A stretch of 64,000 bases of DNA from Clostridia bacterium (GTDB taxonomy: Bacteria; Bacillota; Clostridia; Oscillospirales; CAG-382): NCBI GenBank assembly GCA_017560085.1, contig JAFYPA010000083.1, positions 14,517 to 78,516 on the forward strand, in the 5' to 3' direction. The first letter of the stretch is position 1, and each line of letters begins with the position of its first letter. The position numbers and the translations under genes are program-made. The notes under the pieces are model-generated. The model was not told the origin of the DNA. It did not search any database and saw only the letters and a list, made by a program, of their open reading frames with translations. Below are positions 1 to 64,000 of this stretch, piece after piece.

Positions 1-91
1 AGGAATATTGTTTTCGGACGAAAAAATGCGATATTCAGCAAAAATATGCTAGAACAAAGCAATACTGTGTTAGTGTGCTAAAGCAAATGTA

Positions 92-120
92 TTGAATTCA
101 GGTTTTGTTTATGGTAGAAT
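92..120 (+). promoter_or_regulatory. putative sigma-A promoter
   Basis: TTGAAT (92-97), 17-nt spacer, TGg-TAGAAT (112-120); lies about 27 nt upstream of the 147 CDS, which has an AGGAG RBS. Confidence 0.4.
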
Positions 121-146
121 AATTACATCAAAATATCCTCTTAGGA

Positions 147-1499
147 GTGGCAATGAACAAAAATCTGAAATACTACAGAATAACTCCCTCGGTGGTAAAA
201 GCCGACACGGAGAGTGAAATAGAAATAAGAAGCTTTGATGGCATAATGCGCTTTTTCGATGACACCGAATATGAGGTATCCTTCATTCCCCGTGAGGTGC
301 AGGAGGTGCCGAGAGGCTCGGAAATTAAGCTTCGAAGCTACGACAAAAGCATAGTGCCCATAAAGGTGTATCCCGAAAACGGTGTTATCAAGGTAAAATA
401 TCGATTTACGGACGAGCAGGCGTGGAGGGTGCATATCAGCACAAACGAATATTTAAAGCATCAGAATCCGCTGTACGAAAAATACAGACCCCATTGGGAC
501 GGCTACATAAAAGAGCCTCAAAACGGAATTGATCTGTTTATTTACTCGGTATACGAAGATCTTTACGGCAAAATCGCAAGAAAAGGTGACCTTCATATGC
601 ACACAAATGTCTCGGACGGCAGAGAAAGCCCCGAGCTTGTATGTGCGGAATCTCGCAGAGGCGGCAAGGATTTTATTGCAATTACGGAGCATAATCTGTT
701 TACAAGCCCGGATAGAGCAAGGGAGCTTTCGGATATAAGCCGTGGTCTTGAGGTTATTCCCGGTGAAGAGGTGCATAACGGATACATTGGTGACTTCCAT
801 ATGGTAAACATCGGTGGCACAAAAAGCGTTAACGAGGTTTTCCTTGACAATCCCGAACGGGTAGAGCGTGAGGCTATGGCTCTTGCTGATAAAGTCCAAA
901 TTCCCGAGGGTGTTGACAAGCGTGAATATCTTATGAGAGTATGGCTTTACAATGAAGCAAAAAATAGCGGAGGATTTGTAATTTTCCCACATCCCTTTTG
1001 GAATCTCGGACGATATCACGTTCCGACAAAAATGACACGGGCGATTCTCAAAAACGGTCTTTGCGATGCCTTTGAGGTTGTTGGCGGTGTAAGACCCTTT
1101 GAGGAAAATTTGCAGGTGGCTCTGTGGAATGACCTTCGTGCGGAAGGTGTGAATATCCCTGTTGTAGGCTCGACGGATTCCCATTCTGCTTTGGACTACC
1201 GACACTTTGAAAAGTATACTGTTATCTTTGGAAAAGACGCAATAAAAAGTATTTCCGACGGCTACAGCGTTGCTGTTGAGGCTTTTCAAAACGAGAACAT
1301 AAGAGTATACGGAAGCTACAGACTCAGCGCATATACTCACTTTCTTCTGGAAAACTACTTCCCGATACACGACGAAATGTGTGCGGCGGCAGGTGAATTT
1401 GCAATGCAGTATGTAAACGGCTGTGAGGATGCAAGGGAGCTTTCGGAAAAGGCAGAAGCGAAAATTGAAAAATTTGCAAGAGATTTCTTCGGAATATAA
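147..1499 (+). CDS. PHP-domain metal-dependent phosphoesterase-like protein with an N-terminal domain of about 150 aa of unknown function
   Basis: 450-aa ORF. GDLHMHTNVSDG...AITEHN matches PHP motifs I/II, and later GSTDSH is histidine-rich. AGGAG RBS. Confidence 0.6.
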   Translation: MAMNKNLKYYRITPSVVKADTESEIEIRSFDGIMRFFDDTEYEVSFIPREVQEVPRGSEIKLRSYDKSIVPIKVYPENGVIKVKYRFTDEQAWRVHISTNEYLKHQNPLYEKYRPHWDGYIKEPQNGIDLFIYSVYEDLYGKIARKGDLHMHTNVSDGRESPELVCAESRRGGKDFIAITEHNLFTSPDRARELSDISRGLEVIPGEEVHNGYIGDFHMVNIGGTKSVNEVFLDNPERVEREAMALADKVQIPEGVDKREYLMRVWLYNEAKNSGGFVIFPHPFWNLGRYHVPTKMTRAILKNGLCDAFEVVGGVRPFEENLQVALWNDLRAEGVNIPVVGSTDSHSALDYRHFEKYTVIFGKDAIKSISDGYSVAVEAFQNENIRVYGSYRLSAYTHFLLENYFPIHDEMCAAAGEFAMQYVNGCEDARELSEKAEAKIEKFARDFFGI

Positions 1500-1527
1500 A
1501 TTAAATCAAGAGAGGTTTTAGACAACA

Positions 1528-2424
1528 ATGGAGCTCGGAATAGATATAGGCGGCACAAACGTAAAATTCGGTGTCGTTGACGGACTTGAGATTATATATA
1601 AGTGCGAAATCCCCACGGGAGCAAAAAGACAGGATACGGAAATTGTGGCTGACATTATCACGGAATGCAAGAAGATACTTGCAAAGTACGACAAAATCGA
1701 AAAAATCGGCATAGGCTCTCCCGGAGGAATCGACAGTGAAAACGGTGTGATTCTGGGGGCTGCGAACATCAACTTCAGAAACACTCCCATCTGCAAAATG
1801 ATTACCGATGCCACGGGAATTCCCGCAAGAGTCGGCAACGATGCAAACTGTGCGGTGCTCGGCGAGCTTTATGCGGGCTACGGCAGAGAGTATAAGAATC
1901 TCATCCTTATAACCCTCGGTACGGGCGTCGGTGGCGGCATTATCATTGACGGAAAGCCCTATCTCGGTACAAGAGGCGATGCGGGCGAAATCGGTCATAT
2001 GATTATAAACTGCGACGGAGAAAAATGCGGCTGCGGTCAGGACGGCTGCCTTGAGGCATATGCTTCCGTTACCGCTCTTATAAAGCAGACAAAGAAGGCT
2101 ATCGAGGAAAATCCCGACTGCTATATGGCAAAGCACGCCGAAAAAATAGGCAAGGTTTCGGGAAGAACATCCTTTGACTCAATGAGAGCGGGCTGCCCCG
2201 TGGGAGCGAAGGTTGTCGATAGCTATCTTGGATATCTCGCCATAGGCATAAAGAGCATCTACCAGATTTTCAGACCGGATGCAATCGTTATCGGCGGTGC
2301 TATTTCCAACGAGGGCGAATATATGACAAAGCCGATTATCGAAAAGCTCGGCAATAAAAATGTACTTGTTGCCACATCAAGGCTTAAGAACGATATAGGT
2401 ATAATCGGTGCGGCAAAGTGCTGA
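1528..2424 (+). CDS. glcK: ROK-family glucokinase
   Basis: N-terminal GIDIGGTNVKFGVVD ATP-binding motif and the ROK zinc motif GHMIINCDGEKCGCGQDGCLEAYAS. Confidence 0.8.
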   Translation: MELGIDIGGTNVKFGVVDGLEIIYKCEIPTGAKRQDTEIVADIITECKKILAKYDKIEKIGIGSPGGIDSENGVILGAANINFRNTPICKMITDATGIPARVGNDANCAVLGELYAGYGREYKNLILITLGTGVGGGIIIDGKPYLGTRGDAGEIGHMIINCDGEKCGCGQDGCLEAYASVTALIKQTKKAIEENPDCYMAKHAEKIGKVSGRTSFDSMRAGCPVGAKVVDSYLGYLAIGIKSIYQIFRPDAIVIGGAISNEGEYMTKPIIEKLGNKNVLVATSRLKNDIGIIGAAKC

Positions 2425-2452
2425 TTTGCGCTAAAGAGGTAATATAATTCAG

Positions 2453-3067
2453 ATGATTCTTACGGAAGAAAGCTATATAAACAAAAACTTTTCCGACTAC
2501 GGATACTTTGACGGCGACGAGTTTTCCAAGAAAAGCTTCAAGGGCTGTCATATGCGTGCGATGGACCTGGAGGACAAAATCTTCAGAAAGTGCAGCTTTG
2601 ACGATTGCGATTTCTCAATGACCCACTTTACGGGCACGAAATTCCACGGATGTACATTTCTCAACTGCACATTCTCCAATGCGAACATCCTCGCCGCCTC
2701 CTTTGAGGGATGCCGATTTACGGGCTCATCCTTTGTAGGCTGTGATATGGGCGGAGCGAGCTTTGAGAGCTGTGACTTCTCCTATGCGATTCTCTTCGGT
2801 ATGAGATATAAAAAGAAGGACATTTTCGGAATGAATTTTACCGAGGCAAGACTCAACGACTGTGTTTTTGCCGAGTCCAGATTCTCCTCCTGTAAATTCA
2901 CAAGAGCGGTATTCAACAATGTTTCCTTCGAGAAGTCCGATATCCGCGAGGCGGAATTCTCAGGCTCGAATCTCACTGTCTGCAACCTTCATAAAAGCAA
3001 AATTTCCGTCTCTCAGGCAATAATGCTTGCGGAGAGTATGGGGGCTGTCTGCGAGGATTTTGTGTGA
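2453..3067 (+). CDS. pentapeptide-repeat protein
   Basis: Long run of A(D/N)LxX-type pentapeptides, e.g. CSFDDCDFSMTHFTGTKFHGCTFLNCTFSNANILAASFEGCRFTGSSF. Confidence 0.8.
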   Translation: MILTEESYINKNFSDYGYFDGDEFSKKSFKGCHMRAMDLEDKIFRKCSFDDCDFSMTHFTGTKFHGCTFLNCTFSNANILAASFEGCRFTGSSFVGCDMGGASFESCDFSYAILFGMRYKKKDIFGMNFTEARLNDCVFAESRFSSCKFTRAVFNNVSFEKSDIREAEFSGSNLTVCNLHKSKISVSQAIMLAESMGAVCEDFV

Positions 3068-3156
3068 ATTTGTCGAAAATACTCGTCTTTTTGCACAAAA
3101 ACGCGAGTGTGAATTAGTGCGAAATTACCCCTAACTCCGATTTTTCGCCCGATTAC

Positions 3157-3185
3157 TTGACAAAATACGCGATTTATCATATAAT
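3157..3185 (+). promoter_or_regulatory. consensus sigma-A promoter
   Basis: Perfect TTGACA (3157-3162), 17-nt spacer, TATAAT (3180-3185); 36 nt upstream of the 3222 start. Confidence 0.6.
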
Positions 3186-3221
3186 ATAGCCGTGCTCCAA
3201 AAACACAAAAGGTAGGAATAT

Positions 3222-3449
3222 ATGATAGATATTAACGTAAAGCTTAATACCATGAATGATGTCAAGGAATTCTGCAGCATTCTTTCCGGTTATTCCTTTG
3301 ATGCTCAGCTCGCATCAGGTGGCGACATTGTAAATGCAAAGTCCATAATCGGAATATTCAGCCTTAATCTCAAGGGTAACACGGTTCTCTCCGTTGACAC
3401 GCAGAATCTGCTTGATTTGCCGGAAAAGATTTATAAGTATATGGCGTAA
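3222..3449 (+). CDS. HPr-like (Crh-like) domain protein lacking the His15 phosphorylation site
   Basis: 75 aa. IVNAKSIIGIFSL aligns with the HPr Ser46 region (VNLKSIMGVMSL). The position of GIHARPA reads NTMNDVKEF, so there is no His. Confidence 0.55.
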   Translation: MIDINVKLNTMNDVKEFCSILSGYSFDAQLASGGDIVNAKSIIGIFSLNLKGNTVLSVDTQNLLDLPEKIYKYMA

Positions 3450-3472
3450 AAACAAAATACGGCGAAAGAAAA

Positions 3473-3506
3473 CCGTCTCCGAAAAATCGGGGACGGTAAT
3501 TTTTTA
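3473..3506 (+). terminator. intrinsic terminator, probably bidirectional
   Basis: 10-bp stem CCGTCTCCGA/TCGGGGACGG (one G-U pair), AAAA loop, followed by TAATTTTTTA. An A-rich tract lies on the other side, between convergent genes. Confidence 0.6.
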
Positions 3507-3517
3507 TGTATCCGTTA

Positions 3518-4318
3518 TCAGAACTTGTTTTCGCCGGGCTTTAATTCAACGGGCTTTCCGTCAACGTCAATCCACACGGAAATAGCAGACGGGTTGTATG
3601 CCATATTCTTGTCTATTGAATAGTCAACCATTCTCTGCGCTCTTACATAGTCAAATACCTCGATGTTTGTTGCGTACCATACGTCGGGATGATTTGCCGC
3701 CTTTTCGCAGAAGCCTTCTATTACGTTCCAGTTGTCCTTCATATCAAACTCATATGAATGTCCCCAGATATAAAGAAGAGGCATATTGAGTCTGAAGGGA
3801 GGCATATTTACAAGGTCATCCCAGAGCTTGTCGAGGTTGCCGTTGTGGTGAGTTGTGGGATGAAGAACCATAAAGTCCTCGGGAAGTCTGTAATTGTTTG
3901 TTGCGACGGTTGTTCTTGCGTAGTTCATTCCGCAGTCGTGACAGAGTCTTGCAACTCTTTCGTCATAGGGACCGTTGGGATATGCCATACCTCTTACGGT
4001 ATATCCGCACCACTCTTCAAGAATCTGCTTGTCACGCATAATTTCCTCAAGAATGATTGTGGAGGGAAGCTCGGGAAGTGTGGGATGTGTATGAGAATGC
4101 ACAGCAACCTCGTGTCCCGCATAAAGTGTGGCAACGTCCTTTGTCATAACGTGATCGCCGTTGTCACGCATAAAGCCTGAATTTAAGTTGAATGTACCCT
4201 TCATTCCGTATTTGTTGAAGATTTCTACAAGTCTGTAGTCCTGCTTTTTGCCGTCGTCGTAGCTGAAGGTGAGACAGCCCTTTTTGCCGTCCTTCCAGAG
4301 TCTGTTTTTGATTTTCAT
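3518..4318 (-). CDS. polysaccharide deacetylase (CE4/NodB family), cytoplasmic
   Basis: NodB motifs TFSYDDG and HSHTHP, plus AYPNGPYD. No signal peptide. Confidence 0.8.
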   Translation of the reverse strand: MKIKNRLWKDGKKGCLTFSYDDGKKQDYRLVEIFNKYGMKGTFNLNSGFMRDNGDHVMTKDVATLYAGHEVAVHSHTHPTLPELPSTIILEEIMRDKQILEEWCGYTVRGMAYPNGPYDERVARLCHDCGMNYARTTVATNNYRLPEDFMVLHPTTHHNGNLDKLWDDLVNMPPFRLNMPLLYIWGHSYEFDMKDNWNVIEGFCEKAANHPDVWYATNIEVFDYVRAQRMVDYSIDKNMAYNPSAISVWIDVDGKPVELKPGENKF

Positions 4319-4354
4319 AATAGTTTCCTCTCTTTATATATTCGTATTTTACTT

Positions 4355-5164
4355 TCAGAATTTGTTTTCGCCGGGCTTTAATTCAATCGGCTTTCCGTCA
4401 ACGTCTATCCACACGGAAATAGCAGACGGATTGTATGCCATATTCTTGTCAATTGCGTAGTCAACCATTCTCTGCGCTCTTACATAGTCAAATACCTCAA
4501 TGTTTGTTGCATACCACACATCGGGATGGCCGCCCGCATTTTTGCAGAAGGTCTCGATTTTATCCCACATATTCCAATCCTCAAAATTGTATGAATGACC
4601 GTACATATAGAAAAGCGGCATATTGAGTCTGAAAACGGGGATATTTACAAAATCCTCCCAGAGCTTCATAAGTGTGTCGGGCTCCGTAAACTCGTTGCAG
4701 GTCGGATGGAAGAACATAAAATCCTCGGGAAGACGGAACTTTGATGTGGACGCTCCCGTTCTTGCGTAGTTCATTCCGCAGTCACGGCAAAGATTTGCAA
4801 TTCTTTGGTCAAAGGGACCGTTGGGATATGCCATACCTCGCACGGTGTGTCCCCACCACTGCTCAAGAAGCTGCTTGTCACGCATAATTTCCTCGATAAT
4901 TATTGTCGAAGGAAGCTCGGTGAGGGTAGGATGTGTGTGGGAATGCACTGCGACCTCGTGACCCGTATAAAGTGTGGCAACATCCTTTGTCATAACGTGA
5001 TTGCCGTTGTCACGCATAAATCCGGAATTTAAGTTGAATGTACCCTTCATTCCGTTTTTGTTGAATATATCTACAAGTCTGTAGTCGTGCTTTCTACCGT
5101 CATCGAAGCTGAAGGTAAGACAGCATTTCTTGCCGTCCTTCCATAGTCTGTTCTTGATTTTCAT
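4355..5164 (-). CDS. polysaccharide deacetylase (CE4/NodB family), tandem paralog
   Basis: Same motifs (TFSFDDG, HSHTHP). I place the start at internal Met56 of the ORF track (CAT at 5162-5164) because MKIKNRLWKDGKK matches the paralog N-terminus. This removes the overlap with the upstream gene. Confidence 0.8.
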   Translation of the reverse strand: MKIKNRLWKDGKKCCLTFSFDDGRKHDYRLVDIFNKNGMKGTFNLNSGFMRDNGNHVMTKDVATLYTGHEVAVHSHTHPTLTELPSTIIIEEIMRDKQLLEQWWGHTVRGMAYPNGPFDQRIANLCRDCGMNYARTGASTSKFRLPEDFMFFHPTCNEFTEPDTLMKLWEDFVNIPVFRLNMPLFYMYGHSYNFEDWNMWDKIETFCKNAGGHPDVWYATNIEVFDYVRAQRMVDYAIDKNMAYNPSAISVWIDVDGKPIELKPGENKF

Positions 5165-5282
5165 GGCAGGTATCCTTTCGGTTTGTGTTACTTCAATTAT
5201 ATTTCTTTTGTTCTTGTTTGTCAAGATTTTTCTGTGAATTCCGAAAGAAAAAAGGGACAGCGGAATGTGCCGTCCCATAGCG

Positions 5283-7259
5283 TTATTCTGCGGTATATCT
5301 GAATATTGCGGAGCTTCTCTTTTCGGCAAGTCTTACGGTAAATCCGTTTTCCGAAAGAGCTCCTCCGTCAAGTACGGCTTTCTCGCCCGTGTCGATATTC
5401 GTAAATGTGTAGTTCTTGTCTTTATCCACCGAATAAAGCTCGAAGCACGCCTCGGTAAAGGGGGATGCGTCACGGCGGAACGCAAGAAGAATACCGTCGT
5501 TTTCCTCGGGTCTGTCAAATTGTGTCGCAGACCATGTTGTGTGGTCGTCCGTCGGCTTTGTAAGCGGATAAATATCCTCCGAAAAGTAGGGACGGAGCGA
5601 AAGATATTCCTCAAGACATCCCTTCAGCCACGCAAGCTCATCCTTGTTTTCACCGAAGGGCATATGCTTTGAGAATGTAAAGCAGGTGGAAAGTGCCGTG
5701 CCGTAAGCGCTTCTGAAGTGGTAGGTGTCGTGATAAGTGCTTCCTGCGTTTGTGCCCGAATAAGGCATCCAGGAGCCGAAATTCTGCATATGCGTCTGTG
5801 CAATTTCACTCTCGTAGTTGCCGTAGCAATATGCGTCGCTTCGCCAGAGTGGTATGCTTCTTCTGAGAGTTTCAATATCAATTCGTCTTCCGCCCGAGGC
5901 ACAGTTATCTATAATAAGTCCCGGGAATTCCTCAAGAAGCGTATCCCAGAATCTGTAAAGCCCCATTATGTGCTTGATTTCCGTGATGCCCCGTCTGTCC
6001 TCGGTGTCGTATTTTCTGAAATGCTCCAGAGGTCTGAAGTTGAAATCCTGCCTGTAGCAGTCAATACCCATCGTTCTTATTGCGTTTGCGGTTTCGTTGT
6101 AGATGTAATCCCACGCATCGTCGTTGCCGAGATTCAGAAGAAGGTTGGCTTCTTCATCGTTAAGGGCGAGGAAATATTCGGGATGCTCCTCTGTTACGGG
6201 CATACCCCTTACAACTCTTTCAGGCTCAAACCATAAAAGGAATTTTCTTCCGCTCTCGTGTATTGCCTTTGAAAAATCAAGAAGTCCGTCGGGATGTGTA
6301 AACTCGCTTGGGTGCCAGTCGCCCGTGAATTTCGACCAATGGCAGGAGCGGTCGTATTCGTCTGCCGTGGGAGTTGTTGTGCGACCGTACCAGCCTGCAT
6401 CCATCCAGATATATTCAAAGGGTAGCTTGTTCTCGTCAATTATCTTTACTCGCTTGGTGCAGAGCTCACTTTCAAGTCCACCCCACATATTTGATGCCAG
6501 CGGACCGAATTTCGGTTGTCCTTCACCGCCTATTGCAGAGTAATTTTCCTTGAGAAGCCTTCTCCATTTGTTGTGTGCGTGTACCGAGCCGCAATCGTAG
6601 GGCATAAGTACAATTGAGGATGTGCGGATTTTTTCGCCGGGAAGAAGTCTGAAATGGGTGTCCTCGATTTTTGTCTGAATAAGCACCGAATCGGGATTGC
6701 GCTTCATTCTGCAATTCCATTGTCCCGTCCAGCCTATTGCGAAAATCACACCGAAGCTCTGCTTTTCCACCTCGAAAAAGGGAGCATTTATGTCACTTGA
6801 GCGTGCGCCTGTGCTTGCATAGTTTCTTTCCTGACCTACTCTTATGTGATTGATTCTGCGCTCGCCTATGTATTCATCCACCTCCGTGTGGAACTCGTAA
6901 AGCTGCGCATTTGAGCCGTTGGGGGCGTGGATGATTGTGTGCTGTCTTATGTCGGGATATTCTCTTGAGTATCTGTATTCCTCCTCGTGGGGGAGAGGTA
7001 TTTCCACATCACAGTCCTTGAGTGCGCAGACAATTTCCGTCGGTGCGTCGCCGATGCATTCAAGATAGTTTACCCATTCGTATGAGCCGAATTTTTCGTT
7101 TTTTGTTGCGATGTTGGTTATGCGAAGACCGTTTTCGAAGGTGTATACTCTTGTGAGAGTGCTTCCGCTTTCCCTTTCTTCAAGAGTGTAGTCTTGATTC
7201 CAGGCGTATTTACCATTGTACCAAAAGCTGAAAAGCTTGTTGCTTTTAAGGAATTCCAT
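5283..7259 (-). CDS. GH36-family alpha-galactosidase-like glycoside hydrolase
   Basis: DNCASGGRRID resembles the GH36 C-x-SGGGR-x-D acid/base region, and CYRQDFN resembles the K-x-D nucleophile region. Start moved to Met23 (7259), which has an AAGGAG RBS. Confidence 0.75.
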   Translation of the reverse strand: MEFLKSNKLFSFWYNGKYAWNQDYTLEERESGSTLTRVYTFENGLRITNIATKNEKFGSYEWVNYLECIGDAPTEIVCALKDCDVEIPLPHEEEYRYSREYPDIRQHTIIHAPNGSNAQLYEFHTEVDEYIGERRINHIRVGQERNYASTGARSSDINAPFFEVEKQSFGVIFAIGWTGQWNCRMKRNPDSVLIQTKIEDTHFRLLPGEKIRTSSIVLMPYDCGSVHAHNKWRRLLKENYSAIGGEGQPKFGPLASNMWGGLESELCTKRVKIIDENKLPFEYIWMDAGWYGRTTTPTADEYDRSCHWSKFTGDWHPSEFTHPDGLLDFSKAIHESGRKFLLWFEPERVVRGMPVTEEHPEYFLALNDEEANLLLNLGNDDAWDYIYNETANAIRTMGIDCYRQDFNFRPLEHFRKYDTEDRRGITEIKHIMGLYRFWDTLLEEFPGLIIDNCASGGRRIDIETLRRSIPLWRSDAYCYGNYESEIAQTHMQNFGSWMPYSGTNAGSTYHDTYHFRSAYGTALSTCFTFSKHMPFGENKDELAWLKGCLEEYLSLRPYFSEDIYPLTKPTDDHTTWSATQFDRPEENDGILLAFRRDASPFTEACFELYSVDKDKNYTFTNIDTGEKAVLDGGALSENGFTVRLAEKRSSAIFRYTAE

Positions 7260-7276
7260 AACAGCACGCTCCTTTT

Positions 7277-8155
7277 TTATATAAACATACAAGTCCCCGC
7301 AAGACAAACCGCCATAGCAATCCACTGATTCCTTGACGGTCTTTCACGGAACACAAGCATCCCTGCAATTGCGGAGAAAATGATGCTTCCCGCCGTTACA
7401 AGCGGATAAAGCACTCCCGCGGGAATTGACTTTGCGCCTATAAGCTGTAAATAGTATGAAGCACTGTCCGCAGCCGCCGTAAGAGTAAATAGAATTACCG
7501 TGCTTCTCGTAACACAGCTTCCGAATTTTTCCGAGGCTTTTTTTGTAAGCATTACCGCAACGGGAAAGCAGAGAAGAATCTTCGCAATTGCCATAATGAA
7601 AATAAAGCTTTCCGAGTTTACGGGATTGTACACCGTGTTAATCTGATGTACCTTTGAGGTAACCGACATAAATCCGTTGAGAATAAACACAGCAACGCAC
7701 ATAAGAATCTGACTCCTTGTGGGCTTTATCGCGCCCGTGTTGGAAATAATGACCGCCGCAACGATAAGCACAATACCAAGAAGTCGAAGAAGCGAGAACG
7801 CCTCATCAAGAAAGGCAAGCCCGAAAAGATAAGGCACAAGCATTCCGCCCGTCATAAGAAACATCGTGTAAAGCGGCATATTCCCCGCACGAAGAAGCTT
7901 GAAGCCGATTACCATATAGGAAAGACATATGCCTGTCGCAAGCACCGCCATTATTGCGGAAAAGACGGAAAATTGCAGCTCATACACACCGCAAAGAGTC
8001 AGTACGGAAAAGATTACAAGCGTGGCAAGTCCCGCAAAGGCATTGAAGGTAAGAGTCGCACGGGCACTTGTTCCCGCTATGCTCTGATATTTTTTCTGAA
8101 ACACAAAGCAGAGTGCAAGAAGTGCATCCGCACCGAGAATGAGTAGGTAATGCAT
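7277..8155 (-). CDS. DMT-superfamily (EamA/GlcU-like) transporter with about 10 TM segments
   Basis: 292-aa polytopic hydrophobic protein with a two-halves architecture; embedded in the sugar cluster. Substrate unknown. Confidence 0.6.
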   Translation of the reverse strand: MHYLLILGADALLALCFVFQKKYQSIAGTSARATLTFNAFAGLATLVIFSVLTLCGVYELQFSVFSAIMAVLATGICLSYMVIGFKLLRAGNMPLYTMFLMTGGMLVPYLFGLAFLDEAFSLLRLLGIVLIVAAVIISNTGAIKPTRSQILMCVAVFILNGFMSVTSKVHQINTVYNPVNSESFIFIMAIAKILLCFPVAVMLTKKASEKFGSCVTRSTVILFTLTAAADSASYYLQLIGAKSIPAGVLYPLVTAGSIIFSAIAGMLVFRERPSRNQWIAMAVCLAGTCMFI

Positions 8156-8170
8156 TTTTGATTCCTTTCG

Positions 8171-8203
8171 ATTATTTCAGATTATTTCAGATTATTTCAG
8201 ATT
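8171..8203. repeat. 10-bp tandem repeat (ATTATTTCAG x3.3) spanning a stop codon
   Basis: Read directly: attatttcag attatttcag attatttcag att. The third unit contains the TAA stop (8192-8194, minus strand) of the GH36-like gene. Confidence 0.9.
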
Positions 8204-10213
8204 GTAGAAATACAGCTTCGCACATCTCTTTTCGGGGAGCGTGAGCGTGATTCTGCCGTTTTCCGTCTCGTATTCTTCCGTTGTGTCCTTGTCGCAAAGA
8301 ACAAGCTCTTTTCCTTCGGAGAAGGCAAAATCAAGGGCTATATCGCTGTCCTCGCATTCCTCCTGACGGAATACGAAGAGAATGCCATTTTCCGCTTCCG
8401 CATCGAAATATGTGTATGCCGTGAAGCCCTCAAGGTCGTTTTCGTGATGCCACGGCGTAAGTGTGTAAAATTCCTTCAGAAGATATCCGTTTATCTCCTT
8501 CCATTCCTTGATGCCTGCTCTCAGAATATCGAAATTCTGTGTCGGGTCGTAAACAAGCTGTGTGTCAACATTGAGAGATGGGAGATAGGACGCACGCCAT
8601 ATGTACATATCGCTGTTACCCTTGCCCGAAAGCTCGCCGAGCTTCTCTCTTGTGCAGGCACCACAGAAGGGAATCCATTTATTGAAGGACGAGGTCTGCG
8701 AAAGACGGATGCCCGTGGATGTTCTGTCGTGGTCGGAACGCAGAAGCGGTACTCCGACGTGCATTGATTCAAGGTCGTTTCGACCGCCACCGCCACAGCA
8801 GGAGTCCACAAAGGCACATCCGCCGGTGCTCTTGGTTGCCTCTATTGCCTTGTCCCACAGACGGTAGTGACCGTCAAGACAGGTGATTTCCGTGTAGCCG
8901 TCACGGTTTTCGCCCTGAAGATTATCGCCCGTTGTCCAGTATTCACATCTTGAGCCGTTGTCCTCACGGAGCATATCCACCTTTGTCTTTTCCAGCACGG
9001 ATATGATTCTGTCCTCTGTCCATCTGTAGCATTCGGGGTCTCCGAGATTGCTTGTGAAGGTGTTGTCATTGAGATTTGTGGGAGCAAATGCCCATTCCTT
9101 TCTGTAGCCGTAATTTTTCTCAAGCTCCTCGGGCATACATACCTTTTCCGTGGCAAACCACAAAAGAGTTCTCATTCCGTTGTCCCTTGCAAATTCCACC
9201 GATTCACGGAAGGTGTCATCGGGCCATTTTTCATAGTCAAATTCCCAGGTGCCGAGAGTATCACGCCAGTCGTGTCCTTTTTGGAAGGGGATGGGACTTG
9301 TCTTGTCGGGAGCGACATACCATCCCGCATCCACCCAGCGGAAGTCGACCTTTATATCCTCAGCCATCATCTTTTCAAGCGACGGCTTCCACGTGCTGTA
9401 TCTTTCGGAAATGCTTCCGTCGGAATTGGGATATCCCGTATCGAATGCAAGACAGCAGGTTGAGAATGGCTTCATCGGAGTGCCGTTGCCGTCAAAGGGC
9501 GGAAGAATGTTTGTGATATAATGGCTTCTCCAGTAGTTTGTGGCGTAGTCCTCATTTCGTACCGTGTAATCCGCAATCGAGTAAAGAGCCGTTCTTATTT
9601 CCTCGTTCGGATTGAGATATGTCTTAAGATTTCTCGGTGAGCATCCTTCATAAATAACCTTTCCGTCCTCATATGTAAAGGAAGCCTTCCAAGTACCCGA
9701 CCATCCGAGTGCAAGCATTGTTCCGCCCTTTTCGTGCTCTAAATTGAAATAGGGAAAGAATTCGTGCGTTGCTCTGCCCGTGTTACAGTCAAAGCTTACA
9801 TTTTCGCTTTTGAGGTCTGTGGAATAGGGACGGTAGTAGTTGACGTGGTCACCGAGAATGCCCTTGAGAATGGGGGAATCCGTGGTAAATACCATCTTTG
9901 TGCCGAGCTTTTCTATTATTCCGCATTTTGTACCCGATGTGTTTCTGATTCGTGCAACCCATTCCGTTACGCCGTGGGTATAGTAGTGCTTCAGCGTTAC
10001 CTTGAAGGTGAGCGTGCTTTTAAAATCAAAGGTAAGAACCGCGGTTTCCGTGTCGCCCTTTCTTTCGGAGGCCTTGTCCGTAAGAGTAAAATCCTCACCG
10101 AAGCCGATATATTCCTTGCCGTCGTATGTGAATGTGAATGGAATCCTTTGGGGGCATTGAAGCATTTCAAGGTAAGCCATGTCCGAGGCGGGATTTCTGT
10201 AGTTTCTTATCAT
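8192..10213 (-). CDS. GH36-like glycoside hydrolase (divergent subgroup), cytoplasmic
   Basis: VDSCCGGGGRNDLE and MLREDNG parallel the GH36 motifs of 5283..7259. Same length class. No signal peptide. Confidence 0.6.
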   Translation of the reverse strand: MIRNYRNPASDMAYLEMLQCPQRIPFTFTYDGKEYIGFGEDFTLTDKASERKGDTETAVLTFDFKSTLTFKVTLKHYYTHGVTEWVARIRNTSGTKCGIIEKLGTKMVFTTDSPILKGILGDHVNYYRPYSTDLKSENVSFDCNTGRATHEFFPYFNLEHEKGGTMLALGWSGTWKASFTYEDGKVIYEGCSPRNLKTYLNPNEEIRTALYSIADYTVRNEDYATNYWRSHYITNILPPFDGNGTPMKPFSTCCLAFDTGYPNSDGSISERYSTWKPSLEKMMAEDIKVDFRWVDAGWYVAPDKTSPIPFQKGHDWRDTLGTWEFDYEKWPDDTFRESVEFARDNGMRTLLWFATEKVCMPEELEKNYGYRKEWAFAPTNLNDNTFTSNLGDPECYRWTEDRIISVLEKTKVDMLREDNGSRCEYWTTGDNLQGENRDGYTEITCLDGHYRLWDKAIEATKSTGGCAFVDSCCGGGGRNDLESMHVGVPLLRSDHDRTSTGIRLSQTSSFNKWIPFCGACTREKLGELSGKGNSDMYIWRASYLPSLNVDTQLVYDPTQNFDILRAGIKEWKEINGYLLKEFYTLTPWHHENDLEGFTAYTYFDAEAENGILFVFRQEECEDSDIALDFAFSEGKELVLCDKDTTEEYETENGRITLTLPEKRCAKLYFYNLK

Positions 10214-10224
10214 TTTTCTGCTCC

Positions 10225-12246
10225 TTATTTAAGTGTGTAGTAGTAAAGCTTTGCCGTTCTCTTTGCGGGAAGATTCAAGGTAAGCCTGCATCCTGCGGTT
10301 TCAAACTTTTCGTCTGTGTCCTTGTCGCAAAGCACAAGCTCTCTGCCGTTTGTGTAGCCGAAATTGAGAGCTATTTCCGATTCCTCGCAGTTTTCCTGAC
10401 GGAATACAAATAGAACACCCTTTTCCGCCTCGCTGTCAAAATAGCTGTATGCGGTGAAGCCATCAAGGTCGTCCTCGTGATGCCACGGCGTGAAGGTGTA
10501 AAACTCCTTTAGAAGGTATCCGTTTATTTCCTTCCACTCGCGGAGTCCTTCACGAAGAACCCCGAAATCCTGATCCGGATCCTGCACAAACTGTGAGTCC
10601 ACATTAAGTGCGGCAAGATAGGATGCACGCCAGATATAAGTATCGCTGTCGCCCGTGGCATCAAGCTCGTACTTCTTTGCCTTTGTGTTTGCACCGCAGA
10701 AGGGAATCCACTTGTTGAAGGAGGATGTCTGTGAAAGGCGTATACCCGTTGACATTCTGTCGTGGTCACTTCGCAGAAGGGGAATGCCTCTTCTCATTGA
10801 TTCAAGGTCGTTTCTGCCACCGCCCGAAGCACAGGAGTCCACAAAGCCGCATCCGCCGTGACCGAGGGTGCATTCTATGAATTTATCCCACATTCTGTAG
10901 TGGGCATCTATGAATTTGCATTCGGTAATACCGCTTCTGCCGTCGCCCTCTTTTTTGTCCATATGTCCCCAGAGCCTTGCGGGGTCACCGTTGTTGTCCT
11001 CACGGTACATTTCAACCTTGTTGTGGCGAAGCATATTGCAGATTCGGTCGGTTATCCAGTCGAAGCAATCTGGGTTGCCGATGTTATTTGAAATTACGTT
11101 TGTCTCTTCCATGGAGATTGCCCAGTCCGTATTGTAGCCGAAGTTCCTTGCAAGATTTTCGACGTCCGTAACTCTCTCGGGCTCAAACCATACAAGAGTT
11201 TTCATACCGTTTGCCCTTGCAAAATCCGTGGACTCAAGGAAGGTATCATTCGGCCACTTGTTGGGATCAAGCTCCCATGTGCCGACAGTACCCCACCAGT
11301 CACGATCACCGCCTCGGGGGATACAGCTCTTTTTGTCGGGGGTAATGTACCATCCCGCATCGAACCAGCGAAAGTCCACCTTTGCATCCTCCGCAATCAT
11401 CTTTTCAAGCGAGGGTCTCCAGGTGAAATAACGCTCGGAAATGCTTCCGTCGGATCGTGGAAGTCCCGTGTCCGAATCGAGACAGCAGGTGGAGAAGGGC
11501 TTCATCGGATTTCCCTCCGCGTCCGCCTTGGGGAGAATATAGCTTACATACCAGCTTCTCCATATGTTTGTCGCATAGATTTTGTTTTCGCTACAGTACT
11601 CTATAAACGCAAATCTTGCGGTACGGATTTTTTCGCCCGCCTTAAGATATGTGCAAAGATTGTTTACGGACTTCGCTCTGTATTCGGTAACGCCGTTCTC
11701 GTACACAAAATCCGCAGTCCACGTACCTGCCCAGCCTATCGCGAGAAGGTATCCTCCATTTGAGTTTTCAAAATTGAAATAGGGAAAATAAACGTGAGTC
11801 GCTCTTCCGCTGTCAGATGTGAAATTTACGGATTCCGTTGTAAGGTCGTATTCATAAGGCTTATAGAAGTTTTCGTGGTCACCGAGTATACCCTTGAGAA
11901 TGGGCTGTTCACCGCCAAGCTTCAGCGAGAAGCATATATCCTCGATAATTTCCGAGCTTCCGTCCGAGATATTTTCCGCCTCCATAGTGATATCCGTCGC
12001 ACCGTGAGAAGGGTAGTGGTTGAGAGTAAGCGTGATTTTTAATGTGCCTTTGAGAAGAAGCTCAAGGCTTGTGCATATAATACCGTCCTTTTCCTCCGTC
12101 TTCTTGCTTGCATATGTAAAATCCTCACCGCCAAAGCCCTCATATCTTTTACCGCCGTATGTAAAGGATAGCGGAATAAGTGCGGGATTGCTTATCATTG
12201 CGGAATATTTTCTGTCGGATTCGGTATTTGTGAAATTACGAATCAT
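10225..12246 (-). CDS. GH36-like glycoside hydrolase, paralog of 8192..10213
   Basis: Collinear with its neighbour (VDSCASGGGRNDLE, MYREDNN, identical RSDHDR(T/M)STGIRLSQTSSFNKWIPFCGA block). Start moved to Met19 (12246), which has a GGAGGA RBS. Confidence 0.6.
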   Translation of the reverse strand: MIRNFTNTESDRKYSAMISNPALIPLSFTYGGKRYEGFGGEDFTYASKKTEEKDGIICTSLELLLKGTLKITLTLNHYPSHGATDITMEAENISDGSSEIIEDICFSLKLGGEQPILKGILGDHENFYKPYEYDLTTESVNFTSDSGRATHVYFPYFNFENSNGGYLLAIGWAGTWTADFVYENGVTEYRAKSVNNLCTYLKAGEKIRTARFAFIEYCSENKIYATNIWRSWYVSYILPKADAEGNPMKPFSTCCLDSDTGLPRSDGSISERYFTWRPSLEKMIAEDAKVDFRWFDAGWYITPDKKSCIPRGGDRDWWGTVGTWELDPNKWPNDTFLESTDFARANGMKTLVWFEPERVTDVENLARNFGYNTDWAISMEETNVISNNIGNPDCFDWITDRICNMLRHNKVEMYREDNNGDPARLWGHMDKKEGDGRSGITECKFIDAHYRMWDKFIECTLGHGGCGFVDSCASGGGRNDLESMRRGIPLLRSDHDRMSTGIRLSQTSSFNKWIPFCGANTKAKKYELDATGDSDTYIWRASYLAALNVDSQFVQDPDQDFGVLREGLREWKEINGYLLKEFYTFTPWHHEDDLDGFTAYSYFDSEAEKGVLFVFRQENCEESEIALNFGYTNGRELVLCDKDTDEKFETAGCRLTLNLPAKRTAKLYYYTLK

Positions 12247-12291
12247 ATTGTTTTCCTCCGTTTTCGGAACCTTTTCCCGAATAAAATATCG

Positions 12292-12311
12292 TTGTAACAA
12301 TTATATTACAA
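12292..12311. promoter_or_regulatory. inverted repeat, candidate operator in the divergent promoter region
   Basis: TTGTAA-caattata-TTACAA, a perfect 6-bp inverted repeat between the GH36 cluster and the AraC gene. Confidence 0.3.
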
Positions 12312-12328
12312 AAAATTATATATTTCCA

Positions 12329-12358
12329 TTGATTTTTCACCTGAAAACGTGGTATAAT
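12329..12358 (+). promoter_or_regulatory. putative promoter of the AraC gene
   Basis: TTGATT (12329-12334), 18-nt spacer, extended -10 TGg-TATAAT (12350-12358). Confidence 0.45.
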
Positions 12359-12384
12359 CATCAAAAATCGAAGATTTTCGGAAA

Positions 12385-13266
12385 ATGCAAATTTATTTGG
12401 GAGGAGGGCTCCTATTGGTAGAAGGACGCGTTGTTGAGTATGGGGGACTTGCTCCCTTTAAGCTTCAGATAAAATACGTTGATATTTTGCCTGATGATCC
12501 GACAAACACTCACGAGGATCATATTCACGGCGAGTGCGAGATTTATATAAATCTCACGGGGGACGTTTCCTTTATGGTGGAGAATAAGATTTACCCCATA
12601 AAATCGGGAAGCGTTATTATTACCCGTCCCTGCGAATATCATCATTGCATATACCACAGCAACGAGAGCCACGAGCATCTGTGGATTCTCTTTGAGTCGC
12701 ACGGAAACGAGTCTGTTCTTCCGCTATTCTTTGAAAGACCCCTCGGTGAAAACAATCTCATCCGCCTTTCCGAAAAGCAGAAGCTCAAGGTGCTTGAAAT
12801 CTGCAAGGCAATAATTCACGGTGAACACTCGGAAAAGCAGAGGCTCGCGGACTTTATGCGGATTCTGTGCATCCTCGAAAACGCAGACGGAAGCCTTGAC
12901 GGACCTTCCGATTCCGTGCCCGAGGATATTTCCTCTGCGATTGAATTCATAGGCGAAAACCTCGGAAGTGTTTTTACCGTTGCGGATGTTGCGAAATATG
13001 CCCACATCAGTGTAAATACCCTTGAGAGGCGTTTTCTTGAGGTGCTTAAAACCACACCGTCGGGCTATATAAAAAGCAGAAGACTCGCAAGGGCGGCGGA
13101 GCTTTTACCGAGCTGTAAATCCGTCGGTGAGGTCTGCGAGGAATGCGGATTCCGAGATTATTCAAACTTCATAGCCATATTCAAAAAGCAGTTCGGTGTA
13201 ACGCCGCTGAAGTTTAAGAAAACACACGAAAAAAGAATGTCCGAATATTCGGAGGTAGCAAAATGA
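12385..13266 (+). CDS. AraC-family transcriptional regulator (cupin sensor plus HTH)
   Basis: N-terminal cupin-like HEDHIHGECEIYINLTGD and C-terminal AraC HTH (GFRDYSNFIAIFKKQFGVTPLKFKK). The start may instead be TTG at 12415, which lies 6 nt after GGAGGAGGG. Confidence 0.85.
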   Translation: MQIYLGGGLLLVEGRVVEYGGLAPFKLQIKYVDILPDDPTNTHEDHIHGECEIYINLTGDVSFMVENKIYPIKSGSVIITRPCEYHHCIYHSNESHEHLWILFESHGNESVLPLFFERPLGENNLIRLSEKQKLKVLEICKAIIHGEHSEKQRLADFMRILCILENADGSLDGPSDSVPEDISSAIEFIGENLGSVFTVADVAKYAHISVNTLERRFLEVLKTTPSGYIKSRRLARAAELLPSCKSVGEVCEECGFRDYSNFIAIFKKQFGVTPLKFKKTHEKRMSEYSEVAK

Positions 13267-15263
13267 GCGATAAAAAGAAAATAATAAACTTAGGCATACT
13301 CGCCCATGTTGACGCAGGCAAAACCACCGTTACGGAAAACCTTCTGTACTTCTGCGGAAAGACAAGAAGCCCCGGCAGCGTTGACAGCGGAAATACCGTC
13401 ACGGATAGCAGTGAAATCGAAAAGAAAAGAGGAATTTCCGTTTTCTCCTCGGGAGCGGATATTCAGTACGGCGATTTTACCGTGAACATAATCGACACCC
13501 CCGGACACGTTGATTTTGCGGGGGAGGCGGAGAGAAGCATTATGTCCCTTGATGCGGCACTGATTGTGGTTTCAGCCGTTGAAGGACTTCAATCCCACAC
13601 GGAAAACATTATGCAGACCATCATACATAACAAGCTTCCCTGCGTGTTTTTTGTAAACAAGATTGACAGAGCGGGCAGCAGCTTCAAAAGAGTAGTAAAC
13701 GAGCTTTCCGAGGCATTCGGCAAGAGATTTGTGTGTCTTAATGTCCCCGTGGGAGAGGAATCGAAGGGGTGTAGTGTTGCACCAAACGAGGATTTCCGCA
13801 CCGAAGCTTCCGAGGTCCTTGCGGAATACAACGACAGCATAATGGAAAAATATCTTTCCGACGAAGAAATATCCGACATTGAGCTTCAGAGCGTGCTTTC
13901 AAACGAGTGTGCCAAAGGCGAGGTTTACCCCGTTGTCTGCGGAAGCGCAATGTACGGCATAGGCATCGGTGAGCTTCTTGATGCGGTCGTAAAAAATCTT
14001 CCCGACAGCACGAAAATCGGCACGGACAAGCTCTCGGGCGTTATTTATAAAATCGAGCACGACAAAACCTTCGGTGTTCTTTCCCACGTCAGAATGTTCG
14101 GCGGAAGTCTTAACGCAAGGGATACGGTGGTGCTAAAATCCCCGAAGGACGATGCACCTTCAAATGACGGCGAGGAGAGGGAAGAACGAAGCGAAAAAAT
14201 CGCACAGATACGAAAGAAGGTCGGAGGCAAATTCTTCGATACGGGTACTGTTGAAAAGGGCGATATCGCCGTTCTCTGCGGTCTTTCAAAGGCGAAGGTC
14301 GGCGACTATATAGGCGAAATTACGGCAGAGCGAAGGCTTGACCTTGTAAACCCCTTCCTTCAGGTTTCGGTAATTCCCGAGGATGAAACAAAGCTTACGG
14401 CACTTGCATCTGCTCTTGCCGAGCTTTCCCGTGAAGAGCCGTACATCAACTACAGATGGGAAAAGAGCGAGCGTGAGGTTGTTATCAGCATCACGGGAAA
14501 AATTCAGCTTGAAATCATAGCAAATCTCCTTCTTGAGCGCTACGGTCTTAAGGTGACATTTACTCCTCCGAGCGTAATATACAAGGAAACACCGGGTATG
14601 CGTGCCGAGGGATTTGAGGCGTATACTATGCCCAAGCCCTGCTGGGCGGTCGTACAGCTTCTTCTTGAGCCGACAAAGCGTGGAAGCGGTGTAAGCTTTG
14701 ATATGGGCAACGTACCCAACAATCAGCTTTTCTACAGATATCAGTCCCACATAAAGCAGTCCTTTTTTACAAGCATAGAGCAGGGAATCTACGGCTGGGA
14801 GGTCACCGACTTCAAATGTACTCTTATCGGCGGTGAGCATCATACGATACATACCCATCCGCTGGATTTCTTCGTGGCAACTCCCGTTGCATTCCTGCGT
14901 GGGCTTACCAACTCCCGTTCAAGACTTCTCGAGCCTTATCTTAAGGTAAGAATCGGCGCCCCCGAGGAATATATGGGTAAAATCACGGGTGATATAGTTA
15001 TGATGCGAGGCGAATTCGACACCCCCGTAATCAAAAACGGCAAGACCACAATAGAAGCCTTTCTCCCCGTTGCGGACAGTATGGACTACCCCACAAGACT
15101 TGCCTCACTTACGGGCGGCAAGGGTATGATTCATTCCGCCTTCGGCTTTTACAGAGAATGTCCCGACGGCTTTATGAAGACCTGCAAGCGCCGCGGAGTA
15201 GACCCTCTTGACAGAGCAAAATGGATTCTTCACTGCCGTGGTGCAATTACCGAGGGAATATAA
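13263..15263 (+). CDS. EF-G-family translational GTPase of the Tet(M)/Tet(O) ribosomal-protection type
   Basis: The N-terminus INLGILAHVDAGKTTVTENLLY...NIIDTPGHVDF...NKID is collinear with Tet(M) G1-G4. At 666 aa it is in the Tet(M) size class. GGAGG RBS; ATGA overlap with the AraC stop. Confidence 0.75.
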   Translation: MSDKKKIINLGILAHVDAGKTTVTENLLYFCGKTRSPGSVDSGNTVTDSSEIEKKRGISVFSSGADIQYGDFTVNIIDTPGHVDFAGEAERSIMSLDAALIVVSAVEGLQSHTENIMQTIIHNKLPCVFFVNKIDRAGSSFKRVVNELSEAFGKRFVCLNVPVGEESKGCSVAPNEDFRTEASEVLAEYNDSIMEKYLSDEEISDIELQSVLSNECAKGEVYPVVCGSAMYGIGIGELLDAVVKNLPDSTKIGTDKLSGVIYKIEHDKTFGVLSHVRMFGGSLNARDTVVLKSPKDDAPSNDGEEREERSEKIAQIRKKVGGKFFDTGTVEKGDIAVLCGLSKAKVGDYIGEITAERRLDLVNPFLQVSVIPEDETKLTALASALAELSREEPYINYRWEKSEREVVISITGKIQLEIIANLLLERYGLKVTFTPPSVIYKETPGMRAEGFEAYTMPKPCWAVVQLLLEPTKRGSGVSFDMGNVPNNQLFYRYQSHIKQSFFTSIEQGIYGWEVTDFKCTLIGGEHHTIHTHPLDFFVATPVAFLRGLTNSRSRLLEPYLKVRIGAPEEYMGKITGDIVMMRGEFDTPVIKNGKTTIEAFLPVADSMDYPTRLASLTGGKGMIHSAFGFYRECPDGFMKTCKRRGVDPLDRAKWILHCRGAITEGI

Positions 15264-15280
15264 ATTTCAGCTCCTGAAAA

Positions 15281-15330
15281 AATGTGCAATGTGCAATAAA
15301 ATGTTGAAAAATGTTATAAAATGCAATAAT
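15281..15330. repeat. degenerate heptamer tract (AATGTGC AATGTGC AATAAAATGTTGAAAAATGTTATAAAATGCAATAAT)
   Basis: Read directly. Starts 17 nt after the stop of the Tet(M)-like gene and has the same AATGNNN phase as the other arrays. Confidence 0.5.
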
Positions 15331-15731
15331 TAACACCGTAGTCCCTTTTGTACTAAATTTCATATAAATCACAAAAAACAGCATCATTACGACAGGCTTT
15401 TACGCTTGCGTTTTGATGCTGTTGTCATAAATGGACGAAATTTTGTAATTTTTAGCGTTTTGCGAGATTTTTTCACATAATTTTCACATTCTGCCGAAAT
15501 GGTGCATGTTGGTAATTATTTAGTCATTTAAAACAAAAAATATATTTACAGTCGTTTGTTAAATGTTCAGTTTATTTGCATACGAAATACATAATCTTGT
15601 GGTATCATATTATGGTAAAAGCGGTGGTTTTTTCCTCGCGTCTTAAAAGCATTTGTATGCAAAAGGTGAACGGCATACAAAAGGTATATTTTTGTTCACA
15701 CGCAAACAAGAACAGATAACGGCAGGTTTTT

Positions 15732-16274
15732 ATGAAGCTTTTGATTTCAATCAATTTCGACGACGATACGAAAATTAAATTACATAACCATATGCGCAAC
15801 CTCACCGAGGCGTGTGAGGGTGGCGTATACACCAAGAAGGACAACATCCATCTTTCCCTCGTGTATGTCGGCGAAACAACACAGATAGGTGCAGTGGTGG
15901 AAACGATGGACGCCATTGATTCGGAGCAGTTTGACATTACCCTTTCCGAGGGCGGTCGCTTCAAGCGCTCGGGCGGTGAGGTTTACTGGTGCGGCATTGA
16001 AAAGTCTCCCGAGCTTGTAAGGCTTCAGAAGATACTTTACAGAAGCCTTGTAAGACGAGGCGTAATGAAGGAAAAGAACGACTTCAAGCCCCATCTTACG
16101 GTTTCAAGAGATACGATAATAGCCAGAGACAGTATCCCGAAGGCGGACTTCTTTGAAAAGCTCACGGTAAAGCGCGTGAGTCTTATGAAATGCGAGAGCA
16201 CAAGAGACGGAATGTCCTACACAGAGGTTTACGCCAAGGAGCTTCCTCCGAAGGAATTCGAATTTGATATTTAA
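15732..16274 (+). CDS. thpR: 2'-5' RNA ligase / RNA 2',3'-cyclic phosphodiesterase (2H family)
   Basis: Two H-x-(T/S)-x motifs (HLSLVYVG and HLTVSR) at the spacing typical of LigT/ThpR; 180 aa. Confidence 0.7.
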   Translation: MKLLISINFDDDTKIKLHNHMRNLTEACEGGVYTKKDNIHLSLVYVGETTQIGAVVETMDAIDSEQFDITLSEGGRFKRSGGEVYWCGIEKSPELVRLQKILYRSLVRRGVMKEKNDFKPHLTVSRDTIIARDSIPKADFFEKLTVKRVSLMKCESTRDGMSYTEVYAKELPPKEFEFDI

Positions 16275-16290
16275 ACAGAATAAAATAATA

Positions 16291-16326
16291 ATGCGGTGCT
16301 TCCATATCGGAGGCATCGCATTTTTC
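16291..16326 (+). terminator. bidirectional intrinsic terminator
   Basis: 13-bp stem ATGCGGTGCTTCC/GGAGGCATCGCAT (two G-U pairs), followed by TTTTT and preceded by an A-rich tract. Lies between convergent genes. Confidence 0.65.
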
Positions 16327-16330
16327 AGTC

Positions 16331-16789
16331 TTATTTTCTTGCTTGCTTTCTTCTTGACCTTGAGGAGCTCTTGCCTTTTCCGCCTCTTCCCGCACTCAGC
16401 CTTGCACCGATAAAGGAGAATACAAGCGTAAGAGCAAATACCGTCCCCGCAAAGATGTAATTTACCTCCTCACCCTTTGTGCGAAGCGCAAGATGAACAA
16501 GGATAAGAAGCATAATCATCGCAAAGGAGCTCGCAATCGCCGTCAGGGCATAATGCCTTGTGCTTCCGACTCCCGCAAATGCGGAGACCGCAAGAGCTGT
16601 CAGCGATACCGTCACCGCACAGGCAAGGGTGATGTATTTTTCGGGGGTGCTGCTTTTCATAAGAATCATCGGAATAATAAAAATAAGTGCCACAAGGACG
16701 GCTGTACCCGCAAGTGCTCCGCGGATAACAGAAAGGGGAGCGGAAGCGCCCTTTTTTTGCTTTGTTTCGTTGGTCGTGCTTTTTGTCAT
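16331..16789 (-). CDS. membrane protein (4 predicted TM segments) with a basic C-terminal tail
   Basis: 152-aa hydrophobic ORF with an AAGGA RBS and a C-terminal GRGGKGKSSSRSRRKQARK tail. No family recognised. Confidence 0.5.
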   Translation of the reverse strand: MTKSTTNETKQKKGASAPLSVIRGALAGTAVLVALIFIIPMILMKSSTPEKYITLACAVTVSLTALAVSAFAGVGSTRHYALTAIASSFAMIMLLILVHLALRTKGEEVNYIFAGTVFALTLVFSFIGARLSAGRGGKGKSSSRSRRKQARK

Positions 16790-16906
16790 GGCTTTTTCCT
16801 TTCGTAAGCTTTTCTTTACTTTATTTTACGGAAGAAAAAGGAAAAATATGACAGACCGCGAAAAAAAGCCGCATCCATACGGATACGGCCTTCATTTTTG
16901 CTTTTA

Positions 16907-17251
16907 TTACTTCTTAACCTTGAATGTAGCGGGCTTGCTTTCAGCACTCTCGCTTGCCTTCTTTTCAACGCTTCTGATTGCTGTTACGTGGAACTTGATC
17001 TTTGTTCTGTCAGAGCTTGTTTCGATGACAACAGTGTCCTCTCTCTTGTTTACAACCTTACCCATAATACCGCCGATTGTGATGATTTCATCGCCGATAG
17101 CGAGGTTGTTTCTCATTTCAGCATCTGCTCTGTCCTTCTTCTTCTGGGAACGGCTCATCCATACGAACATAAGAACCATAACGCCGATCATAATAATGGG
17201 CATAAGCATACTTCCGCCTGTACCTGCAGCTGTAAGTGTATAAGTATTCAT
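16907..17251 (-). CDS. yajC: preprotein translocase subunit YajC
   Basis: Single TM segment followed by MRNNLAIGDEIITIGGIMGKVV, the YajC signature. Start moved to Met19 (17251), which has a GGAGGA RBS. Confidence 0.85.
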   Translation of the reverse strand: MNTYTLTAAGTGGSMLMPIIMIGVMVLMFVWMSRSQKKKDRADAEMRNNLAIGDEIITIGGIMGKVVNKREDTVVIETSSDRTKIKFHVTAIRSVEKKASESAESKPATFKVKK

Positions 17252-17390
17252 TTTCTTTTCCTCCGAAATTAAATATTTTGAATAACAATGTGTATTATAC
17301 CACATTCCGATATTATTTGCAACATCAAAAAGGGTAAAAGGGAAAATATTTACAAATTATTCCGTGCCTATTCAACAGAAGGGCGACTTA

Positions 17391-18557
<1,167 letters not shown>

Positions 18558-18561
18558 TTAT

Positions 18562-20769
18562 TTAAGTTCTTGAGAACATTTTGTCAAGCTTTGATTTTGT
18601 AAACTCCAGAAGAACCGGTCTTCCGTGAGGACAGTACAGCACAGCCTCATCCGAAAAGAGAATATCCGCTATCATAGTAGAGGATAGCTTGGATGTTTTC
18701 GTGCCCGCCTTTACCGCTGCCTTGCAGGCTGCCGTGTAAAGAGCTCTGTCGAATATGTCGCCTATAGCTTTGCCTCCGCCTCTTGCAATCTGTCCCGCAA
18801 GGTATACGAAGGTTTCCGATGCGCTTTCGATATCTATTTCCGCGGGAACGCCTCGTATAATATAGGAATTACTTCCGAATTCCTCAAATACATATCCGAT
18901 GTTTTCAAGGTAATCTCCGTTTTCCGCAAGGGCAATTGATTCCTCTGCGGCAAGATCCACCGTGAGAGGCATAAGAAGAAGCTGAGTCCCGCCCTCCTTT
19001 TTGCCCTTCTTGAGGGATTCGTAAATGATTCTTTCGTGTGCGGCGTGCTTGTCTATCATATAAAGAGTATTGTCACGCTGAACGATAATATAGGAATTGA
19101 ACGCCTCACCTATGACGGTTATGCTGTTGGCAACACGGCTCATAAGCTCTGCCGCGGTATCCTCGTCCGTACTCTCACGGAAAGGAATATCAGGCTCGGT
19201 TTTAGCCTTGCCCGGCATACTCCGGAAAAGCGAAATATCGTCGGGAGTGAGCTCCTTTTGCGCTTCTGCGGGGGAGCTTTCCCTTGTGACGCTTACTTCC
19301 TCTGTTTTTTCGCAAGTCTCTGCCTCTGTATCGGCTTCCTCTTTTACCTCGGGAGCATCAAAGACGAGCTGTGTGCTTTTGTTGTCCTCGGGAATTTTGC
19401 ATCCGAATTTTCTCAGTGTCTCATCGTCAACACGCACAAATTCGATAGGCTCGGGCTCCGTACTCTGTATGGGATTTACGACCTTCTCGGGCGTTATTTC
19501 CGCGGGAGCTTTTTCCGGCTCCGATGTCTGCACCTTGTTCTCGGGAGCTTTTGCGTAGTCGGGGAGACTGTAGTCAAAGTTTCGGGAGTTTAATTCCTTG
19601 CCCGAATCCTTGCCGAAGAATTTCTCAATGCTTTCGGGATTTGGAACGGATATTATACCCTTGTCCGCAATCATCTCCGACGGCTTTGAAAGAGCCTCGC
19701 TGAAGGTGGTGCTTCTCTGTGAGGGCTCCGTACCGAACTCACCGAGGTCGCGCTGAGGTCTCGGAAGCGATATGTTTTCCGTGCCTCTGGAAAGCGCGTT
19801 TCGCACGGCGTACATTATTGTTTCAAACACCTGACGCTCGCCGGAGAATTTAACCTCAAGCTTTGCGGGGTGGATGTTGATGTCTACCTTGTCAAAGTCG
19901 ATTGTAAGGAACAGAACGCAGGCGGGGAATTTGCCTATGGGGCAGAAGCTCTTGAAGCCCTCCTCAAGACCTGCGGTCATTGTGCCTGACTTTATATATC
20001 TTTCGTTTATAAAGAAATTCTGAAGGTTTCTGTTAGGTCTTGCAATCTGCGGCTTTCCTATAAAGCCCGAGACGGAAAGACCGTCGAACTCATAGCTTAC
20101 GGGAAGCATATTGTCCGTGAATTCTCTTCCGAGCGAGGCGTAAATACAGTTCTTAAGGCTTCCGTCACCGGGGGTTTTAAGCTTTACCGCTCCGTCGGAA
20201 ATAAAGGTTACCGCGATATAAGGCTTGGAAAGTGCGAACTTTTCCACCGCCGCACCGACCGCCTTGGATTCGGAAACATCCTTACGCAAAAATTTTCTTC
20301 TTGCGGGTACGTTTTCGAAAAGGCTTTCCGCAATAATTGTCGTACCTACGGGACAGCCCGTTTCGTTAATTTCCTTTTTCTCGCCGAAGTCGGCGGCAAA
20401 ATAAGTACCCGTTTCGTCCGAGGCTCGCTTTGTCATTATGCGAAGCCTTGTCACGGCAGATATTGCCGCAAGAGCCTCGCCTCGGAAGCCCAGTGTGCTG
20501 ATTGCCGCAAGGTCGTCCTTTGTTTTTATTTTACTTGTTGCGTGACGCAGAATACAGGTAGGAACATCCTCTGCGGCAATACCGCATCCGTTGTCGCTTA
20601 CTCTTATATAACTGCTTCCGCCGTTTTTTATTTCAACGGTAATCTGTGTAGCACCCGCATCGGCGCTGTTTTCCATAAGCTCCTTTATGGCGCTTGAGGG
20701 CCTTTCGACAACCTCGCCCGCCGCAATAAGGTTCGCCGTATGCTTGTCAAGTACGTTGATTATACCCAA
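18562..20769 (-). CDS. mutL: DNA mismatch repair protein MutL
   Basis: ANLIAAGEVVERPSSAIKELMENSADAGAT GHKL ATPase N-terminus. TTG start at 20769, preceded by GGAGGTG. Confidence 0.95.
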   Translation of the reverse strand: MGIINVLDKHTANLIAAGEVVERPSSAIKELMENSADAGATQITVEIKNGGSSYIRVSDNGCGIAAEDVPTCILRHATSKIKTKDDLAAISTLGFRGEALAAISAVTRLRIMTKRASDETGTYFAADFGEKKEINETGCPVGTTIIAESLFENVPARRKFLRKDVSESKAVGAAVEKFALSKPYIAVTFISDGAVKLKTPGDGSLKNCIYASLGREFTDNMLPVSYEFDGLSVSGFIGKPQIARPNRNLQNFFINERYIKSGTMTAGLEEGFKSFCPIGKFPACVLFLTIDFDKVDINIHPAKLEVKFSGERQVFETIMYAVRNALSRGTENISLPRPQRDLGEFGTEPSQRSTTFSEALSKPSEMIADKGIISVPNPESIEKFFGKDSGKELNSRNFDYSLPDYAKAPENKVQTSEPEKAPAEITPEKVVNPIQSTEPEPIEFVRVDDETLRKFGCKIPEDNKSTQLVFDAPEVKEEADTEAETCEKTEEVSVTRESSPAEAQKELTPDDISLFRSMPGKAKTEPDIPFRESTDEDTAAELMSRVANSITVIGEAFNSYIIVQRDNTLYMIDKHAAHERIIYESLKKGKKEGGTQLLLMPLTVDLAAEESIALAENGDYLENIGYVFEEFGSNSYIIRGVPAEIDIESASETFVYLAGQIARGGGKAIGDIFDRALYTAACKAAVKAGTKTSKLSSTMIADILFSDEAVLYCPHGRPVLLEFTKSKLDKMFSRT

Positions 20770-20795
20770 AGAGTGATTTCACCTCCGGAGAAAAT

Positions 20796-21037
20796 ATAGT
20801 GAAGAGTGAATGGTGAATAGTGAATAGTTTAGGTTAATTTGCTTCGCAAATTTTCATTTGATTTAAAATTGAAGAGTGAAGGTTTTGAAGTGAATGCGTT
20901 GAATTTCGGATAAAACAATTTAAATCCAAATCGAAGAAAGCGAAGCTTTCTACATCAAAGCGAAATTCCGCAGGAATTTCTTAAGGAAAATCTTCGATTT
21001 TCCGGTCTCTTCACTATTCACTCTTCACTATTCACTG
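20796..21037. repeat. intergenic cassette copy A: heptamer-array inverted termini plus four triloop hairpins
   Basis: Left arm 20796-20828 is (GTGAAKA)x4; right arm 21007-21037 is its inverted counterpart. Hairpins: 20836-20852 (AATTTGC-TTC-GCAAATT), 20935-20951 (AGAAAGC-GAA-GCTTTCT), 20962-20980 (GAAATTCC-GCA-GGAATTTC), 20985-21003 (GGAAAATC-TTC-GATTTTCC). Confidence 0.8.
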
Positions 21038-21040
21038 ATA

Positions 21041-23632
21041 TCAGTTCGTGTATTTCTTAAGCTCGTACAGCCTCTGAAGTGCCTCAATCGGCGACATTGT
21101 GTCGAGGTCTGTGTGCTTTATTATGCTGTAAACCTTGTCCTTTGCCAAATCGTCAAAGGAGAGGGTAGGCTCGTCTGTCTGCTTTTTTGCACCCTTGCCG
21201 AGCGGAATGCCTACGCCGTTTTCAAGGCTTTCAAGGACCTCCTTGGCTCTCTTTATTACTTCATTCGGTACGCCCGCAAGCTTTGCTACCTCGATACCGT
21301 AGCTGTCGTCTGCGGCACCCTCCACTATTTTGCGAAGGAATATAAGCTCGTCGCCTCTCTTTTTTGCGGCGATGGAGTAGTTTACTATGCAGGGGAAGGT
21401 TTCGGAAAGCTCGGTAAGCTCGTGATAGTGGGTCGCGAACATTGTCTTTGCTCCGATTTTCTTGCCCGCTGTGTATTCGGCAATGGCTCTTGCAATGCTC
21501 ATACCGTCATAGGTGGACGTGCCTCTGCCGATTTCGTCGTATATAATGAAGCTCTTTTTTGTTGCGTTTGCGAGAATGTATGCCACCTCGTTCATTTCAA
21601 GCATAAAGGTGGACTGTCCCGAAGCAAGGTCGTCGCTGGCACCCACTCTTGTGAATACCTTGTCCACAATACCGATTCTTGCGCTCTCGCAAGGAACGAA
21701 CGAGCCTATCTGTGCCATAATTACGATAAGCGCATTCTGTCTCATATAGGTGGACTTACCAGCCATATTGGGACCTGTGATAAGCATAATTCTGCGGTTG
21801 CCGTCAAGATATGCGTCGTTGGGAACAAACATCTGATTTCCCGACATATACTTCTCGACAATGGGGTGTCTGCCGCCTCTTATTTCAAGCTTGTCAGAAT
21901 AGTCAACCTCGGGGCAGACATAGTTGTTCTTGCTTGCAACATCCGCAAGGGAAACGTAAACATCAAGCTTTGCAAGAAGCGAAGCCGTTCTCTGAAGCCT
22001 TACCACATTTGCGGAAATAAAGGAGCAAAGCTTTACGAAAAGCTCATACTCAAGTGCAACAATCTTGTCCTGTGCACCGAGCACCTTGGATTCCATATCC
22101 TTGAGCTCCTCGGTGATGTATCTTTCGCATCCCGTGAGAGTCTGCTTTCTGATGTAGCGAAGAGGTACCATATCGATATTGGACTTTGTGACCTCTATAT
22201 AGTAACCGAATACACGGTTATAGCCGATTTTAAGATTCTTAATGCCCGTAGCTTCCTTTTCGGCGGCTTCAATCTGGGTAATCCAGCTCTTGCCCTCGCC
22301 CATAATGCTGCGAAGCTCATCCACCTGCTCGCTGTAACCCTCACGGATAAATCCTCCTTCACGCACGGAGAAGGGAGGATTGTCGCAGATTGCGGCGTGG
22401 ATTTCGTTCTTTATGTCGGAAAGCTCGTCGATATTCATATAAAGCTCGCAAAGCTCGGGGCTTGTCATTGTGGCAAGAAGCTCACGGATTCTCGGAAGAT
22501 GCTCGCAGGTGGTCATAAGAGCCACAAGGTCTCTGCCGTTTGCCGTGCCGTAGACTATCTTTGTAAGAAGTCTTTCGATATCGTTGATTCCCGCAAGCTC
22601 AAGCTGAAGCTCCTCCTTTGCGATAAAGCTTCCGAAAAGCTCCTTTACCGCCTCCTGACGGGTGTTTATGAGATTTACCGAAACAAGGGGCTGCTCAACC
22701 CACTTACGAAGAAGTCTTGAGCCCATAGCAGTCTTTGTCTTGTCAAGCACCCAGAGAAGTGTGCCTCTCTTTTCGCGGGTACGCATAGCCTCGCAAAGCT
22801 CGAGGTTTCTTCTTGTGTTTACATCTATCGCAAGGAACTGCTCGTTGTTGTAATATGTAAGCTTGTTGATGCTTGTAACATCGTGCTTCTGTGTTTCCGT
22901 AAGGTAATCAATAAGTGCGGAAAGCGCAATAAGTGCGGGTGATTCGGGGTCTATACCGTACTGTGAAAGGTAATCCTCGCCAAACTGCTTTGTGAGAATA
23001 TCAAGTCCCTTTGTGAATCTCTCGCTGTCGTTTGCACCGAGGAACGCACCGAGTCTGCCTCTTATGTAGTCCGCAAGCTCGTCAAGGCTTTCCTCATCAA
23101 TGTTTGTAATGATTTCACTGGGGTTATAAACCGCAAGCTCTCCCATAAGCCTTGATATTATGTCACCCTGTGAAAAGTCTGTTGCATAAACCTCCGCCGT
23201 GGAAATATCCGCTACCGCAAAGCCCGCACGACTACCCTCAATGTACATAGCACAAAGGTAGTTGTTTTTGCCGTCAAGAAGAAGGCTTCCCTCGGTAACG
23301 GTACCGGGCGTAATGATTCTTACAACATCGCGCTTTACAATGCCCTTAGCCGTCGCGGGATCCTCCACCTGCTCGCAGATGGCAACCTTATACCCGCGGC
23401 TGACAAGCTTCGCAATATATCCTTCCGCACTGTGATAAGGAACACCGCACATAGGCGCACGCTCCTCCATACCGCAGTCACGCCCCGTAAGAGTAAGCTC
23501 CAGCTCACGGGAAGCGGTCTTGGCGTCATCAAAGAACATTTCATAAAAGTCTCCGAGACGGTAGAAAAGAATATGATCCTTGTATTGGTCCTTGACTTCA
23601 AAGTATTGAAGCATCATGGGAGTGTAGGGCAT
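21041..23632 (-). CDS. mutS: DNA mismatch repair protein MutS
   Basis: MLQYFEVKDQYKD N-terminus and Walker A ITGPNMAGKSTYMRQ. Start set at Met14 (23632). The upstream MHYALCI extension is read-through into a heptamer repeat. Confidence 0.95.
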   Translation of the reverse strand: MPYTPMMLQYFEVKDQYKDHILFYRLGDFYEMFFDDAKTASRELELTLTGRDCGMEERAPMCGVPYHSAEGYIAKLVSRGYKVAICEQVEDPATAKGIVKRDVVRIITPGTVTEGSLLLDGKNNYLCAMYIEGSRAGFAVADISTAEVYATDFSQGDIISRLMGELAVYNPSEIITNIDEESLDELADYIRGRLGAFLGANDSERFTKGLDILTKQFGEDYLSQYGIDPESPALIALSALIDYLTETQKHDVTSINKLTYYNNEQFLAIDVNTRRNLELCEAMRTREKRGTLLWVLDKTKTAMGSRLLRKWVEQPLVSVNLINTRQEAVKELFGSFIAKEELQLELAGINDIERLLTKIVYGTANGRDLVALMTTCEHLPRIRELLATMTSPELCELYMNIDELSDIKNEIHAAICDNPPFSVREGGFIREGYSEQVDELRSIMGEGKSWITQIEAAEKEATGIKNLKIGYNRVFGYYIEVTKSNIDMVPLRYIRKQTLTGCERYITEELKDMESKVLGAQDKIVALEYELFVKLCSFISANVVRLQRTASLLAKLDVYVSLADVASKNNYVCPEVDYSDKLEIRGGRHPIVEKYMSGNQMFVPNDAYLDGNRRIMLITGPNMAGKSTYMRQNALIVIMAQIGSFVPCESARIGIVDKVFTRVGASDDLASGQSTFMLEMNEVAYILANATKKSFIIYDEIGRGTSTYDGMSIARAIAEYTAGKKIGAKTMFATHYHELTELSETFPCIVNYSIAAKKRGDELIFLRKIVEGAADDSYGIEVAKLAGVPNEVIKRAKEVLESLENGVGIPLGKGAKKQTDEPTLSFDDLAKDKVYSIIKHTDLDTMSPIEALQRLYELKKYTN

Positions 23633-23650
23633 GGGAAGGTCCTTTCTGAG

Positions 23651-23849
23651 AATGCATAATGCATAATGCATAATGCATAATCAATGTTAATTTGCGTTGC
23701 AAATTTTCATTTTTGAATTTTATTTATTTTAGTTTGAATTTTAGAAATATTTTTGATTGCACACAATACCAATTCAAATTAAATTGAAGGAAGCGAAGCT
23801 TCCATCCACGATTATGCATTATGCATTATGCATTGTGAATTGTGCATTC
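23651..23849. repeat. intergenic cassette copy B: (AATGCAT)4 left arm and inverted right arm, sharing a core with copy A
   Basis: Left arm 23651-23681; right arm 23811-23849 (ATTATGC x3 then ATTGTGAATTGTGCATTC). Hairpins 23689-23705 (AATTTGC-GTT-GCAAATT) and 23789-23803 (GGAAGC-GAA-GCTTCC) correspond to hairpins 1 and 2 of copy A. Confidence 0.8.
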
Positions 23850-23861
23850 GCACTGACTCCG

Positions 23862-24272
23862 TCAGTGCTTACAGTTGCTCTTACAGCTCTCGCAATGTCC
23901 GCTGCAACCGCCCGTTGCGGAGGCTTCTGTGTCGGAAAGGAAGGAGCCGATTGTGGAGTTTACGGCACCGATGAGAACGTTGAATTCCTGCTCTGCTGTC
24001 TGGAATCTCTGGTATACGGGGTGCTCGTTGATTTCGCGGTAAAGAGTTTCCGCTCTTGCTCCGATTGCGTCTATAATCTGCTCGTCTGCGTTGGTAAGCT
24101 CTGCCTGCTTGTCGAGAAGGTCCTTCTGTACCTTGAATTCGGAAAGCTTTGTCTTGAGCTCGTCGTTGGCGAAGAATTCTTCCTTTGCCGCTTTGTATTC
24201 GGCAAACTTCTTGCTTGCCTTGAGTTCTTTTCCGAGTGTCTTTGCGAGTTCTATAATCTGAAGCTCTGTCAT
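23862..24272 (-). CDS. YlbF/YmcA-family protein with a Cys-rich C-terminal tail
   Basis: 136-aa helical protein in the position between miaB and mutS that ymcA occupies in Bacillus. C-terminus GGCSGHCESCKSNCKH. Confidence 0.6.
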   Translation of the reverse strand: MTELQIIELAKTLGKELKASKKFAEYKAAKEEFFANDELKTKLSEFKVQKDLLDKQAELTNADEQIIDAIGARAETLYREINEHPVYQRFQTAEQEFNVLIGAVNSTIGSFLSDTEASATGGCSGHCESCKSNCKH

Positions 24273-24310
24273 TTTTCTGTACCTCTTTCTTTACTGTTTT
24301 TTGTATAAGC

Positions 24311-25735
24311 TTAAATTATTTCAGCATAAACGCTTGCGCCCTCGCTTGAGGTTACCCTTACGTTTATGTATTCACCGTAGTAATCCTTGTCCGTATTGAA
24401 TCGGATTATCTTGTTGCCCGAGTTTCTGCCCGTGCTTGTGCCGTCCTCTTCGGGATGGCTGTCGACGAGAATTCTCATCTCTCTTCCGACAAGTCTCTTT
24501 CCGAGATTTGCGTTGACCTCCGACTCGATTTCAAGAAGCCTTGAGAATCTTGCACTCTTTTCCTCCTTGGTAATCGGGTCGTCCATTTCTGCGGCGGGAG
24601 TGCCGTTTCTCGGAGAGAAGATGAAGGCGTATATCGAGTCGAATTCCACTTCCTTTATTGCGGAAATCGTATCCTCAAACTGCTCGTCCGTCTCGCCGGG
24701 GAAGCCTACTATAATGTCGGTCGTAAGCGTGATGTCGGGCATAGCCGCCTTTATCTTTCTTGCAACCTCGAAATATCTTTCTCTGTCGTAGTGACGGTTC
24801 ATAGCCTTTAAAACCTCACTGCTTCCGGACTGCATCGGCAGATGGAAGTGCCGTGCGATTTTTGGATTTCTCGCCATTACCTCTATAAGCTCGTCGGAGG
24901 CATCCTTCGGGTGGCTTGTCATAAAGCGCACAAGAAAGTCACCGGGAATTTCGCATATCTTTTCAAGTAATTCCGCAAAGGAAATTCTTTCATCCTCGGG
25001 GAGGCTCTTACCGTAGGAGTTTACATTCTGACCGAGAAGGGTGATTTCCTTGTAGCCCTTCTCTGCAAGCTCACGTACCTCGTCAAGAATTGCCTTCGGG
25101 CTTCTGCTTCTTTCTCTGCCTCTTACATACGGAACAACACAATAGGTGCAGAAGTTGTTGCATCCGTACATTACGGAAACCCACGCACGGAAATTACTGT
25201 CACGCTCTACCGCACTGCCCTCCACAATCGAGTAGTCCTCTGTGTCAACATAGTATCTTCTTCTCTTGTTTGTCACAACATCAAAGAGAATTTCGGGGAA
25301 TCTGTGAAGCATATTCGTGCCCGCAACGAAGTCAACATAAGGATAGCTGAACTTTATAGTATTCTTTCTGTGCTCCTGAGCAACCATACATCCCCAGAGA
25401 CCTATAAGAAGCTCCGGATTCTTTTCCTTTAAGTGCTTGAGCTGACCCGTCTTTGAAAGGGCACGAAGCTCTGCGTGCTCACGGACCGCACAGGTGTTGT
25501 ATACGATAAGGTCCGCTTCTTCAATGGAGGAGCATTTCTCATATCCGCATCTTATTGCCCAGCCGAGAATTCTTTCGCTGTCCGCCTCGTTCTGCTGACA
25601 GCCGAAGGTTTCAACGCATACACGGAGCCTTCTTCCGAGTGCCGCTTCCTTGTCCCGGTTTATCCGAAGAAGCTCGTCGCAAAGCTCATACTGCTGTGTT
25701 ATGTCGTTGTAGTTGAAATCTGTGTATTTTTTCAT
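24311..25735 (-). CDS. miaB: tRNA-2-methylthio-N6-dimethylallyladenosine synthase MiaB (radical SAM)
   Basis: N-terminal TFGCQQNEADSE, radical SAM CNNFCTYC and a C-terminal TRAM domain. Confidence 0.9.
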   Translation of the reverse strand: MKKYTDFNYNDITQQYELCDELLRINRDKEAALGRRLRVCVETFGCQQNEADSERILGWAIRCGYEKCSSIEEADLIVYNTCAVREHAELRALSKTGQLKHLKEKNPELLIGLWGCMVAQEHRKNTIKFSYPYVDFVAGTNMLHRFPEILFDVVTNKRRRYYVDTEDYSIVEGSAVERDSNFRAWVSVMYGCNNFCTYCVVPYVRGRERSRSPKAILDEVRELAEKGYKEITLLGQNVNSYGKSLPEDERISFAELLEKICEIPGDFLVRFMTSHPKDASDELIEVMARNPKIARHFHLPMQSGSSEVLKAMNRHYDRERYFEVARKIKAAMPDITLTTDIIVGFPGETDEQFEDTISAIKEVEFDSIYAFIFSPRNGTPAAEMDDPITKEEKSARFSRLLEIESEVNANLGKRLVGREMRILVDSHPEEDGTSTGRNSGNKIIRFNTDKDYYGEYINVRVTSSEGASVYAEII

Positions 25736-25765
25736 AAGTGTTTCTCTCGTTATAAGGTTATCCGA

Positions 25766-26647
25766 TTATTTCGCCTTTTCGTAAAGAGCCTTCATCGCTT
25801 CCGTATCGAAGTTATAGCTCTTACCGCAGAACTGACAGCCTACATCAATGGGCTTGCCGTCGTTGATAATGCTCTCAAGCTCCGCCTTGCCGAGGGAGAT
25901 AAGTGCCTTTTCCACTCTTTCCTGCGAGCAGTCGCAATGATATGAGCAGTCGATTTCGTCGAAAATGTCGATTTCAATGTCACCCATAATTTCCGCAAGA
26001 AGCTCGGTGTTGGTCTTGTCACCGCTGAACATATGGGATACGTTGGAAAGAAGCGGTACACGCTCACTGAGTCTGTCGATAAACTCATCGTCCGCACCGG
26101 GGAGAAGCTGAATAAGAACACCGCCCGCACCAAGTGCCTTGTAGTCCGTTCCGATAAGAACACCGAGAGCACAAACCGTGGGAATCTGCTCACTCTTTGC
26201 GTAGTATTCTGTGATGTCCTCCGCAATTTCTCCCGAAACAATCGGAATCATACCAACATAAGGCTCACCCTCACCGCAGTCACGGATGATGTACATATTA
26301 CCCTGACCTACAGCCCCCGCAACGTCAAGCTTACCCTTTGCATTTACGGGAAGGTCTGCCGTGGGATTTTCCGCACAGCCCTTTACATTGCCGTAGTAGT
26401 CTGCCGTTGCGATAAGCTTGCCGCATACACCGTCACCGTCAAAGGTGAGAGTTGCGCTGTCAGTCTTGTTTTTGAGCATTACGCCGATAAGGGATGCTGC
26501 AGTAAGTGTTCTGCCGAGAGCCGCGGCACAGGTGGGGGAGAGGTGATGAATCTCGATTGCATCGTTCACCATTTCCCTGGAGTTGATTATAAGTATTCTT
26601 GCGTTTCCGCATCTTGTCATTGCTCTTGTGATTGTGTTCTGTTTCAT
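25766..26647 (-). CDS. hslO: redox-regulated chaperone Hsp33
   Basis: C-terminal zinc centre CDCS...CQFCGKSY. Start moved to Met33 (26647), which has a GAGGT RBS; this removes the overlap with the upstream gene. Confidence 0.9.
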   Translation of the reverse strand: MKQNTITRAMTRCGNARILIINSREMVNDAIEIHHLSPTCAAALGRTLTAASLIGVMLKNKTDSATLTFDGDGVCGKLIATADYYGNVKGCAENPTADLPVNAKGKLDVAGAVGQGNMYIIRDCGEGEPYVGMIPIVSGEIAEDITEYYAKSEQIPTVCALGVLIGTDYKALGAGGVLIQLLPGADDEFIDRLSERVPLLSNVSHMFSGDKTNTELLAEIMGDIEIDIFDEIDCSYHCDCSQERVEKALISLGKAELESIINDGKPIDVGCQFCGKSYNFDTEAMKALYEKAK

Positions 26648-26658
26648 TTTGTACCTCG

Positions 26659-27411
26659 TTATATTTTTTTGGCAACTATGTAAAGTCGTTCGTCCTTTTC
26701 CTCGTCCGCTTCGGAAAAAGCATAGTCGGAGAATACTCCGCACATCTCAAAGCCCGCCTCGGAAAGAGCTTTTCTTACGCTTCGCAGAGTATACATTCTC
26801 TCGCGCTGATGCTCGTCCGTTCTTTCGTAGCTTCCGTCCTCGTTTTCCGTGAAGATTGAAAGATAGAAATCGCAGATTTTGCTCTTGGGATTGTAGAAAT
26901 TCTGCCACGCACAAAGAACTCCCTCGTTTTCTATGACGTAGGCGTTGTCGCCGTAGGTGGTCTCAAACTTCTTTTTTGAGTTTATATCAAAGATGAAAAG
27001 ACCGCCGAACGCAAGATTCTGATAAACGGAATTCACCGTCTGAGCAAAATCCGAAGGCTTTGTGAGATAGTTCATACTGTCAAGCAGACAAAGAATCGCA
27101 TCAGCTTTATTGTAAAGCGAGAAGCTTCTCATATCCGAGCTGACAAAGCGAATGTCAAGCCCCGCGCTTCTTGACTTGAATTCAGCCTCCGTGAGCATTT
27201 CAGCGGAAATGTCGGAAGCCGTAACGTCGTAGCCCCTCTTTGACATTTCTATCGCCATACTGCCCGTACCGCAGGCAATCTCGCATATTTTCGAAACGGG
27301 GATGTCGGAATACTTTTCAAAAGCCTTGCATATAAAATCCGCCCAGCCCGCCGTGTCTATTCCGTCGTTGAGTGCATCGTAAACAGATGCCATTGTGTTG
27401 CCGTATATCAT
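26659..27411 (-). CDS. class I SAM-dependent methyltransferase
   Basis: Motif I EIACGTGSMAIEMSKRGYDVTASDIS; 250 aa. Confidence 0.75.
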   Translation of the reverse strand: MIYGNTMASVYDALNDGIDTAGWADFICKAFEKYSDIPVSKICEIACGTGSMAIEMSKRGYDVTASDISAEMLTEAEFKSRSAGLDIRFVSSDMRSFSLYNKADAILCLLDSMNYLTKPSDFAQTVNSVYQNLAFGGLFIFDINSKKKFETTYGDNAYVIENEGVLCAWQNFYNPKSKICDFYLSIFTENEDGSYERTDEHQRERMYTLRSVRKALSEAGFEMCGVFSDYAFSEADEEKDERLYIVAKKI

Positions 27412-27516
27412 TTTTAGTGTCCCTTTGTAAAAAGTGAAATAATCATACAGAATATATTATATCACAAGTAATTGCTTCATTAAACAACAAATTGTTAAAT
27501 ATTAAATATATTGTAG

Positions 27517-27552
27517 TAAAAAGAAAAACGGTGCACCCTGTCGGTACACCGT
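27517..27552 (-). terminator. intrinsic terminator downstream of the DeoR gene
   Basis: Hairpin ACGGTGCACC-ctgtc-GGTACACCGT (one mismatch), followed on the minus strand by TTTTTCTTTTT. Confidence 0.6.
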
Positions 27553-27573
27553 AATTTTTTCTGTTTATGCGCT

Positions 27574-28425
27574 TTATTCGTCCTGAATTGAGCGAAGAAG
27601 CTCAAGCTCCTCGCGGGTCAGAAGCCTTGTGGTCATATCCCTTGTGCTCTTTTCCTTTTCCGCACAGACCACCACACGAAGCTCGGGGTAAGCGGTTGTA
27701 TCAAGGAACGCCACGGGAATGGGCTTGTCCGTAATAAGAATATCTATATCCGCAAGACGGCAGAAGGTGTAGGGAAGATTCTTGTCAAGCTTTGAGGTAT
27801 CCATAAGCATAATAACCGTCTTTGCCTTCTTGACAATAAAATTCTTAAGCTCGCTTTCCGCATAGTTTCCGCATGAAAAGCCGTTATTCTGCGAATATCC
27901 CGAGGGACCGATAAAGGCAATGTCAATGTTTATATCCGACAGAAAATCAATAGCCATACTGCCCGTAACGCTGATACTCTCACGGTTTACGATACCGCCG
28001 ACAAGATTTATAATCGGGTGCTGCTTTTTTGCAAGCTCAAGAGCAATATTCGGGCCCGGAGTGGTGATGTTCATATGCTCGTCGGGAATCATTTCCGCAA
28101 GTCGCATAACCGTAGTACCCGAGTCAAAGAAGTAGGACTTCCCCTTTTCTATAAATTCAAGTGCCTTTGAAGCTATGGCAAGCTTTGAGCTGTAGTTTTC
28201 CTTTTCTCTTTCGGCATAGCCGTCGTCGGAGGTTGAGTTTATGAACTTCATGGAGCGCGCACCACCGCGCACCTTTATAAGCTCGCCCTGCTTTTCAAAA
28301 TATTCAATGTCACGGCGGAGCGTCATGCCCGTAACATCGGGAAATCTTTCCTCAAGCTCCTTTAAGGAAATAAAGGGCTGCGACTGTATAAGTTCTGCAA
28401 TAATCTGTCTTCTTGCGGCCTTCAT
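27574..28425 (-). CDS. DeoR/GlpR-family transcriptional regulator
   Basis: N-terminal DeoR HTH (ISLKELEERFPDVTGMTLRRDIEYFEKQG) and a C-terminal sugar-phosphate sensor domain. Confidence 0.8.
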   Translation of the reverse strand: MKAARRQIIAELIQSQPFISLKELEERFPDVTGMTLRRDIEYFEKQGELIKVRGGARSMKFINSTSDDGYAEREKENYSSKLAIASKALEFIEKGKSYFFDSGTTVMRLAEMIPDEHMNITTPGPNIALELAKKQHPIINLVGGIVNRESISVTGSMAIDFLSDINIDIAFIGPSGYSQNNGFSCGNYAESELKNFIVKKAKTVIMLMDTSKLDKNLPYTFCRLADIDILITDKPIPVAFLDTTAYPELRVVVCAEKEKSTRDMTTRLLTREELELLRSIQDE

Positions 28426-28814
28426 GGTAATATCCTTTCTGTGTATTCCGCATTTTTTGAAAATCGAAAAACGGATATCGGTGCAATATTCTGTCGCTTT
28501 TGCACCTCGCGACTCTATTCTATCACCAAAAAGTTAACTTGTCAAGTCGAAAATAGCAAATTGTTACAATATATCAAAAAGCGGTGTGTTATTTTTGGTT
28601 AATATGACTAACAAATGTTTATTGCTGCAAAACAGAACAAAAGCCGTTCCGATACAAAAACAAAGCCGAAGCGAGTAATTTTTGGCGGATGGCTTGTACT
28701 GCCAGAGTGCCCGAATATATAGGTAAACCTCGGAATTTTTGCGGATTCGTCCGTGATTTCGGTATTGTTCACACAAAGTTTAAATATAATGTTCCCTTTT
28801 TCCCACATAAGTAC

Positions 28815-28843
28815 TTGCATTTTGGAAGAAAATGTATTAAAAT
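28815..28843 (+). promoter_or_regulatory. putative pfkA promoter
   Basis: TTGCAT (28815-28820), 17-nt spacer, TAAAAT (28838-28843). Confidence 0.35.
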
Positions 28844-28928
28844 ATATAGGAATAAGCATTATTCAATATTGTTAAAAAAATATCAATATATATCAGCATA
28901 GAAAATCCCATGCGGAAAGGAATCTAAA

Positions 28929-29999
28929 ATGGAAAAGAAGATATTTAAAAGAATAGGCGTGCTTACCTCCGGCGGCGACGCTCCCGGTATGAATGCGGCG
29001 GTAAGAAGCGTTGTAAGAACAGCACTCAAGAACGGCGTTGAGGTTGTTGGCATAAAGGGTGGCTACAGAGGACTTCTCGAGAATGATATGCAGATTCTCG
29101 GACCGCACGACGTTTCCAACGTTATCAATGAGGGCGGTACATTCCTTTATACGGACAGATGCCTTGAGTTCAAGGAAGAATCCGGCATGCAGAAGGCTCT
29201 CAAGGTTGCTGCAGAGCAGGGCCTTGACGGTATCGTATGTATCGGTGGCGACGGCACGTTCAGAGGTGCTCAGGACCTTTCCAGAAGAGGAGTTCCCTGC
29301 ATAGGCATCACAGGTACAATCGACAACGATGTATCCTCCTCCGACTACACCGTTGGCTTTGATACAGCTATGAACACGGTTGTTGAAATGGTTGACAGAC
29401 TCAGAGATACCTGCGAATCCCACGCACGCTGCAACGTAGTTGAGGTTATGGGCAGAGATGCAGGCTATATCGCAGTAAACACAGCAATCGCAACAGGCGC
29501 AACAGGCTGTGCCGTTAAGGAGCTTCCCTTTGACGAGGATGCACTTATCGAAAAGATTAAGCTCGCAAAGACATACGGCAAGCGCAACTTCATCGTTATC
29601 GTTTCCGAGGGTATGCCCGACGGCTTCGGCGAAGCGCTCGCAAAGAAGATTCAGGCTGAAACAGAGGTTGAAACAAAGTTCGCAAGACTCGCACATGTTC
29701 AGAGAGGCGGCCGTCCCACACTTCGCGACAGAGTAAGTGCAAGCAAGATGGGCGAGCACGCAGTTCAGCTTCTTCTCGACGGCAAGTCCAACCTTGTTGT
29801 TGTTGAAAGAGAAGGCAAGATAGTTTCAAGAGACATCGAATGGGCTCTTATGTACGATAAGGTATACAAGGGAAAGGCAAAGCCCGAGGATATCGCAAAG
29901 CTCGATCCCAAGGTATACGAGGGAATGGTTGAGCTTGCAAACGCAAAGCACGCAGAATTCGAGGATCTCTACAGACTCGCAAACAGCATTTCCATCTGA
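28929..29999 (+). CDS. pfkA: ATP-dependent 6-phosphofructokinase with a C-terminal extension of about 35 aa
   Basis: GVLTSGGDAPGMNAAVR, IGGDGTFRGA and GTIDND. The Gly before TIDND indicates the ATP-dependent type. Confidence 0.95.
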   Translation: MEKKIFKRIGVLTSGGDAPGMNAAVRSVVRTALKNGVEVVGIKGGYRGLLENDMQILGPHDVSNVINEGGTFLYTDRCLEFKEESGMQKALKVAAEQGLDGIVCIGGDGTFRGAQDLSRRGVPCIGITGTIDNDVSSSDYTVGFDTAMNTVVEMVDRLRDTCESHARCNVVEVMGRDAGYIAVNTAIATGATGCAVKELPFDEDALIEKIKLAKTYGKRNFIVIVSEGMPDGFGEALAKKIQAETEVETKFARLAHVQRGGRPTLRDRVSASKMGEHAVQLLLDGKSNLVVVEREGKIVSRDIEWALMYDKVYKGKAKPEDIAKLDPKVYEGMVELANAKHAEFEDLYRLANSISI

Positions 30000-30021
30000 T
30001 TTCAATTTAAAGAATATAAAC

Positions 30022-30062
30022 CGACAGTCGGGCATTTTGCTCGGCTGTCGTTGTTGTTTTAT
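30022..30062 (+). terminator. intrinsic terminator after pfkA
   Basis: 12-bp stem CGACAGTCGGGC/GCTCGGCTGTCG (two G-U pairs), ATTTT loop, then TTGTTGTTTTATT. Confidence 0.6.
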
Positions 30063-30167
30063 TAAAGACAGTATGCCTTCGGATAACAAAAATACTAAAG
30101 ATTTCAAAATATTGTGCATAAATTGTCAAAATTAACTATTATTTAACTAAAAAAATTGAATTTACTA

Positions 30168-30196
30168 TTGAAATTTTACTAAAAATAGTGTATAAT
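30168..30196 (+). promoter_or_regulatory. putative glycogen-operon promoter
   Basis: TTGAAA (30168-30173), 17-nt spacer, TATAAT (30191-30196). Confidence 0.45.
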
Positions 30197-30257
30197 AGGT
30201 ATAAGGTAAGTTATTTTTGCCTTGAAAGCTGAAATTTATCCCTTGAAAGGAAATTTT

Positions 30258-31232
30258 ATGACACCAAAGACTAACGGTTCTTTCGGCATTCCGCCCGGAA
30301 TTCCCGTTTATCAGTATCTGGGAGCACACCCGAAAAAGCATTCGGACGGTAGCGGAAGCTACACCTTCCGGGTGTACGCCCCGAATGCCGACAGAGTTTC
30401 ACTGTGTGCGGATTTCTGCGGCTGGGAGGATGGAATCCCGATGAAGCGGGACGACCTCGGAATATGGGAGGTCACCGCGGAAAATGTCCGTGTATACGAT
30501 TGCTACAAATATAAAATAACACGGAACGGACAAAGCGTTTACAAGGCAGACCCATTCGCGCTCCACACGGAAACTCCGCCGAAAACCGCCTCCAAGATAT
30601 ACGAGCTTCCCGAGGCTTCCTTCGATGAAAGCCCCTTCGAAAAGCGGAAGTATGCGGTCGGTGCGGACTCAAAAATTTATAAGGTGAATCTTGAATTGTG
30701 GAGCAAAAAATCGGACGGCAACCCCTACAGCTACCGTGAGGCGGCGTGTATGCTTGCACCCTTCATAAAGCAGAACGGATATACCCACATCGAAATCGAC
30801 CCGATTTGCGAGTATTTTGAGCAGACCTCGTATTTCGGAAGCTTTACAAGCGGTCTCTTCGCCCCGACCTCAAGATTCGGCACTCCGCAGGATTTTGCGG
30901 ATATGGTCGGCTACCTCCGAAACGCGGGAATCGGTGTAATCCTTCGGCTTCCCTTTGAGGAAATATCAAGATGTGAGCACGGACCTTACCGCTTTGACGG
31001 AACGGCTCTCCTTGAGGAGTCGGACGGTGCACGGCTTTGCGTCGGGAATGAATTTACCTCGCAGCTTCTCATTGCCTGTGCGGACTTCTGGATAAGACGG
31101 TACGGAATAGACGGAATTCGGATTATGCGAAGAACGGCGGATTCCTCGGACGAATGCTTCCTCGAACGGCTTTCGGAGTATATGGCAGGGACACATCCCG
31201 ATATATTCGTTTCGGCTTGCGGTACGGAATAA
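30258..31232 (+). CDS. truncated, catalytically degenerate homolog of 1,4-alpha-glucan branching enzyme (CBM48 N-terminus retained)
   Basis: The N-terminal half aligns with GlgB (YQYLGAHP...FRVYAPNADRVSLCADF...YKYKI...KADPFA). Catalytic region I reads VILRLPFEEI where DWVPGHF is expected, and region II reads GIRIMRR where GFRVDAV is expected. The ORF stops before regions III/IV. Start taken at ATG 30258. Confidence 0.7.
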   Translation: MTPKTNGSFGIPPGIPVYQYLGAHPKKHSDGSGSYTFRVYAPNADRVSLCADFCGWEDGIPMKRDDLGIWEVTAENVRVYDCYKYKITRNGQSVYKADPFALHTETPPKTASKIYELPEASFDESPFEKRKYAVGADSKIYKVNLELWSKKSDGNPYSYREAACMLAPFIKQNGYTHIEIDPICEYFEQTSYFGSFTSGLFAPTSRFGTPQDFADMVGYLRNAGIGVILRLPFEEISRCEHGPYRFDGTALLEESDGARLCVGNEFTSQLLIACADFWIRRYGIDGIRIMRRTADSSDECFLERLSEYMAGTHPDIFVSACGTE

Positions 31233-31368
31233 ATCCTCGTGGGAATTCATAGAATTATATATTGTATTTTGCATTTTAAAACAAAGCACTTGAGCCCTCT
31301 GCGGTGATTTCCGCACGGGTGAAACATAAAAATAAATACCTTCGGGTATAAGACAGGAGTAATGTTAA

Positions 31369-32553
31369 ATGTTCAGAAAAAAGGAATGTGTGGCTATGCT
31401 TCTTGCGGGCGGTCAGGGCAGCAGACTCTACGCTCTCACTTCAAAGGTTGCAAAGCCTGCGGTACAGTTCGGCGGTAAGTACAGAATTATCGACTTCCCC
31501 CTTTCAAACTGTATAAACTCGGGTATTGACACGGTTGGCGTGCTTACACAGTATCAGCCTCTCGTGCTTAACGAATACATCGGCAACGGACTTCCCTGGG
31601 ATCTTGACAGATATTTCGGCGGTGCGTCCATTCTTCCCCCTTATCAGGGCAAGGAGCGTTCGGACTGGTACAAGGGTACAGCCAATGCCATCTATCAGAA
31701 TCTTGAATTTATCGACAAGTTCGACCCCGACTATGTGCTTATTCTCTCGGGTGACCACATTTATAAGATGGACTACTCGAAGATGCTCGAATACCACAAG
31801 GAAAACAATGCCGCCTGCACAATCGCGGTTCTCGATGTTCCGCTTGAGGAGGCATCAAGATTCGGTATTATGAGCGTAAACGAGGACGGCTCAATTTATA
31901 AGTTTACCGAAAAGCCCAAGGAGCCCGACAGCACAAAGGCTTCGATGGGTATCTATATCTTCTCCAAGGACAAGCTTTTCGACTACCTCAGAGCAGATAA
32001 CAAGAATCCCGATTCCTGCAACGACTTCGGTAAGAACATCATCCCCGAAATGCTGAAGAACGGCGAAAGGATGATGGCTTACGAATTCTCCGGCTACTGG
32101 AAGGACGTCGGAACGATTTCCAGCCTCTGGGAAGCCAATATGGACCTTGTGGGCAAGAACGCCACCTTCGACCTTTCCGACGAGGGCTGGAGAATCTACT
32201 CAAGAACGGAAAGCAGACCGCCTCAGTTCCTCGGTGCGGAAGCAAAGGTGGACAACTCCATTCTTACAGAGGGCTGTGAGGTTTACGGTGAGGTTAAAAA
32301 CTCCGTTCTCGGATCGGGCGTAAAGGTTGCAAAGGGCGCAGTTGTCGTGGATTCCGTTATTATGTCTGACGTTGAAATCGAAGAGGGTGCGGTTGTAAAT
32401 TACTGTATCATCGACAGCTACACAAAGGTCGGCAAGAACGCAAAGCTCGGCAAGGTCAAGGACGAAGCCGCAGGCGTTACCGTTATCGGCGAAAAGTGCA
32501 TTGTCCCCGAGGGAACCGTTATCGGCGACAACGAAATGATAACGGAAATATGA
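31369..32553 (+). CDS. glgC: glucose-1-phosphate adenylyltransferase, catalytic subunit
   Basis: [43 protein letters not shown] and a C-terminal left-handed beta-helix. Confidence 0.95.
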
Positions 32554-32571
32554 AAGAGAGGGTGAAGTAAA

Positions 32572-33705
32572 ATGACAGTCGTAGGACTTATATTTTCAAA
32601 CGTATATGACAGAAACATCTCCGAAATGACACGCAAGAGAACAATGGCAAGCGTACCCTTCGGATGCAGATACAGACTTATTGACTTTGCTCTTTCCAAT
32701 ATGGTAAACTCGGGAATAGACAAGGTTGGTATCGTAACACACTATAACTATCAGTCCCTTCTCGACCACATCGGAAACGGTAAGGACTGGGACCTTGCAA
32801 GACGCTCGGGCGGTATCAAGATTCTTCCTCCCTTCATTACGGCGTATGACAGCAATGTTGCAAACAAGCTCTATTCCACAAGACTTGAGGCAATGATTGG
32901 TATAAACAACTTTATAAACCGCTGCACGGAGGACTATGTTGTTCTTTCCGACTGCGATATTATCTGCAACATCAACCTTTCAAAGGTTATAAAGCAGCAC
33001 GAGGAAAGCGGTGCGGATCTTACCGTAGTAACAAAGAAGATGTTCCTCACGGACGACGATGCGGGCAAGCACACCATTATCGAATCGGATGATGAGGGCT
33101 ATGCATCCAATGTATATGTAAGCACATCCAACACAATCGGAATCAATCCCATCTCCACAAACATCTACGTTATCAAGAGAACAACCCTTCAGGGACTTCT
33201 TCTTGAGGCGCTTGCACACGGCTACAAGTCCTTCACGCTTGATGTTCTTACGGTTCTTGCAAAGAAGAGACTGGTTAAGTGCTACGAATTTGACGGCTAC
33301 TATGCATACGTTCATTCCCTTGCGGGCTATTTCTCCACGAGTATGCAGCTTCTTGACCCCAATGTCCGTGCAGGTCTTTTCGGCATAAAGCACAGACCCG
33401 TTATGACAAAGGTGCGTAACTCCGCTCCCACAAAGTACACGGACGGCGCTGTGGTTAACAACTCCCTTATCGCCGACGGCTGTGTAATTGAGGGTGAGGT
33501 AATCGACTCAATCCTCTTCAGAGGCGTAAAGGTTGGCAAGGGTACTGTTATCAAGAACTGTATTCTTCTTCAGGACACATACATCGGTGAAAACTGCAAT
33601 CTCAACTGTGTAATTACGGATAAGAATGTAGTTATCAAGGACGGAAGAAATCTTTCGGGACACGAGTCGATGCCGTTCTTTATTGAGAAAGGGGCAAGAG
33701 TTTAA
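32572..33705 (+). CDS. glgD: glucose-1-phosphate adenylyltransferase, GlgD regulatory subunit
   Basis: Paralog of glgC lacking the GGxGxRL loop (FSNVYDRNISEMTRKRTMASVPFGCRYRLIDFALSNMVNSG). Position immediately after glgC. Confidence 0.9.
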   Translation: MTVVGLIFSNVYDRNISEMTRKRTMASVPFGCRYRLIDFALSNMVNSGIDKVGIVTHYNYQSLLDHIGNGKDWDLARRSGGIKILPPFITAYDSNVANKLYSTRLEAMIGINNFINRCTEDYVVLSDCDIICNINLSKVIKQHEESGADLTVVTKKMFLTDDDAGKHTIIESDDEGYASNVYVSTSNTIGINPISTNIYVIKRTTLQGLLLEALAHGYKSFTLDVLTVLAKKRLVKCYEFDGYYAYVHSLAGYFSTSMQLLDPNVRAGLFGIKHRPVMTKVRNSAPTKYTDGAVVNNSLIADGCVIEGEVIDSILFRGVKVGKGTVIKNCILLQDTYIGENCNLNCVITDKNVVIKDGRNLSGHESMPFFIEKGARV

Positions 33706-33741
33706 AAAAGAATGCATAATGCATAATGCATAATGCATAAT
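33654..33741 (+). repeat. direct repeat DR1 (glgD 3' end, stop codon, A-run and (AATGCAT)4AAT array)
   Basis: 55 nt (33654-33708) are identical to 34038-34092. The array 33711-33741 is identical to the left arm of cassette B. Confidence 0.9.
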
Positions 33742-33819
33742 TAAGACCGCTTGCGGTCGGAGGATTGCTTCTCGATCTTCGTTTGATTGAATTTTAATCA
33801 GAGGAAAGGACGTGATTGG

Positions 33820-34089
33820 ATGAAAAATCTTAAGCTGTTTTTCTCGGCGCTTACGGTTGCGTTTGGGATTCTGGGCTTGACTAAGGCTCTTTCGACAGAT
33901 GTTTCGATGCCGATAATGTTTGTGTGTCTGGCAACGACTATGTTTATTACGTCCAAAGAATACAAGGATAACAATCAAAAAAGGACGGCGGTTTATTTTC
34001 TGCTGTTGGGGGTGTTCCTTGTGGCGGTAACCGTATATTCGGGACACGAGTCGATGCCGTTCTTTATTGAGAAAGGGGCAAGAGTTTAA
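33820..34089 (+). CDS. small 3-TM membrane protein (DUF3953-like) whose last 16 codons are a copy of the glgD 3' end
   Basis: 89 aa with a GAGGAAAGGA RBS. The C-terminus SGHESMPFFIEKGARV is identical to the GlgD C-terminus because of DR2. Confidence 0.5.
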   Translation: MKNLKLFFSALTVAFGILGLTKALSTDVSMPIMFVCLATTMFITSKEYKDNNQKRTAVYFLLLGVFLVAVTVYSGHESMPFFIEKGARV

Positions 34090-34110
34090 AAAGAATGCAT
34101 AATGCATAAT
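34038..34110 (+). repeat. direct repeat DR2 (second copy of the glgD 3' end plus (AATGCAT)2AAT)
   Basis: Identical to DR1 over 55 nt, 384 bp downstream. One A fewer in the A-run and two fewer heptamers. The following CTTCGTTTAATTAAA resembles 33776-33792. Confidence 0.9.
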
Positions 34111-34163
34111 CTTCGTTTAATTAAAACTCCTTGTTTTTGGAGATTAAAAAAGGAGGATATACA

Positions 34164-34727
34164 ATGAATGTTTTTGTAGGCTTGATGGCTTTGCTGATTG
34201 GCTTTGCGAGCGGTAATATGATTGCAGGACAGAATGGAACCGTTGAAGATGTTTACGAATATGAAGAGGTATCCGAATTTGAAATGAGGGTCGTTCCAAG
34301 TGAGGATGAGGTGGATGCAAATCCCCGAAACAGCTTTGGACAGTTTTTCGGCTTTGAGCTTCCCGAGGGGGCTGTGATTGAAAATTACGATTACTCCATA
34401 TCGGGAAACGAACCGAATTATTGTGCCGTTATATCCTGTGATGACAAGGCACTTGCGGAATTGACCGCACAACTGGATGGCTTATATTCTGCTATAAGTG
34501 CGGAGGATGCCGAAGAAGAGGAATTGTGCCGTGAATATTTTGCAGAGCGGGTAGAGTGGTGGAAGCTTAAGGAGCTTTCGCAGGATGTTATGATATATGA
34601 AAGCTTCGAGCGTCATTATGTCAGCGACTGTAAGTGCCTTGCATCCCGTTATGTATATATTACAACCGCTACGGACGGAACAAAAACTGTATATGCGGTG
34701 CGTGCCGCACATATTGATGAGGATTGA
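34164..34727 (+). CDS. hypothetical N-terminally anchored or secreted acidic protein
   Basis: AGGAGG RBS 8 nt upstream of ATG 34164. N-terminal hydrophobic segment MNVFVGLMALLIGFASG. No family recognised. Confidence 0.55.
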   Translation: MNVFVGLMALLIGFASGNMIAGQNGTVEDVYEYEEVSEFEMRVVPSEDEVDANPRNSFGQFFGFELPEGAVIENYDYSISGNEPNYCAVISCDDKALAELTAQLDGLYSAISAEDAEEEELCREYFAERVEWWKLKELSQDVMIYESFERHYVSDCKCLASRYVYITTATDGTKTVYAVRAAHIDED

Positions 34728-34771
34728 ATATTCTGCGTTGCAGATATAATCTGTATGAAAGGAACAAAATA

Positions 34772-36211
34772 ATGAAAAAAATACTTTTCGTAGGAGCGGA
34801 AGCTCTTCCCTTTGCCGCAACGGGCGGTCTTGGTGATGTGCTCGGGTCTCTCCCCAAGGCTCTTTCCGATATGGCGGGAGATGAGGCTGATATCAGAGTG
34901 GTAATGCCGCTTTATGATAAAATTTCCGATAAATATAAAAATGAAATGAAGTTTGTCTGCTCGTTCACCGTGCCGCTTTCATGGAGAAATCTCTACTGCG
35001 GCGTGAAATCCCTTGAGGTGGGCGGTGTGACCTACTACTTTATTGACAACGAATTCTACTTCAAGCGCGGTCCTCTTTACGGTCACTACGATGACGGCGA
35101 AAGATATGCGTACTTCTGCAAGGCTGTGCTTATTATGATGTCGCAGATTGATTTCTACCCCGACATTCTCCACGCACACGACTGGCAGGCGGCTCTTTCC
35201 GTCATTTACGCAAAGAGAAAATTCGCATCCCTTCCCGGATATTGCGGTATGAAAACCGTGTTTACCATTCATAATATCGAATATCAGGGCAAATATGATT
35301 TCGCTATTCTTGGCGACGTTTTTGACCTTGACGAGACCGACAGAAACACAATGGAATACGGCGACTGCATAAATCTTATGAAGGGCGCAATCCAGTGTGC
35401 GGATGCGGTTACAACAGTAAGTCCCAGATATGCGGACGAAATAAAGACTCAGGATTATTCCCACGGTCTGCATTATATCCTTCGTGAAAACGAATATAAG
35501 CTCTTCGGTATTCTCAACGGTATCGACACCGAGCTTTACAACGCAAAGACAGACCCCACAATAGCATACAACTTCACGGACAGAAGCCTTGCAAAGAAGA
35601 CCGCAAACAAGAATGCACTTCAGAAGGAAATCGGTCTTCCCGAAAGAGCGGATGCTCCCATGTATGCAATCATCACCCGTCTTGCATCACACAAGGGTAT
35701 TGACCTTGTTAAGTGCATTATAGGCGAATTTGTGGGTGGCAACGATGTTCAGCTTGTTGTTCTCGGTACGGGTGACAAGGAATACGAAGGCTTCTTCCTT
35801 GAGCTTGAGGACGCATTCCCCGACAAGGTGCGTGCGCTTATCACCTATGACAGAGACCTTGCAAAGAGAATCTATGCCTCCGCAGATATGTTTATTATGC
35901 CCTCCAAGAGCGAGCCCTGCGGACTTGCACAGATGATTGCATCCCGTTACGGCACTATTCCGATAGTCCGTGAAACAGGCGGTCTTTACGACTCCATAAA
36001 GCCCTACTGGGAGGACGGCAAGAAGGCATACGGCAACGGCTTCACATTTGCCAACTACAATGCCCACGAGCTTCTTGACAGACTCTATGCCGCACTTGAG
36101 CTTTACAGAGATAATACCAAGTGGTCGAAATTGGTCAGAGTGGCAATGAAAACAGATTTTTCGTGGGATATTTCGGCACAAAAGTATCTTGAAATGTACG
36201 GCAATTTATGA
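34772..36211 (+). CDS. glgA: glycogen synthase (ADP-glucose type, GT5)
   Basis: MKKILFVGAEALPFAATGGLGDV N-terminus with the KTGGL-type motif. Start moved to Met17 of the ORF track. Confidence 0.95.
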   Translation: MKKILFVGAEALPFAATGGLGDVLGSLPKALSDMAGDEADIRVVMPLYDKISDKYKNEMKFVCSFTVPLSWRNLYCGVKSLEVGGVTYYFIDNEFYFKRGPLYGHYDDGERYAYFCKAVLIMMSQIDFYPDILHAHDWQAALSVIYAKRKFASLPGYCGMKTVFTIHNIEYQGKYDFAILGDVFDLDETDRNTMEYGDCINLMKGAIQCADAVTTVSPRYADEIKTQDYSHGLHYILRENEYKLFGILNGIDTELYNAKTDPTIAYNFTDRSLAKKTANKNALQKEIGLPERADAPMYAIITRLASHKGIDLVKCIIGEFVGGNDVQLVVLGTGDKEYEGFFLELEDAFPDKVRALITYDRDLAKRIYASADMFIMPSKSEPCGLAQMIASRYGTIPIVRETGGLYDSIKPYWEDGKKAYGNGFTFANYNAHELLDRLYAALELYRDNTKWSKLVRVAMKTDFSWDISAQKYLEMYGNL

Positions 36212-36366
36212 TATAATATATTATTATACGTGTTTTAATTGAATTTTTGTTAAAAAGACGGTAAGTTGACATTTTTGTTTTCTGCCGTCTTTGATTGATG
36301 AAAGGGAACTGCATTTTTGCATAGTCATCTTTAAAACACGGAAATCAAAAATGAATGGAGATTTAT

Positions 36367-38787
36367 ATGAATTATTCCCCCGAAAAGAACAAAATCAAGG
36401 AGCTTATCGAAACAAAGCTTGCAAGATACTTCGGCTCTTCCGTAAAGGAAGCGACAAAGGATCAGGTTTACAAGGCGGTTGCACTTTCCGTTAAGGACAT
36501 TCTTACAGACAAGAGAAAGAACTATAAGAATGAGGTCAACGAAAAGGGCGGCAAGAGAGTGTACTATATGTGCATGGAATTCCTTCTCGGAAGAAGCCTC
36601 AAAAACAGCCTTTGCAACCTCGGAATTGACGGAAGCTACAAGGAGGCTCTCGCAGAGCTCGGCTTTGACCTTGCCGATCTTTACGAAATGGAGCCCGACC
36701 CCGGACTCGGTAACGGCGGTCTCGGAAGACTTGCGGCTTGCTTTATGGACTCGCTTTCCTCTCTTGACTATCCCGCTACGGGCTTTTCCATCTGCTACGA
36801 ATACGGTCTTTTCAAGCAGAAGATAGTTGACGGAATGCAGGTTGAGCTTCCCGATGTATGGCTTCCCGGCGGCGAGGTATGGCTTGTTCCGAGAACCGAC
36901 AGAACCTTCAAGGTGCGCTTCGGCGGTCACGTTAAGGAAAAGTGGGACAACGGCAGATGCGAGGTTTACTACGAGGATGCCGAGGAAATGGAAGCTGTTC
37001 CCTACGATATGATGATTTCCGGTGCAGAATCCAAGGCTGTTTCAACACTCCGTCTCTGGAAGGCAAGAGATATCCAGAACTTCAATATGGGACTCTTTAC
37101 ACAGGGTCAGTATTATAATGCTATGAAGGAAAGCACAAATGCGGACATCATTTCCAAGGTGCTTTACCCTTCTGACAATCACAACGAGGGTAAGCTTCTC
37201 AGACTTTCACAGCAGTACTTCCTTGTTTCCGCATCCGTGCAGAGCATTGTCCGTGACCATATGGCGGTTTACAAGACACTTGAAAACTTCTCCGATAAGG
37301 TTGCAATCCACATAAACGATACCCATCCCGCACTCTGTATTCCCGAGCTTATGAGAATACTCATAGACGAATACTACTACGACTGGGACAAGGCGTGGAA
37401 CACTGTTATCAACACCGTTTCCTATACAAACCACACGGTTATGCCCGAGGCACTTGAAACCTGGAATGAGGACCTCTTCAGACTCAAGCTCCCCAGAATC
37501 CACGCAATCATAAAGGAAATCAACGAAAGATTCTGCCGTGCCGCATGGAATATGTTCCCCGGCAACTGGAACAGGATTTCCAATATGGCTATTATCGGCT
37601 ACAATCAGGTAAGAATGGCGAACCTCTCCGTTATCGGCTCTCATACCGTAAACGGCGTATCCGCACTTCATTCCGACATTCTCAAGGAAACCGTATTCAA
37701 GGATTTCTACAGAATGTATCCTGAAAGATTCACCAATGTAACAAACGGTATTGCCCACAGAAGATGGCTCTGCTACTCCAACCCCGGACTTGCATCCCTT
37801 CTTGACGAAACAATCGGTACGGACTACAGAAAGAAGCCCGAAACTCTTGCGGACTTCAAGAAGTTTGCCGACGATAAGGCTGTTCTTGCAAGACTTGGCG
37901 ATATCAAGAAGAACAACAAGATTGCATTCTCTAACTACCTCTTCAACAAGACGGGCGTAAAGCTTGACCCCGATTCACTCTTTGACGTTCAGGTAAAGAG
38001 ACTTCACGAATACAAGCGTCAGCTTCTCAATGCACTCAACATCGTTTCCGTGTATAACGAGCTTCGTGAAAATCCCAATCTCGACATTCAGCCTCAGACC
38101 TTCATCTTCGGTGCAAAGGCGGCTCCGGGCTATACAATGGCAAAGAACATCATAAAGCTCATCTGTATGCTCTCAAAGGATATCGAGAAGGACGCAAGAA
38201 TCCGTGAAAAGCTCAGAGTTGTGTTCCTTGAGGACTACAATGTAAGCCTTGCGGAGGCACTTATTCCCTCTGCGGAAATTTCCGAGCAGATTTCCCTTGC
38301 GGGCAAGGAAGCAAGCGGTACGGGCTGTATGAAGATGATGATGAACGGTGCTCTTACAATCGGAACCTACGACGGCGCAAACGTTGAAATGGTTGCTGAA
38401 ACCGGCGACGAAAATATGTTTATCTTCGGTCTTACCTGCAGTGAGGTTGAGCAGATGTGGCTCTCAGGCTATCAGTCCACAATGTTCTACACGGGCAACG
38501 AAAGACTCCGCCGTGCGGTTGATGCTCTCGGTATCGGCTTTGCGGGCGAAAGCTTCAGGGATATCAGCTCCTATCTCCTTCAGGGACACGGCGTTGCAGA
38601 CCCCTATATGTGCCTTGCGGACTTCGAATCCTACAGACAGGCACACGAAAAGGCACTTGCTATCTACAAGAATCCCGAGGAGTGGAACAGAATGTCCCTT
38701 ATCAACATCGCTTCCTCAGGCAAGTTTGCCGCTGACAGAAGCATTGAAGAGTACGCACAGAGAATCTGGAAGCTCGGCAAAATATAA
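36367..38787 (+). CDS. glgP: glycogen/maltodextrin phosphorylase (GT35)
   Basis: PLP-site region EASGTGCMKMMMNGALTIGTYDGANVE. Start at the second ATG (36367), 6 nt after GGAG. Confidence 0.95.
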   Translation: MNYSPEKNKIKELIETKLARYFGSSVKEATKDQVYKAVALSVKDILTDKRKNYKNEVNEKGGKRVYYMCMEFLLGRSLKNSLCNLGIDGSYKEALAELGFDLADLYEMEPDPGLGNGGLGRLAACFMDSLSSLDYPATGFSICYEYGLFKQKIVDGMQVELPDVWLPGGEVWLVPRTDRTFKVRFGGHVKEKWDNGRCEVYYEDAEEMEAVPYDMMISGAESKAVSTLRLWKARDIQNFNMGLFTQGQYYNAMKESTNADIISKVLYPSDNHNEGKLLRLSQQYFLVSASVQSIVRDHMAVYKTLENFSDKVAIHINDTHPALCIPELMRILIDEYYYDWDKAWNTVINTVSYTNHTVMPEALETWNEDLFRLKLPRIHAIIKEINERFCRAAWNMFPGNWNRISNMAIIGYNQVRMANLSVIGSHTVNGVSALHSDILKETVFKDFYRMYPERFTNVTNGIAHRRWLCYSNPGLASLLDETIGTDYRKKPETLADFKKFADDKAVLARLGDIKKNNKIAFSNYLFNKTGVKLDPDSLFDVQVKRLHEYKRQLLNALNIVSVYNELRENPNLDIQPQTFIFGAKAAPGYTMAKNIIKLICMLSKDIEKDARIREKLRVVFLEDYNVSLAEALIPSAEISEQISLAGKEASGTGCMKMMMNGALTIGTYDGANVEMVAETGDENMFIFGLTCSEVEQMWLSGYQSTMFYTGNERLRRAVDALGIGFAGESFRDISSYLLQGHGVADPYMCLADFESYRQAHEKALAIYKNPEEWNRMSLINIASSGKFAADRSIEEYAQRIWKLGKI

Positions 38788-38796
38788 TAAAGCAAA

Positions 38797-40755
38797 ATGC
38801 AAAACAGCGTAAAAAACAAATTATACGGAATGGGAATCCTCGGTAAGGCTCAGAAATGTGCTCTTGCTTCGGAAAATCCCGTAATAACAATAGAAAAAAG
38901 GGCAGGGGACTGCGATTTCTCAACTCTTGGCGCAATCCCCGAGCCGAAGGAATCGGATAAGCTCTTTTTATCCGTAAGGCTTCCGAGAGAAGCGGGACTG
39001 TGCGGTGTGAAATTCACAATTGCAGGTGACGGCGGTGACAACGCTTACTTTAAGCTGTATTACCGTGGCGACCTTGTGACGGATGAATATTCCGCCGAAA
39101 TTCCCGTATCGGATTTGCCGATGGGGCTTTCAAACGGCCTTTACTACTACCACTTCGAGCTTGATTTCGGCACGTTCACGCTTTACACAAGAAGCATAAA
39201 CAACGCAGACTTCGAGCTTTGCGAGGAATACCCCTACCAAAGATTCCGCCTGCTTGTCCACGAAAGAGACCTTGATACTCCCGAGTGGTTCAAGGGCAAT
39301 ATTATGTACCACATTTTTGTGGACAGATTCTTCAAGGGTACAAGAAGCGTTCCCGTATCAAAAACCGCCGTTATAAATCCCGATTGGGAAAACGGTATAC
39401 CACAGTACGGCGAATACCCGGGGGCATTTGTGGAAAACAATATGTTCTTCGGCGGTACACTCTACGGCATTGCGGAAAAGCTTGACTATCTTGAAGGTCT
39501 CGGTGTGGGATGTATTTATCTCAGCCCGATTTTCAAGGCGTACTCCAACCATAAGTACGACACCGGAGACTATATGACGGTTGACGAAATGTTCGGCGGC
39601 GAGGATGCTCTTCGTGAGCTTATCTCAAAAGCGGAGGAAAGAGGCATAAAAATAGTCCTCGACGGTGTTTTCAACCACACGGGGGACGACAGCCTTTATT
39701 TCAACAGATACGGAAGATATGACAGCCGTGGCGCATACGGAAATGCCGACTCCCCCTTTAGAAGCTGGTACAGCTTTGAGGAGGACGGAAGCTACAAGTC
39801 CTGGTGGGGTATCGAGGTTTTGCCAAAGCTCAACCAGAGAAACCCCGAGTGCAAGAATTACTTCCTCGGAAAAGACGGCGTAATTGAAAAATACTTCGGT
39901 ATGGGCATAGGCGGTATACGCCTTGACGTTGCGGACGAGCTTCCCGATGAATTTCTCGACGGACTCTACGGCGTTGTCAGAGGCGTAAAAAAGGACGGTC
40001 TTATCATAGGCGAGGTATGGGAAAACGCCGCAGATAAGGTTGCCTACGGCGAAAGACGAAGATATTTCAGAGGCGGTCAGCTTGACAGCGTTATGAATTA
40101 CCCTATGAAAAATGCGGTAATCGAGCTTGTCAAAAACGGCGACTCGGAATTTTTCTATAACGTAATAACAGAGCTTTACTCAAGCTACCCTAAGGCGTGC
40201 AGTGATGTTCTTATGAACATCCTCGGTACTCATGACACGGACAGAATTCTGACGGTGCTTGCAGGCGAAAACCCAGATGGCTACACAAACGCAGAGCTTT
40301 CCGTAAAGAGAATGACAGCGGATGAGCGGACAAAGGGCGTGAAAATGCTCTGCACCGCAGCGACACTTCAGTATACGCTGTTCGGCTCTCCTTCGGTATT
40401 CTACGCCGATGAGGCAGGCTCCGAGGGCTACAGAGACCCGTTCTGCCGTATGCCTTACCCGTGGGGAAGAGAAAACGCAGAGCTTCTCGGATTTTACAAA
40501 AAGCTCGGACAAATCAGAAGAAGCGAAAGGGTATTTGCAAAGGGCTCATTTGAGTTTTTAAAGGCTTCGGACGGCTTTGTTTCCTTCAGAAGATTTGACG
40601 GTGACGACGAAATTGTCGTTATGGCAAACTGCGGAAGAAGCGATGTATGCGAAAAGCTTTCCGATAAATACACGAATCTTTATACCGACAGTACCGAGGA
40701 AGCGGAAATCACCGTTTCTCCCATGTCGGCAAAAATACTTAAGAAGCAAAGGTAA
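38797..40755 (+). CDS. GH13 alpha-glycosidase (neopullulanase/cyclomaltodextrinase-like)
   Basis: GH13 regions DGVFNHTG, GGIRLDVADELP, GEVWE and ILGTHDTDR. The exact start (38797 or 38830) is uncertain. Confidence 0.85.
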   Translation: MQNSVKNKLYGMGILGKAQKCALASENPVITIEKRAGDCDFSTLGAIPEPKESDKLFLSVRLPREAGLCGVKFTIAGDGGDNAYFKLYYRGDLVTDEYSAEIPVSDLPMGLSNGLYYYHFELDFGTFTLYTRSINNADFELCEEYPYQRFRLLVHERDLDTPEWFKGNIMYHIFVDRFFKGTRSVPVSKTAVINPDWENGIPQYGEYPGAFVENNMFFGGTLYGIAEKLDYLEGLGVGCIYLSPIFKAYSNHKYDTGDYMTVDEMFGGEDALRELISKAEERGIKIVLDGVFNHTGDDSLYFNRYGRYDSRGAYGNADSPFRSWYSFEEDGSYKSWWGIEVLPKLNQRNPECKNYFLGKDGVIEKYFGMGIGGIRLDVADELPDEFLDGLYGVVRGVKKDGLIIGEVWENAADKVAYGERRRYFRGGQLDSVMNYPMKNAVIELVKNGDSEFFYNVITELYSSYPKACSDVLMNILGTHDTDRILTVLAGENPDGYTNAELSVKRMTADERTKGVKMLCTAATLQYTLFGSPSVFYADEAGSEGYRDPFCRMPYPWGRENAELLGFYKKLGQIRRSERVFAKGSFEFLKASDGFVSFRRFDGDDEIVVMANCGRSDVCEKLSDKYTNLYTDSTEEAEITVSPMSAKILKKQR

Positions 40756-40769
40756 AGGAGGAAAGGGAA

Positions 40770-40859
40770 ATGAACAAAAAAGCAGTCAGAATAATCTGCT
40801 GGGTTCTTGCGGCACTCATGATTCTCTCTGTGCTCACAATTACAATTGCTCAGTTTTAA
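40770..40859 (+). CDS. candidate 29-aa hydrophobic micropeptide
   Basis: Not in the ORF track. ATG at 40770 lies 9 nt after AAAGGAGG. Encodes MNKKAVRIICWVLAALMILSVLTITIAQF (single TM segment) and is followed by the operon terminator. Confidence 0.35.
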   Translation: MNKKAVRIICWVLAALMILSVLTITIAQF

Positions 40860-40877
40860 TTGAATACAACGAAAAAT

Positions 40878-40912
40878 CCCTGTCGATTGCGTGTCGGCAG
40901 GGATGTTGTTTT
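40878..40912 (+). terminator. bidirectional terminator hairpin
   Basis: CCCTGTCGA-ttgcgtg-TCGGCAGGG (9 bp, one G-U pair), then ATGTTGTTTT. Lies between convergent operons. Confidence 0.55.
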
Positions 40913-42233
40913 ATACTGATGCTTTTTCGGCTTCGCCTGAAGCCGATTCTTTTTTCGCCTCGGATTCCGATTCGGCCTCGGCTTCCGATTCCAATGCAAG
41001 CCTTGCGTTGGACAGCATAAGACGGATTCTGTTTTCCTGATTTACCGCCGTTGCGCCCGCATCGTAGTCTATTGCGACTATGTTTATGTCGGGATATTTT
41101 TCCTTGAGAGGCTTCATCATACCCTTACCGCAGATGTGGTTTGGAAGACATCCGAAGGGCTGTGTGCAGACGATATTCTTGGCATTGCTGTGATAAAGCT
41201 CCACCATTTCCGAGGTGAGAAGCCATCCCTCGCCCATTTTCGCACCGAAGCTTATTATGCCCTTTGCAAGGGTAAGAGTCACATCAAAGGGAGTGGGGGC
41301 ATCGAAGGTACCCTCCTCCTTTATTGCCTCGATCATAGCCTTCTGCTTTTTGAGAACGACATTGTATATGATTTCATAAACCGTATACACAAGGGACTTG
41401 AAGCCGTACAGCTTTTTGTCAAGCACAACATTGTAGATACAGTAAAGAATGAAATCCACAAATCCCGGAATTACGGGCTCTGCACCGTTCTTCACAAGGA
41501 AATCCGCAAGATTGTTGTTGCCGAGAGGGGAGTATTTTACAAAAATTTCTCCTACTATACCAACCTTGAGCCTTTGTCCGCGGTTAAGCTCTATTTTTGC
41601 AAAGTCGTCGATAATTTCACGGTATGTTCTTGCCGATTCCTTTTTGGTGGGCATTCGCAGATGATTGTCTCCCGAGGTCAGCTTTGCCACCCATTTTTCG
41701 CATACAAGTGCCGAAGCACCCTTGCTTGCCTCGTAAACCTCACACTGATTGCGAAGATTCATAAGAAGGTCGGCATAAAGAAGTGCGTGAAAAATTTCAA
41801 GATATATCGGAATGGTAATCTTCCAGCCCGAATGCTTTTCAATCTCACCGAAGCTGAATGCAATAACGGGAACATATCCGTAGCCCGCCTTAGAGAGAGC
41901 CTTACGAAGAAGCGAAACATAGTTTGATGCCCTGCAGCCTCCGCCCGTCTGGAAAAGAATCAGCGCAACCTTGTGCGGATCGTATTTTCCGCTTTCTATC
42001 GCATCCAGAAACTGACCGATAACGAGAATTGCGGGATAGCAGGTGTCGTTATGTACATAGCGGAGTCCCTTTTCCGCAAGATGCTTGCCCTCCGATTCGA
42101 GAAGCTCCATGTCGTAGCCGTAATTTTTAAGGACACGCATTATAAGCCTGAAATGCATCGGAAGCATATTGGGAACAAGGATTTTGTACTCCTTCTTCAT
42201 TTCGGCTGTGAATTCAACAAATCCTTCCGTCAA
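40911..42233 (-). CDS. 2-hydroxyacyl-CoA-dehydratase-like / activase-associated protein of unknown function
   Basis: Corresponds to the C-terminal module of the ~1400-aa putative CoA-substrate-specific enzyme activase proteins. TTG start with an AAGGAGG RBS. Acidic SE/AE-rich tail. Confidence 0.65.
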   Translation of the reverse strand: MTEGFVEFTAEMKKEYKILVPNMLPMHFRLIMRVLKNYGYDMELLESEGKHLAEKGLRYVHNDTCYPAILVIGQFLDAIESGKYDPHKVALILFQTGGGCRASNYVSLLRKALSKAGYGYVPVIAFSFGEIEKHSGWKITIPIYLEIFHALLYADLLMNLRNQCEVYEASKGASALVCEKWVAKLTSGDNHLRMPTKKESARTYREIIDDFAKIELNRGQRLKVGIVGEIFVKYSPLGNNNLADFLVKNGAEPVIPGFVDFILYCIYNVVLDKKLYGFKSLVYTVYEIIYNVVLKKQKAMIEAIKEEGTFDAPTPFDVTLTLAKGIISFGAKMGEGWLLTSEMVELYHSNAKNIVCTQPFGCLPNHICGKGMMKPLKEKYPDINIVAIDYDAGATAVNQENRIRLMLSNARLALESEAEAESESEAKKESASGEAEKASV

Positions 42234-45199
42234 GATTTCTGCGCCTCCTTTTCCTCTGATTTTTCAGCCTTTTCGTCAAGTGCGCCGATAAGACTGCGAA
42301 GTCTGATTTTTACAGCACCCAGATTGGTTATTTCGTCAATTTTAATCTGTGTGTAAAGCTTGCCGTGCTCTTCAAGAATTGCCCTTACCTCGTCTGTGGT
42401 AATCGCATCTACACCGCATCCGAAGGAAACAAGCTGAACAAGCTCGATGTTTTCATTCTGTGATGCCACCATAGCCGCTCTGTAAAGCCTTGCGTGGTAT
42501 GTCCATTGGTTAAGTACACGCACCTTCGGAGGCTCTGCAAGATGACAGACACTGTCCTCACTCACAACCACAAAGCCGAGGCTCTTTGCAAGGTCGTCAA
42601 TACCGTGGCAGATTTCCGAGTCAATGTGGTAGGGGCGTCCCGCAAGAATCATTACCCGCTTGCCGTTTTCCTTTGCAAAGCTGAGTGCTCGTTCACCCTC
42701 TGCTCTTACGCTCGCCATGTAGCTGTCATAAAGAGCAAAGCCCTTGTCAACGGCTTTTTTTGCTTCCTTGAGGCTTACCTTGCAAAGCTTCTTTGAAAGA
42801 TAGTCGGAAATGCCCTTTGCGAGCTCCTTCCTGCTGTTTACGTTAAGGTAGGGGTAGAGGAATACAGTATCGCGAAGCTCCTCTATATTGCCCTCTAAAA
42901 GCTCGGAATAGTATGCTACGACGGGACAGTTGTAATGGTTGTCCGAAGCCTTTTCGTCTATGTTGTAGGAAAGACAGGGATAGAAGATTGCATCGCACTT
43001 TTCCTCAAGAAGCCTTGCGATATGACCGTGCATAAGCTTTGCGGGATAGCATACCGTATCAGACGGAATGGAAAGCTGTCCCTTCTCATAGGTTCTTCTT
43101 GTGGACATTTCGGGAACGACAACCTTAAAGCCGAGCTCGCTGAAAATGCCGTACCACAAGGGTAAAAGCTCATACATTCCGAGTGCGAGAGGAAGCCCGA
43201 TTGTTCCTCTTGTGCCTTCTCCGCCCTGCATTTTAAGAAGAGAATTGCGCTTGAATTCGTAGAGATTGGGAATTTCCACATCGGACTTTTCAAGTCCCAG
43301 ACCCTTTTCACATCTGTTGCCCGAAATGAACCTTCTGCCGTCCGAGAAGGTGTTGACCGTCAGATGACAGTTGTTTGTACAGCCCTTGCAGGTCGCAGAT
43401 TTCGATGTGTGCGAAAACTGCGAGAGTGCCTCGGGGGAGATGATTGATGATGCATCGAATCTCTTTGCGTAAAGAGCCGCACCGTATGCGCCCATAAGTC
43501 CCGCAATGGCAGGTCTGATTACATTTTTGCCAAGCTCACGCTCAAAGGCACGAAGCACCGCATCATTATAGAACGTACCGCCCTGAACGACAATATTCTG
43601 TCCGAGCTCGTCCGCACTTGCCGCACGGATAACCTTATATATCGCATTTTTGACAACACTCACGGAAAGACCTGCGGAAATATCCTCAACGCCCGCACCA
43701 TCCTTCTGAGCCTGCTTTACGCTTGAATTCATAAATACCGTGCAGCGTGAGCCGAGGTTAACAGGGTGCTTGCCGTAAATGCCCTTTGAGGCAAATTCGG
43801 CTATTTGGTAGCCCATTGATTTCGCAAAGGTCTCAAGGAATGAGCCACAGCCCGAGGAGCAAGCCTCGTTGAGCATAATGCTGTCAATGGCACCATTCTT
43901 GATTTTGAAGCATTTGATGTCCTGACCGCCGATATCGAGAATAAAGTCAACCTCGGGGCAGAAATACTTTGCGGCGGTATAGTGTGCGATGGTTTCAACA
44001 ATGCCGACATCACAGCCGAAGGCGTTTTTTATAAGCTCCTCACCGTAGCCGGTAACCGCACTTCCGCATATCTTTATTTTTTCGCCGCAGAGCGAGTATA
44101 TTTTCTCAAGCTCGCCCCTTACAACCTCCACGGGATTTCCCATATTCGAGGCGTAGTAGCTGTATATTATTTCATTGCCTTCCGAAAGAAGAACAAGCTT
44201 TGTGGTGGTGCTTCCGCAGTCAATACCGAGAAAGGCTTTTCCGCAGTAATCCGAAATATCCGCCTTTGCAACATCAGCCTTCGCGTGTCTTGCGGAGAAT
44301 TCGGCGTATTCGTCCTCGCTTTCAAAAAGCGCGGGAAGAATGTCCTTGCTTTCCGAGTAGGATTTTGCATTTTCTATAGAGAAAATAAGCTCGGAAAGTC
44401 CGGTGCTCTTTCCGATTTTGCCCGCATAAAGAGCCGTACCGAGTGCTACCGCATATATTGCGTATTCGGGACAGATTGCGTTTTCGGGCGTAAGACCAAG
44501 TGTTTCCGTAAATCTTTCACGAAGTCCTCGGCAGTAGTAAAGAGGTCCTCCGAGGAACATTACCTTGCCTCTTATTTTTCTGCCCTGAGCAAGACCGCCT
44601 ATCGTCTGATTTACAACCGCCTGATAGATGCTTGCGGCAACATCCGACTTGCTTGCACCCTGATTAAGAAGCGGCTGAATATCCGTCTTTGCGAAAACTC
44701 CGCATCTTGATGCGATGGGGTAGAGCTTCTTGTGCTCAAGGCTTGCCGCATCCATTTCGTCGTTTGTCATACAAAGAAGAGTTGCCATCTGGTCAATGAA
44801 TGCACCCGTACCGCCTGCGCAGGAGCCGTTCATTCTCTCGTCGGGAGCACCGTCGAAGAATATGATTTTGGCATCCTCACCGCCGGGCTCTATTACAACT
44901 GAGGTGTCAGGCTCATTTTTTCTTATAACCTCGCCGACAACAAAGACCTCCTGAGCAAAGGGAATATCCGCACACTGTGCAAGTCCCATTCCCGCAGAGC
45001 CCGATATTGCGACTCTTACACTGTCATTGCCGATTATATCACGGATGCCCGAGAGAAGCTCGGCACATTTTTCACGCACTCGCGAAAAGTGTCGTTCGTA
45101 TTTGCTGTATATGATTTTTTCGTCCTCAAGAAGAACGATTTTCGCCGTTGTCGAACCTACATCTATTCCGAGAAGAAGCTCTCTTTTCTGTGCCGTCAC
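42230..45199 (-). CDS. double BadF/BadG/BcrA/BcrD-type ATPase ('CoA-substrate-specific enzyme activase') with a C-terminal extension
   Basis: Two acetate/sugar-kinase-fold ATPase N-termini (LGIDVGSTTAKIVLL and LGIDCGSTTTKLVLL), each followed by a Cys-containing cluster-helix region; 989 aa. Confidence 0.8.
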   Translation of the reverse strand: MTAQKRELLLGIDVGSTTAKIVLLEDEKIIYSKYERHFSRVREKCAELLSGIRDIIGNDSVRVAISGSAGMGLAQCADIPFAQEVFVVGEVIRKNEPDTSVVIEPGGEDAKIIFFDGAPDERMNGSCAGGTGAFIDQMATLLCMTNDEMDAASLEHKKLYPIASRCGVFAKTDIQPLLNQGASKSDVAASIYQAVVNQTIGGLAQGRKIRGKVMFLGGPLYYCRGLRERFTETLGLTPENAICPEYAIYAVALGTALYAGKIGKSTGLSELIFSIENAKSYSESKDILPALFESEDEYAEFSARHAKADVAKADISDYCGKAFLGIDCGSTTTKLVLLSEGNEIIYSYYASNMGNPVEVVRGELEKIYSLCGEKIKICGSAVTGYGEELIKNAFGCDVGIVETIAHYTAAKYFCPEVDFILDIGGQDIKCFKIKNGAIDSIMLNEACSSGCGSFLETFAKSMGYQIAEFASKGIYGKHPVNLGSRCTVFMNSSVKQAQKDGAGVEDISAGLSVSVVKNAIYKVIRAASADELGQNIVVQGGTFYNDAVLRAFERELGKNVIRPAIAGLMGAYGAALYAKRFDASSIISPEALSQFSHTSKSATCKGCTNNCHLTVNTFSDGRRFISGNRCEKGLGLEKSDVEIPNLYEFKRNSLLKMQGGEGTRGTIGLPLALGMYELLPLWYGIFSELGFKVVVPEMSTRRTYEKGQLSIPSDTVCYPAKLMHGHIARLLEEKCDAIFYPCLSYNIDEKASDNHYNCPVVAYYSELLEGNIEELRDTVFLYPYLNVNSRKELAKGISDYLSKKLCKVSLKEAKKAVDKGFALYDSYMASVRAEGERALSFAKENGKRVMILAGRPYHIDSEICHGIDDLAKSLGFVVVSEDSVCHLAEPPKVRVLNQWTYHARLYRAAMVASQNENIELVQLVSFGCGVDAITTDEVRAILEEHGKLYTQIKIDEITNLGAVKIRLRSLIGALDEKAEKSEEKEAQKS

Positions 45200-45333
45200 C
45201 TCGTGTCACCCTTTCCGATACAAATAATTACCTCATTATAATAATATATTATAACATTCAAGTGAAGTTTATGTCAATACCGGAAGGAGTTAAGATGCGG
45301 TTAAGATTTGATGCGTGACTTTACCGAAACGTA

Positions 45334-45362
45334 TTGACAAAGCCCCGATTGGGGTATATAAT
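45334..45362 (+). promoter_or_regulatory. consensus sigma-A promoter
   Basis: Perfect TTGACA (45334-45339), 17-nt spacer, TATAAT (45357-45362). The spacer contains the small palindrome CCCCGATTGGGG. Confidence 0.6.
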
Positions 45363-45398
45363 TGATACATAATTTCTATATATTAACGGAGAAAACAA

Positions 45399-46154
45399 AT
45401 GGAAATAGTATTCCTCGGCAAATCAAAATGGATTCCCGATGAGGTGGGCGGAGATGCTCCCTGCTTTGTCGTTGACGGTAAATATCTTGTCGACCTCGGA
45501 TATAAGTCGGCACTCAAGCTTGCGGATATCGGCATAAGCCCCGCAGAAATAAACCACGTTTTCGTGACCCATTGCCACCACGACCATATACTCGGTATGC
45601 CTCTTTTTCTTTTCTATAAGTCCCAGAAAAACGGCGGACTTACCCACATCTACGGCATATCCGACGAAATAGCCGACACGGTAATGCGTGCCGAATCAAT
45701 GTGCCTTTTTGATAAATACTATAAGGACATAAAATTCACCGAGGTACACGAGCTTTGCGGCGGTGAAGCCTTTGAGGTTGACGACCTTAAGGTAGAATGC
45801 ATGAAGGCAGACCATTCCATCCCCGCTCTTTGCTATAAATTCAGAATAGGCGACAAAACCCTCGGTATCCTCGGCGACTCAAGATACAAGCCTGAAATTG
45901 CCGAATTCTTCAAGGGCTGTGATGCCGTAGTCCACGAGGTATCAATGGGCATAGGCTCTCCCGTACACGAGCGATTCGCAAACGGTCACTCCTGCGCATA
46001 TGATGCCGCAAGAACCGCGGTGGAAAGCGGAACAAAAGCAATCTTCCTCGTCCACTGCTCCCTCGACAGCGCCGAAGGCTGCATAAGCGCAATAAAGGAA
46101 TCCTATGGTGGCGATGTAATAGTCCCCGACCTCGGCAAAAAATACATAATCTAA
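45399..46154 (+). CDS. MBL-fold metallo-hydrolase
   Basis: HxHxDH motif in VFVTHCHHDHILG; 251 aa. Confidence 0.8.
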   Translation: MEIVFLGKSKWIPDEVGGDAPCFVVDGKYLVDLGYKSALKLADIGISPAEINHVFVTHCHHDHILGMPLFLFYKSQKNGGLTHIYGISDEIADTVMRAESMCLFDKYYKDIKFTEVHELCGGEAFEVDDLKVECMKADHSIPALCYKFRIGDKTLGILGDSRYKPEIAEFFKGCDAVVHEVSMGIGSPVHERFANGHSCAYDAARTAVESGTKAIFLVHCSLDSAEGCISAIKESYGGDVIVPDLGKKYII

Positions 46155-46197
46155 AACAAAATGGACGAGACCACAAAATCCCGCCCATTATCTTTTT

Positions 46198-46230
46198 AAT
46201 TGTGCATTGTGCATTGTGAATTGTGCATTC
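46198..46230. repeat. solo heptamer array (ATTGTGC x2, ATTGTGA, ATTGTGC) abutting the proA stop codon
   Basis: Read directly. The 21-mer TGCATTGTGAATTGTGCATTC is identical to the end of the right arm of cassette B (23829-23849). Confidence 0.8.
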
Positions 46231-47487
46231 TTATCTTGTGTGTCCGTTTCCGACAATAACATACTTGTAGGTAGTAAGCTCGCAAAGCCCCATCGGACCT
46301 CTTGCGTGAAGCCTCTGAGTGGAGATACCCATTTCACATCCGAGACCGAATTCACCGCCGTCTGTAAATCTTGTGGAGGCGTTGATGTAGAGCGAGGAGC
46401 TGTCTATGCTTCGTGTGAAGATGTCAGCCGTTTCGCTGTTTTCCGTTACAATTGCCTCGCTGTGACCCGTGGAATGTGCTCCGATGTGGTCTATAGCCTC
46501 GTTTACATCATTTACTACCTTAACTGCAAGAATGTAATCAAGGAACTCGGTATCAAAATCATTTTCTCCCGCACTTGCTCCGTCAATTATTGCGGATGCC
46601 TTCTCGCAAAGACGAAGCTCCACGGGGATTTCTCCTCGCTCGGCTCTGTCCTCTGTGAGGGCTTTTTTTATTTTCGGGAGAATTTCCGGAGCGATTTCCT
46701 CGTGTACCAGACAAACCTCGCAGGCATTGCACACGGAGGGTCTTGATGTCTTGGCGTTGTAGAGAATCTTTATTGCCTTTTCGGTGTCCGCGTCCTTGTC
46801 AATGTAAATGTGGCAGATACCCGTGCCCGTTTCAATACAAGGCACCTTGGCGTTTTCGGTACAAGCCTTTATGAGGCCCGCACCGCCTCTGGGGATGAGA
46901 AGGTCGATATATCCTACACCGGTCATAAGCTCTGTTGCGCTCTGCCTTGTGGTGTCGTCAACAAGGGAAACAAGGTTTTCAGTAAGTCCTACGGATGAAA
47001 GTCCCTTTCTCATAGCATTTACAATAGCCTTTGAGCTGTTGTAAGCCTCTTTACCTCCGCGGAGAATACACACATTACCCGACTTCAGACACAGAGCCGC
47101 CGCATCGCTTGTAACATTCGGGCGGGATTCGTAGATAATTGCCACAACGCCCATGGGAACAGCCTTCTTGCGTATTTCAAGACCGTCCTCACGGATGTAT
47201 TCGGAAAGAACTCTCGTGCAGGGGTCGGGAAGTCTTTTAACGGCAAGAATTCCATCTGCCATAGCCTTGATTCTGTTTTGCGTAAGGCTGAGTCTGTCTA
47301 TCATAACATCGGAGATTTTGCCTCTTGCGTTTTCTACATCAGTAGCATTTGCAAGAAGAATTTCGTCCGTGTCCTCAAGGAGTGCCTTTGCCATAGCCTC
47401 AAGAGCATAGTTCTTTGCTTCCTCTGTCAGAAGAATTGCCGCCTTTTTAGCCTCTTTGGCATTCTGCATTATTTCAAGTGTTGTCAT
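46231..47487 (-). CDS. proA: gamma-glutamyl phosphate reductase
   Basis: Full-length ProA (aldehyde dehydrogenase fold; ...NASTRFTDGGEFG...). Confidence 0.95.
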   Translation of the reverse strand: MTTLEIMQNAKEAKKAAILLTEEAKNYALEAMAKALLEDTDEILLANATDVENARGKISDVMIDRLSLTQNRIKAMADGILAVKRLPDPCTRVLSEYIREDGLEIRKKAVPMGVVAIIYESRPNVTSDAAALCLKSGNVCILRGGKEAYNSSKAIVNAMRKGLSSVGLTENLVSLVDDTTRQSATELMTGVGYIDLLIPRGGAGLIKACTENAKVPCIETGTGICHIYIDKDADTEKAIKILYNAKTSRPSVCNACEVCLVHEEIAPEILPKIKKALTEDRAERGEIPVELRLCEKASAIIDGASAGENDFDTEFLDYILAVKVVNDVNEAIDHIGAHSTGHSEAIVTENSETADIFTRSIDSSSLYINASTRFTDGGEFGLGCEMGISTQRLHARGPMGLCELTTYKYVIVGNGHTR

Positions 47488-47502
47488 ATGTGTAAAACCT
47501 CA

Positions 47503-48270
47503 TTATTTACAGCTGTAAAAGCGTGTGCCGAAGGGGATATTGTCAACTATGTTGTAAAGGATATCGGGATTCTCACCGTTGGCGATAATCATATCCGTGC
47601 CCGCCTCTGTCGCCATCTGTGCCGCACGGAGCTTTGTTTCCATACCGCCCGTACCGAGCTTTGATCCCGCACCGCCCGCAAGAGCGAGAATTTCGGGAGA
47701 GATTTCCCTTACCTCCTCTATAAGCCTTGCGTCGGCATTCTTGTGGGGGTCTGCCGTGTAAAGACCGTCAATGTCCGAGAGAAGCACAAGCAGGTCAGCA
47801 TTAGTCTCTACCGCAACGATTGCGGAAAGAGTATCGTTGTCGCCGATTACGATTTCTTCCGTGGAAACGGTATCGTTTTCGTTTATGATGGGAAGCGCAC
47901 CGAGCTCAAGAAGCCTTGACATTGTGTTGTGGAAGTTGCTTCTTCTGTGCTCGTTGTCAATATCGCTCTTTACGAGAAGCACCTGCGCTACCGTGTGATT
48001 GTATTCCGTGAAAAGCTTGTCGTAGGTGTACATAAGCTCGCACTGACCGACAGCTGCCGCCGCCTGCTTTGTGGGAATGTCCGACGGCTTTTCACCGAGG
48101 GAAAGCTTGCCGACACCCATACCGATGGCACCGGAGGATACAAGCACGATTTCGTTGCCTGCATTCTTAAGGTCGGAAAGCACCTTGCAAAGCTTTTCAA
48201 TTCTTCTTATATTCATTCTGCCGCCCGCGTGGGCAAGGGTCGATGTACCGACCTTAACTACTATTCGCAT
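47503..48270 (-). CDS. proB: glutamate 5-kinase (short form without a PUA domain)
   Basis: MRIVVKVGTSTL...VLVSSGAIGMG amino-acid-kinase fold; 255 aa. Confidence 0.95.
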   Translation of the reverse strand: MRIVVKVGTSTLAHAGGRMNIRRIEKLCKVLSDLKNAGNEIVLVSSGAIGMGVGKLSLGEKPSDIPTKQAAAAVGQCELMYTYDKLFTEYNHTVAQVLLVKSDIDNEHRRSNFHNTMSRLLELGALPIINENDTVSTEEIVIGDNDTLSAIVAVETNADLLVLLSDIDGLYTADPHKNADARLIEEVREISPEILALAGGAGSKLGTGGMETKLRAAQMATEAGTDMIIANGENPDILYNIVDNIPFGTRFYSCK

Positions 48271-48297
48271 AAGTTCAGTCCTTTCGGAATTGCTCTT

Positions 48298-49752
48298 TTA
48301 CATAAGAGTTATTCTTTCAAAGTGTGAGCCCCATTCATAGTCGGAGGCGTAGTCGGGATAAAGCTCCTTTGTTACATAGAACATAACGTCCTTCGCACTC
48401 TCACCGAATATATTGGGAGAAACCTTGAGCTGTGTGGGAGGCACGGTAAGCTCGATACTGCGAAGCTTCTTGCAGTTGTCAAAGGCACCGTCGCGGAAGG
48501 AGGTGAGATTGGAGTTGTCGCTGACAAAGATTCTCTCGAGAGTCTCACTGCTCGAGAATGCATCCTTCTCTATCGCAACCACGGGAAGTCCGTTGTAGGA
48601 TATGGGCATTGTGAGAAGCTTTTCTCTTGTACCCTTTGCGGTAAGTCCTACGAGCACCGCAACCTTGGCACCTGAGATTTCCTCTTCCTTGTATTCGAAG
48701 TAGCCCGTGGTATCATCGTTTACGCTGAAGCCGAAGAAGTCCGCAGGTCTTACGGGAGCCATAGGGAAGGAGAGGGAAAGATTTACACTTGTGTCACCGC
48801 CCGCTCTCATAAGGTCCTTTGCCAGAAGCGAGGTTCTGTATTCAACGCCCGTGTCGTTAAGGTGGTAGTTTGTATCGAAGAAGTATTCCTCGTCCATTAT
48901 GTAGTCGTTGACATTGCTTATAATCTCAAAGTCAAGCTTTTCGCAAAGTGCTGTATAGAAGCCGTATATGCTGTCCTCGGTTGTGTCCTTTGTAAGTCCG
49001 CCCGCATTTATGGGAGGGAAGCTGAAGTAAACCTTTGCACCCTTCTTTTCAGCATCCCTTGCGTACTCGTTGAGGTACTGTGCGAATTCATCGGTAATAA
49101 GCTCGGGAGAAAGGCTTACAAGCTTGTTTTCGTCAACCATTGAAAGCATAGTATTGTACTTTCTCTCGTAGGAGATATCACCGAGGGCGTTGAAGGAATC
49201 CGCTCTGTAAACACCTTCGGGATTGGGCGTTGTGCCTGTGGCGAAAAAGGTCTTCTTGTTCTTGTAGTATTCGGGGAAGGAGGCAAGCACCTTCATAAGG
49301 TCGTCCGAGGGAAGCTTTGAAATCATGGAGTAATCAGCCTCGGATGCCTGCCACATATTTCTTGCGTCAAAGTGAAGGGAATAGGTCTGCGGGTCTGTTT
49401 CGGGACAGATAATAACTATGTCGCCATTGCCTACAGCATCGCGGGAAAGGTCAAGCATAGCCTTTGTTCCGAGGTCTGCGTAAAGACCGAAGTTCACACA
49501 GGGCTTGCCCGTGTATTTTTCAAGTCTCTCACTGTCAAGACCGAATGCCACGTTACTTCCGCCGACAACTATGATTTTCTCGCCCTCAACAGAATAAAGT
49601 CTGTCGTACTTGGGCGCAAGTCCCGCAAGGAAGGTGTTTTCGTACTGTGCGGGAATCATAGCGGACATAAGCGCAAGAAGTATTACCGGCAAAAGGAGAA
49701 CTGCCGAAAAGGGGATTATGTATTTCAGTATTGCTTTAAGTGCATTTTTCAT
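48298..49752 (-). CDS. membrane-anchored DltD/SGNH-like protein fused to a C-terminal BspA-type LRR domain
   Basis: N-terminal TM segment; VVGGSNVAFGLD (Ser block) and DTNYHLNDTG (D/H block) resemble the DltD/AlgX-type esterase fold. The C-terminus VAIEKDAFSSSETLERIFVSDNSNLTSFRDGAFDNCKKLRSIEL is LRR_5-like. Confidence 0.5.
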   Translation of the reverse strand: MKNALKAILKYIIPFSAVLLLPVILLALMSAMIPAQYENTFLAGLAPKYDRLYSVEGEKIIVVGGSNVAFGLDSERLEKYTGKPCVNFGLYADLGTKAMLDLSRDAVGNGDIVIICPETDPQTYSLHFDARNMWQASEADYSMISKLPSDDLMKVLASFPEYYKNKKTFFATGTTPNPEGVYRADSFNALGDISYERKYNTMLSMVDENKLVSLSPELITDEFAQYLNEYARDAEKKGAKVYFSFPPINAGGLTKDTTEDSIYGFYTALCEKLDFEIISNVNDYIMDEEYFFDTNYHLNDTGVEYRTSLLAKDLMRAGGDTSVNLSLSFPMAPVRPADFFGFSVNDDTTGYFEYKEEEISGAKVAVLVGLTAKGTREKLLTMPISYNGLPVVAIEKDAFSSSETLERIFVSDNSNLTSFRDGAFDNCKKLRSIELTVPPTQLKVSPNIFGESAKDVMFYVTKELYPDYASDYEWGSHFERITLM

Positions 49753-49770
49753 TTTTCGGTACTCCTTTCA

Positions 49771-51237
49771 TCAGAACTGGAAATAGATGAACGTGCTGAG
49801 CGTACCCTTGGAGTAAAGGATAAGCCACGCACAGATAACAATCCATATAACGGTAAACGCCTGACTAAGGCTAAAGGAAACCGCCTGCGTGTTCACCGCA
49901 TTGTAGTCTCCCTTGGGATTCATCTTTCTGTCAAGAAGAATAAGCAGAGCGATAGCAAGCACAATCATAAGTGCGGAGGAAAGGCTGAGTCCCATAACCG
50001 ACTCGAGCGAGCCGATACCGCCAAGATTTACAAGCTTTGAGAGAAGCACGCCGAGGTCGGAAATGCTGTTTGCACGGAAGAATATCCACGCAAAGGTAAC
50101 AAGCACAAAGGTGAAGAATGTTCTCCAAACCTTGACAAGTATGCTTTCCTCTGAAAGCCCGATTTTTGAAAGCATAGCGTTTCTTGCCTTTATAGTAAGT
50201 CTTCCGATAATCTGATAGAAGCCGTGAAGCGCACCCCAGATAACAAAGGTCATATTCGCACCGTGCCAGAGACCGCTGACAGTGAATACTATCATAATAT
50301 TCAGCATATTGCGCACCTTCGATCTTCTGTTGCCGCCAAGCGGGATATAAAGGTAATCCTTAAACCAGGAGGAAAGGCTGATATGCCATCTTGCCCAGAA
50401 TTCCTTGATGGATTTTGCACTGTAGGGTCTGTTGAAGTTCTGCATAAGACGGATGCCCATAATTCTTGCACAGCCGATTGCAATGTCGGTGTATCCCGAG
50501 AAGTCGCAGTAAATCTGCATTGCAAAAAGACAGCTTGCAACAATTACCGTAAGACCCGTAGCCTTTTCGGGATTGTTGAATACGGAGTTAACGTAAGGCG
50601 CGATAATATCCGCAACCGCAATTTTCTTGAAGTAACCGATAAGCATAATTGCCGCACCGTTTACAAAGTTGTCTCTTGTGAGCTTATGCTCCTTTTTGAG
50701 CTGAGGAAGAAGATTCTCCGGCCTTTCGATAGGACCCGCAACAAGCTGAGGGAAGAAGGTTACGAAAAGAGCATAGTAGAGGAAATTCTTCTCCGCATCA
50801 ATACTCTTTCTGTAAACGTCTATAACATAGGAGAGCGTCTGGAAGGTGTAGAAGGAAATACCTACGGGAAGTATCAGCTCAAGTGCACCGGATACTGCGT
50901 TAGGCTCTCCCGTAAAGAGAGAAACCACAGAGCCTACGGTAGACACAAAGAAATTGAAGTACTTATAGAAGAACAGTACCCCCAGACAGGCAATAAGTGT
51001 TACCGTCAGAAGAAGTCTGCGAACACCCTTTTTCTCGGTTTTCTCCATAAGAAGTCCGGAGACATAGGAAACAACCGTCGTAAAGAGGATAAGTCCCATA
51101 AGCTTCACATTCCAGCAGGCGTAGAAGTAGTAGCTGAGAATAAGAAGCGGAACGACTCTGTATTTTCTGGGTGTCAGGAAGTGGAACAGCAGAACAATGG
51201 GGAAGAAAGCAAGGAATGCAAGTGAATTGAATGTCAT
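49771..51237 (-). CDS. MBOAT-family membrane-bound O-acyltransferase (AlgI/DltB/PatA-like)
   Basis: Polytopic protein with the MBOAT signature FWARWHISLSSWFKDYLYIPLGGNR, including the catalytic His. Confidence 0.9.
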   Translation of the reverse strand: MTFNSLAFLAFFPIVLLFHFLTPRKYRVVPLLILSYYFYACWNVKLMGLILFTTVVSYVSGLLMEKTEKKGVRRLLLTVTLIACLGVLFFYKYFNFFVSTVGSVVSLFTGEPNAVSGALELILPVGISFYTFQTLSYVIDVYRKSIDAEKNFLYYALFVTFFPQLVAGPIERPENLLPQLKKEHKLTRDNFVNGAAIMLIGYFKKIAVADIIAPYVNSVFNNPEKATGLTVIVASCLFAMQIYCDFSGYTDIAIGCARIMGIRLMQNFNRPYSAKSIKEFWARWHISLSSWFKDYLYIPLGGNRRSKVRNMLNIMIVFTVSGLWHGANMTFVIWGALHGFYQIIGRLTIKARNAMLSKIGLSEESILVKVWRTFFTFVLVTFAWIFFRANSISDLGVLLSKLVNLGGIGSLESVMGLSLSSALMIVLAIALLILLDRKMNPKGDYNAVNTQAVSFSLSQAFTVIWIVICAWLILYSKGTLSTFIYFQF

Positions 51238-51497
51238 TTTTCTTCCTCCTCTGCCTTAATGCCCTTGATTTTTTCGCATATTACCGAGGCAATAAGCGAT
51301 ACGGTAAGCATAAAGAATACGTCCGTAAGATTACCGCCGAAATAAACCGTTGCCGCAATGGCAAGAGCGTGAATTACCGCTCCGATATAGGATACGACCG
51401 TGCGACCCTTAAGAATCGCACATACAACAGAAGCAATTACCGCAAGCACAGGGATGAGCAAAAGAAGCGGTGCTTCGAAAAATATAAGATTCGTCAT
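51234..51497 (-). CDS. small 3-TM membrane protein translationally coupled to the MBOAT gene
   Basis: 87 aa. Its stop overlaps the MBOAT start (ATGA), and its start abuts the stop of the upstream gene. Confidence 0.5.
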   Translation of the reverse strand: MTNLIFFEAPLLLLIPVLAVIASVVCAILKGRTVVSYIGAVIHALAIAATVYFGGNLTDVFFMLTVSLIASVICEKIKGIKAEEEEK

Positions 51498-53621
51498 TTA
51501 TTTTGCCTCCCAAAAGCTAAGGTCTTCGCCTGAAATGTCAATGGGTGTGTACTTGTCGCCGGTGTAAGCACAGAAGTCGCGCAGAAGTCTTGCGGTTCTG
51601 ATTCTTCTGCCGTGCTCGTTAAGGTGGTAGTCTGTGTTGGACATATACTTTCCGGGGAAGATATAGTCGTGTACCTTGGAAATTACCGGGGCGTTGAGAT
51701 TCTCGTTCATAAATCTGTCGTAGCTGTCGTAGGCAGCCTTGTTTCTGAACTGCTCAAGCACCGCATTGTAGTTGAAGGACGGATAGGAAACAAGCACGGT
51801 TGCGCCTCTTGCCGTAATTCCGTCGTAAATTCCGCACAGATTCTGTGCCTCCTCCTTGGAGATAAAGGTATCGCTGAACTCGAATCTGCCGTTTGTACCT
51901 GAAAAGAAGTCGTCGCTGTTGTAGTTCTGCTGAAGCGAGGTCTTTTCTCCGCGCTTGTTGTGAACGCTGGGATTTGCGTTGTAGTCACCGCCGAAGTTTA
52001 CGCCTCTTGTCTTGTTGAAGGTGGAGAGGGCATCAAAGAAGTGGGTGTACTTTGAGAAGTCAACAAGGGAGAGAATGTTGTAGTTGGACTCAAGTCCTTG
52101 GAATGTAAGAGCATTGATTTCGTATGTACCTCTGCAGAATTCCATCTGCTCGAAGTTGTGAATCATATAGTCGCCCTCACCGAGCGTGTTGCCAATACAG
52201 TCAAGAATAAGCGAAATGTTGAACGCCGCATCCGTACCGAAGTTCACGCAGTAATACTTACCGCCGAGGCTTTCCTCCATAAGAAGGGTGTCAAGACCGT
52301 GGTCCGTGTTGGAGCCTGAAAGAACAACCACCTTGGGCTTGTCGTCGGGAAGGGAGATAAGATACTGATACTTTATGGAGAAGTTTCTGTAGTTTGAGGT
52401 ATAAACGGGACGGATAGCCGCATCAACATGAATCCTTTTGATTTTCGCACTCTCAAGGAAGAAGTCCGCGGGCACATCTCTTATCGCATCCGACATATGT
52501 ACCTTTTCGAGATTGGGACAGTCGTAAACAGCACCGCTCTCACCGCTTGTAAGATAGCAGGGAAGCATAATCGTCTTTATGTTGTCACCGCTGATTGCAC
52601 CTGCGGCAATGCGGATAACCTTCTTGCCGTCAATGATTTCGGGAATGACAAGCTTCTCCTCGTTGCCGTTGTACTTGTTGATAACAATTCCGTCCTCAAA
52701 GTCCGCATACTCAAAGAAGGAAAGGTCGGAATACTTTTCCCATACGCAGAAAAGGGGAGTAACACTGCGCTCACCGGGAGCGAATCTTGCCGTATGACCG
52801 AGACCGTAAACATTTCCGCTTCCGTCGGCATTATCCGAGAAGCCGACAAGCTTGTAGCCCTCGCGGATGAAAAGCTCGTTTGCACCGGGCAGAGTGTTGG
52901 GCATAAGGAAATAACGGTCGTAGCTCTGTGCCGTGTAGAATTCGTCCTCCGAATCCTTTATGCTGCCGCCGTTGGGATAGTATACGAGAATCTTGGACTC
53001 ACTGAGCACCGCCGCGGGCTTTGTGGTCTTGTCCTCAACCTTGGGTGCAGTACCCTTGAAGTTTGCGTGGACTGTTGTTGCCCCGTCCAGAATAAAGGTG
53101 TAGGAGCGGTCTGTGGTGAGAAGCTCACCACCGTTTGAAAGTGTCTTATCCGCAGACCAGCCGAGGAATTCGTAGTCCTTCTTGGGCGTTGCGGAAACGG
53201 AAATCTTCGTGCCTGCCGCATATTTTCCCGTGGGGATGCTGGATTCGGTATATCCTCCGCCGCTGAGCGACTGAAGGCTGAAGGTGTATTTTCTCTTGTT
53301 CTTTGTGTTTTCCGCGGAAAACTCATAGGTTGTGGGGTACTTCACATCCGAAATAACAATCTGTCCCTTTTTGAAGGTGACATTTTCGGGGAATTCATCA
53401 TTGCCGAATTTGAAATTCTTTTCAAGCTCAATGTCAAATACCGCCGTGCCTCCGCTTGTAATACTCAAGGGATTTTCACTTGTAACGGTGTAGCCGTTGC
53501 CGCCCAGAAGCATAACCTTTACGGCATCTGCACCATTGCCGTCGCCCGGAGTCTGCACATTGCAGGCACTAAGAGCAAGACACAGCGATGCGGACAGCGT
53601 ACACAAAATCTTTTTGTTCAT
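51498..53621 (-). CDS. lipoprotein with Listeria-Bacteroides repeat domains, BspA-type LRR and a DltD/SGNH-like domain
   Basis: Lipobox LALSAC. YEFLGWSADKTLSNG and GYKLVGFSDNADGSG (Flg_new-type repeats). LRR_5-like GKKVIRIAAGAISGDNIKTIMLP. VVLSGSNTDHGLD and NTDYHLNEHG parallel 48298..49752. Confidence 0.5.
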   Translation of the reverse strand: MNKKILCTLSASLCLALSACNVQTPGDGNGADAVKVMLLGGNGYTVTSENPLSITSGGTAVFDIELEKNFKFGNDEFPENVTFKKGQIVISDVKYPTTYEFSAENTKNKRKYTFSLQSLSGGGYTESSIPTGKYAAGTKISVSATPKKDYEFLGWSADKTLSNGGELLTTDRSYTFILDGATTVHANFKGTAPKVEDKTTKPAAVLSESKILVYYPNGGSIKDSEDEFYTAQSYDRYFLMPNTLPGANELFIREGYKLVGFSDNADGSGNVYGLGHTARFAPGERSVTPLFCVWEKYSDLSFFEYADFEDGIVINKYNGNEEKLVIPEIIDGKKVIRIAAGAISGDNIKTIMLPCYLTSGESGAVYDCPNLEKVHMSDAIRDVPADFFLESAKIKRIHVDAAIRPVYTSNYRNFSIKYQYLISLPDDKPKVVVLSGSNTDHGLDTLLMEESLGGKYYCVNFGTDAAFNISLILDCIGNTLGEGDYMIHNFEQMEFCRGTYEINALTFQGLESNYNILSLVDFSKYTHFFDALSTFNKTRGVNFGGDYNANPSVHNKRGEKTSLQQNYNSDDFFSGTNGRFEFSDTFISKEEAQNLCGIYDGITARGATVLVSYPSFNYNAVLEQFRNKAAYDSYDRFMNENLNAPVISKVHDYIFPGKYMSNTDYHLNEHGRRIRTARLLRDFCAYTGDKYTPIDISGEDLSFWEAK

Positions 53622-53683
53622 ATGTCTTTCCGTTTTCCTTTCGGTTTTTTGCTTTGTTTTATAAAAAACAAAAATACATAGTC

Positions 53684-53712
53684 ATTATACTCCAAAAAAC
53701 TCCGTAATGCAA
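53684..53712 (-). promoter_or_regulatory. putative promoter of the lipoprotein/MBOAT operon
   Basis: On the minus strand: TTGCAT (53707-53712), 17-nt spacer, TATAAT (53684-53689). Confidence 0.5.
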
Positions 53713-53765
53713 TAGAAAACTGTAAAAAATAGATTTAATTTCTAATTATTTATATAATATTAACG

Positions 53766-53797
53766 CAAAAAAAGGAAGTCCCGCAAAAGGGACTTCC
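53766..53797 (-). terminator. intrinsic terminator after the prsA-like gene
   Basis: GGAAGTCCC-gcaaaa-GGGACTTCC, a perfect 9-bp stem, followed on the minus strand by a T-run of 8. Confidence 0.75.
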
Positions 53798-53816
53798 CTG
53801 TGTGATTCGCTTTTTG

Positions 53817-54950
53817 TTATTCGGCTGTCTTGAGAGTACCGATATTCTGCATTGTGAGCTCATTGAACTTGTCCGTATAAACAACGGGAAGAGTTGCAAC
53901 ATATTCCTGAAGCTCAGCTGTGAGGCTGTCGCCTGTCATGGTGTTGAGAATTTCCCAGTAGGTTTCGCCGTCCTCGTCAAGGATTGCGGCAAAGTCAAGG
54001 GGAAGCTTCTTGATGATGTGGTAGCCGTAGCTTGTTTCAATAGGCTCGCTGATTTCGTTGTTCGCAAGTCTGAAGGATTCGTCCTCGAATTCCTTTACCA
54101 TCATACCGTATGTGAAGGTGTAGCCCTCGGGATTGCCCTCCATTCCGGGGTCCTCGCCGTACTGCTCAACGAGAGAGTAGAAGTCCTCACCGTTCTTAGC
54201 CTTGCCCGCGATTTCCTTTGCAAGCTCAAGCTTCTTTGCCTTTTCCTCCTCGGGAAGAGCATTGCCCTCATCGTCGAGAGTGCCGATAAGAACGTGCTGA
54301 ACATGAACATAGTTTTCGTCAGCGTACTTTACAACCTCATCGTCGGGAGCGCTTGCCTTGAGAAGAAGTGTGCTGTATTCGTCGTACTTGAGAAGGTGCT
54401 TGAAGGTATCTGCTGTAACGAAGCTGTAATCAAGAGCTTCAGCAAAGCCCTCACTGCCGTACTGATGGCGGAGGCTTTCGAAGTTGGAGTCGATGTTGAT
54501 GATGTTCTCGTCCGTAAGCTCAAGCTTGTACTTTTCAGTTGCGAGAAGCTTTATGCCCGCAAACTGCTTGTACTGGTCAACGATGGTTGCCTTGTAGGAG
54601 TCTGTGTTTTCGGGTGTCCAGTAGGACTCGTCACCGTTGTCGTAGTAGGACTTCTGTGTCATTGCGTAGTAGATGAATTCCGCAAAGGTGATGGGATGTC
54701 CGCCGATTGTGAACATAACCTCGTCGTCGGAGTAGTTCCAGATATAGTCGGAATATCCGAGCTGCTCGGGGAGATCCGTTGTTCCCTCGGGCTGAGCGGT
54801 CTCTGTGCCGACCTCACCTGCGGGAGCTTCAATCTGTTCGCCCTTTACCGTGTCGTTTGTTACTTCGTTGTTCTTCTTTCCGCATCCGCCGAGTGCTGCA
54901 GCACCGAGTGCAAGAGCGAGAAGGAGTGCTGTGATTCTTGTCTTTTTCAT
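53817..54950 (-). CDS. prsA: PrsA-like lipoprotein peptidyl-prolyl isomerase (parvulin type)
   Basis: Lipobox ALGGC and the parvulin domain HVQHVLIG...FEDESFRLANNEISEPIETSYGYHIIKK. Confidence 0.8.
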   Translation of the reverse strand: MKKTRITALLLALALGAAALGGCGKKNNEVTNDTVKGEQIEAPAGEVGTETAQPEGTTDLPEQLGYSDYIWNYSDDEVMFTIGGHPITFAEFIYYAMTQKSYYDNGDESYWTPENTDSYKATIVDQYKQFAGIKLLATEKYKLELTDENIINIDSNFESLRHQYGSEGFAEALDYSFVTADTFKHLLKYDEYSTLLLKASAPDDEVVKYADENYVHVQHVLIGTLDDEGNALPEEEKAKKLELAKEIAGKAKNGEDFYSLVEQYGEDPGMEGNPEGYTFTYGMMVKEFEDESFRLANNEISEPIETSYGYHIIKKLPLDFAAILDEDGETYWEILNTMTGDSLTAELQEYVATLPVVYTDKFNELTMQNIGTLKTAE

Positions 54951-55091
54951 GTTATTTTACCTTTCTTACCGACCGAAATCGGAATTTTGCTTATTGAACT
55001 TTCTAATTATAACAGTTTTATGTGACATTCATATGAATATTATCCGAATTATTCGCACAATCCGAAATATTTTTACGTGCCCGTTTATCAA

Positions 55092-55628
55092 TTATCCGAG
55101 CATAAATTTGTCGATTCCCCACTTTTTTCTGTAAACTCTTGTATAGGCAAGAGTAAAAACTCCGATTGCGATATCGTAAACCGCAAAAAATACATTTGCC
55201 ATAAGCCAGAGAGCAAGAAGCATCGTCCTGCTCTCCTCAGCCTCTGCGGACAGCAGAATTTTCGTCATAAGGAAATACACCGAAATTATTGCTGTATTGA
55301 ACAGCATATACTTAAGAATCCACGAAAACAGCCTCGGAAGCCTTGCAAAATATTCCCGTATAATCGGGTAATACCCGAAATACAATACAAAGTAAAGCGA
55401 AACCGTCGCCGAGGGGAACAACAGCAGAAGAAGCACCGAGGAAACGGAATAAATCAGTATCTGATATCTTTTTCCAAGCTCCGTTCCCGACAGTGCCACA
55501 ACCGCAGATGCGGCGGTAACAGCCGTTAAATCCGCAACATCAAGCACACAGCCCACAAGGGAAATAACTGTGGTCAGCGCACACAGAAGCGAGGCTACGG
55601 CAAGCCTTTTTGTTTCTTTTCTTTTCAA
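55092..55628 (-). CDS. polytopic membrane protein, family not recognised
   Basis: 178 aa with 5-6 hydrophobic segments. Last gene of the DUF5685/J-domain string. Confidence 0.5.
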   Translation of the reverse strand: MKRKETKRLAVASLLCALTTVISLVGCVLDVADLTAVTAASAVVALSGTELGKRYQILIYSVSSVLLLLLFPSATVSLYFVLYFGYYPIIREYFARLPRLFSWILKYMLFNTAIISVYFLMTKILLSAEAEESRTMLLALWLMANVFFAVYDIAIGVFTLAYTRVYRKKWGIDKFMLG

Positions 55629-55658
55629 TATAATCCTCCGAAAAAGCGATAAGATAAA

Positions 55659-56270
55659 TCAGAAGCAGCACCGCAGGCAGTCGTAAAGCGAGCTGCAGCA
55701 GCAAAGACAACTACAGGGGTCACAGCAGGAGCAACCAAGCGGAATAAAGCTTGTGTCGTTTCCGCCCGTATATTCGGTATACCCTTGCGAGCGTGAGCTT
55801 ATACTCTCGTATGCAGTCCTGTATTCCTCGTTTGACGGGTCCATGGAGTGAGCCATACCGAATTCCCTTGAGGCTCTTGCATTGTTGTTGAGCCTTAAGT
55901 AAACATGACCCATAATATAGTGCCATTCCGCATCTCTGTACCCCTCAGGAATGCTCTGCAAAAGAGAGAGCGCACCGAGAACATTGCCCGCATTGAGATA
56001 ATCTCTTGCGGTGCTTTTCATCCTTTCGTATGCATTGGTGTCACCATAGGAGGCGTTGCCACCGTAGTAATTGCCACCACTTGATTTTCCGCTTCGCATA
56101 TCCTGAATTTTATCGTAAGCGGCATTTATTTCACGCATTTTTTCTGCGGCATATTCGCTTCCGCCGTTGGTGTCGGGGTGGTATTTTTTTGCGAGTGCCC
56201 TGTATGCCGACTTGATTTCATCATCGGTAGCAGTGGGGGACACGCCGAGGATTTCGTAGGGTGTTTTCAT
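55659..56270 (-). CDS. J-domain protein with a TPR-like middle region and a poly-Cys C-terminus
   Basis: J domain [29 protein letters not shown] with the HPD motif intact. C-terminus [26 protein letters not shown]. Confidence 0.8.
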
Positions 56271-56302
56271 TTATGGATTTATTCCTTTCGGGAAATATAA
56301 TG

Positions 56303-57193
56303 TCAGTGTCTTTTGCATTTGTCACAGTCCTTGTCCTTGCAGAGTATTCCGTCAAGCACCGAGGGACAGCCGAGATAAAGTATATTCAGTGCGATTTCGC
56401 ACATATCAAAGAGTGACGCTGGAAGCTCACTTTTTCGCCTCATAAGTATATCCGCCGCCGTATCCGTGCCGCGTGCTATGGAATTCCGCCCCTTGCGAAG
56501 AGCCGTCAGAGCCTCGTCCGAGCTTCCGTATTCGTTGAGATACGGATTGAAGCTGTGGGATTTTTCGTCCTTTTCAAGGTCGTCCGCCGCATCTGCACAG
56601 TATATGAACCTTCCGACCTCAAAGCCGACGGTGTAGGCGTCCTCCTTGGCCTCGTCCGCAAGACCCAGCTTCAAAAGATAACCCATCATATCACCGAAGG
56701 TCTCGGAAAGGTCGTATACCGAGCCACCGTTTTTTTCAAGCAGAGCAGTCCTTTCCATACAGTCGGAGATTATCATATCCACATCACGGAAGCCCTGCTT
56801 CAGAGCCTTTTTTCTCATATGTGACGCAAAGGGGAGAAGAAGCCTTGAGAACAGAGATTTCACAAGGCCGTCATCCTTTATGTTGTCAACAAGCTTGTAA
56901 TAGGTGAGCACGGAGAAAATCGCGGAGGAAAGCCCCAGCGCACCGTTATCCGAGATGACCTTCTTTTTTGCAAAGAGGTGAAATCCGCAACGAGCCGATT
57001 CTGTGGTGTATTCGGTTTTTTCGAATATCATCCGCACCGCGGCGAAAAACGTGTAGTCATAGCTCAGAAAGAACCGTGAGAATAAGCTTATATGCTTTCC
57101 CGCACTCCTGCAAAGACCGCAATACAGCGAGCGGTACAGCTTTATCTGCTTTACCTTCAGCTCGTCCTCGTACGGCTTTATATATCCGAACAT
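56303..57193 (-). CDS. DUF5685-like protein
   Basis: The N-terminus MFGYIKPYEDELKVKQIKLYRSLYCGLC matches my recollection of the DUF5685 family signature. C-terminal tail CKDKDCDKCKRH. Confidence 0.55.
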   Translation of the reverse strand: MFGYIKPYEDELKVKQIKLYRSLYCGLCRSAGKHISLFSRFFLSYDYTFFAAVRMIFEKTEYTTESARCGFHLFAKKKVISDNGALGLSSAIFSVLTYYKLVDNIKDDGLVKSLFSRLLLPFASHMRKKALKQGFRDVDMIISDCMERTALLEKNGGSVYDLSETFGDMMGYLLKLGLADEAKEDAYTVGFEVGRFIYCADAADDLEKDEKSHSFNPYLNEYGSSDEALTALRKGRNSIARGTDTAADILMRRKSELPASLFDMCEIALNILYLGCPSVLDGILCKDKDCDKCKRH

Positions 57194-57236
57194 AGCCTTA
57201 CCTCCTTACACAATAATATATTGCGAGGCATACGGT

Positions 57237-57617
57237 TTAGATGCAATTAGTTTTTCGCTTTATAATTAAATGTTTAATTATAAATTCAACAACCATAATT
57301 ACTAAATAACTAATACTATAAGTAATAGTTGCTATAAAGTAAGTTAAATGTCCTTCTAAATCGTACCAAATTTGTTTATCTATTAAACTATGATAATAAA
57401 GCTGACCATTAATACACATTCCAACAGAAGAAGATAACAAAATGAGTAAGCATCCAAACCAAAACTCTTTTCGGCTATTGCTTAAAATCAAATTTAAAAT
57501 TGATACAATAAGAGTCCATATCCAAATTGTTTTCATAAAATCTGTTCCAACATTTCCAAATATAACACACGGAACTAATATTGAAACATTTAAAATACTT
57601 AACACCACTTTTCTCAT
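57237..57617 (-). CDS. low-GC orphan 4-TM membrane protein
   Basis: Start set at Met24 (57617), 6 nt after AAAGGAG. The protein is strongly hydrophobic, and its A+T content is far above that of flanking genes. Confidence 0.5.
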   Translation of the reverse strand: MRKVVLSILNVSILVPCVIFGNVGTDFMKTIWIWTLIVSILNLILSNSRKEFWFGCLLILLSSSVGMCINGQLYYHSLIDKQIWYDLEGHLTYFIATITYSISYLVIMVVEFIIKHLIIKRKTNCI

Positions 57618-57769
57618 ATCGGTACTCCTTTCGACAAATTTCGACATATCCATATACATTATATACTCTCTTTCGTGAAAATACAAGTCCCCCTGTGTGA
57701 AATTATGCTGAACACGGCGGTGTTTTATGTATGTTCGGTAAATGTTTATATTATTTTTTTAAATTATTA

Positions 57770-57798
57770 TTGAAAAAGGGCGGAAAATATGGTATCAT
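57770..57798 (+). promoter_or_regulatory. putative promoter
   Basis: TTGAAA (57770-57775), 17-nt spacer, extended -10 TGg-TATCAT (57790-57798). Confidence 0.45.
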
Positions 57799-57829
57799 AA
57801 TACGAATACTAAAATGGAGGACTATTTCA

Positions 57830-58261
57830 ATGAAGGTACTCGGACAGTTCAAAAAGTTTTTCGGCGTAAGCTCTGTGCTTTATACCTGCCTTTCCTTTGC
57901 GATTATATTGCTATATAAAAAAGGAAACCCGGTTAAGTGGGAATGGTATCAAATGGATGTTGGAAATTTGTTTTTCGATATCCTTGTATTTGCCGCTATC
58001 GCAGGTGCGGTTATAACACTTGTTGACCTCATCCCGAAGCTTCCCGCGGTGGTAAAGAGCCTTATAAAGCTCGTGCTTATCTATGCGGATTTCTACTTCT
58101 GGATGCTCAGAGGCAACGGCAACGCAAGCCATATTATGATTATGAGCACAATCTATGTTGCGGTATTTTTCGCAATCACGGGCATCGGTGCTCTTCTCGG
58201 TCTTATCGGCAAAAAGAAGAAGAACGATGAATACAACAGCGTTTACGGCGAGGATAAGTAA
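57830..58261 (+). CDS. membrane protein (4 TM segments)
   Basis: Start at Met34 of the ORF track (57830), which has a GGAGGA RBS; 143 aa. Confidence 0.55.
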   Translation: MKVLGQFKKFFGVSSVLYTCLSFAIILLYKKGNPVKWEWYQMDVGNLFFDILVFAAIAGAVITLVDLIPKLPAVVKSLIKLVLIYADFYFWMLRGNGNASHIMIMSTIYVAVFFAITGIGALLGLIGKKKKNDEYNSVYGEDK

Positions 58262-58293
58262 TATATTTTATACGGAAAGAAAAGAATAACCAA

Positions 58294-59553
58294 ATGGAAA
58301 AAATGAAATTTGCCGCCACCTGTCTTTTCGGACTTGAAAGGCTTGTCGGCGAGGAAATAGACGCCCTCGGCTACAAAAGACTCGAAACCATTGACGGCAG
58401 AGTCTACTTTGAGGGCGACATTACGGCGATTGCCCGCTGTAATATGTGGCTCAGATGTGCAGAGCGTGTATTTATAGTTGCGGGTGAATTCGAGGCAACC
58501 ACCTTTACCGAGCTTTTTGACGGTACAAAGGCGATTCCGTGGGAAAACTACATTGGAGAAAATGATGCATTCCCGAATTCGGGTCACTCCATAAAGTCAC
58601 AGCTTGTGAGCATCCCCGACTGCCAGAGCATAGTTAAAAAGGCTATGGTGGAAAGACTCAAGAGCGTTTACGGTGTTGACTGGTTCGAGGAAAACGAAAC
58701 CAAGGTAAGAATCGAGTTCTTTATCCTCAATGATAAGGCAACTCTTATGATTGATACCTCGGGCGAGCCTCTCTTCAAGCGAGGCTACAGAGAAAAGGCG
58801 GCGGAAGCCCCTCTTCGTGAAACTCTTGCGGCGGCACTCGTTAAGCTTTCAAGACCCAGAGAAAACGTTATCACCTGGGACCCCTTCTGCGGAAGCGGAA
58901 CAATCGCCATTGAGTCTGCGCTCATTATGACAAACACAGCCCCCGGCATAAGAAGACGCTTCTCCTCCGAGCATTACAGATGGATACCCAAGAAGGTATG
59001 GCAGGATGCAAGAAAGGAAGCGGCGGATGCGGTAAACCTTGACACAACCTTCAAGGCGTGGGCATCAGATATCGACCCCGAATGCGTACAGCTTGCAAAG
59101 GACAACGCCAAGCGTGCGGGAATGGAGAACTACATCAAGATTTTCCAAAAGGACGCACTTTCAATTTTCGACAACGGCGAGAGAACAACCATCGTATGTA
59201 ACCCGCCCTACGGCGAAAGACTCGGCTCAATCCGTGAAGCAAGAGAGCTTTACAAAAAGCTCGGAAAGACGCTTTCGACTCTCGTTCCCCCGTGGCAGAT
59301 GTACCTTCTTACAAGCGAGGAGGAATTCGAAAGGCTTTACGGCAAGCGTGCAAACAAGGCACGAAAGCTTTACAACGGTATGATAAAGTGCTATCTCTAT
59401 CAGTACTTCAAGGATTTTGGAGACAAGAAGCCCTTCGAAGGCAAGAAGCCGCATGATAAGGACTTCGGCGATAAAAAGTCACACGGTGACAGGAAGCCCT
59501 TTGGCGAGAAAAAGCATTTTAACAAAGACGAAAAAAGAGGCGAAAAGAAATGA
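58294..59553 (+). CDS. THUMP-domain class I SAM-dependent RNA methyltransferase with a Lys-rich repeat tail
   Basis: THUMP N-terminus, DPFCGSGTIAIE (motif I) and NPPYGERLG (motif IV). C-terminal FGDKKPFEGKKPHDKDFGDKKSHGDRKPFGEKKHF repeats. Confidence 0.85.
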   Translation: MEKMKFAATCLFGLERLVGEEIDALGYKRLETIDGRVYFEGDITAIARCNMWLRCAERVFIVAGEFEATTFTELFDGTKAIPWENYIGENDAFPNSGHSIKSQLVSIPDCQSIVKKAMVERLKSVYGVDWFEENETKVRIEFFILNDKATLMIDTSGEPLFKRGYREKAAEAPLRETLAAALVKLSRPRENVITWDPFCGSGTIAIESALIMTNTAPGIRRRFSSEHYRWIPKKVWQDARKEAADAVNLDTTFKAWASDIDPECVQLAKDNAKRAGMENYIKIFQKDALSIFDNGERTTIVCNPPYGERLGSIREARELYKKLGKTLSTLVPPWQMYLLTSEEEFERLYGKRANKARKLYNGMIKCYLYQYFKDFGDKKPFEGKKPHDKDFGDKKSHGDRKPFGEKKHFNKDEKRGEKK

Positions 59554-60236
59554 TTATCGATTTGCACGTTCACACGCAGGAGGTAAGCGGCTGCTCAAAC
59601 GTCAGCGTGGAGGATATGATTGACAAATACCACGCAAAGGGCTATGATGCGGTTGTGATTACCAATCATTTCTGCAGATATACAAGAGATTTCGGCAAGT
59701 TTGAGAAATGGGACGACTTCGTTGATTTCTTTATGGTACCGGTAAATCGGGGCAGGGAATACGCAAAGAAGTACGGAATGAAGATATTCTGGGGCATAGA
59801 GCTCCGCTTCAACTGTGACTACGCCAACGACTTCCTTGTTTACGGAATCACCGAGGAATTTCTGAAGGAGCATCCGAATATGCTTGATATGAGCATCGCG
59901 GAATTCTCTCCCCTTGCCCGTGAGGCGGGATGCCTTATCTATCAGGCGCACCCGTTCCGTGACTGGATTCAGGTTATACCGCCGAAATTCCTTGACGGAG
60001 TTGAGGTCAATAACGGACATCCCTATCAGAACTCAAGAAACGACTTTGCAAGGCTCTGGGCGGATGCCAACGGGCTCGGTATGATTTCAGGCTCGGACTT
60101 CCATCAGGACGGCTACGAGGCGCACGGCGGAATCGTGACATTCAAGGATATAGAAAGCAACGAACAGCTTTGCGATATTCTCCGAAGCGGTGAATATAAT
60201 CTCATCTGCGATAAGACAGGCGGACTTTCAAGATAA
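59550..60236 (+). CDS. PHP-domain phosphoesterase
   Basis: MIIDLHVHT... VITNHF ... QAHPFR ... SGSDFH PHP motifs. ATGA overlap with the upstream gene. Confidence 0.75.
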   Translation: MIIDLHVHTQEVSGCSNVSVEDMIDKYHAKGYDAVVITNHFCRYTRDFGKFEKWDDFVDFFMVPVNRGREYAKKYGMKIFWGIELRFNCDYANDFLVYGITEEFLKEHPNMLDMSIAEFSPLAREAGCLIYQAHPFRDWIQVIPPKFLDGVEVNNGHPYQNSRNDFARLWADANGLGMISGSDFHQDGYEAHGGIVTFKDIESNEQLCDILRSGEYNLICDKTGGLSR

Positions 60237-60322
60237 CAAGGTCGTATTCTGTCGTATTAGCAGACACGGCGGTTGTTTGCAAATTTTGAATGTTAAAAAA
60301 ATGTAAACAACTGTAAAAACAC

Positions 60323-60351
60323 TTGATTTTTCAATATTATTGTACTACAAT
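60323..60351 (+). promoter_or_regulatory. groESL promoter
   Basis: TTGATT (60323-60328), 17-nt spacer, TACAAT (60346-60351); immediately upstream of CIRCE. Confidence 0.6.
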
Positions 60352-60364
60352 ACTCAATGTAGTT

Positions 60365-60391
60365 TTAGCACTCGCGCTTAAAGAGTGCTAA
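60365..60391 (+). promoter_or_regulatory. CIRCE operator (HrcA binding site)
   Basis: TTAGCACTC-gcgcttaaa-GAGTGCTAA is a perfect match to the CIRCE consensus TTAGCACTC-N9-GAGTGCTAA. Confidence 0.95.
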
Positions 60392-60409
60392 AGACAGAGT
60401 AAAAAATAA

Positions 60410-60727
<318 letters not shown>

Positions 60728-60746
60728 GAATCAAAACTGCGTTTTG

Positions 60747-60854
60747 AAAATGCACAATGCAAAATGCAAAATGCAAAATTGATGTGAAAATTTCTTCGAA
60801 ATTTTTATTTTATTGAAATCGCCTGCGGGCGAGGGGAATCGGGGGGTTCCCGAT
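60747..60854. repeat. partial intergenic cassette (copy F) inside the groES-groEL spacer
   Basis: Array AAATGCACAATGCAAAATGCAAAATGCAAAAT (60747-60779). Hairpins 60787-60805 (AAAATTTC-TTC-GAAATTTT), 60819-60832 (TCGCC-tgcg-GGCGA) and 60838-60854 (ATCGGG-gggtt-CCCGAT). Confidence 0.65.
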
Positions 60855-60865
60855 ATATTCCCTAA

Positions 60866-62509
<1,644 letters not shown>

Positions 62510-62530
62510 TAAAATCACAATAAACCATAA

Positions 62531-62563
62531 GAGTCACACCTTTGCGGGTGTGGCTCTTTTTTT
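62531..62563 (+). terminator. intrinsic terminator after groEL
   Basis: GAGTCACACC-tttgcg-GGTGTGGCTC (10 bp, one G-U pair), followed by TTTTTTT. Confidence 0.8.
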
Positions 62564-62870
62564 GTCTGCCCTCGAAAAAAACGGAGAAAAATGGCAAAAT
62601 ATGACTAAAATGCGGCTGTAAAAAGCTTTTTCGTGAAAATCGTCGAACAATGCACAATGTAGAAAAACTATGTAGAATATTGTATAATATATACATAATA
62701 TAATGGCAATAAATGGCAGAAAATAAAAGTGAAAAATCCGTGGAGCGAATTTGAAATTAAGATATATATTTTTAACAAATTATACTGTAAAATCAAAATA
62801 TAATATGATATAATAATATGTGGCTGTAAATACCGCGCGAAATCAAGTATAAGTTAAAATAAAAGAAGCA

Positions 62871-62918
62871 GTGCAAAGTTTGAATGTATTATTATGAGTA
62901 ACTTTGTGCACTTTTTTT
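62871..62918 (+). terminator. orphan terminator-like hairpin with no upstream CDS
   Basis: GTGCAAAGTT ... AACTTTGTGCAC (10 bp including two G-U pairs, 19-nt loop), followed by TTTTTTT. Lies 300 nt beyond the groEL terminator. Confidence 0.4.
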
Positions 62919-63015
62919 GAGTGGTAACAAACAATATATTTGTTCGATTAAAAAACTATCCCCGCCGCCGATGAATTTATTCCTCAAAGCAGGGGAGTGC
63001 CTTTAAATGACAGAC

Positions 63016-63044
63016 TTGACAAAAAACAGAATTTGTGGTATTCT
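63016..63044 (+). promoter_or_regulatory. putative strong promoter with an extended -10
   Basis: TTGACA (63016-63021), 17-nt spacer ending in TGg, then TATTCT (63039-63044). Would give a leader of about 200 nt before the 63247 start. Confidence 0.5.
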
Positions 63045-63246
63045 ATCAGTATGAAAATTTGCGGCATTTTTGCGCCAATTTTTTCGTGTACCCGTTTGCC
63101 CAAATTTAACGATGGGGACGGAAAATGACTTCCTGTGTGTTTATATGATGCTGTAATATCGCGGGGATATTATTTGTATATATAATAAATAGGAAGAAAA
63201 CGCAGAGTGCTGCTCTGTGCAAACTCAAATATAGGGGGAACAGTTA

Positions 63247-64000
63247 ATGAAAACGTCAAAGAACTTCGGACGCGGTAAAAGAATAGCCGTATCCATCCTG
63301 GCACTGTCGTTGATATCTCAGAGCTTTATCGGTTCTGCATTTGCGGCTGAGGACAGTACCAACGAGAATTATTTCTTTGAAGCAAACAACGTTCATTCGG
63401 ACGAAGAACTCTGGGAAAAAGCCCAGAACGGTGACGAGGAAGCCAAGGCTAAGCTTGCCGAGATGAAGGCAAACCGTCTTGAGGCCTCCGCTACCAAGCA
63501 CAACCTCGATGCCATGAACGAAATCCTCACGGCTACAACATACGCTGACTACCGTGCGGATAATGAGGATCGCGGTCGTGTAAAGGCTACTAAGACAATT
63601 ACGGTTAATGCTGCCGATTTCGATAAGGAAGCAACTGCCAAGCATTTTGGTCTCGAAAAGTACGACGAGGCTGCGGCAGAGGCTCTTGCATATTGGCCCG
63701 ACGTTAAGGCTGACGGCTATGTTGAAGGCTGGGACGGTGAATCCCTTCTCACCTACGACGACGGCAGAGTATACTGGACGTTCACAATTCCGGAGGACGG
63801 TCTTTATACAATCGAGGCTGACTACTATCCGATAGTTGACGATAAGGATACAGGTGTGACTGTAGGTAACAAGTCCTCCATCGAAAGAATCCTTCTTATC
63901 GACGGTCGTGTACCCTTCGATGAAGCCCGCTACATCACCTTCACAAGAAACTGGATTGAGGACTATACTCCCGCAGGCTATGTTCAGCCCACACAGTTCT
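63247..64000 (+). CDS. secreted protein, N-terminal part (runs off the window end)
   Basis: Not in the ORF track because it has no stop in the window. ATG 63247 after GGGGGA. Signal peptide MKTSKNFGRGKRIAVSILALSLISQSFIGSAFAAED. The frame is open to 64000. Confidence 0.6.
   Translation, partial: MKTSKNFGRGKRIAVSILALSLISQSFIGSAFAAEDSTNENYFFEANNVHSDEELWEKAQNGDEEAKAKLAEMKANRLEASATKHNLDAMNEILTATTYADYRADNEDRGRVKATKTITVNAADFDKEATAKHFGLEKYDEAAAEALAYWPDVKADGYVEGWDGESLLTYDDGRVYWTFTIPEDGLYTIEADYYPIVDDKDTGVTVGNKSSIERILLIDGRVPFDEARYITFTRNWIEDYTPAGYVQPTQF

Follow-up and report, generated by a model that had tools for sequence, protein, structure and literature searches.

A decayed, one-armed copy of a dispersed heptamer-repeat module probably occupies the long groES-groEL spacer of a Clostridia bacterium

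The gap between groES and groEL in this genome probably holds passenger DNA. Within the 64,000-nt stretch that we analyzed (the window), the spacer insert at 60749-60862 (~114 nt) is best explained as a decayed, one-armed copy of a repeat family that is dispersed through the genome, and not as a dedicated chaperonin control switch. We assign this reading a probability of roughly 0.7. What makes the site of interest is that groESL is both essential and strongly expressed, and that the proportion of its two products is important.

The operon carries the following elements, all on the + strand, in addition to the contents of the spacer itself:

60323..60351, + strand: promoter-like site of the groESL operon, TTGATT-17-TACAAT, from a consensus scan; the match alone is no proof of function
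60365..60391, + strand: CIRCE operator, TTAGCACTC-N9-GAGTGCTAA, read directly from the sequence; upstream of groES and the sole CIRCE at the locus
60440..60727, + strand: groES, 95 aa, Cpn10 (PF00166 match on the identical protein)
60873..60877, + strand: groEL Shine-Dalgarno GGAGG, kept in all spacer versions; predicted unpaired probability 0.35-0.59
60887..62509, + strand: groEL, 540 aa, Cpn60
62529..62558, + strand: canonical intrinsic terminator of the operon, 3' of groEL; 13-bp stem with 6 G-C pairs, then T7

These gene coordinates place the groES-groEL spacer at 60728-60886 and confirm the length of 159 nt that had been given for it. CIRCE is the operator of HrcA, and on reading the sequence no CIRCE is present in the groES-groEL spacer. 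An Rfam scan of the whole 64,000-nt window returned no known RNA family. The spacer can be divided into the following parts:

60728..60748, + strand: left flank, probably native spacer, which holds a small hairpin, CAAAAC-TGC-GTTTTG (60732-60746)
60749..60779, + strand: heptamer array AATGCAC, AATGCAA x3, AAT; 31 nt or 4.4 units, the standard length of the family
60780..60786, + strand: 7-nt linker TGATGTG (family consensus YGAGGTT / TGATGTT)
60787..60805, + strand: hairpin 1, AAAATTTC-TTC-GAAATTTT, an exact palindrome with a triloop closed by C-G; -4.4 kcal/mol as RNA
60806..60819, + strand: T/A-rich tail TATTTTATTGAAAT, covered by the match to covariance model R1 (see below)
60820..60831, + strand: hairpin 2, CGCC-TGCG-GGCG, a rare accessory module; -9.0 kcal/mol when folded with flanking bases 60819-60834
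60833..60862, + strand: hairpin 3, GGGGAATCGGG-GGGTT-CCCGAT(ATA)TTCCC; -14.7 kcal/mol, with no other copy in the genome
60858..60866, + strand: TTCCCTAAT, a possible right-arm remnant; the match is weak, covers 9 nt, and agrees in position only

Tandem Repeats Finder places the array at 60747-60779 (period 7, 4.7 copies, 92% matches). In the phase adopted by the original prediction the array begins 19 nt past the groES stop, as was claimed, and in the AATGCAN phase it begins 21 nt past it. When up to two mismatches are allowed, the 14-mer AATGCAAAATGCAA has 18 matches in the window versus 1.16 expected, and 18 was reached in no shuffle. The TTC-triloop hairpin and T-rich tail that had been described after the array are real (60787-60819). 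So are the two GC hairpins that follow (60820-60862), but the end originally assigned to them, 60854, cuts through hairpin 3, which extends to 60862. A G-quadruplex in hairpin 3 was considered and rejected because its G runs are too few. With regard to the left flank, its CGTTTTGA also occurs in the short spacer of the congener G006; an origin from the repeat family is nonetheless possible for this segment, because a similar hairpin follows an array at C65:63385.

To score the spacer copy independently of itself, we used a covariance model (R1) built from 118 distinct other modules of the genome, with the groES-groEL copy left out. R1 matches the spacer at 60766-60825 on the + strand with 44.3 bits (E 3.4e-9), spanning model positions 1-58 of 58. 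In the window, it also matches both arms of cassette A and, in cassette B, the left arm fully and the right arm partially. The spacer copy displays every property by which modules were defined, namely, an array of at least three heptamers, a 7-nt linker, a TTC-triloop hairpin closed by C-G, and a tail. The original prediction had derived the insertion from cassettes and likened it to A and B, and it is upheld by a model that was built without the spacer copy and yet scores it along with both cassettes; the relationship to other copies is thus detectable in a formal alignment. The prediction was equally right that no inverted right arm is visible, as the spacer has no minus-strand R1 match at E up to 1 and no minus-strand array match marks an inverted array near the copy.

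The segment comprising hairpin 1, the tail, and hairpin 2 matches sequences on contigs C31, C56, and C57 at 87-89% over 46 nt; on C31, the matching stretch lies directly 3' of a GGACAGT array. We also looked for a closest donor among the genome's other AATGCAA arrays and rejected this candidate source, since the sequence downstream of those arrays is unrelated and hairpins 1 and 2 are shared by C31, C56, and C57 only. Target-site duplications, a trait of MITEs, are not obvious at the flanks of the spacer copy or of an alternative cassette found at the same site in other strains (two versions compared).

The family to which the spacer copy belongs is large. The 3.1-Mb assembly contains ~247 period-7 arrays, mostly of 31 nt, built from the words AATGCAT, AATGCAC, AATGCAA, AATAGTG/AAGAGTG, GGACAGT, AATTCGG, and AGGAACT. 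Array length stays at ~31 nt, or 4.4 units, whichever word is used, and a single module type is common to several of them: an array, a 7-nt linker (CGAGGTT or TGATGTT), a 6- to 9-bp hairpin, and a T/A-rich tail. We detected 180 first hairpins, of which 81 begin 7 nt past the array and 92 have a TTC loop. The stems vary in sequence between copies yet remain paired, and the consensus of 118 copies reads ...AAT-nGAGGTT-GATTGC-TTC-GCAATC-TTCA.... The AATGCAT and AATAGTG arrays have stop codons in all three frames. Solo modules are common, and cassettes A and B each consist of two modules placed face to face, indicating that the basic unit is one-armed.

Solo modules also have a characteristic placement, which the groESL copy (sense, 21 nt past the groES stop) fits. 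Those between co-directional genes lie in the sense orientation 53 times and antisense 17 times (p 2e-5; counted without the use of gene starts), and the upstream stop is at most 60 nt away in 44 of the 53 sense modules, while modules are rare in divergent promoter regions. With ~28 other solo modules in similar short gaps whose neighboring genes point the same way, there is nothing special about the groESL copy. Replication strand was rejected as the cause of the sense bias: in the usable subset, modules follow the orientation of the gene both where genes are co-oriented with the inferred leading strand (19 versus 3) and where they are anti-oriented (7 versus 1), with the caveat that the leading strand was assigned by GC skew on a fragmented assembly and is a weak guide (61% of genes co-oriented). 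These counts are suggestive of a module orientation that follows genes rather than the replication strand, and the sense bias could reflect an RNA-level function of the family.

A comparison of groES-groEL spacers across relatives, which had been called for when the insertion was first proposed, shows that a 159-nt spacer is not universal. Across 108 genomes the median is 26 to 27 nt: 26 nt in 29 relatives and 27 nt in 79 further Clostridia species, 8 of which have spacers of at least 100 nt. Several of those eight spacers hold other hairpin-rich sequence. Among the congeners, the spacers of G005 (36 nt), G004 (40 nt), G003 (43 nt), and G006 (50 nt) contain only a ribosome-binding site and lack the repeat, while long spacers are found in this genome (159 nt), G002 (311 nt), and G001 (356 nt). 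The insert is therefore absent from four of six congeners, and it is absent from all more distant relatives compared. We scored 136 candidates in each genome, which gives lower bounds on module number: at least 135 in this genome, at least 67 in G001, at least 48 in G002, at least 27 in G014, and at least 6 in G004, with 0 in the other three congeners. Long spacers are thus confined, among congeners, to the three genomes that are rich in modules.

That the 159-nt spacer is instead ancestral and conserved, or else a product of misassembly, is an explanation that we regard as extremely improbable. It conflicts with the short median spacer of related genomes, with the identity of the module as a scored member of a family of at least 135 copies, and with the polymorphism of the spacer within the species (see below). 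The same spacer, 158-159 nt long and either unchanged or with few small changes, is found in five independent metagenome assemblies; this observation is silent on ancestry, but it indicates that the spacer is not an assembly artefact.

The spacers of the two sister species point to a shared origin of the insert. The hairpin-2 motif occurs four times in this genome, twice in G001, and three times in G002, and it is absent from the other congeners and from G014. In all three species, one of these copies sits in the groES-groEL spacer, and hairpin 2 is identical in each. In the G001 spacer, the AATGCAA array is the same, hairpin 1 is homologous, and hairpin 2 is identical; ~130 nt more and then an CCCTAAATCC-type right arm follow. 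The G002 spacer has hairpin 2 and the right arm in common with G001. A rare sub-module in the same gap of three species is unexpected from independent insertions, which argues for a single insertion before the species split. A tree of groES and partial groEL leaves this genome (G000), G001, and G002 unresolved; it is compatible with a single insertion, so the argument for common descent depends on the rare hairpin-2 motif. From these sequences, we infer one old insertion in the common ancestor of this species and its two sister species that was later remodelled. The insert would have entered the spacer a single time, and its distal part and right arm would then have been lost in this lineage, while some insert is retained at this site in all three repeat-rich species. 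The CCCTAAATCC repeats are the right arm that G001 and G002 keep at the position of TTCCCTAAT, so the earlier description of a one-armed or decayed copy holds: the sister species still have the arm, of which at most a 9-nt remnant is left here.

Strains of the species also differ in the insert. Of ten metagenome contigs with an identical GroES, five have the spacer of this genome and five have an alternative. Among the five contigs of the same version, small variants affect the loop length of hairpin 3, one array unit, one base of the small hairpin, the length of a T run past the ribosome-binding site, and one base at the foot of hairpin 3 (L038); apart from this stem-base change in L038, hairpin 3 varies in conspecific contigs in its loop alone. 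The alternative version has a different left flank followed, at the same place, by an unrelated cassette built on the GGACAGT word. Contig L037, which reads into groEL, carries this cassette complete and two-armed in a 234-nt spacer, and the two-armed conspecific spacer folds into a stem of ~29 bp. In some of the short contigs with the alternative left arm, groEL does not follow, and these may be mis-joined at repeats; the right-hand junction of the alternative cassette is for this reason taken from L037 alone.

Contigs with the alternative version show 0-2 differences from this genome in 288 groES nt, whereas L032, which has the version of this genome, shows 6 groES differences and differs at 45 of 1009 groEL positions. 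This near-identity of groES across versions, together with greater divergence within one of them, indicates that both segregate in one species-level population. Comparison of the versions suggests that, in other strains of the species, the insert was swapped for a different, complete cassette.

The original prediction had further proposed that hairpin 1 and its T tract look like a weak terminator inside the operon. This part of the prediction found no support. Hairpin 1 consists entirely of A-U pairs except for the closing C-G pair, and at -4.4 kcal/mol it does not qualify as a terminator; a consensus scan of 60200-61000 found no + strand terminator; hairpins 2 and 3, although stable, lack a U tract; and the terminator of the operon follows groEL. 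From the sequence, a weak terminator in the spacer is not supported. A strong one can be excluded by inference from operon architecture: groEL has no CIRCE of its own and only a weak promoter-like match, and thus it is transcribed through the insert. On the same architectural grounds, the insert would be co-transcribed with groESL in the sense orientation and would present no important stop to transcription.

A broader version of this idea, in line with the original suggestion that the insert might modulate the GroES:GroEL ratio or provide a processing site, is that it has been co-opted to set the ratio, whether as a partial terminator, an RNase site, or an mRNA stabilizer. Several properties of the spacer are in keeping with such a control element. 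The insert lies in the sense orientation directly past the groES stop; the spacer folds at -48.1 kcal/mol compared to -32.7 kcal/mol for shuffled versions (z = -4.07); and 10 nt separate the stable hairpins 2 and 3 from the groEL Shine-Dalgarno. Hairpin 2, as noted, does not differ among three species, and the spacer has changed between this genome and the diverged contig L032 at 4 of 159 positions, compared to 49 of 432 third codon positions of groES and groEL (Fisher p 5e-4), although both observations could also stem from gene conversion among copies or from a recent recombination tract. There are also precedents, in that REP hairpins stabilize malE mRNA within malEFG and the groESL mRNA of Agrobacterium is cleaved between the genes. 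Despite these points, we consider a control function unlikely. Conspecific strains carry an unrelated cassette in place of the whole insert, spacers of 10-60 nt suffice in four congeners and nearly all other Clostridia, hairpin 1 lacks the makings of a terminator, and the ~28 other solo copies in similar co-directional gaps leave nothing that is specific to groESL.

An internal promoter formed by the array and transcribing groEL separately is very unlikely. A TTGAAA-17-CAAAAT match (9/12) does lie at 60744-60772, but its -10 hexamer is weak, four such matches occur in the scanned region versus 1.9 expected from shuffles, and the spacer has no CIRCE. Furthermore, the match is missing from the alternative cassette and from the short spacers of relatives.

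This genome has seven PF05635 genes, which encode four-helix-bundle proteins. On contig C6, one of them is enclosed by a canonical two-armed cassette that occupies a gap between co-directional genes, with AGGAACT-word arrays and GAAAGC-TTC-GCTTTC hairpins on both sides; its protein scores 138.8 bits against PF05635 and 129 bits against TIGR02436. Inward-facing R1 matches flank the PF05635 gene both here and at the corresponding locus of G002 (G002:C57). Three more of the genes have an array-linker-hairpin module, each with its own word, immediately upstream, and the other three are flanked by different repeats, each a word plus a mini-hairpin. An array lies at most 200 nt upstream of 4 of the 7 genes, compared to 4.9% of all genes (p 2e-4). 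Based on sequence, the gene-less cassettes look like derivatives of gene-carrying cassettes that resemble the ORF-bearing intervening sequences (IVS) of rRNA.

These observations bear on another explanation, in which the array is a DNA or RNA site for a trans-acting protein that has been recruited to groESL, the best candidate being a pentameric four-helix-bundle (S23p / Avd-like) protein of the kind that full-length cassettes encode. The fixed array length of ~31 nt across words, the PF05635 gene within a canonical two-armed cassette in both this genome and G002, the enrichment of arrays upstream of such genes, and the presence of a separate word at each array-associated gene all agree with it. 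S23p itself is described as a toroidal homopentamer (PMC4990558, citing Lin et al. 2006). However, PF05635 genes also occur in G003, G005, and G017, relatives that have no module copies, so what we report is an association and not a demonstrated mechanism. In addition, no four-helix-bundle gene with AATGCAA arms was found, and the groES-groEL spacer contains no four-helix-bundle ORF. Recruitment of such a protein to groESL is accordingly rather doubtful in our judgment, and the proposal concerns the whole family and is compatible with the groESL copy being a passenger.

Two candidate mobilizers of the family were rejected. A RAYT-like ORF (C21:6490-7023; 76.9 bits on NF047646, for which the cut-off is 80) is found in this genome only and is absent from the module-bearing G001, G002, and G014. 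An IS200-type TnpA is present in this genome, G001, and G002 but also in repeat-free genomes, and it is absent from G014, which has at least 27 module copies.

Collectively, these data favor a selfish or structural passenger, tolerated in a permissive stop-to-start gap, as the most likely role of the insert. Its probable side effect would be a strongly folded intercistronic RNA. By analogy with REP elements, hairpins 2 and 3 could keep exonucleases away from the 3' end of groES or the 5' end of groEL. The groESL gap can apparently be invaded, remodelled, and swapped between strains by a small repeat with no loss of the operon. Taken on its own, the insertion is moderately interesting; it gains value from the series of natural alleles at an essential operon and from the connection of the family with four-helix-bundle genes. 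One site offers one-armed and two-armed variants, plus short repeat-free spacers in four congeners, which are comparable for mRNA processing and protein ratios, and the physical tie of the family to four-helix-bundle genes of the IVS type provides a concrete candidate partner for bacterial heptamer repeats. A more speculative proposal, to which we give little credence at present, is that the heptamer arrays are recognition words of pentameric S23p / Avd-like proteins and that the family is the protein-coding-gene counterpart of rRNA intervening sequences, located in sense, stop-to-start operon gaps. If this were true, two-armed copies would put a ~29-bp RNase III-cleavable stem into a polycistronic mRNA, and gaps that are empty, one-armed (as in this genome), or two-armed (as in other strains) would lead to different mRNA processing and GroES:GroEL ratios.

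The family shares features with several known classes of repeats. The REP/BIME (REPIN) elements of enterobacteria and pseudomonads resemble it: both kinds of repeat are short and non-coding, form hairpins, and number in the hundreds, and both are concentrated past stop codons and in operon gaps, singly or in inverted pairs, and are rare in divergent promoter regions. REP elements can stabilize mRNA. The family differs from REP/REPIN in that its arms are tandem arrays of a variable heptamer word plus a triloop mini-hairpin, in that a GTAG or CGTC head is absent from the alignment of 118 copies, and in that no RAYT transposase consistently co-occurs with it. The BOX, RUP, and SPRITE elements of Streptococcus pneumoniae are non-coding mosaics of sub-modules in variable order that are co-transcribed with their neighbors, and they thereby resemble the family in being modular, non-coding, and co-transcribed. 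To our knowledge, they have no heptamer arrays and no sequence similarity to it.

Heptanucleotide tandem repeats are over-represented in some bacteria, according to the LSSR survey of Mrazek et al. 2007 as summarized in PMC4679880. Examples include the STRR of Calothrix and the TAACTGA repeats of Beggiatoaceae (PMC4679880), as well as the GGGAATC / GGGGAYT repeats of Xanthomonas and Nostoc, one of which is situated between pecE and pecF in Nostoc (PMC4692102). These published repeats are like the family in forming short intergenic arrays, with 2-6 copies of a 7-nt unit, whose abundance is lineage specific; they also vary between close relatives and sometimes occur as inverted pairs or inside operons. 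In contrast, the arrays described here are joined to a conserved linker-hairpin module that is shared by several words, and their copy number is fixed at ~4.4, whereas the published repeats are treated as slippage-prone simple repeats and their role remains unexplained in the literature. In the literature searched, coverage of which is incomplete, we came across no account in which such arrays are attached either to a conserved linker-hairpin module or to genes for four-helix-bundle proteins.

The remaining comparison is with the intervening sequences of 23S rRNA. The family's cassettes lie between protein-coding genes and not in an rRNA helix, and their arms are heptamer arrays; moreover, the groES-groEL copy has neither an ORF nor a second arm, and the long stem therefore cannot form there. 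The likeness is found in the full-length relatives. ORF-bearing 23S rRNA IVS of Coxiella, Leptospira, and Xanthomonas encode S23p, a four-helix-bundle protein (PMC4990558), and full-length members of the family in this genome and G002 likewise have a PF05635 / TIGR02436 gene between inward-facing arms. The terminal stem of IVS, which is cut by RNase III, is 28 bp long (PMC4990558), a length close to that of the ~29-bp stem predicted for two-armed copies of the family.

The groES-groEL gap is a target of repeated colonisation by different repeat families. We found long spacers between these genes in other uncultured gut Clostridia (loci L078, 215 nt; L095, 167 nt; L063, 182 nt; and L060, 145 nt), all of them full of perfect hairpins arranged in strings. 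The hairpin strings at these loci are unrelated; therefore, it is different repeat families that repeatedly colonise the gap. A groES-groEL insert of ~170 nt, rich in GC and packed with hairpins, was also found in Candidatus Enterenecus faecium (L093, DVFO01000011.1, locus ~900-1200), where the final 57 nt of groES, including the stop codon, recur after the insert with a few synonymous changes. In the window, the tail of glgD is duplicated in a similar way (33654-34126): the 3'-terminal part of the gene upstream, together with an AATGCAT array, has a second copy 384 bp downstream, and the duplication encloses a small membrane-protein ORF.

Repeated words also accompany the genome's seven genes for a four-helix-bundle protein (PF05635, 23S-rRNA-IVS type), which are located on the following contigs of the assembly:

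C6:7090-7620 (locus L127, 1399-1893), outside the window, four-helix-bundle gene in a complete two-armed heptamer cassette (PF05635, 138.8 bits)
C109:1-720, four-helix-bundle gene
C78:1-720, four-helix-bundle gene
C26:90250-91150, four-helix-bundle gene
C35:13450-14200, four-helix-bundle gene
C118:4800-5500, four-helix-bundle gene
C29:14400-15139, four-helix-bundle gene

The arms of the C6 cassette, which lies between two co-directional genes, are arrays of an AGGAACT word, and the congener G002 has the same arrangement of gene and two-armed cassette (L128). Each of the genes outside C6 (6/6) has in its flanks a repeated word of its own along with mini-hairpins, the words being AGTGAAT, AATGCAC/AATTCAC, AGTGAAA, GTGAAAT, a CATCAT-type word, and ATGAATT. 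A repeat of ~105 nt stands on both sides of the C29 gene, the copies differing by one base. Directly upstream of the C26 gene, what appears to be a tRNA gene (C26:90880-91050) lies between inverted heptamer arrays, CTCTTCACT... and ...CACTTTTCACT.

Transposase and transposase-like genes were identified at these positions:

C21:6490-7023, single RAYT-like (REP-associated tyrosine transposase) ORF (NF047646, 76.9 bits; cut-off, 80)
C39:71480-71835, IS200-type transposase gene copy that interrupts the assembly at a contig end
C44:1-200, the same
C97:1-520, the same

The RAYT-like ORF, just downstream of a ruvA-like gene, was present in this genome only among nine relatives checked. On C39, a heptamer module lies ~200 nt upstream of the IS200-type gene.

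Hairpin 3 of the groES-groEL spacer in the window (60833-60862) begins with GGGGAATCGGGGGG (60834-60847), which contains one GGGAATC unit. GGGAATC is a heptamer that is repeated in Xanthomonas (PMC4692102), and this match is probably a coincidence.
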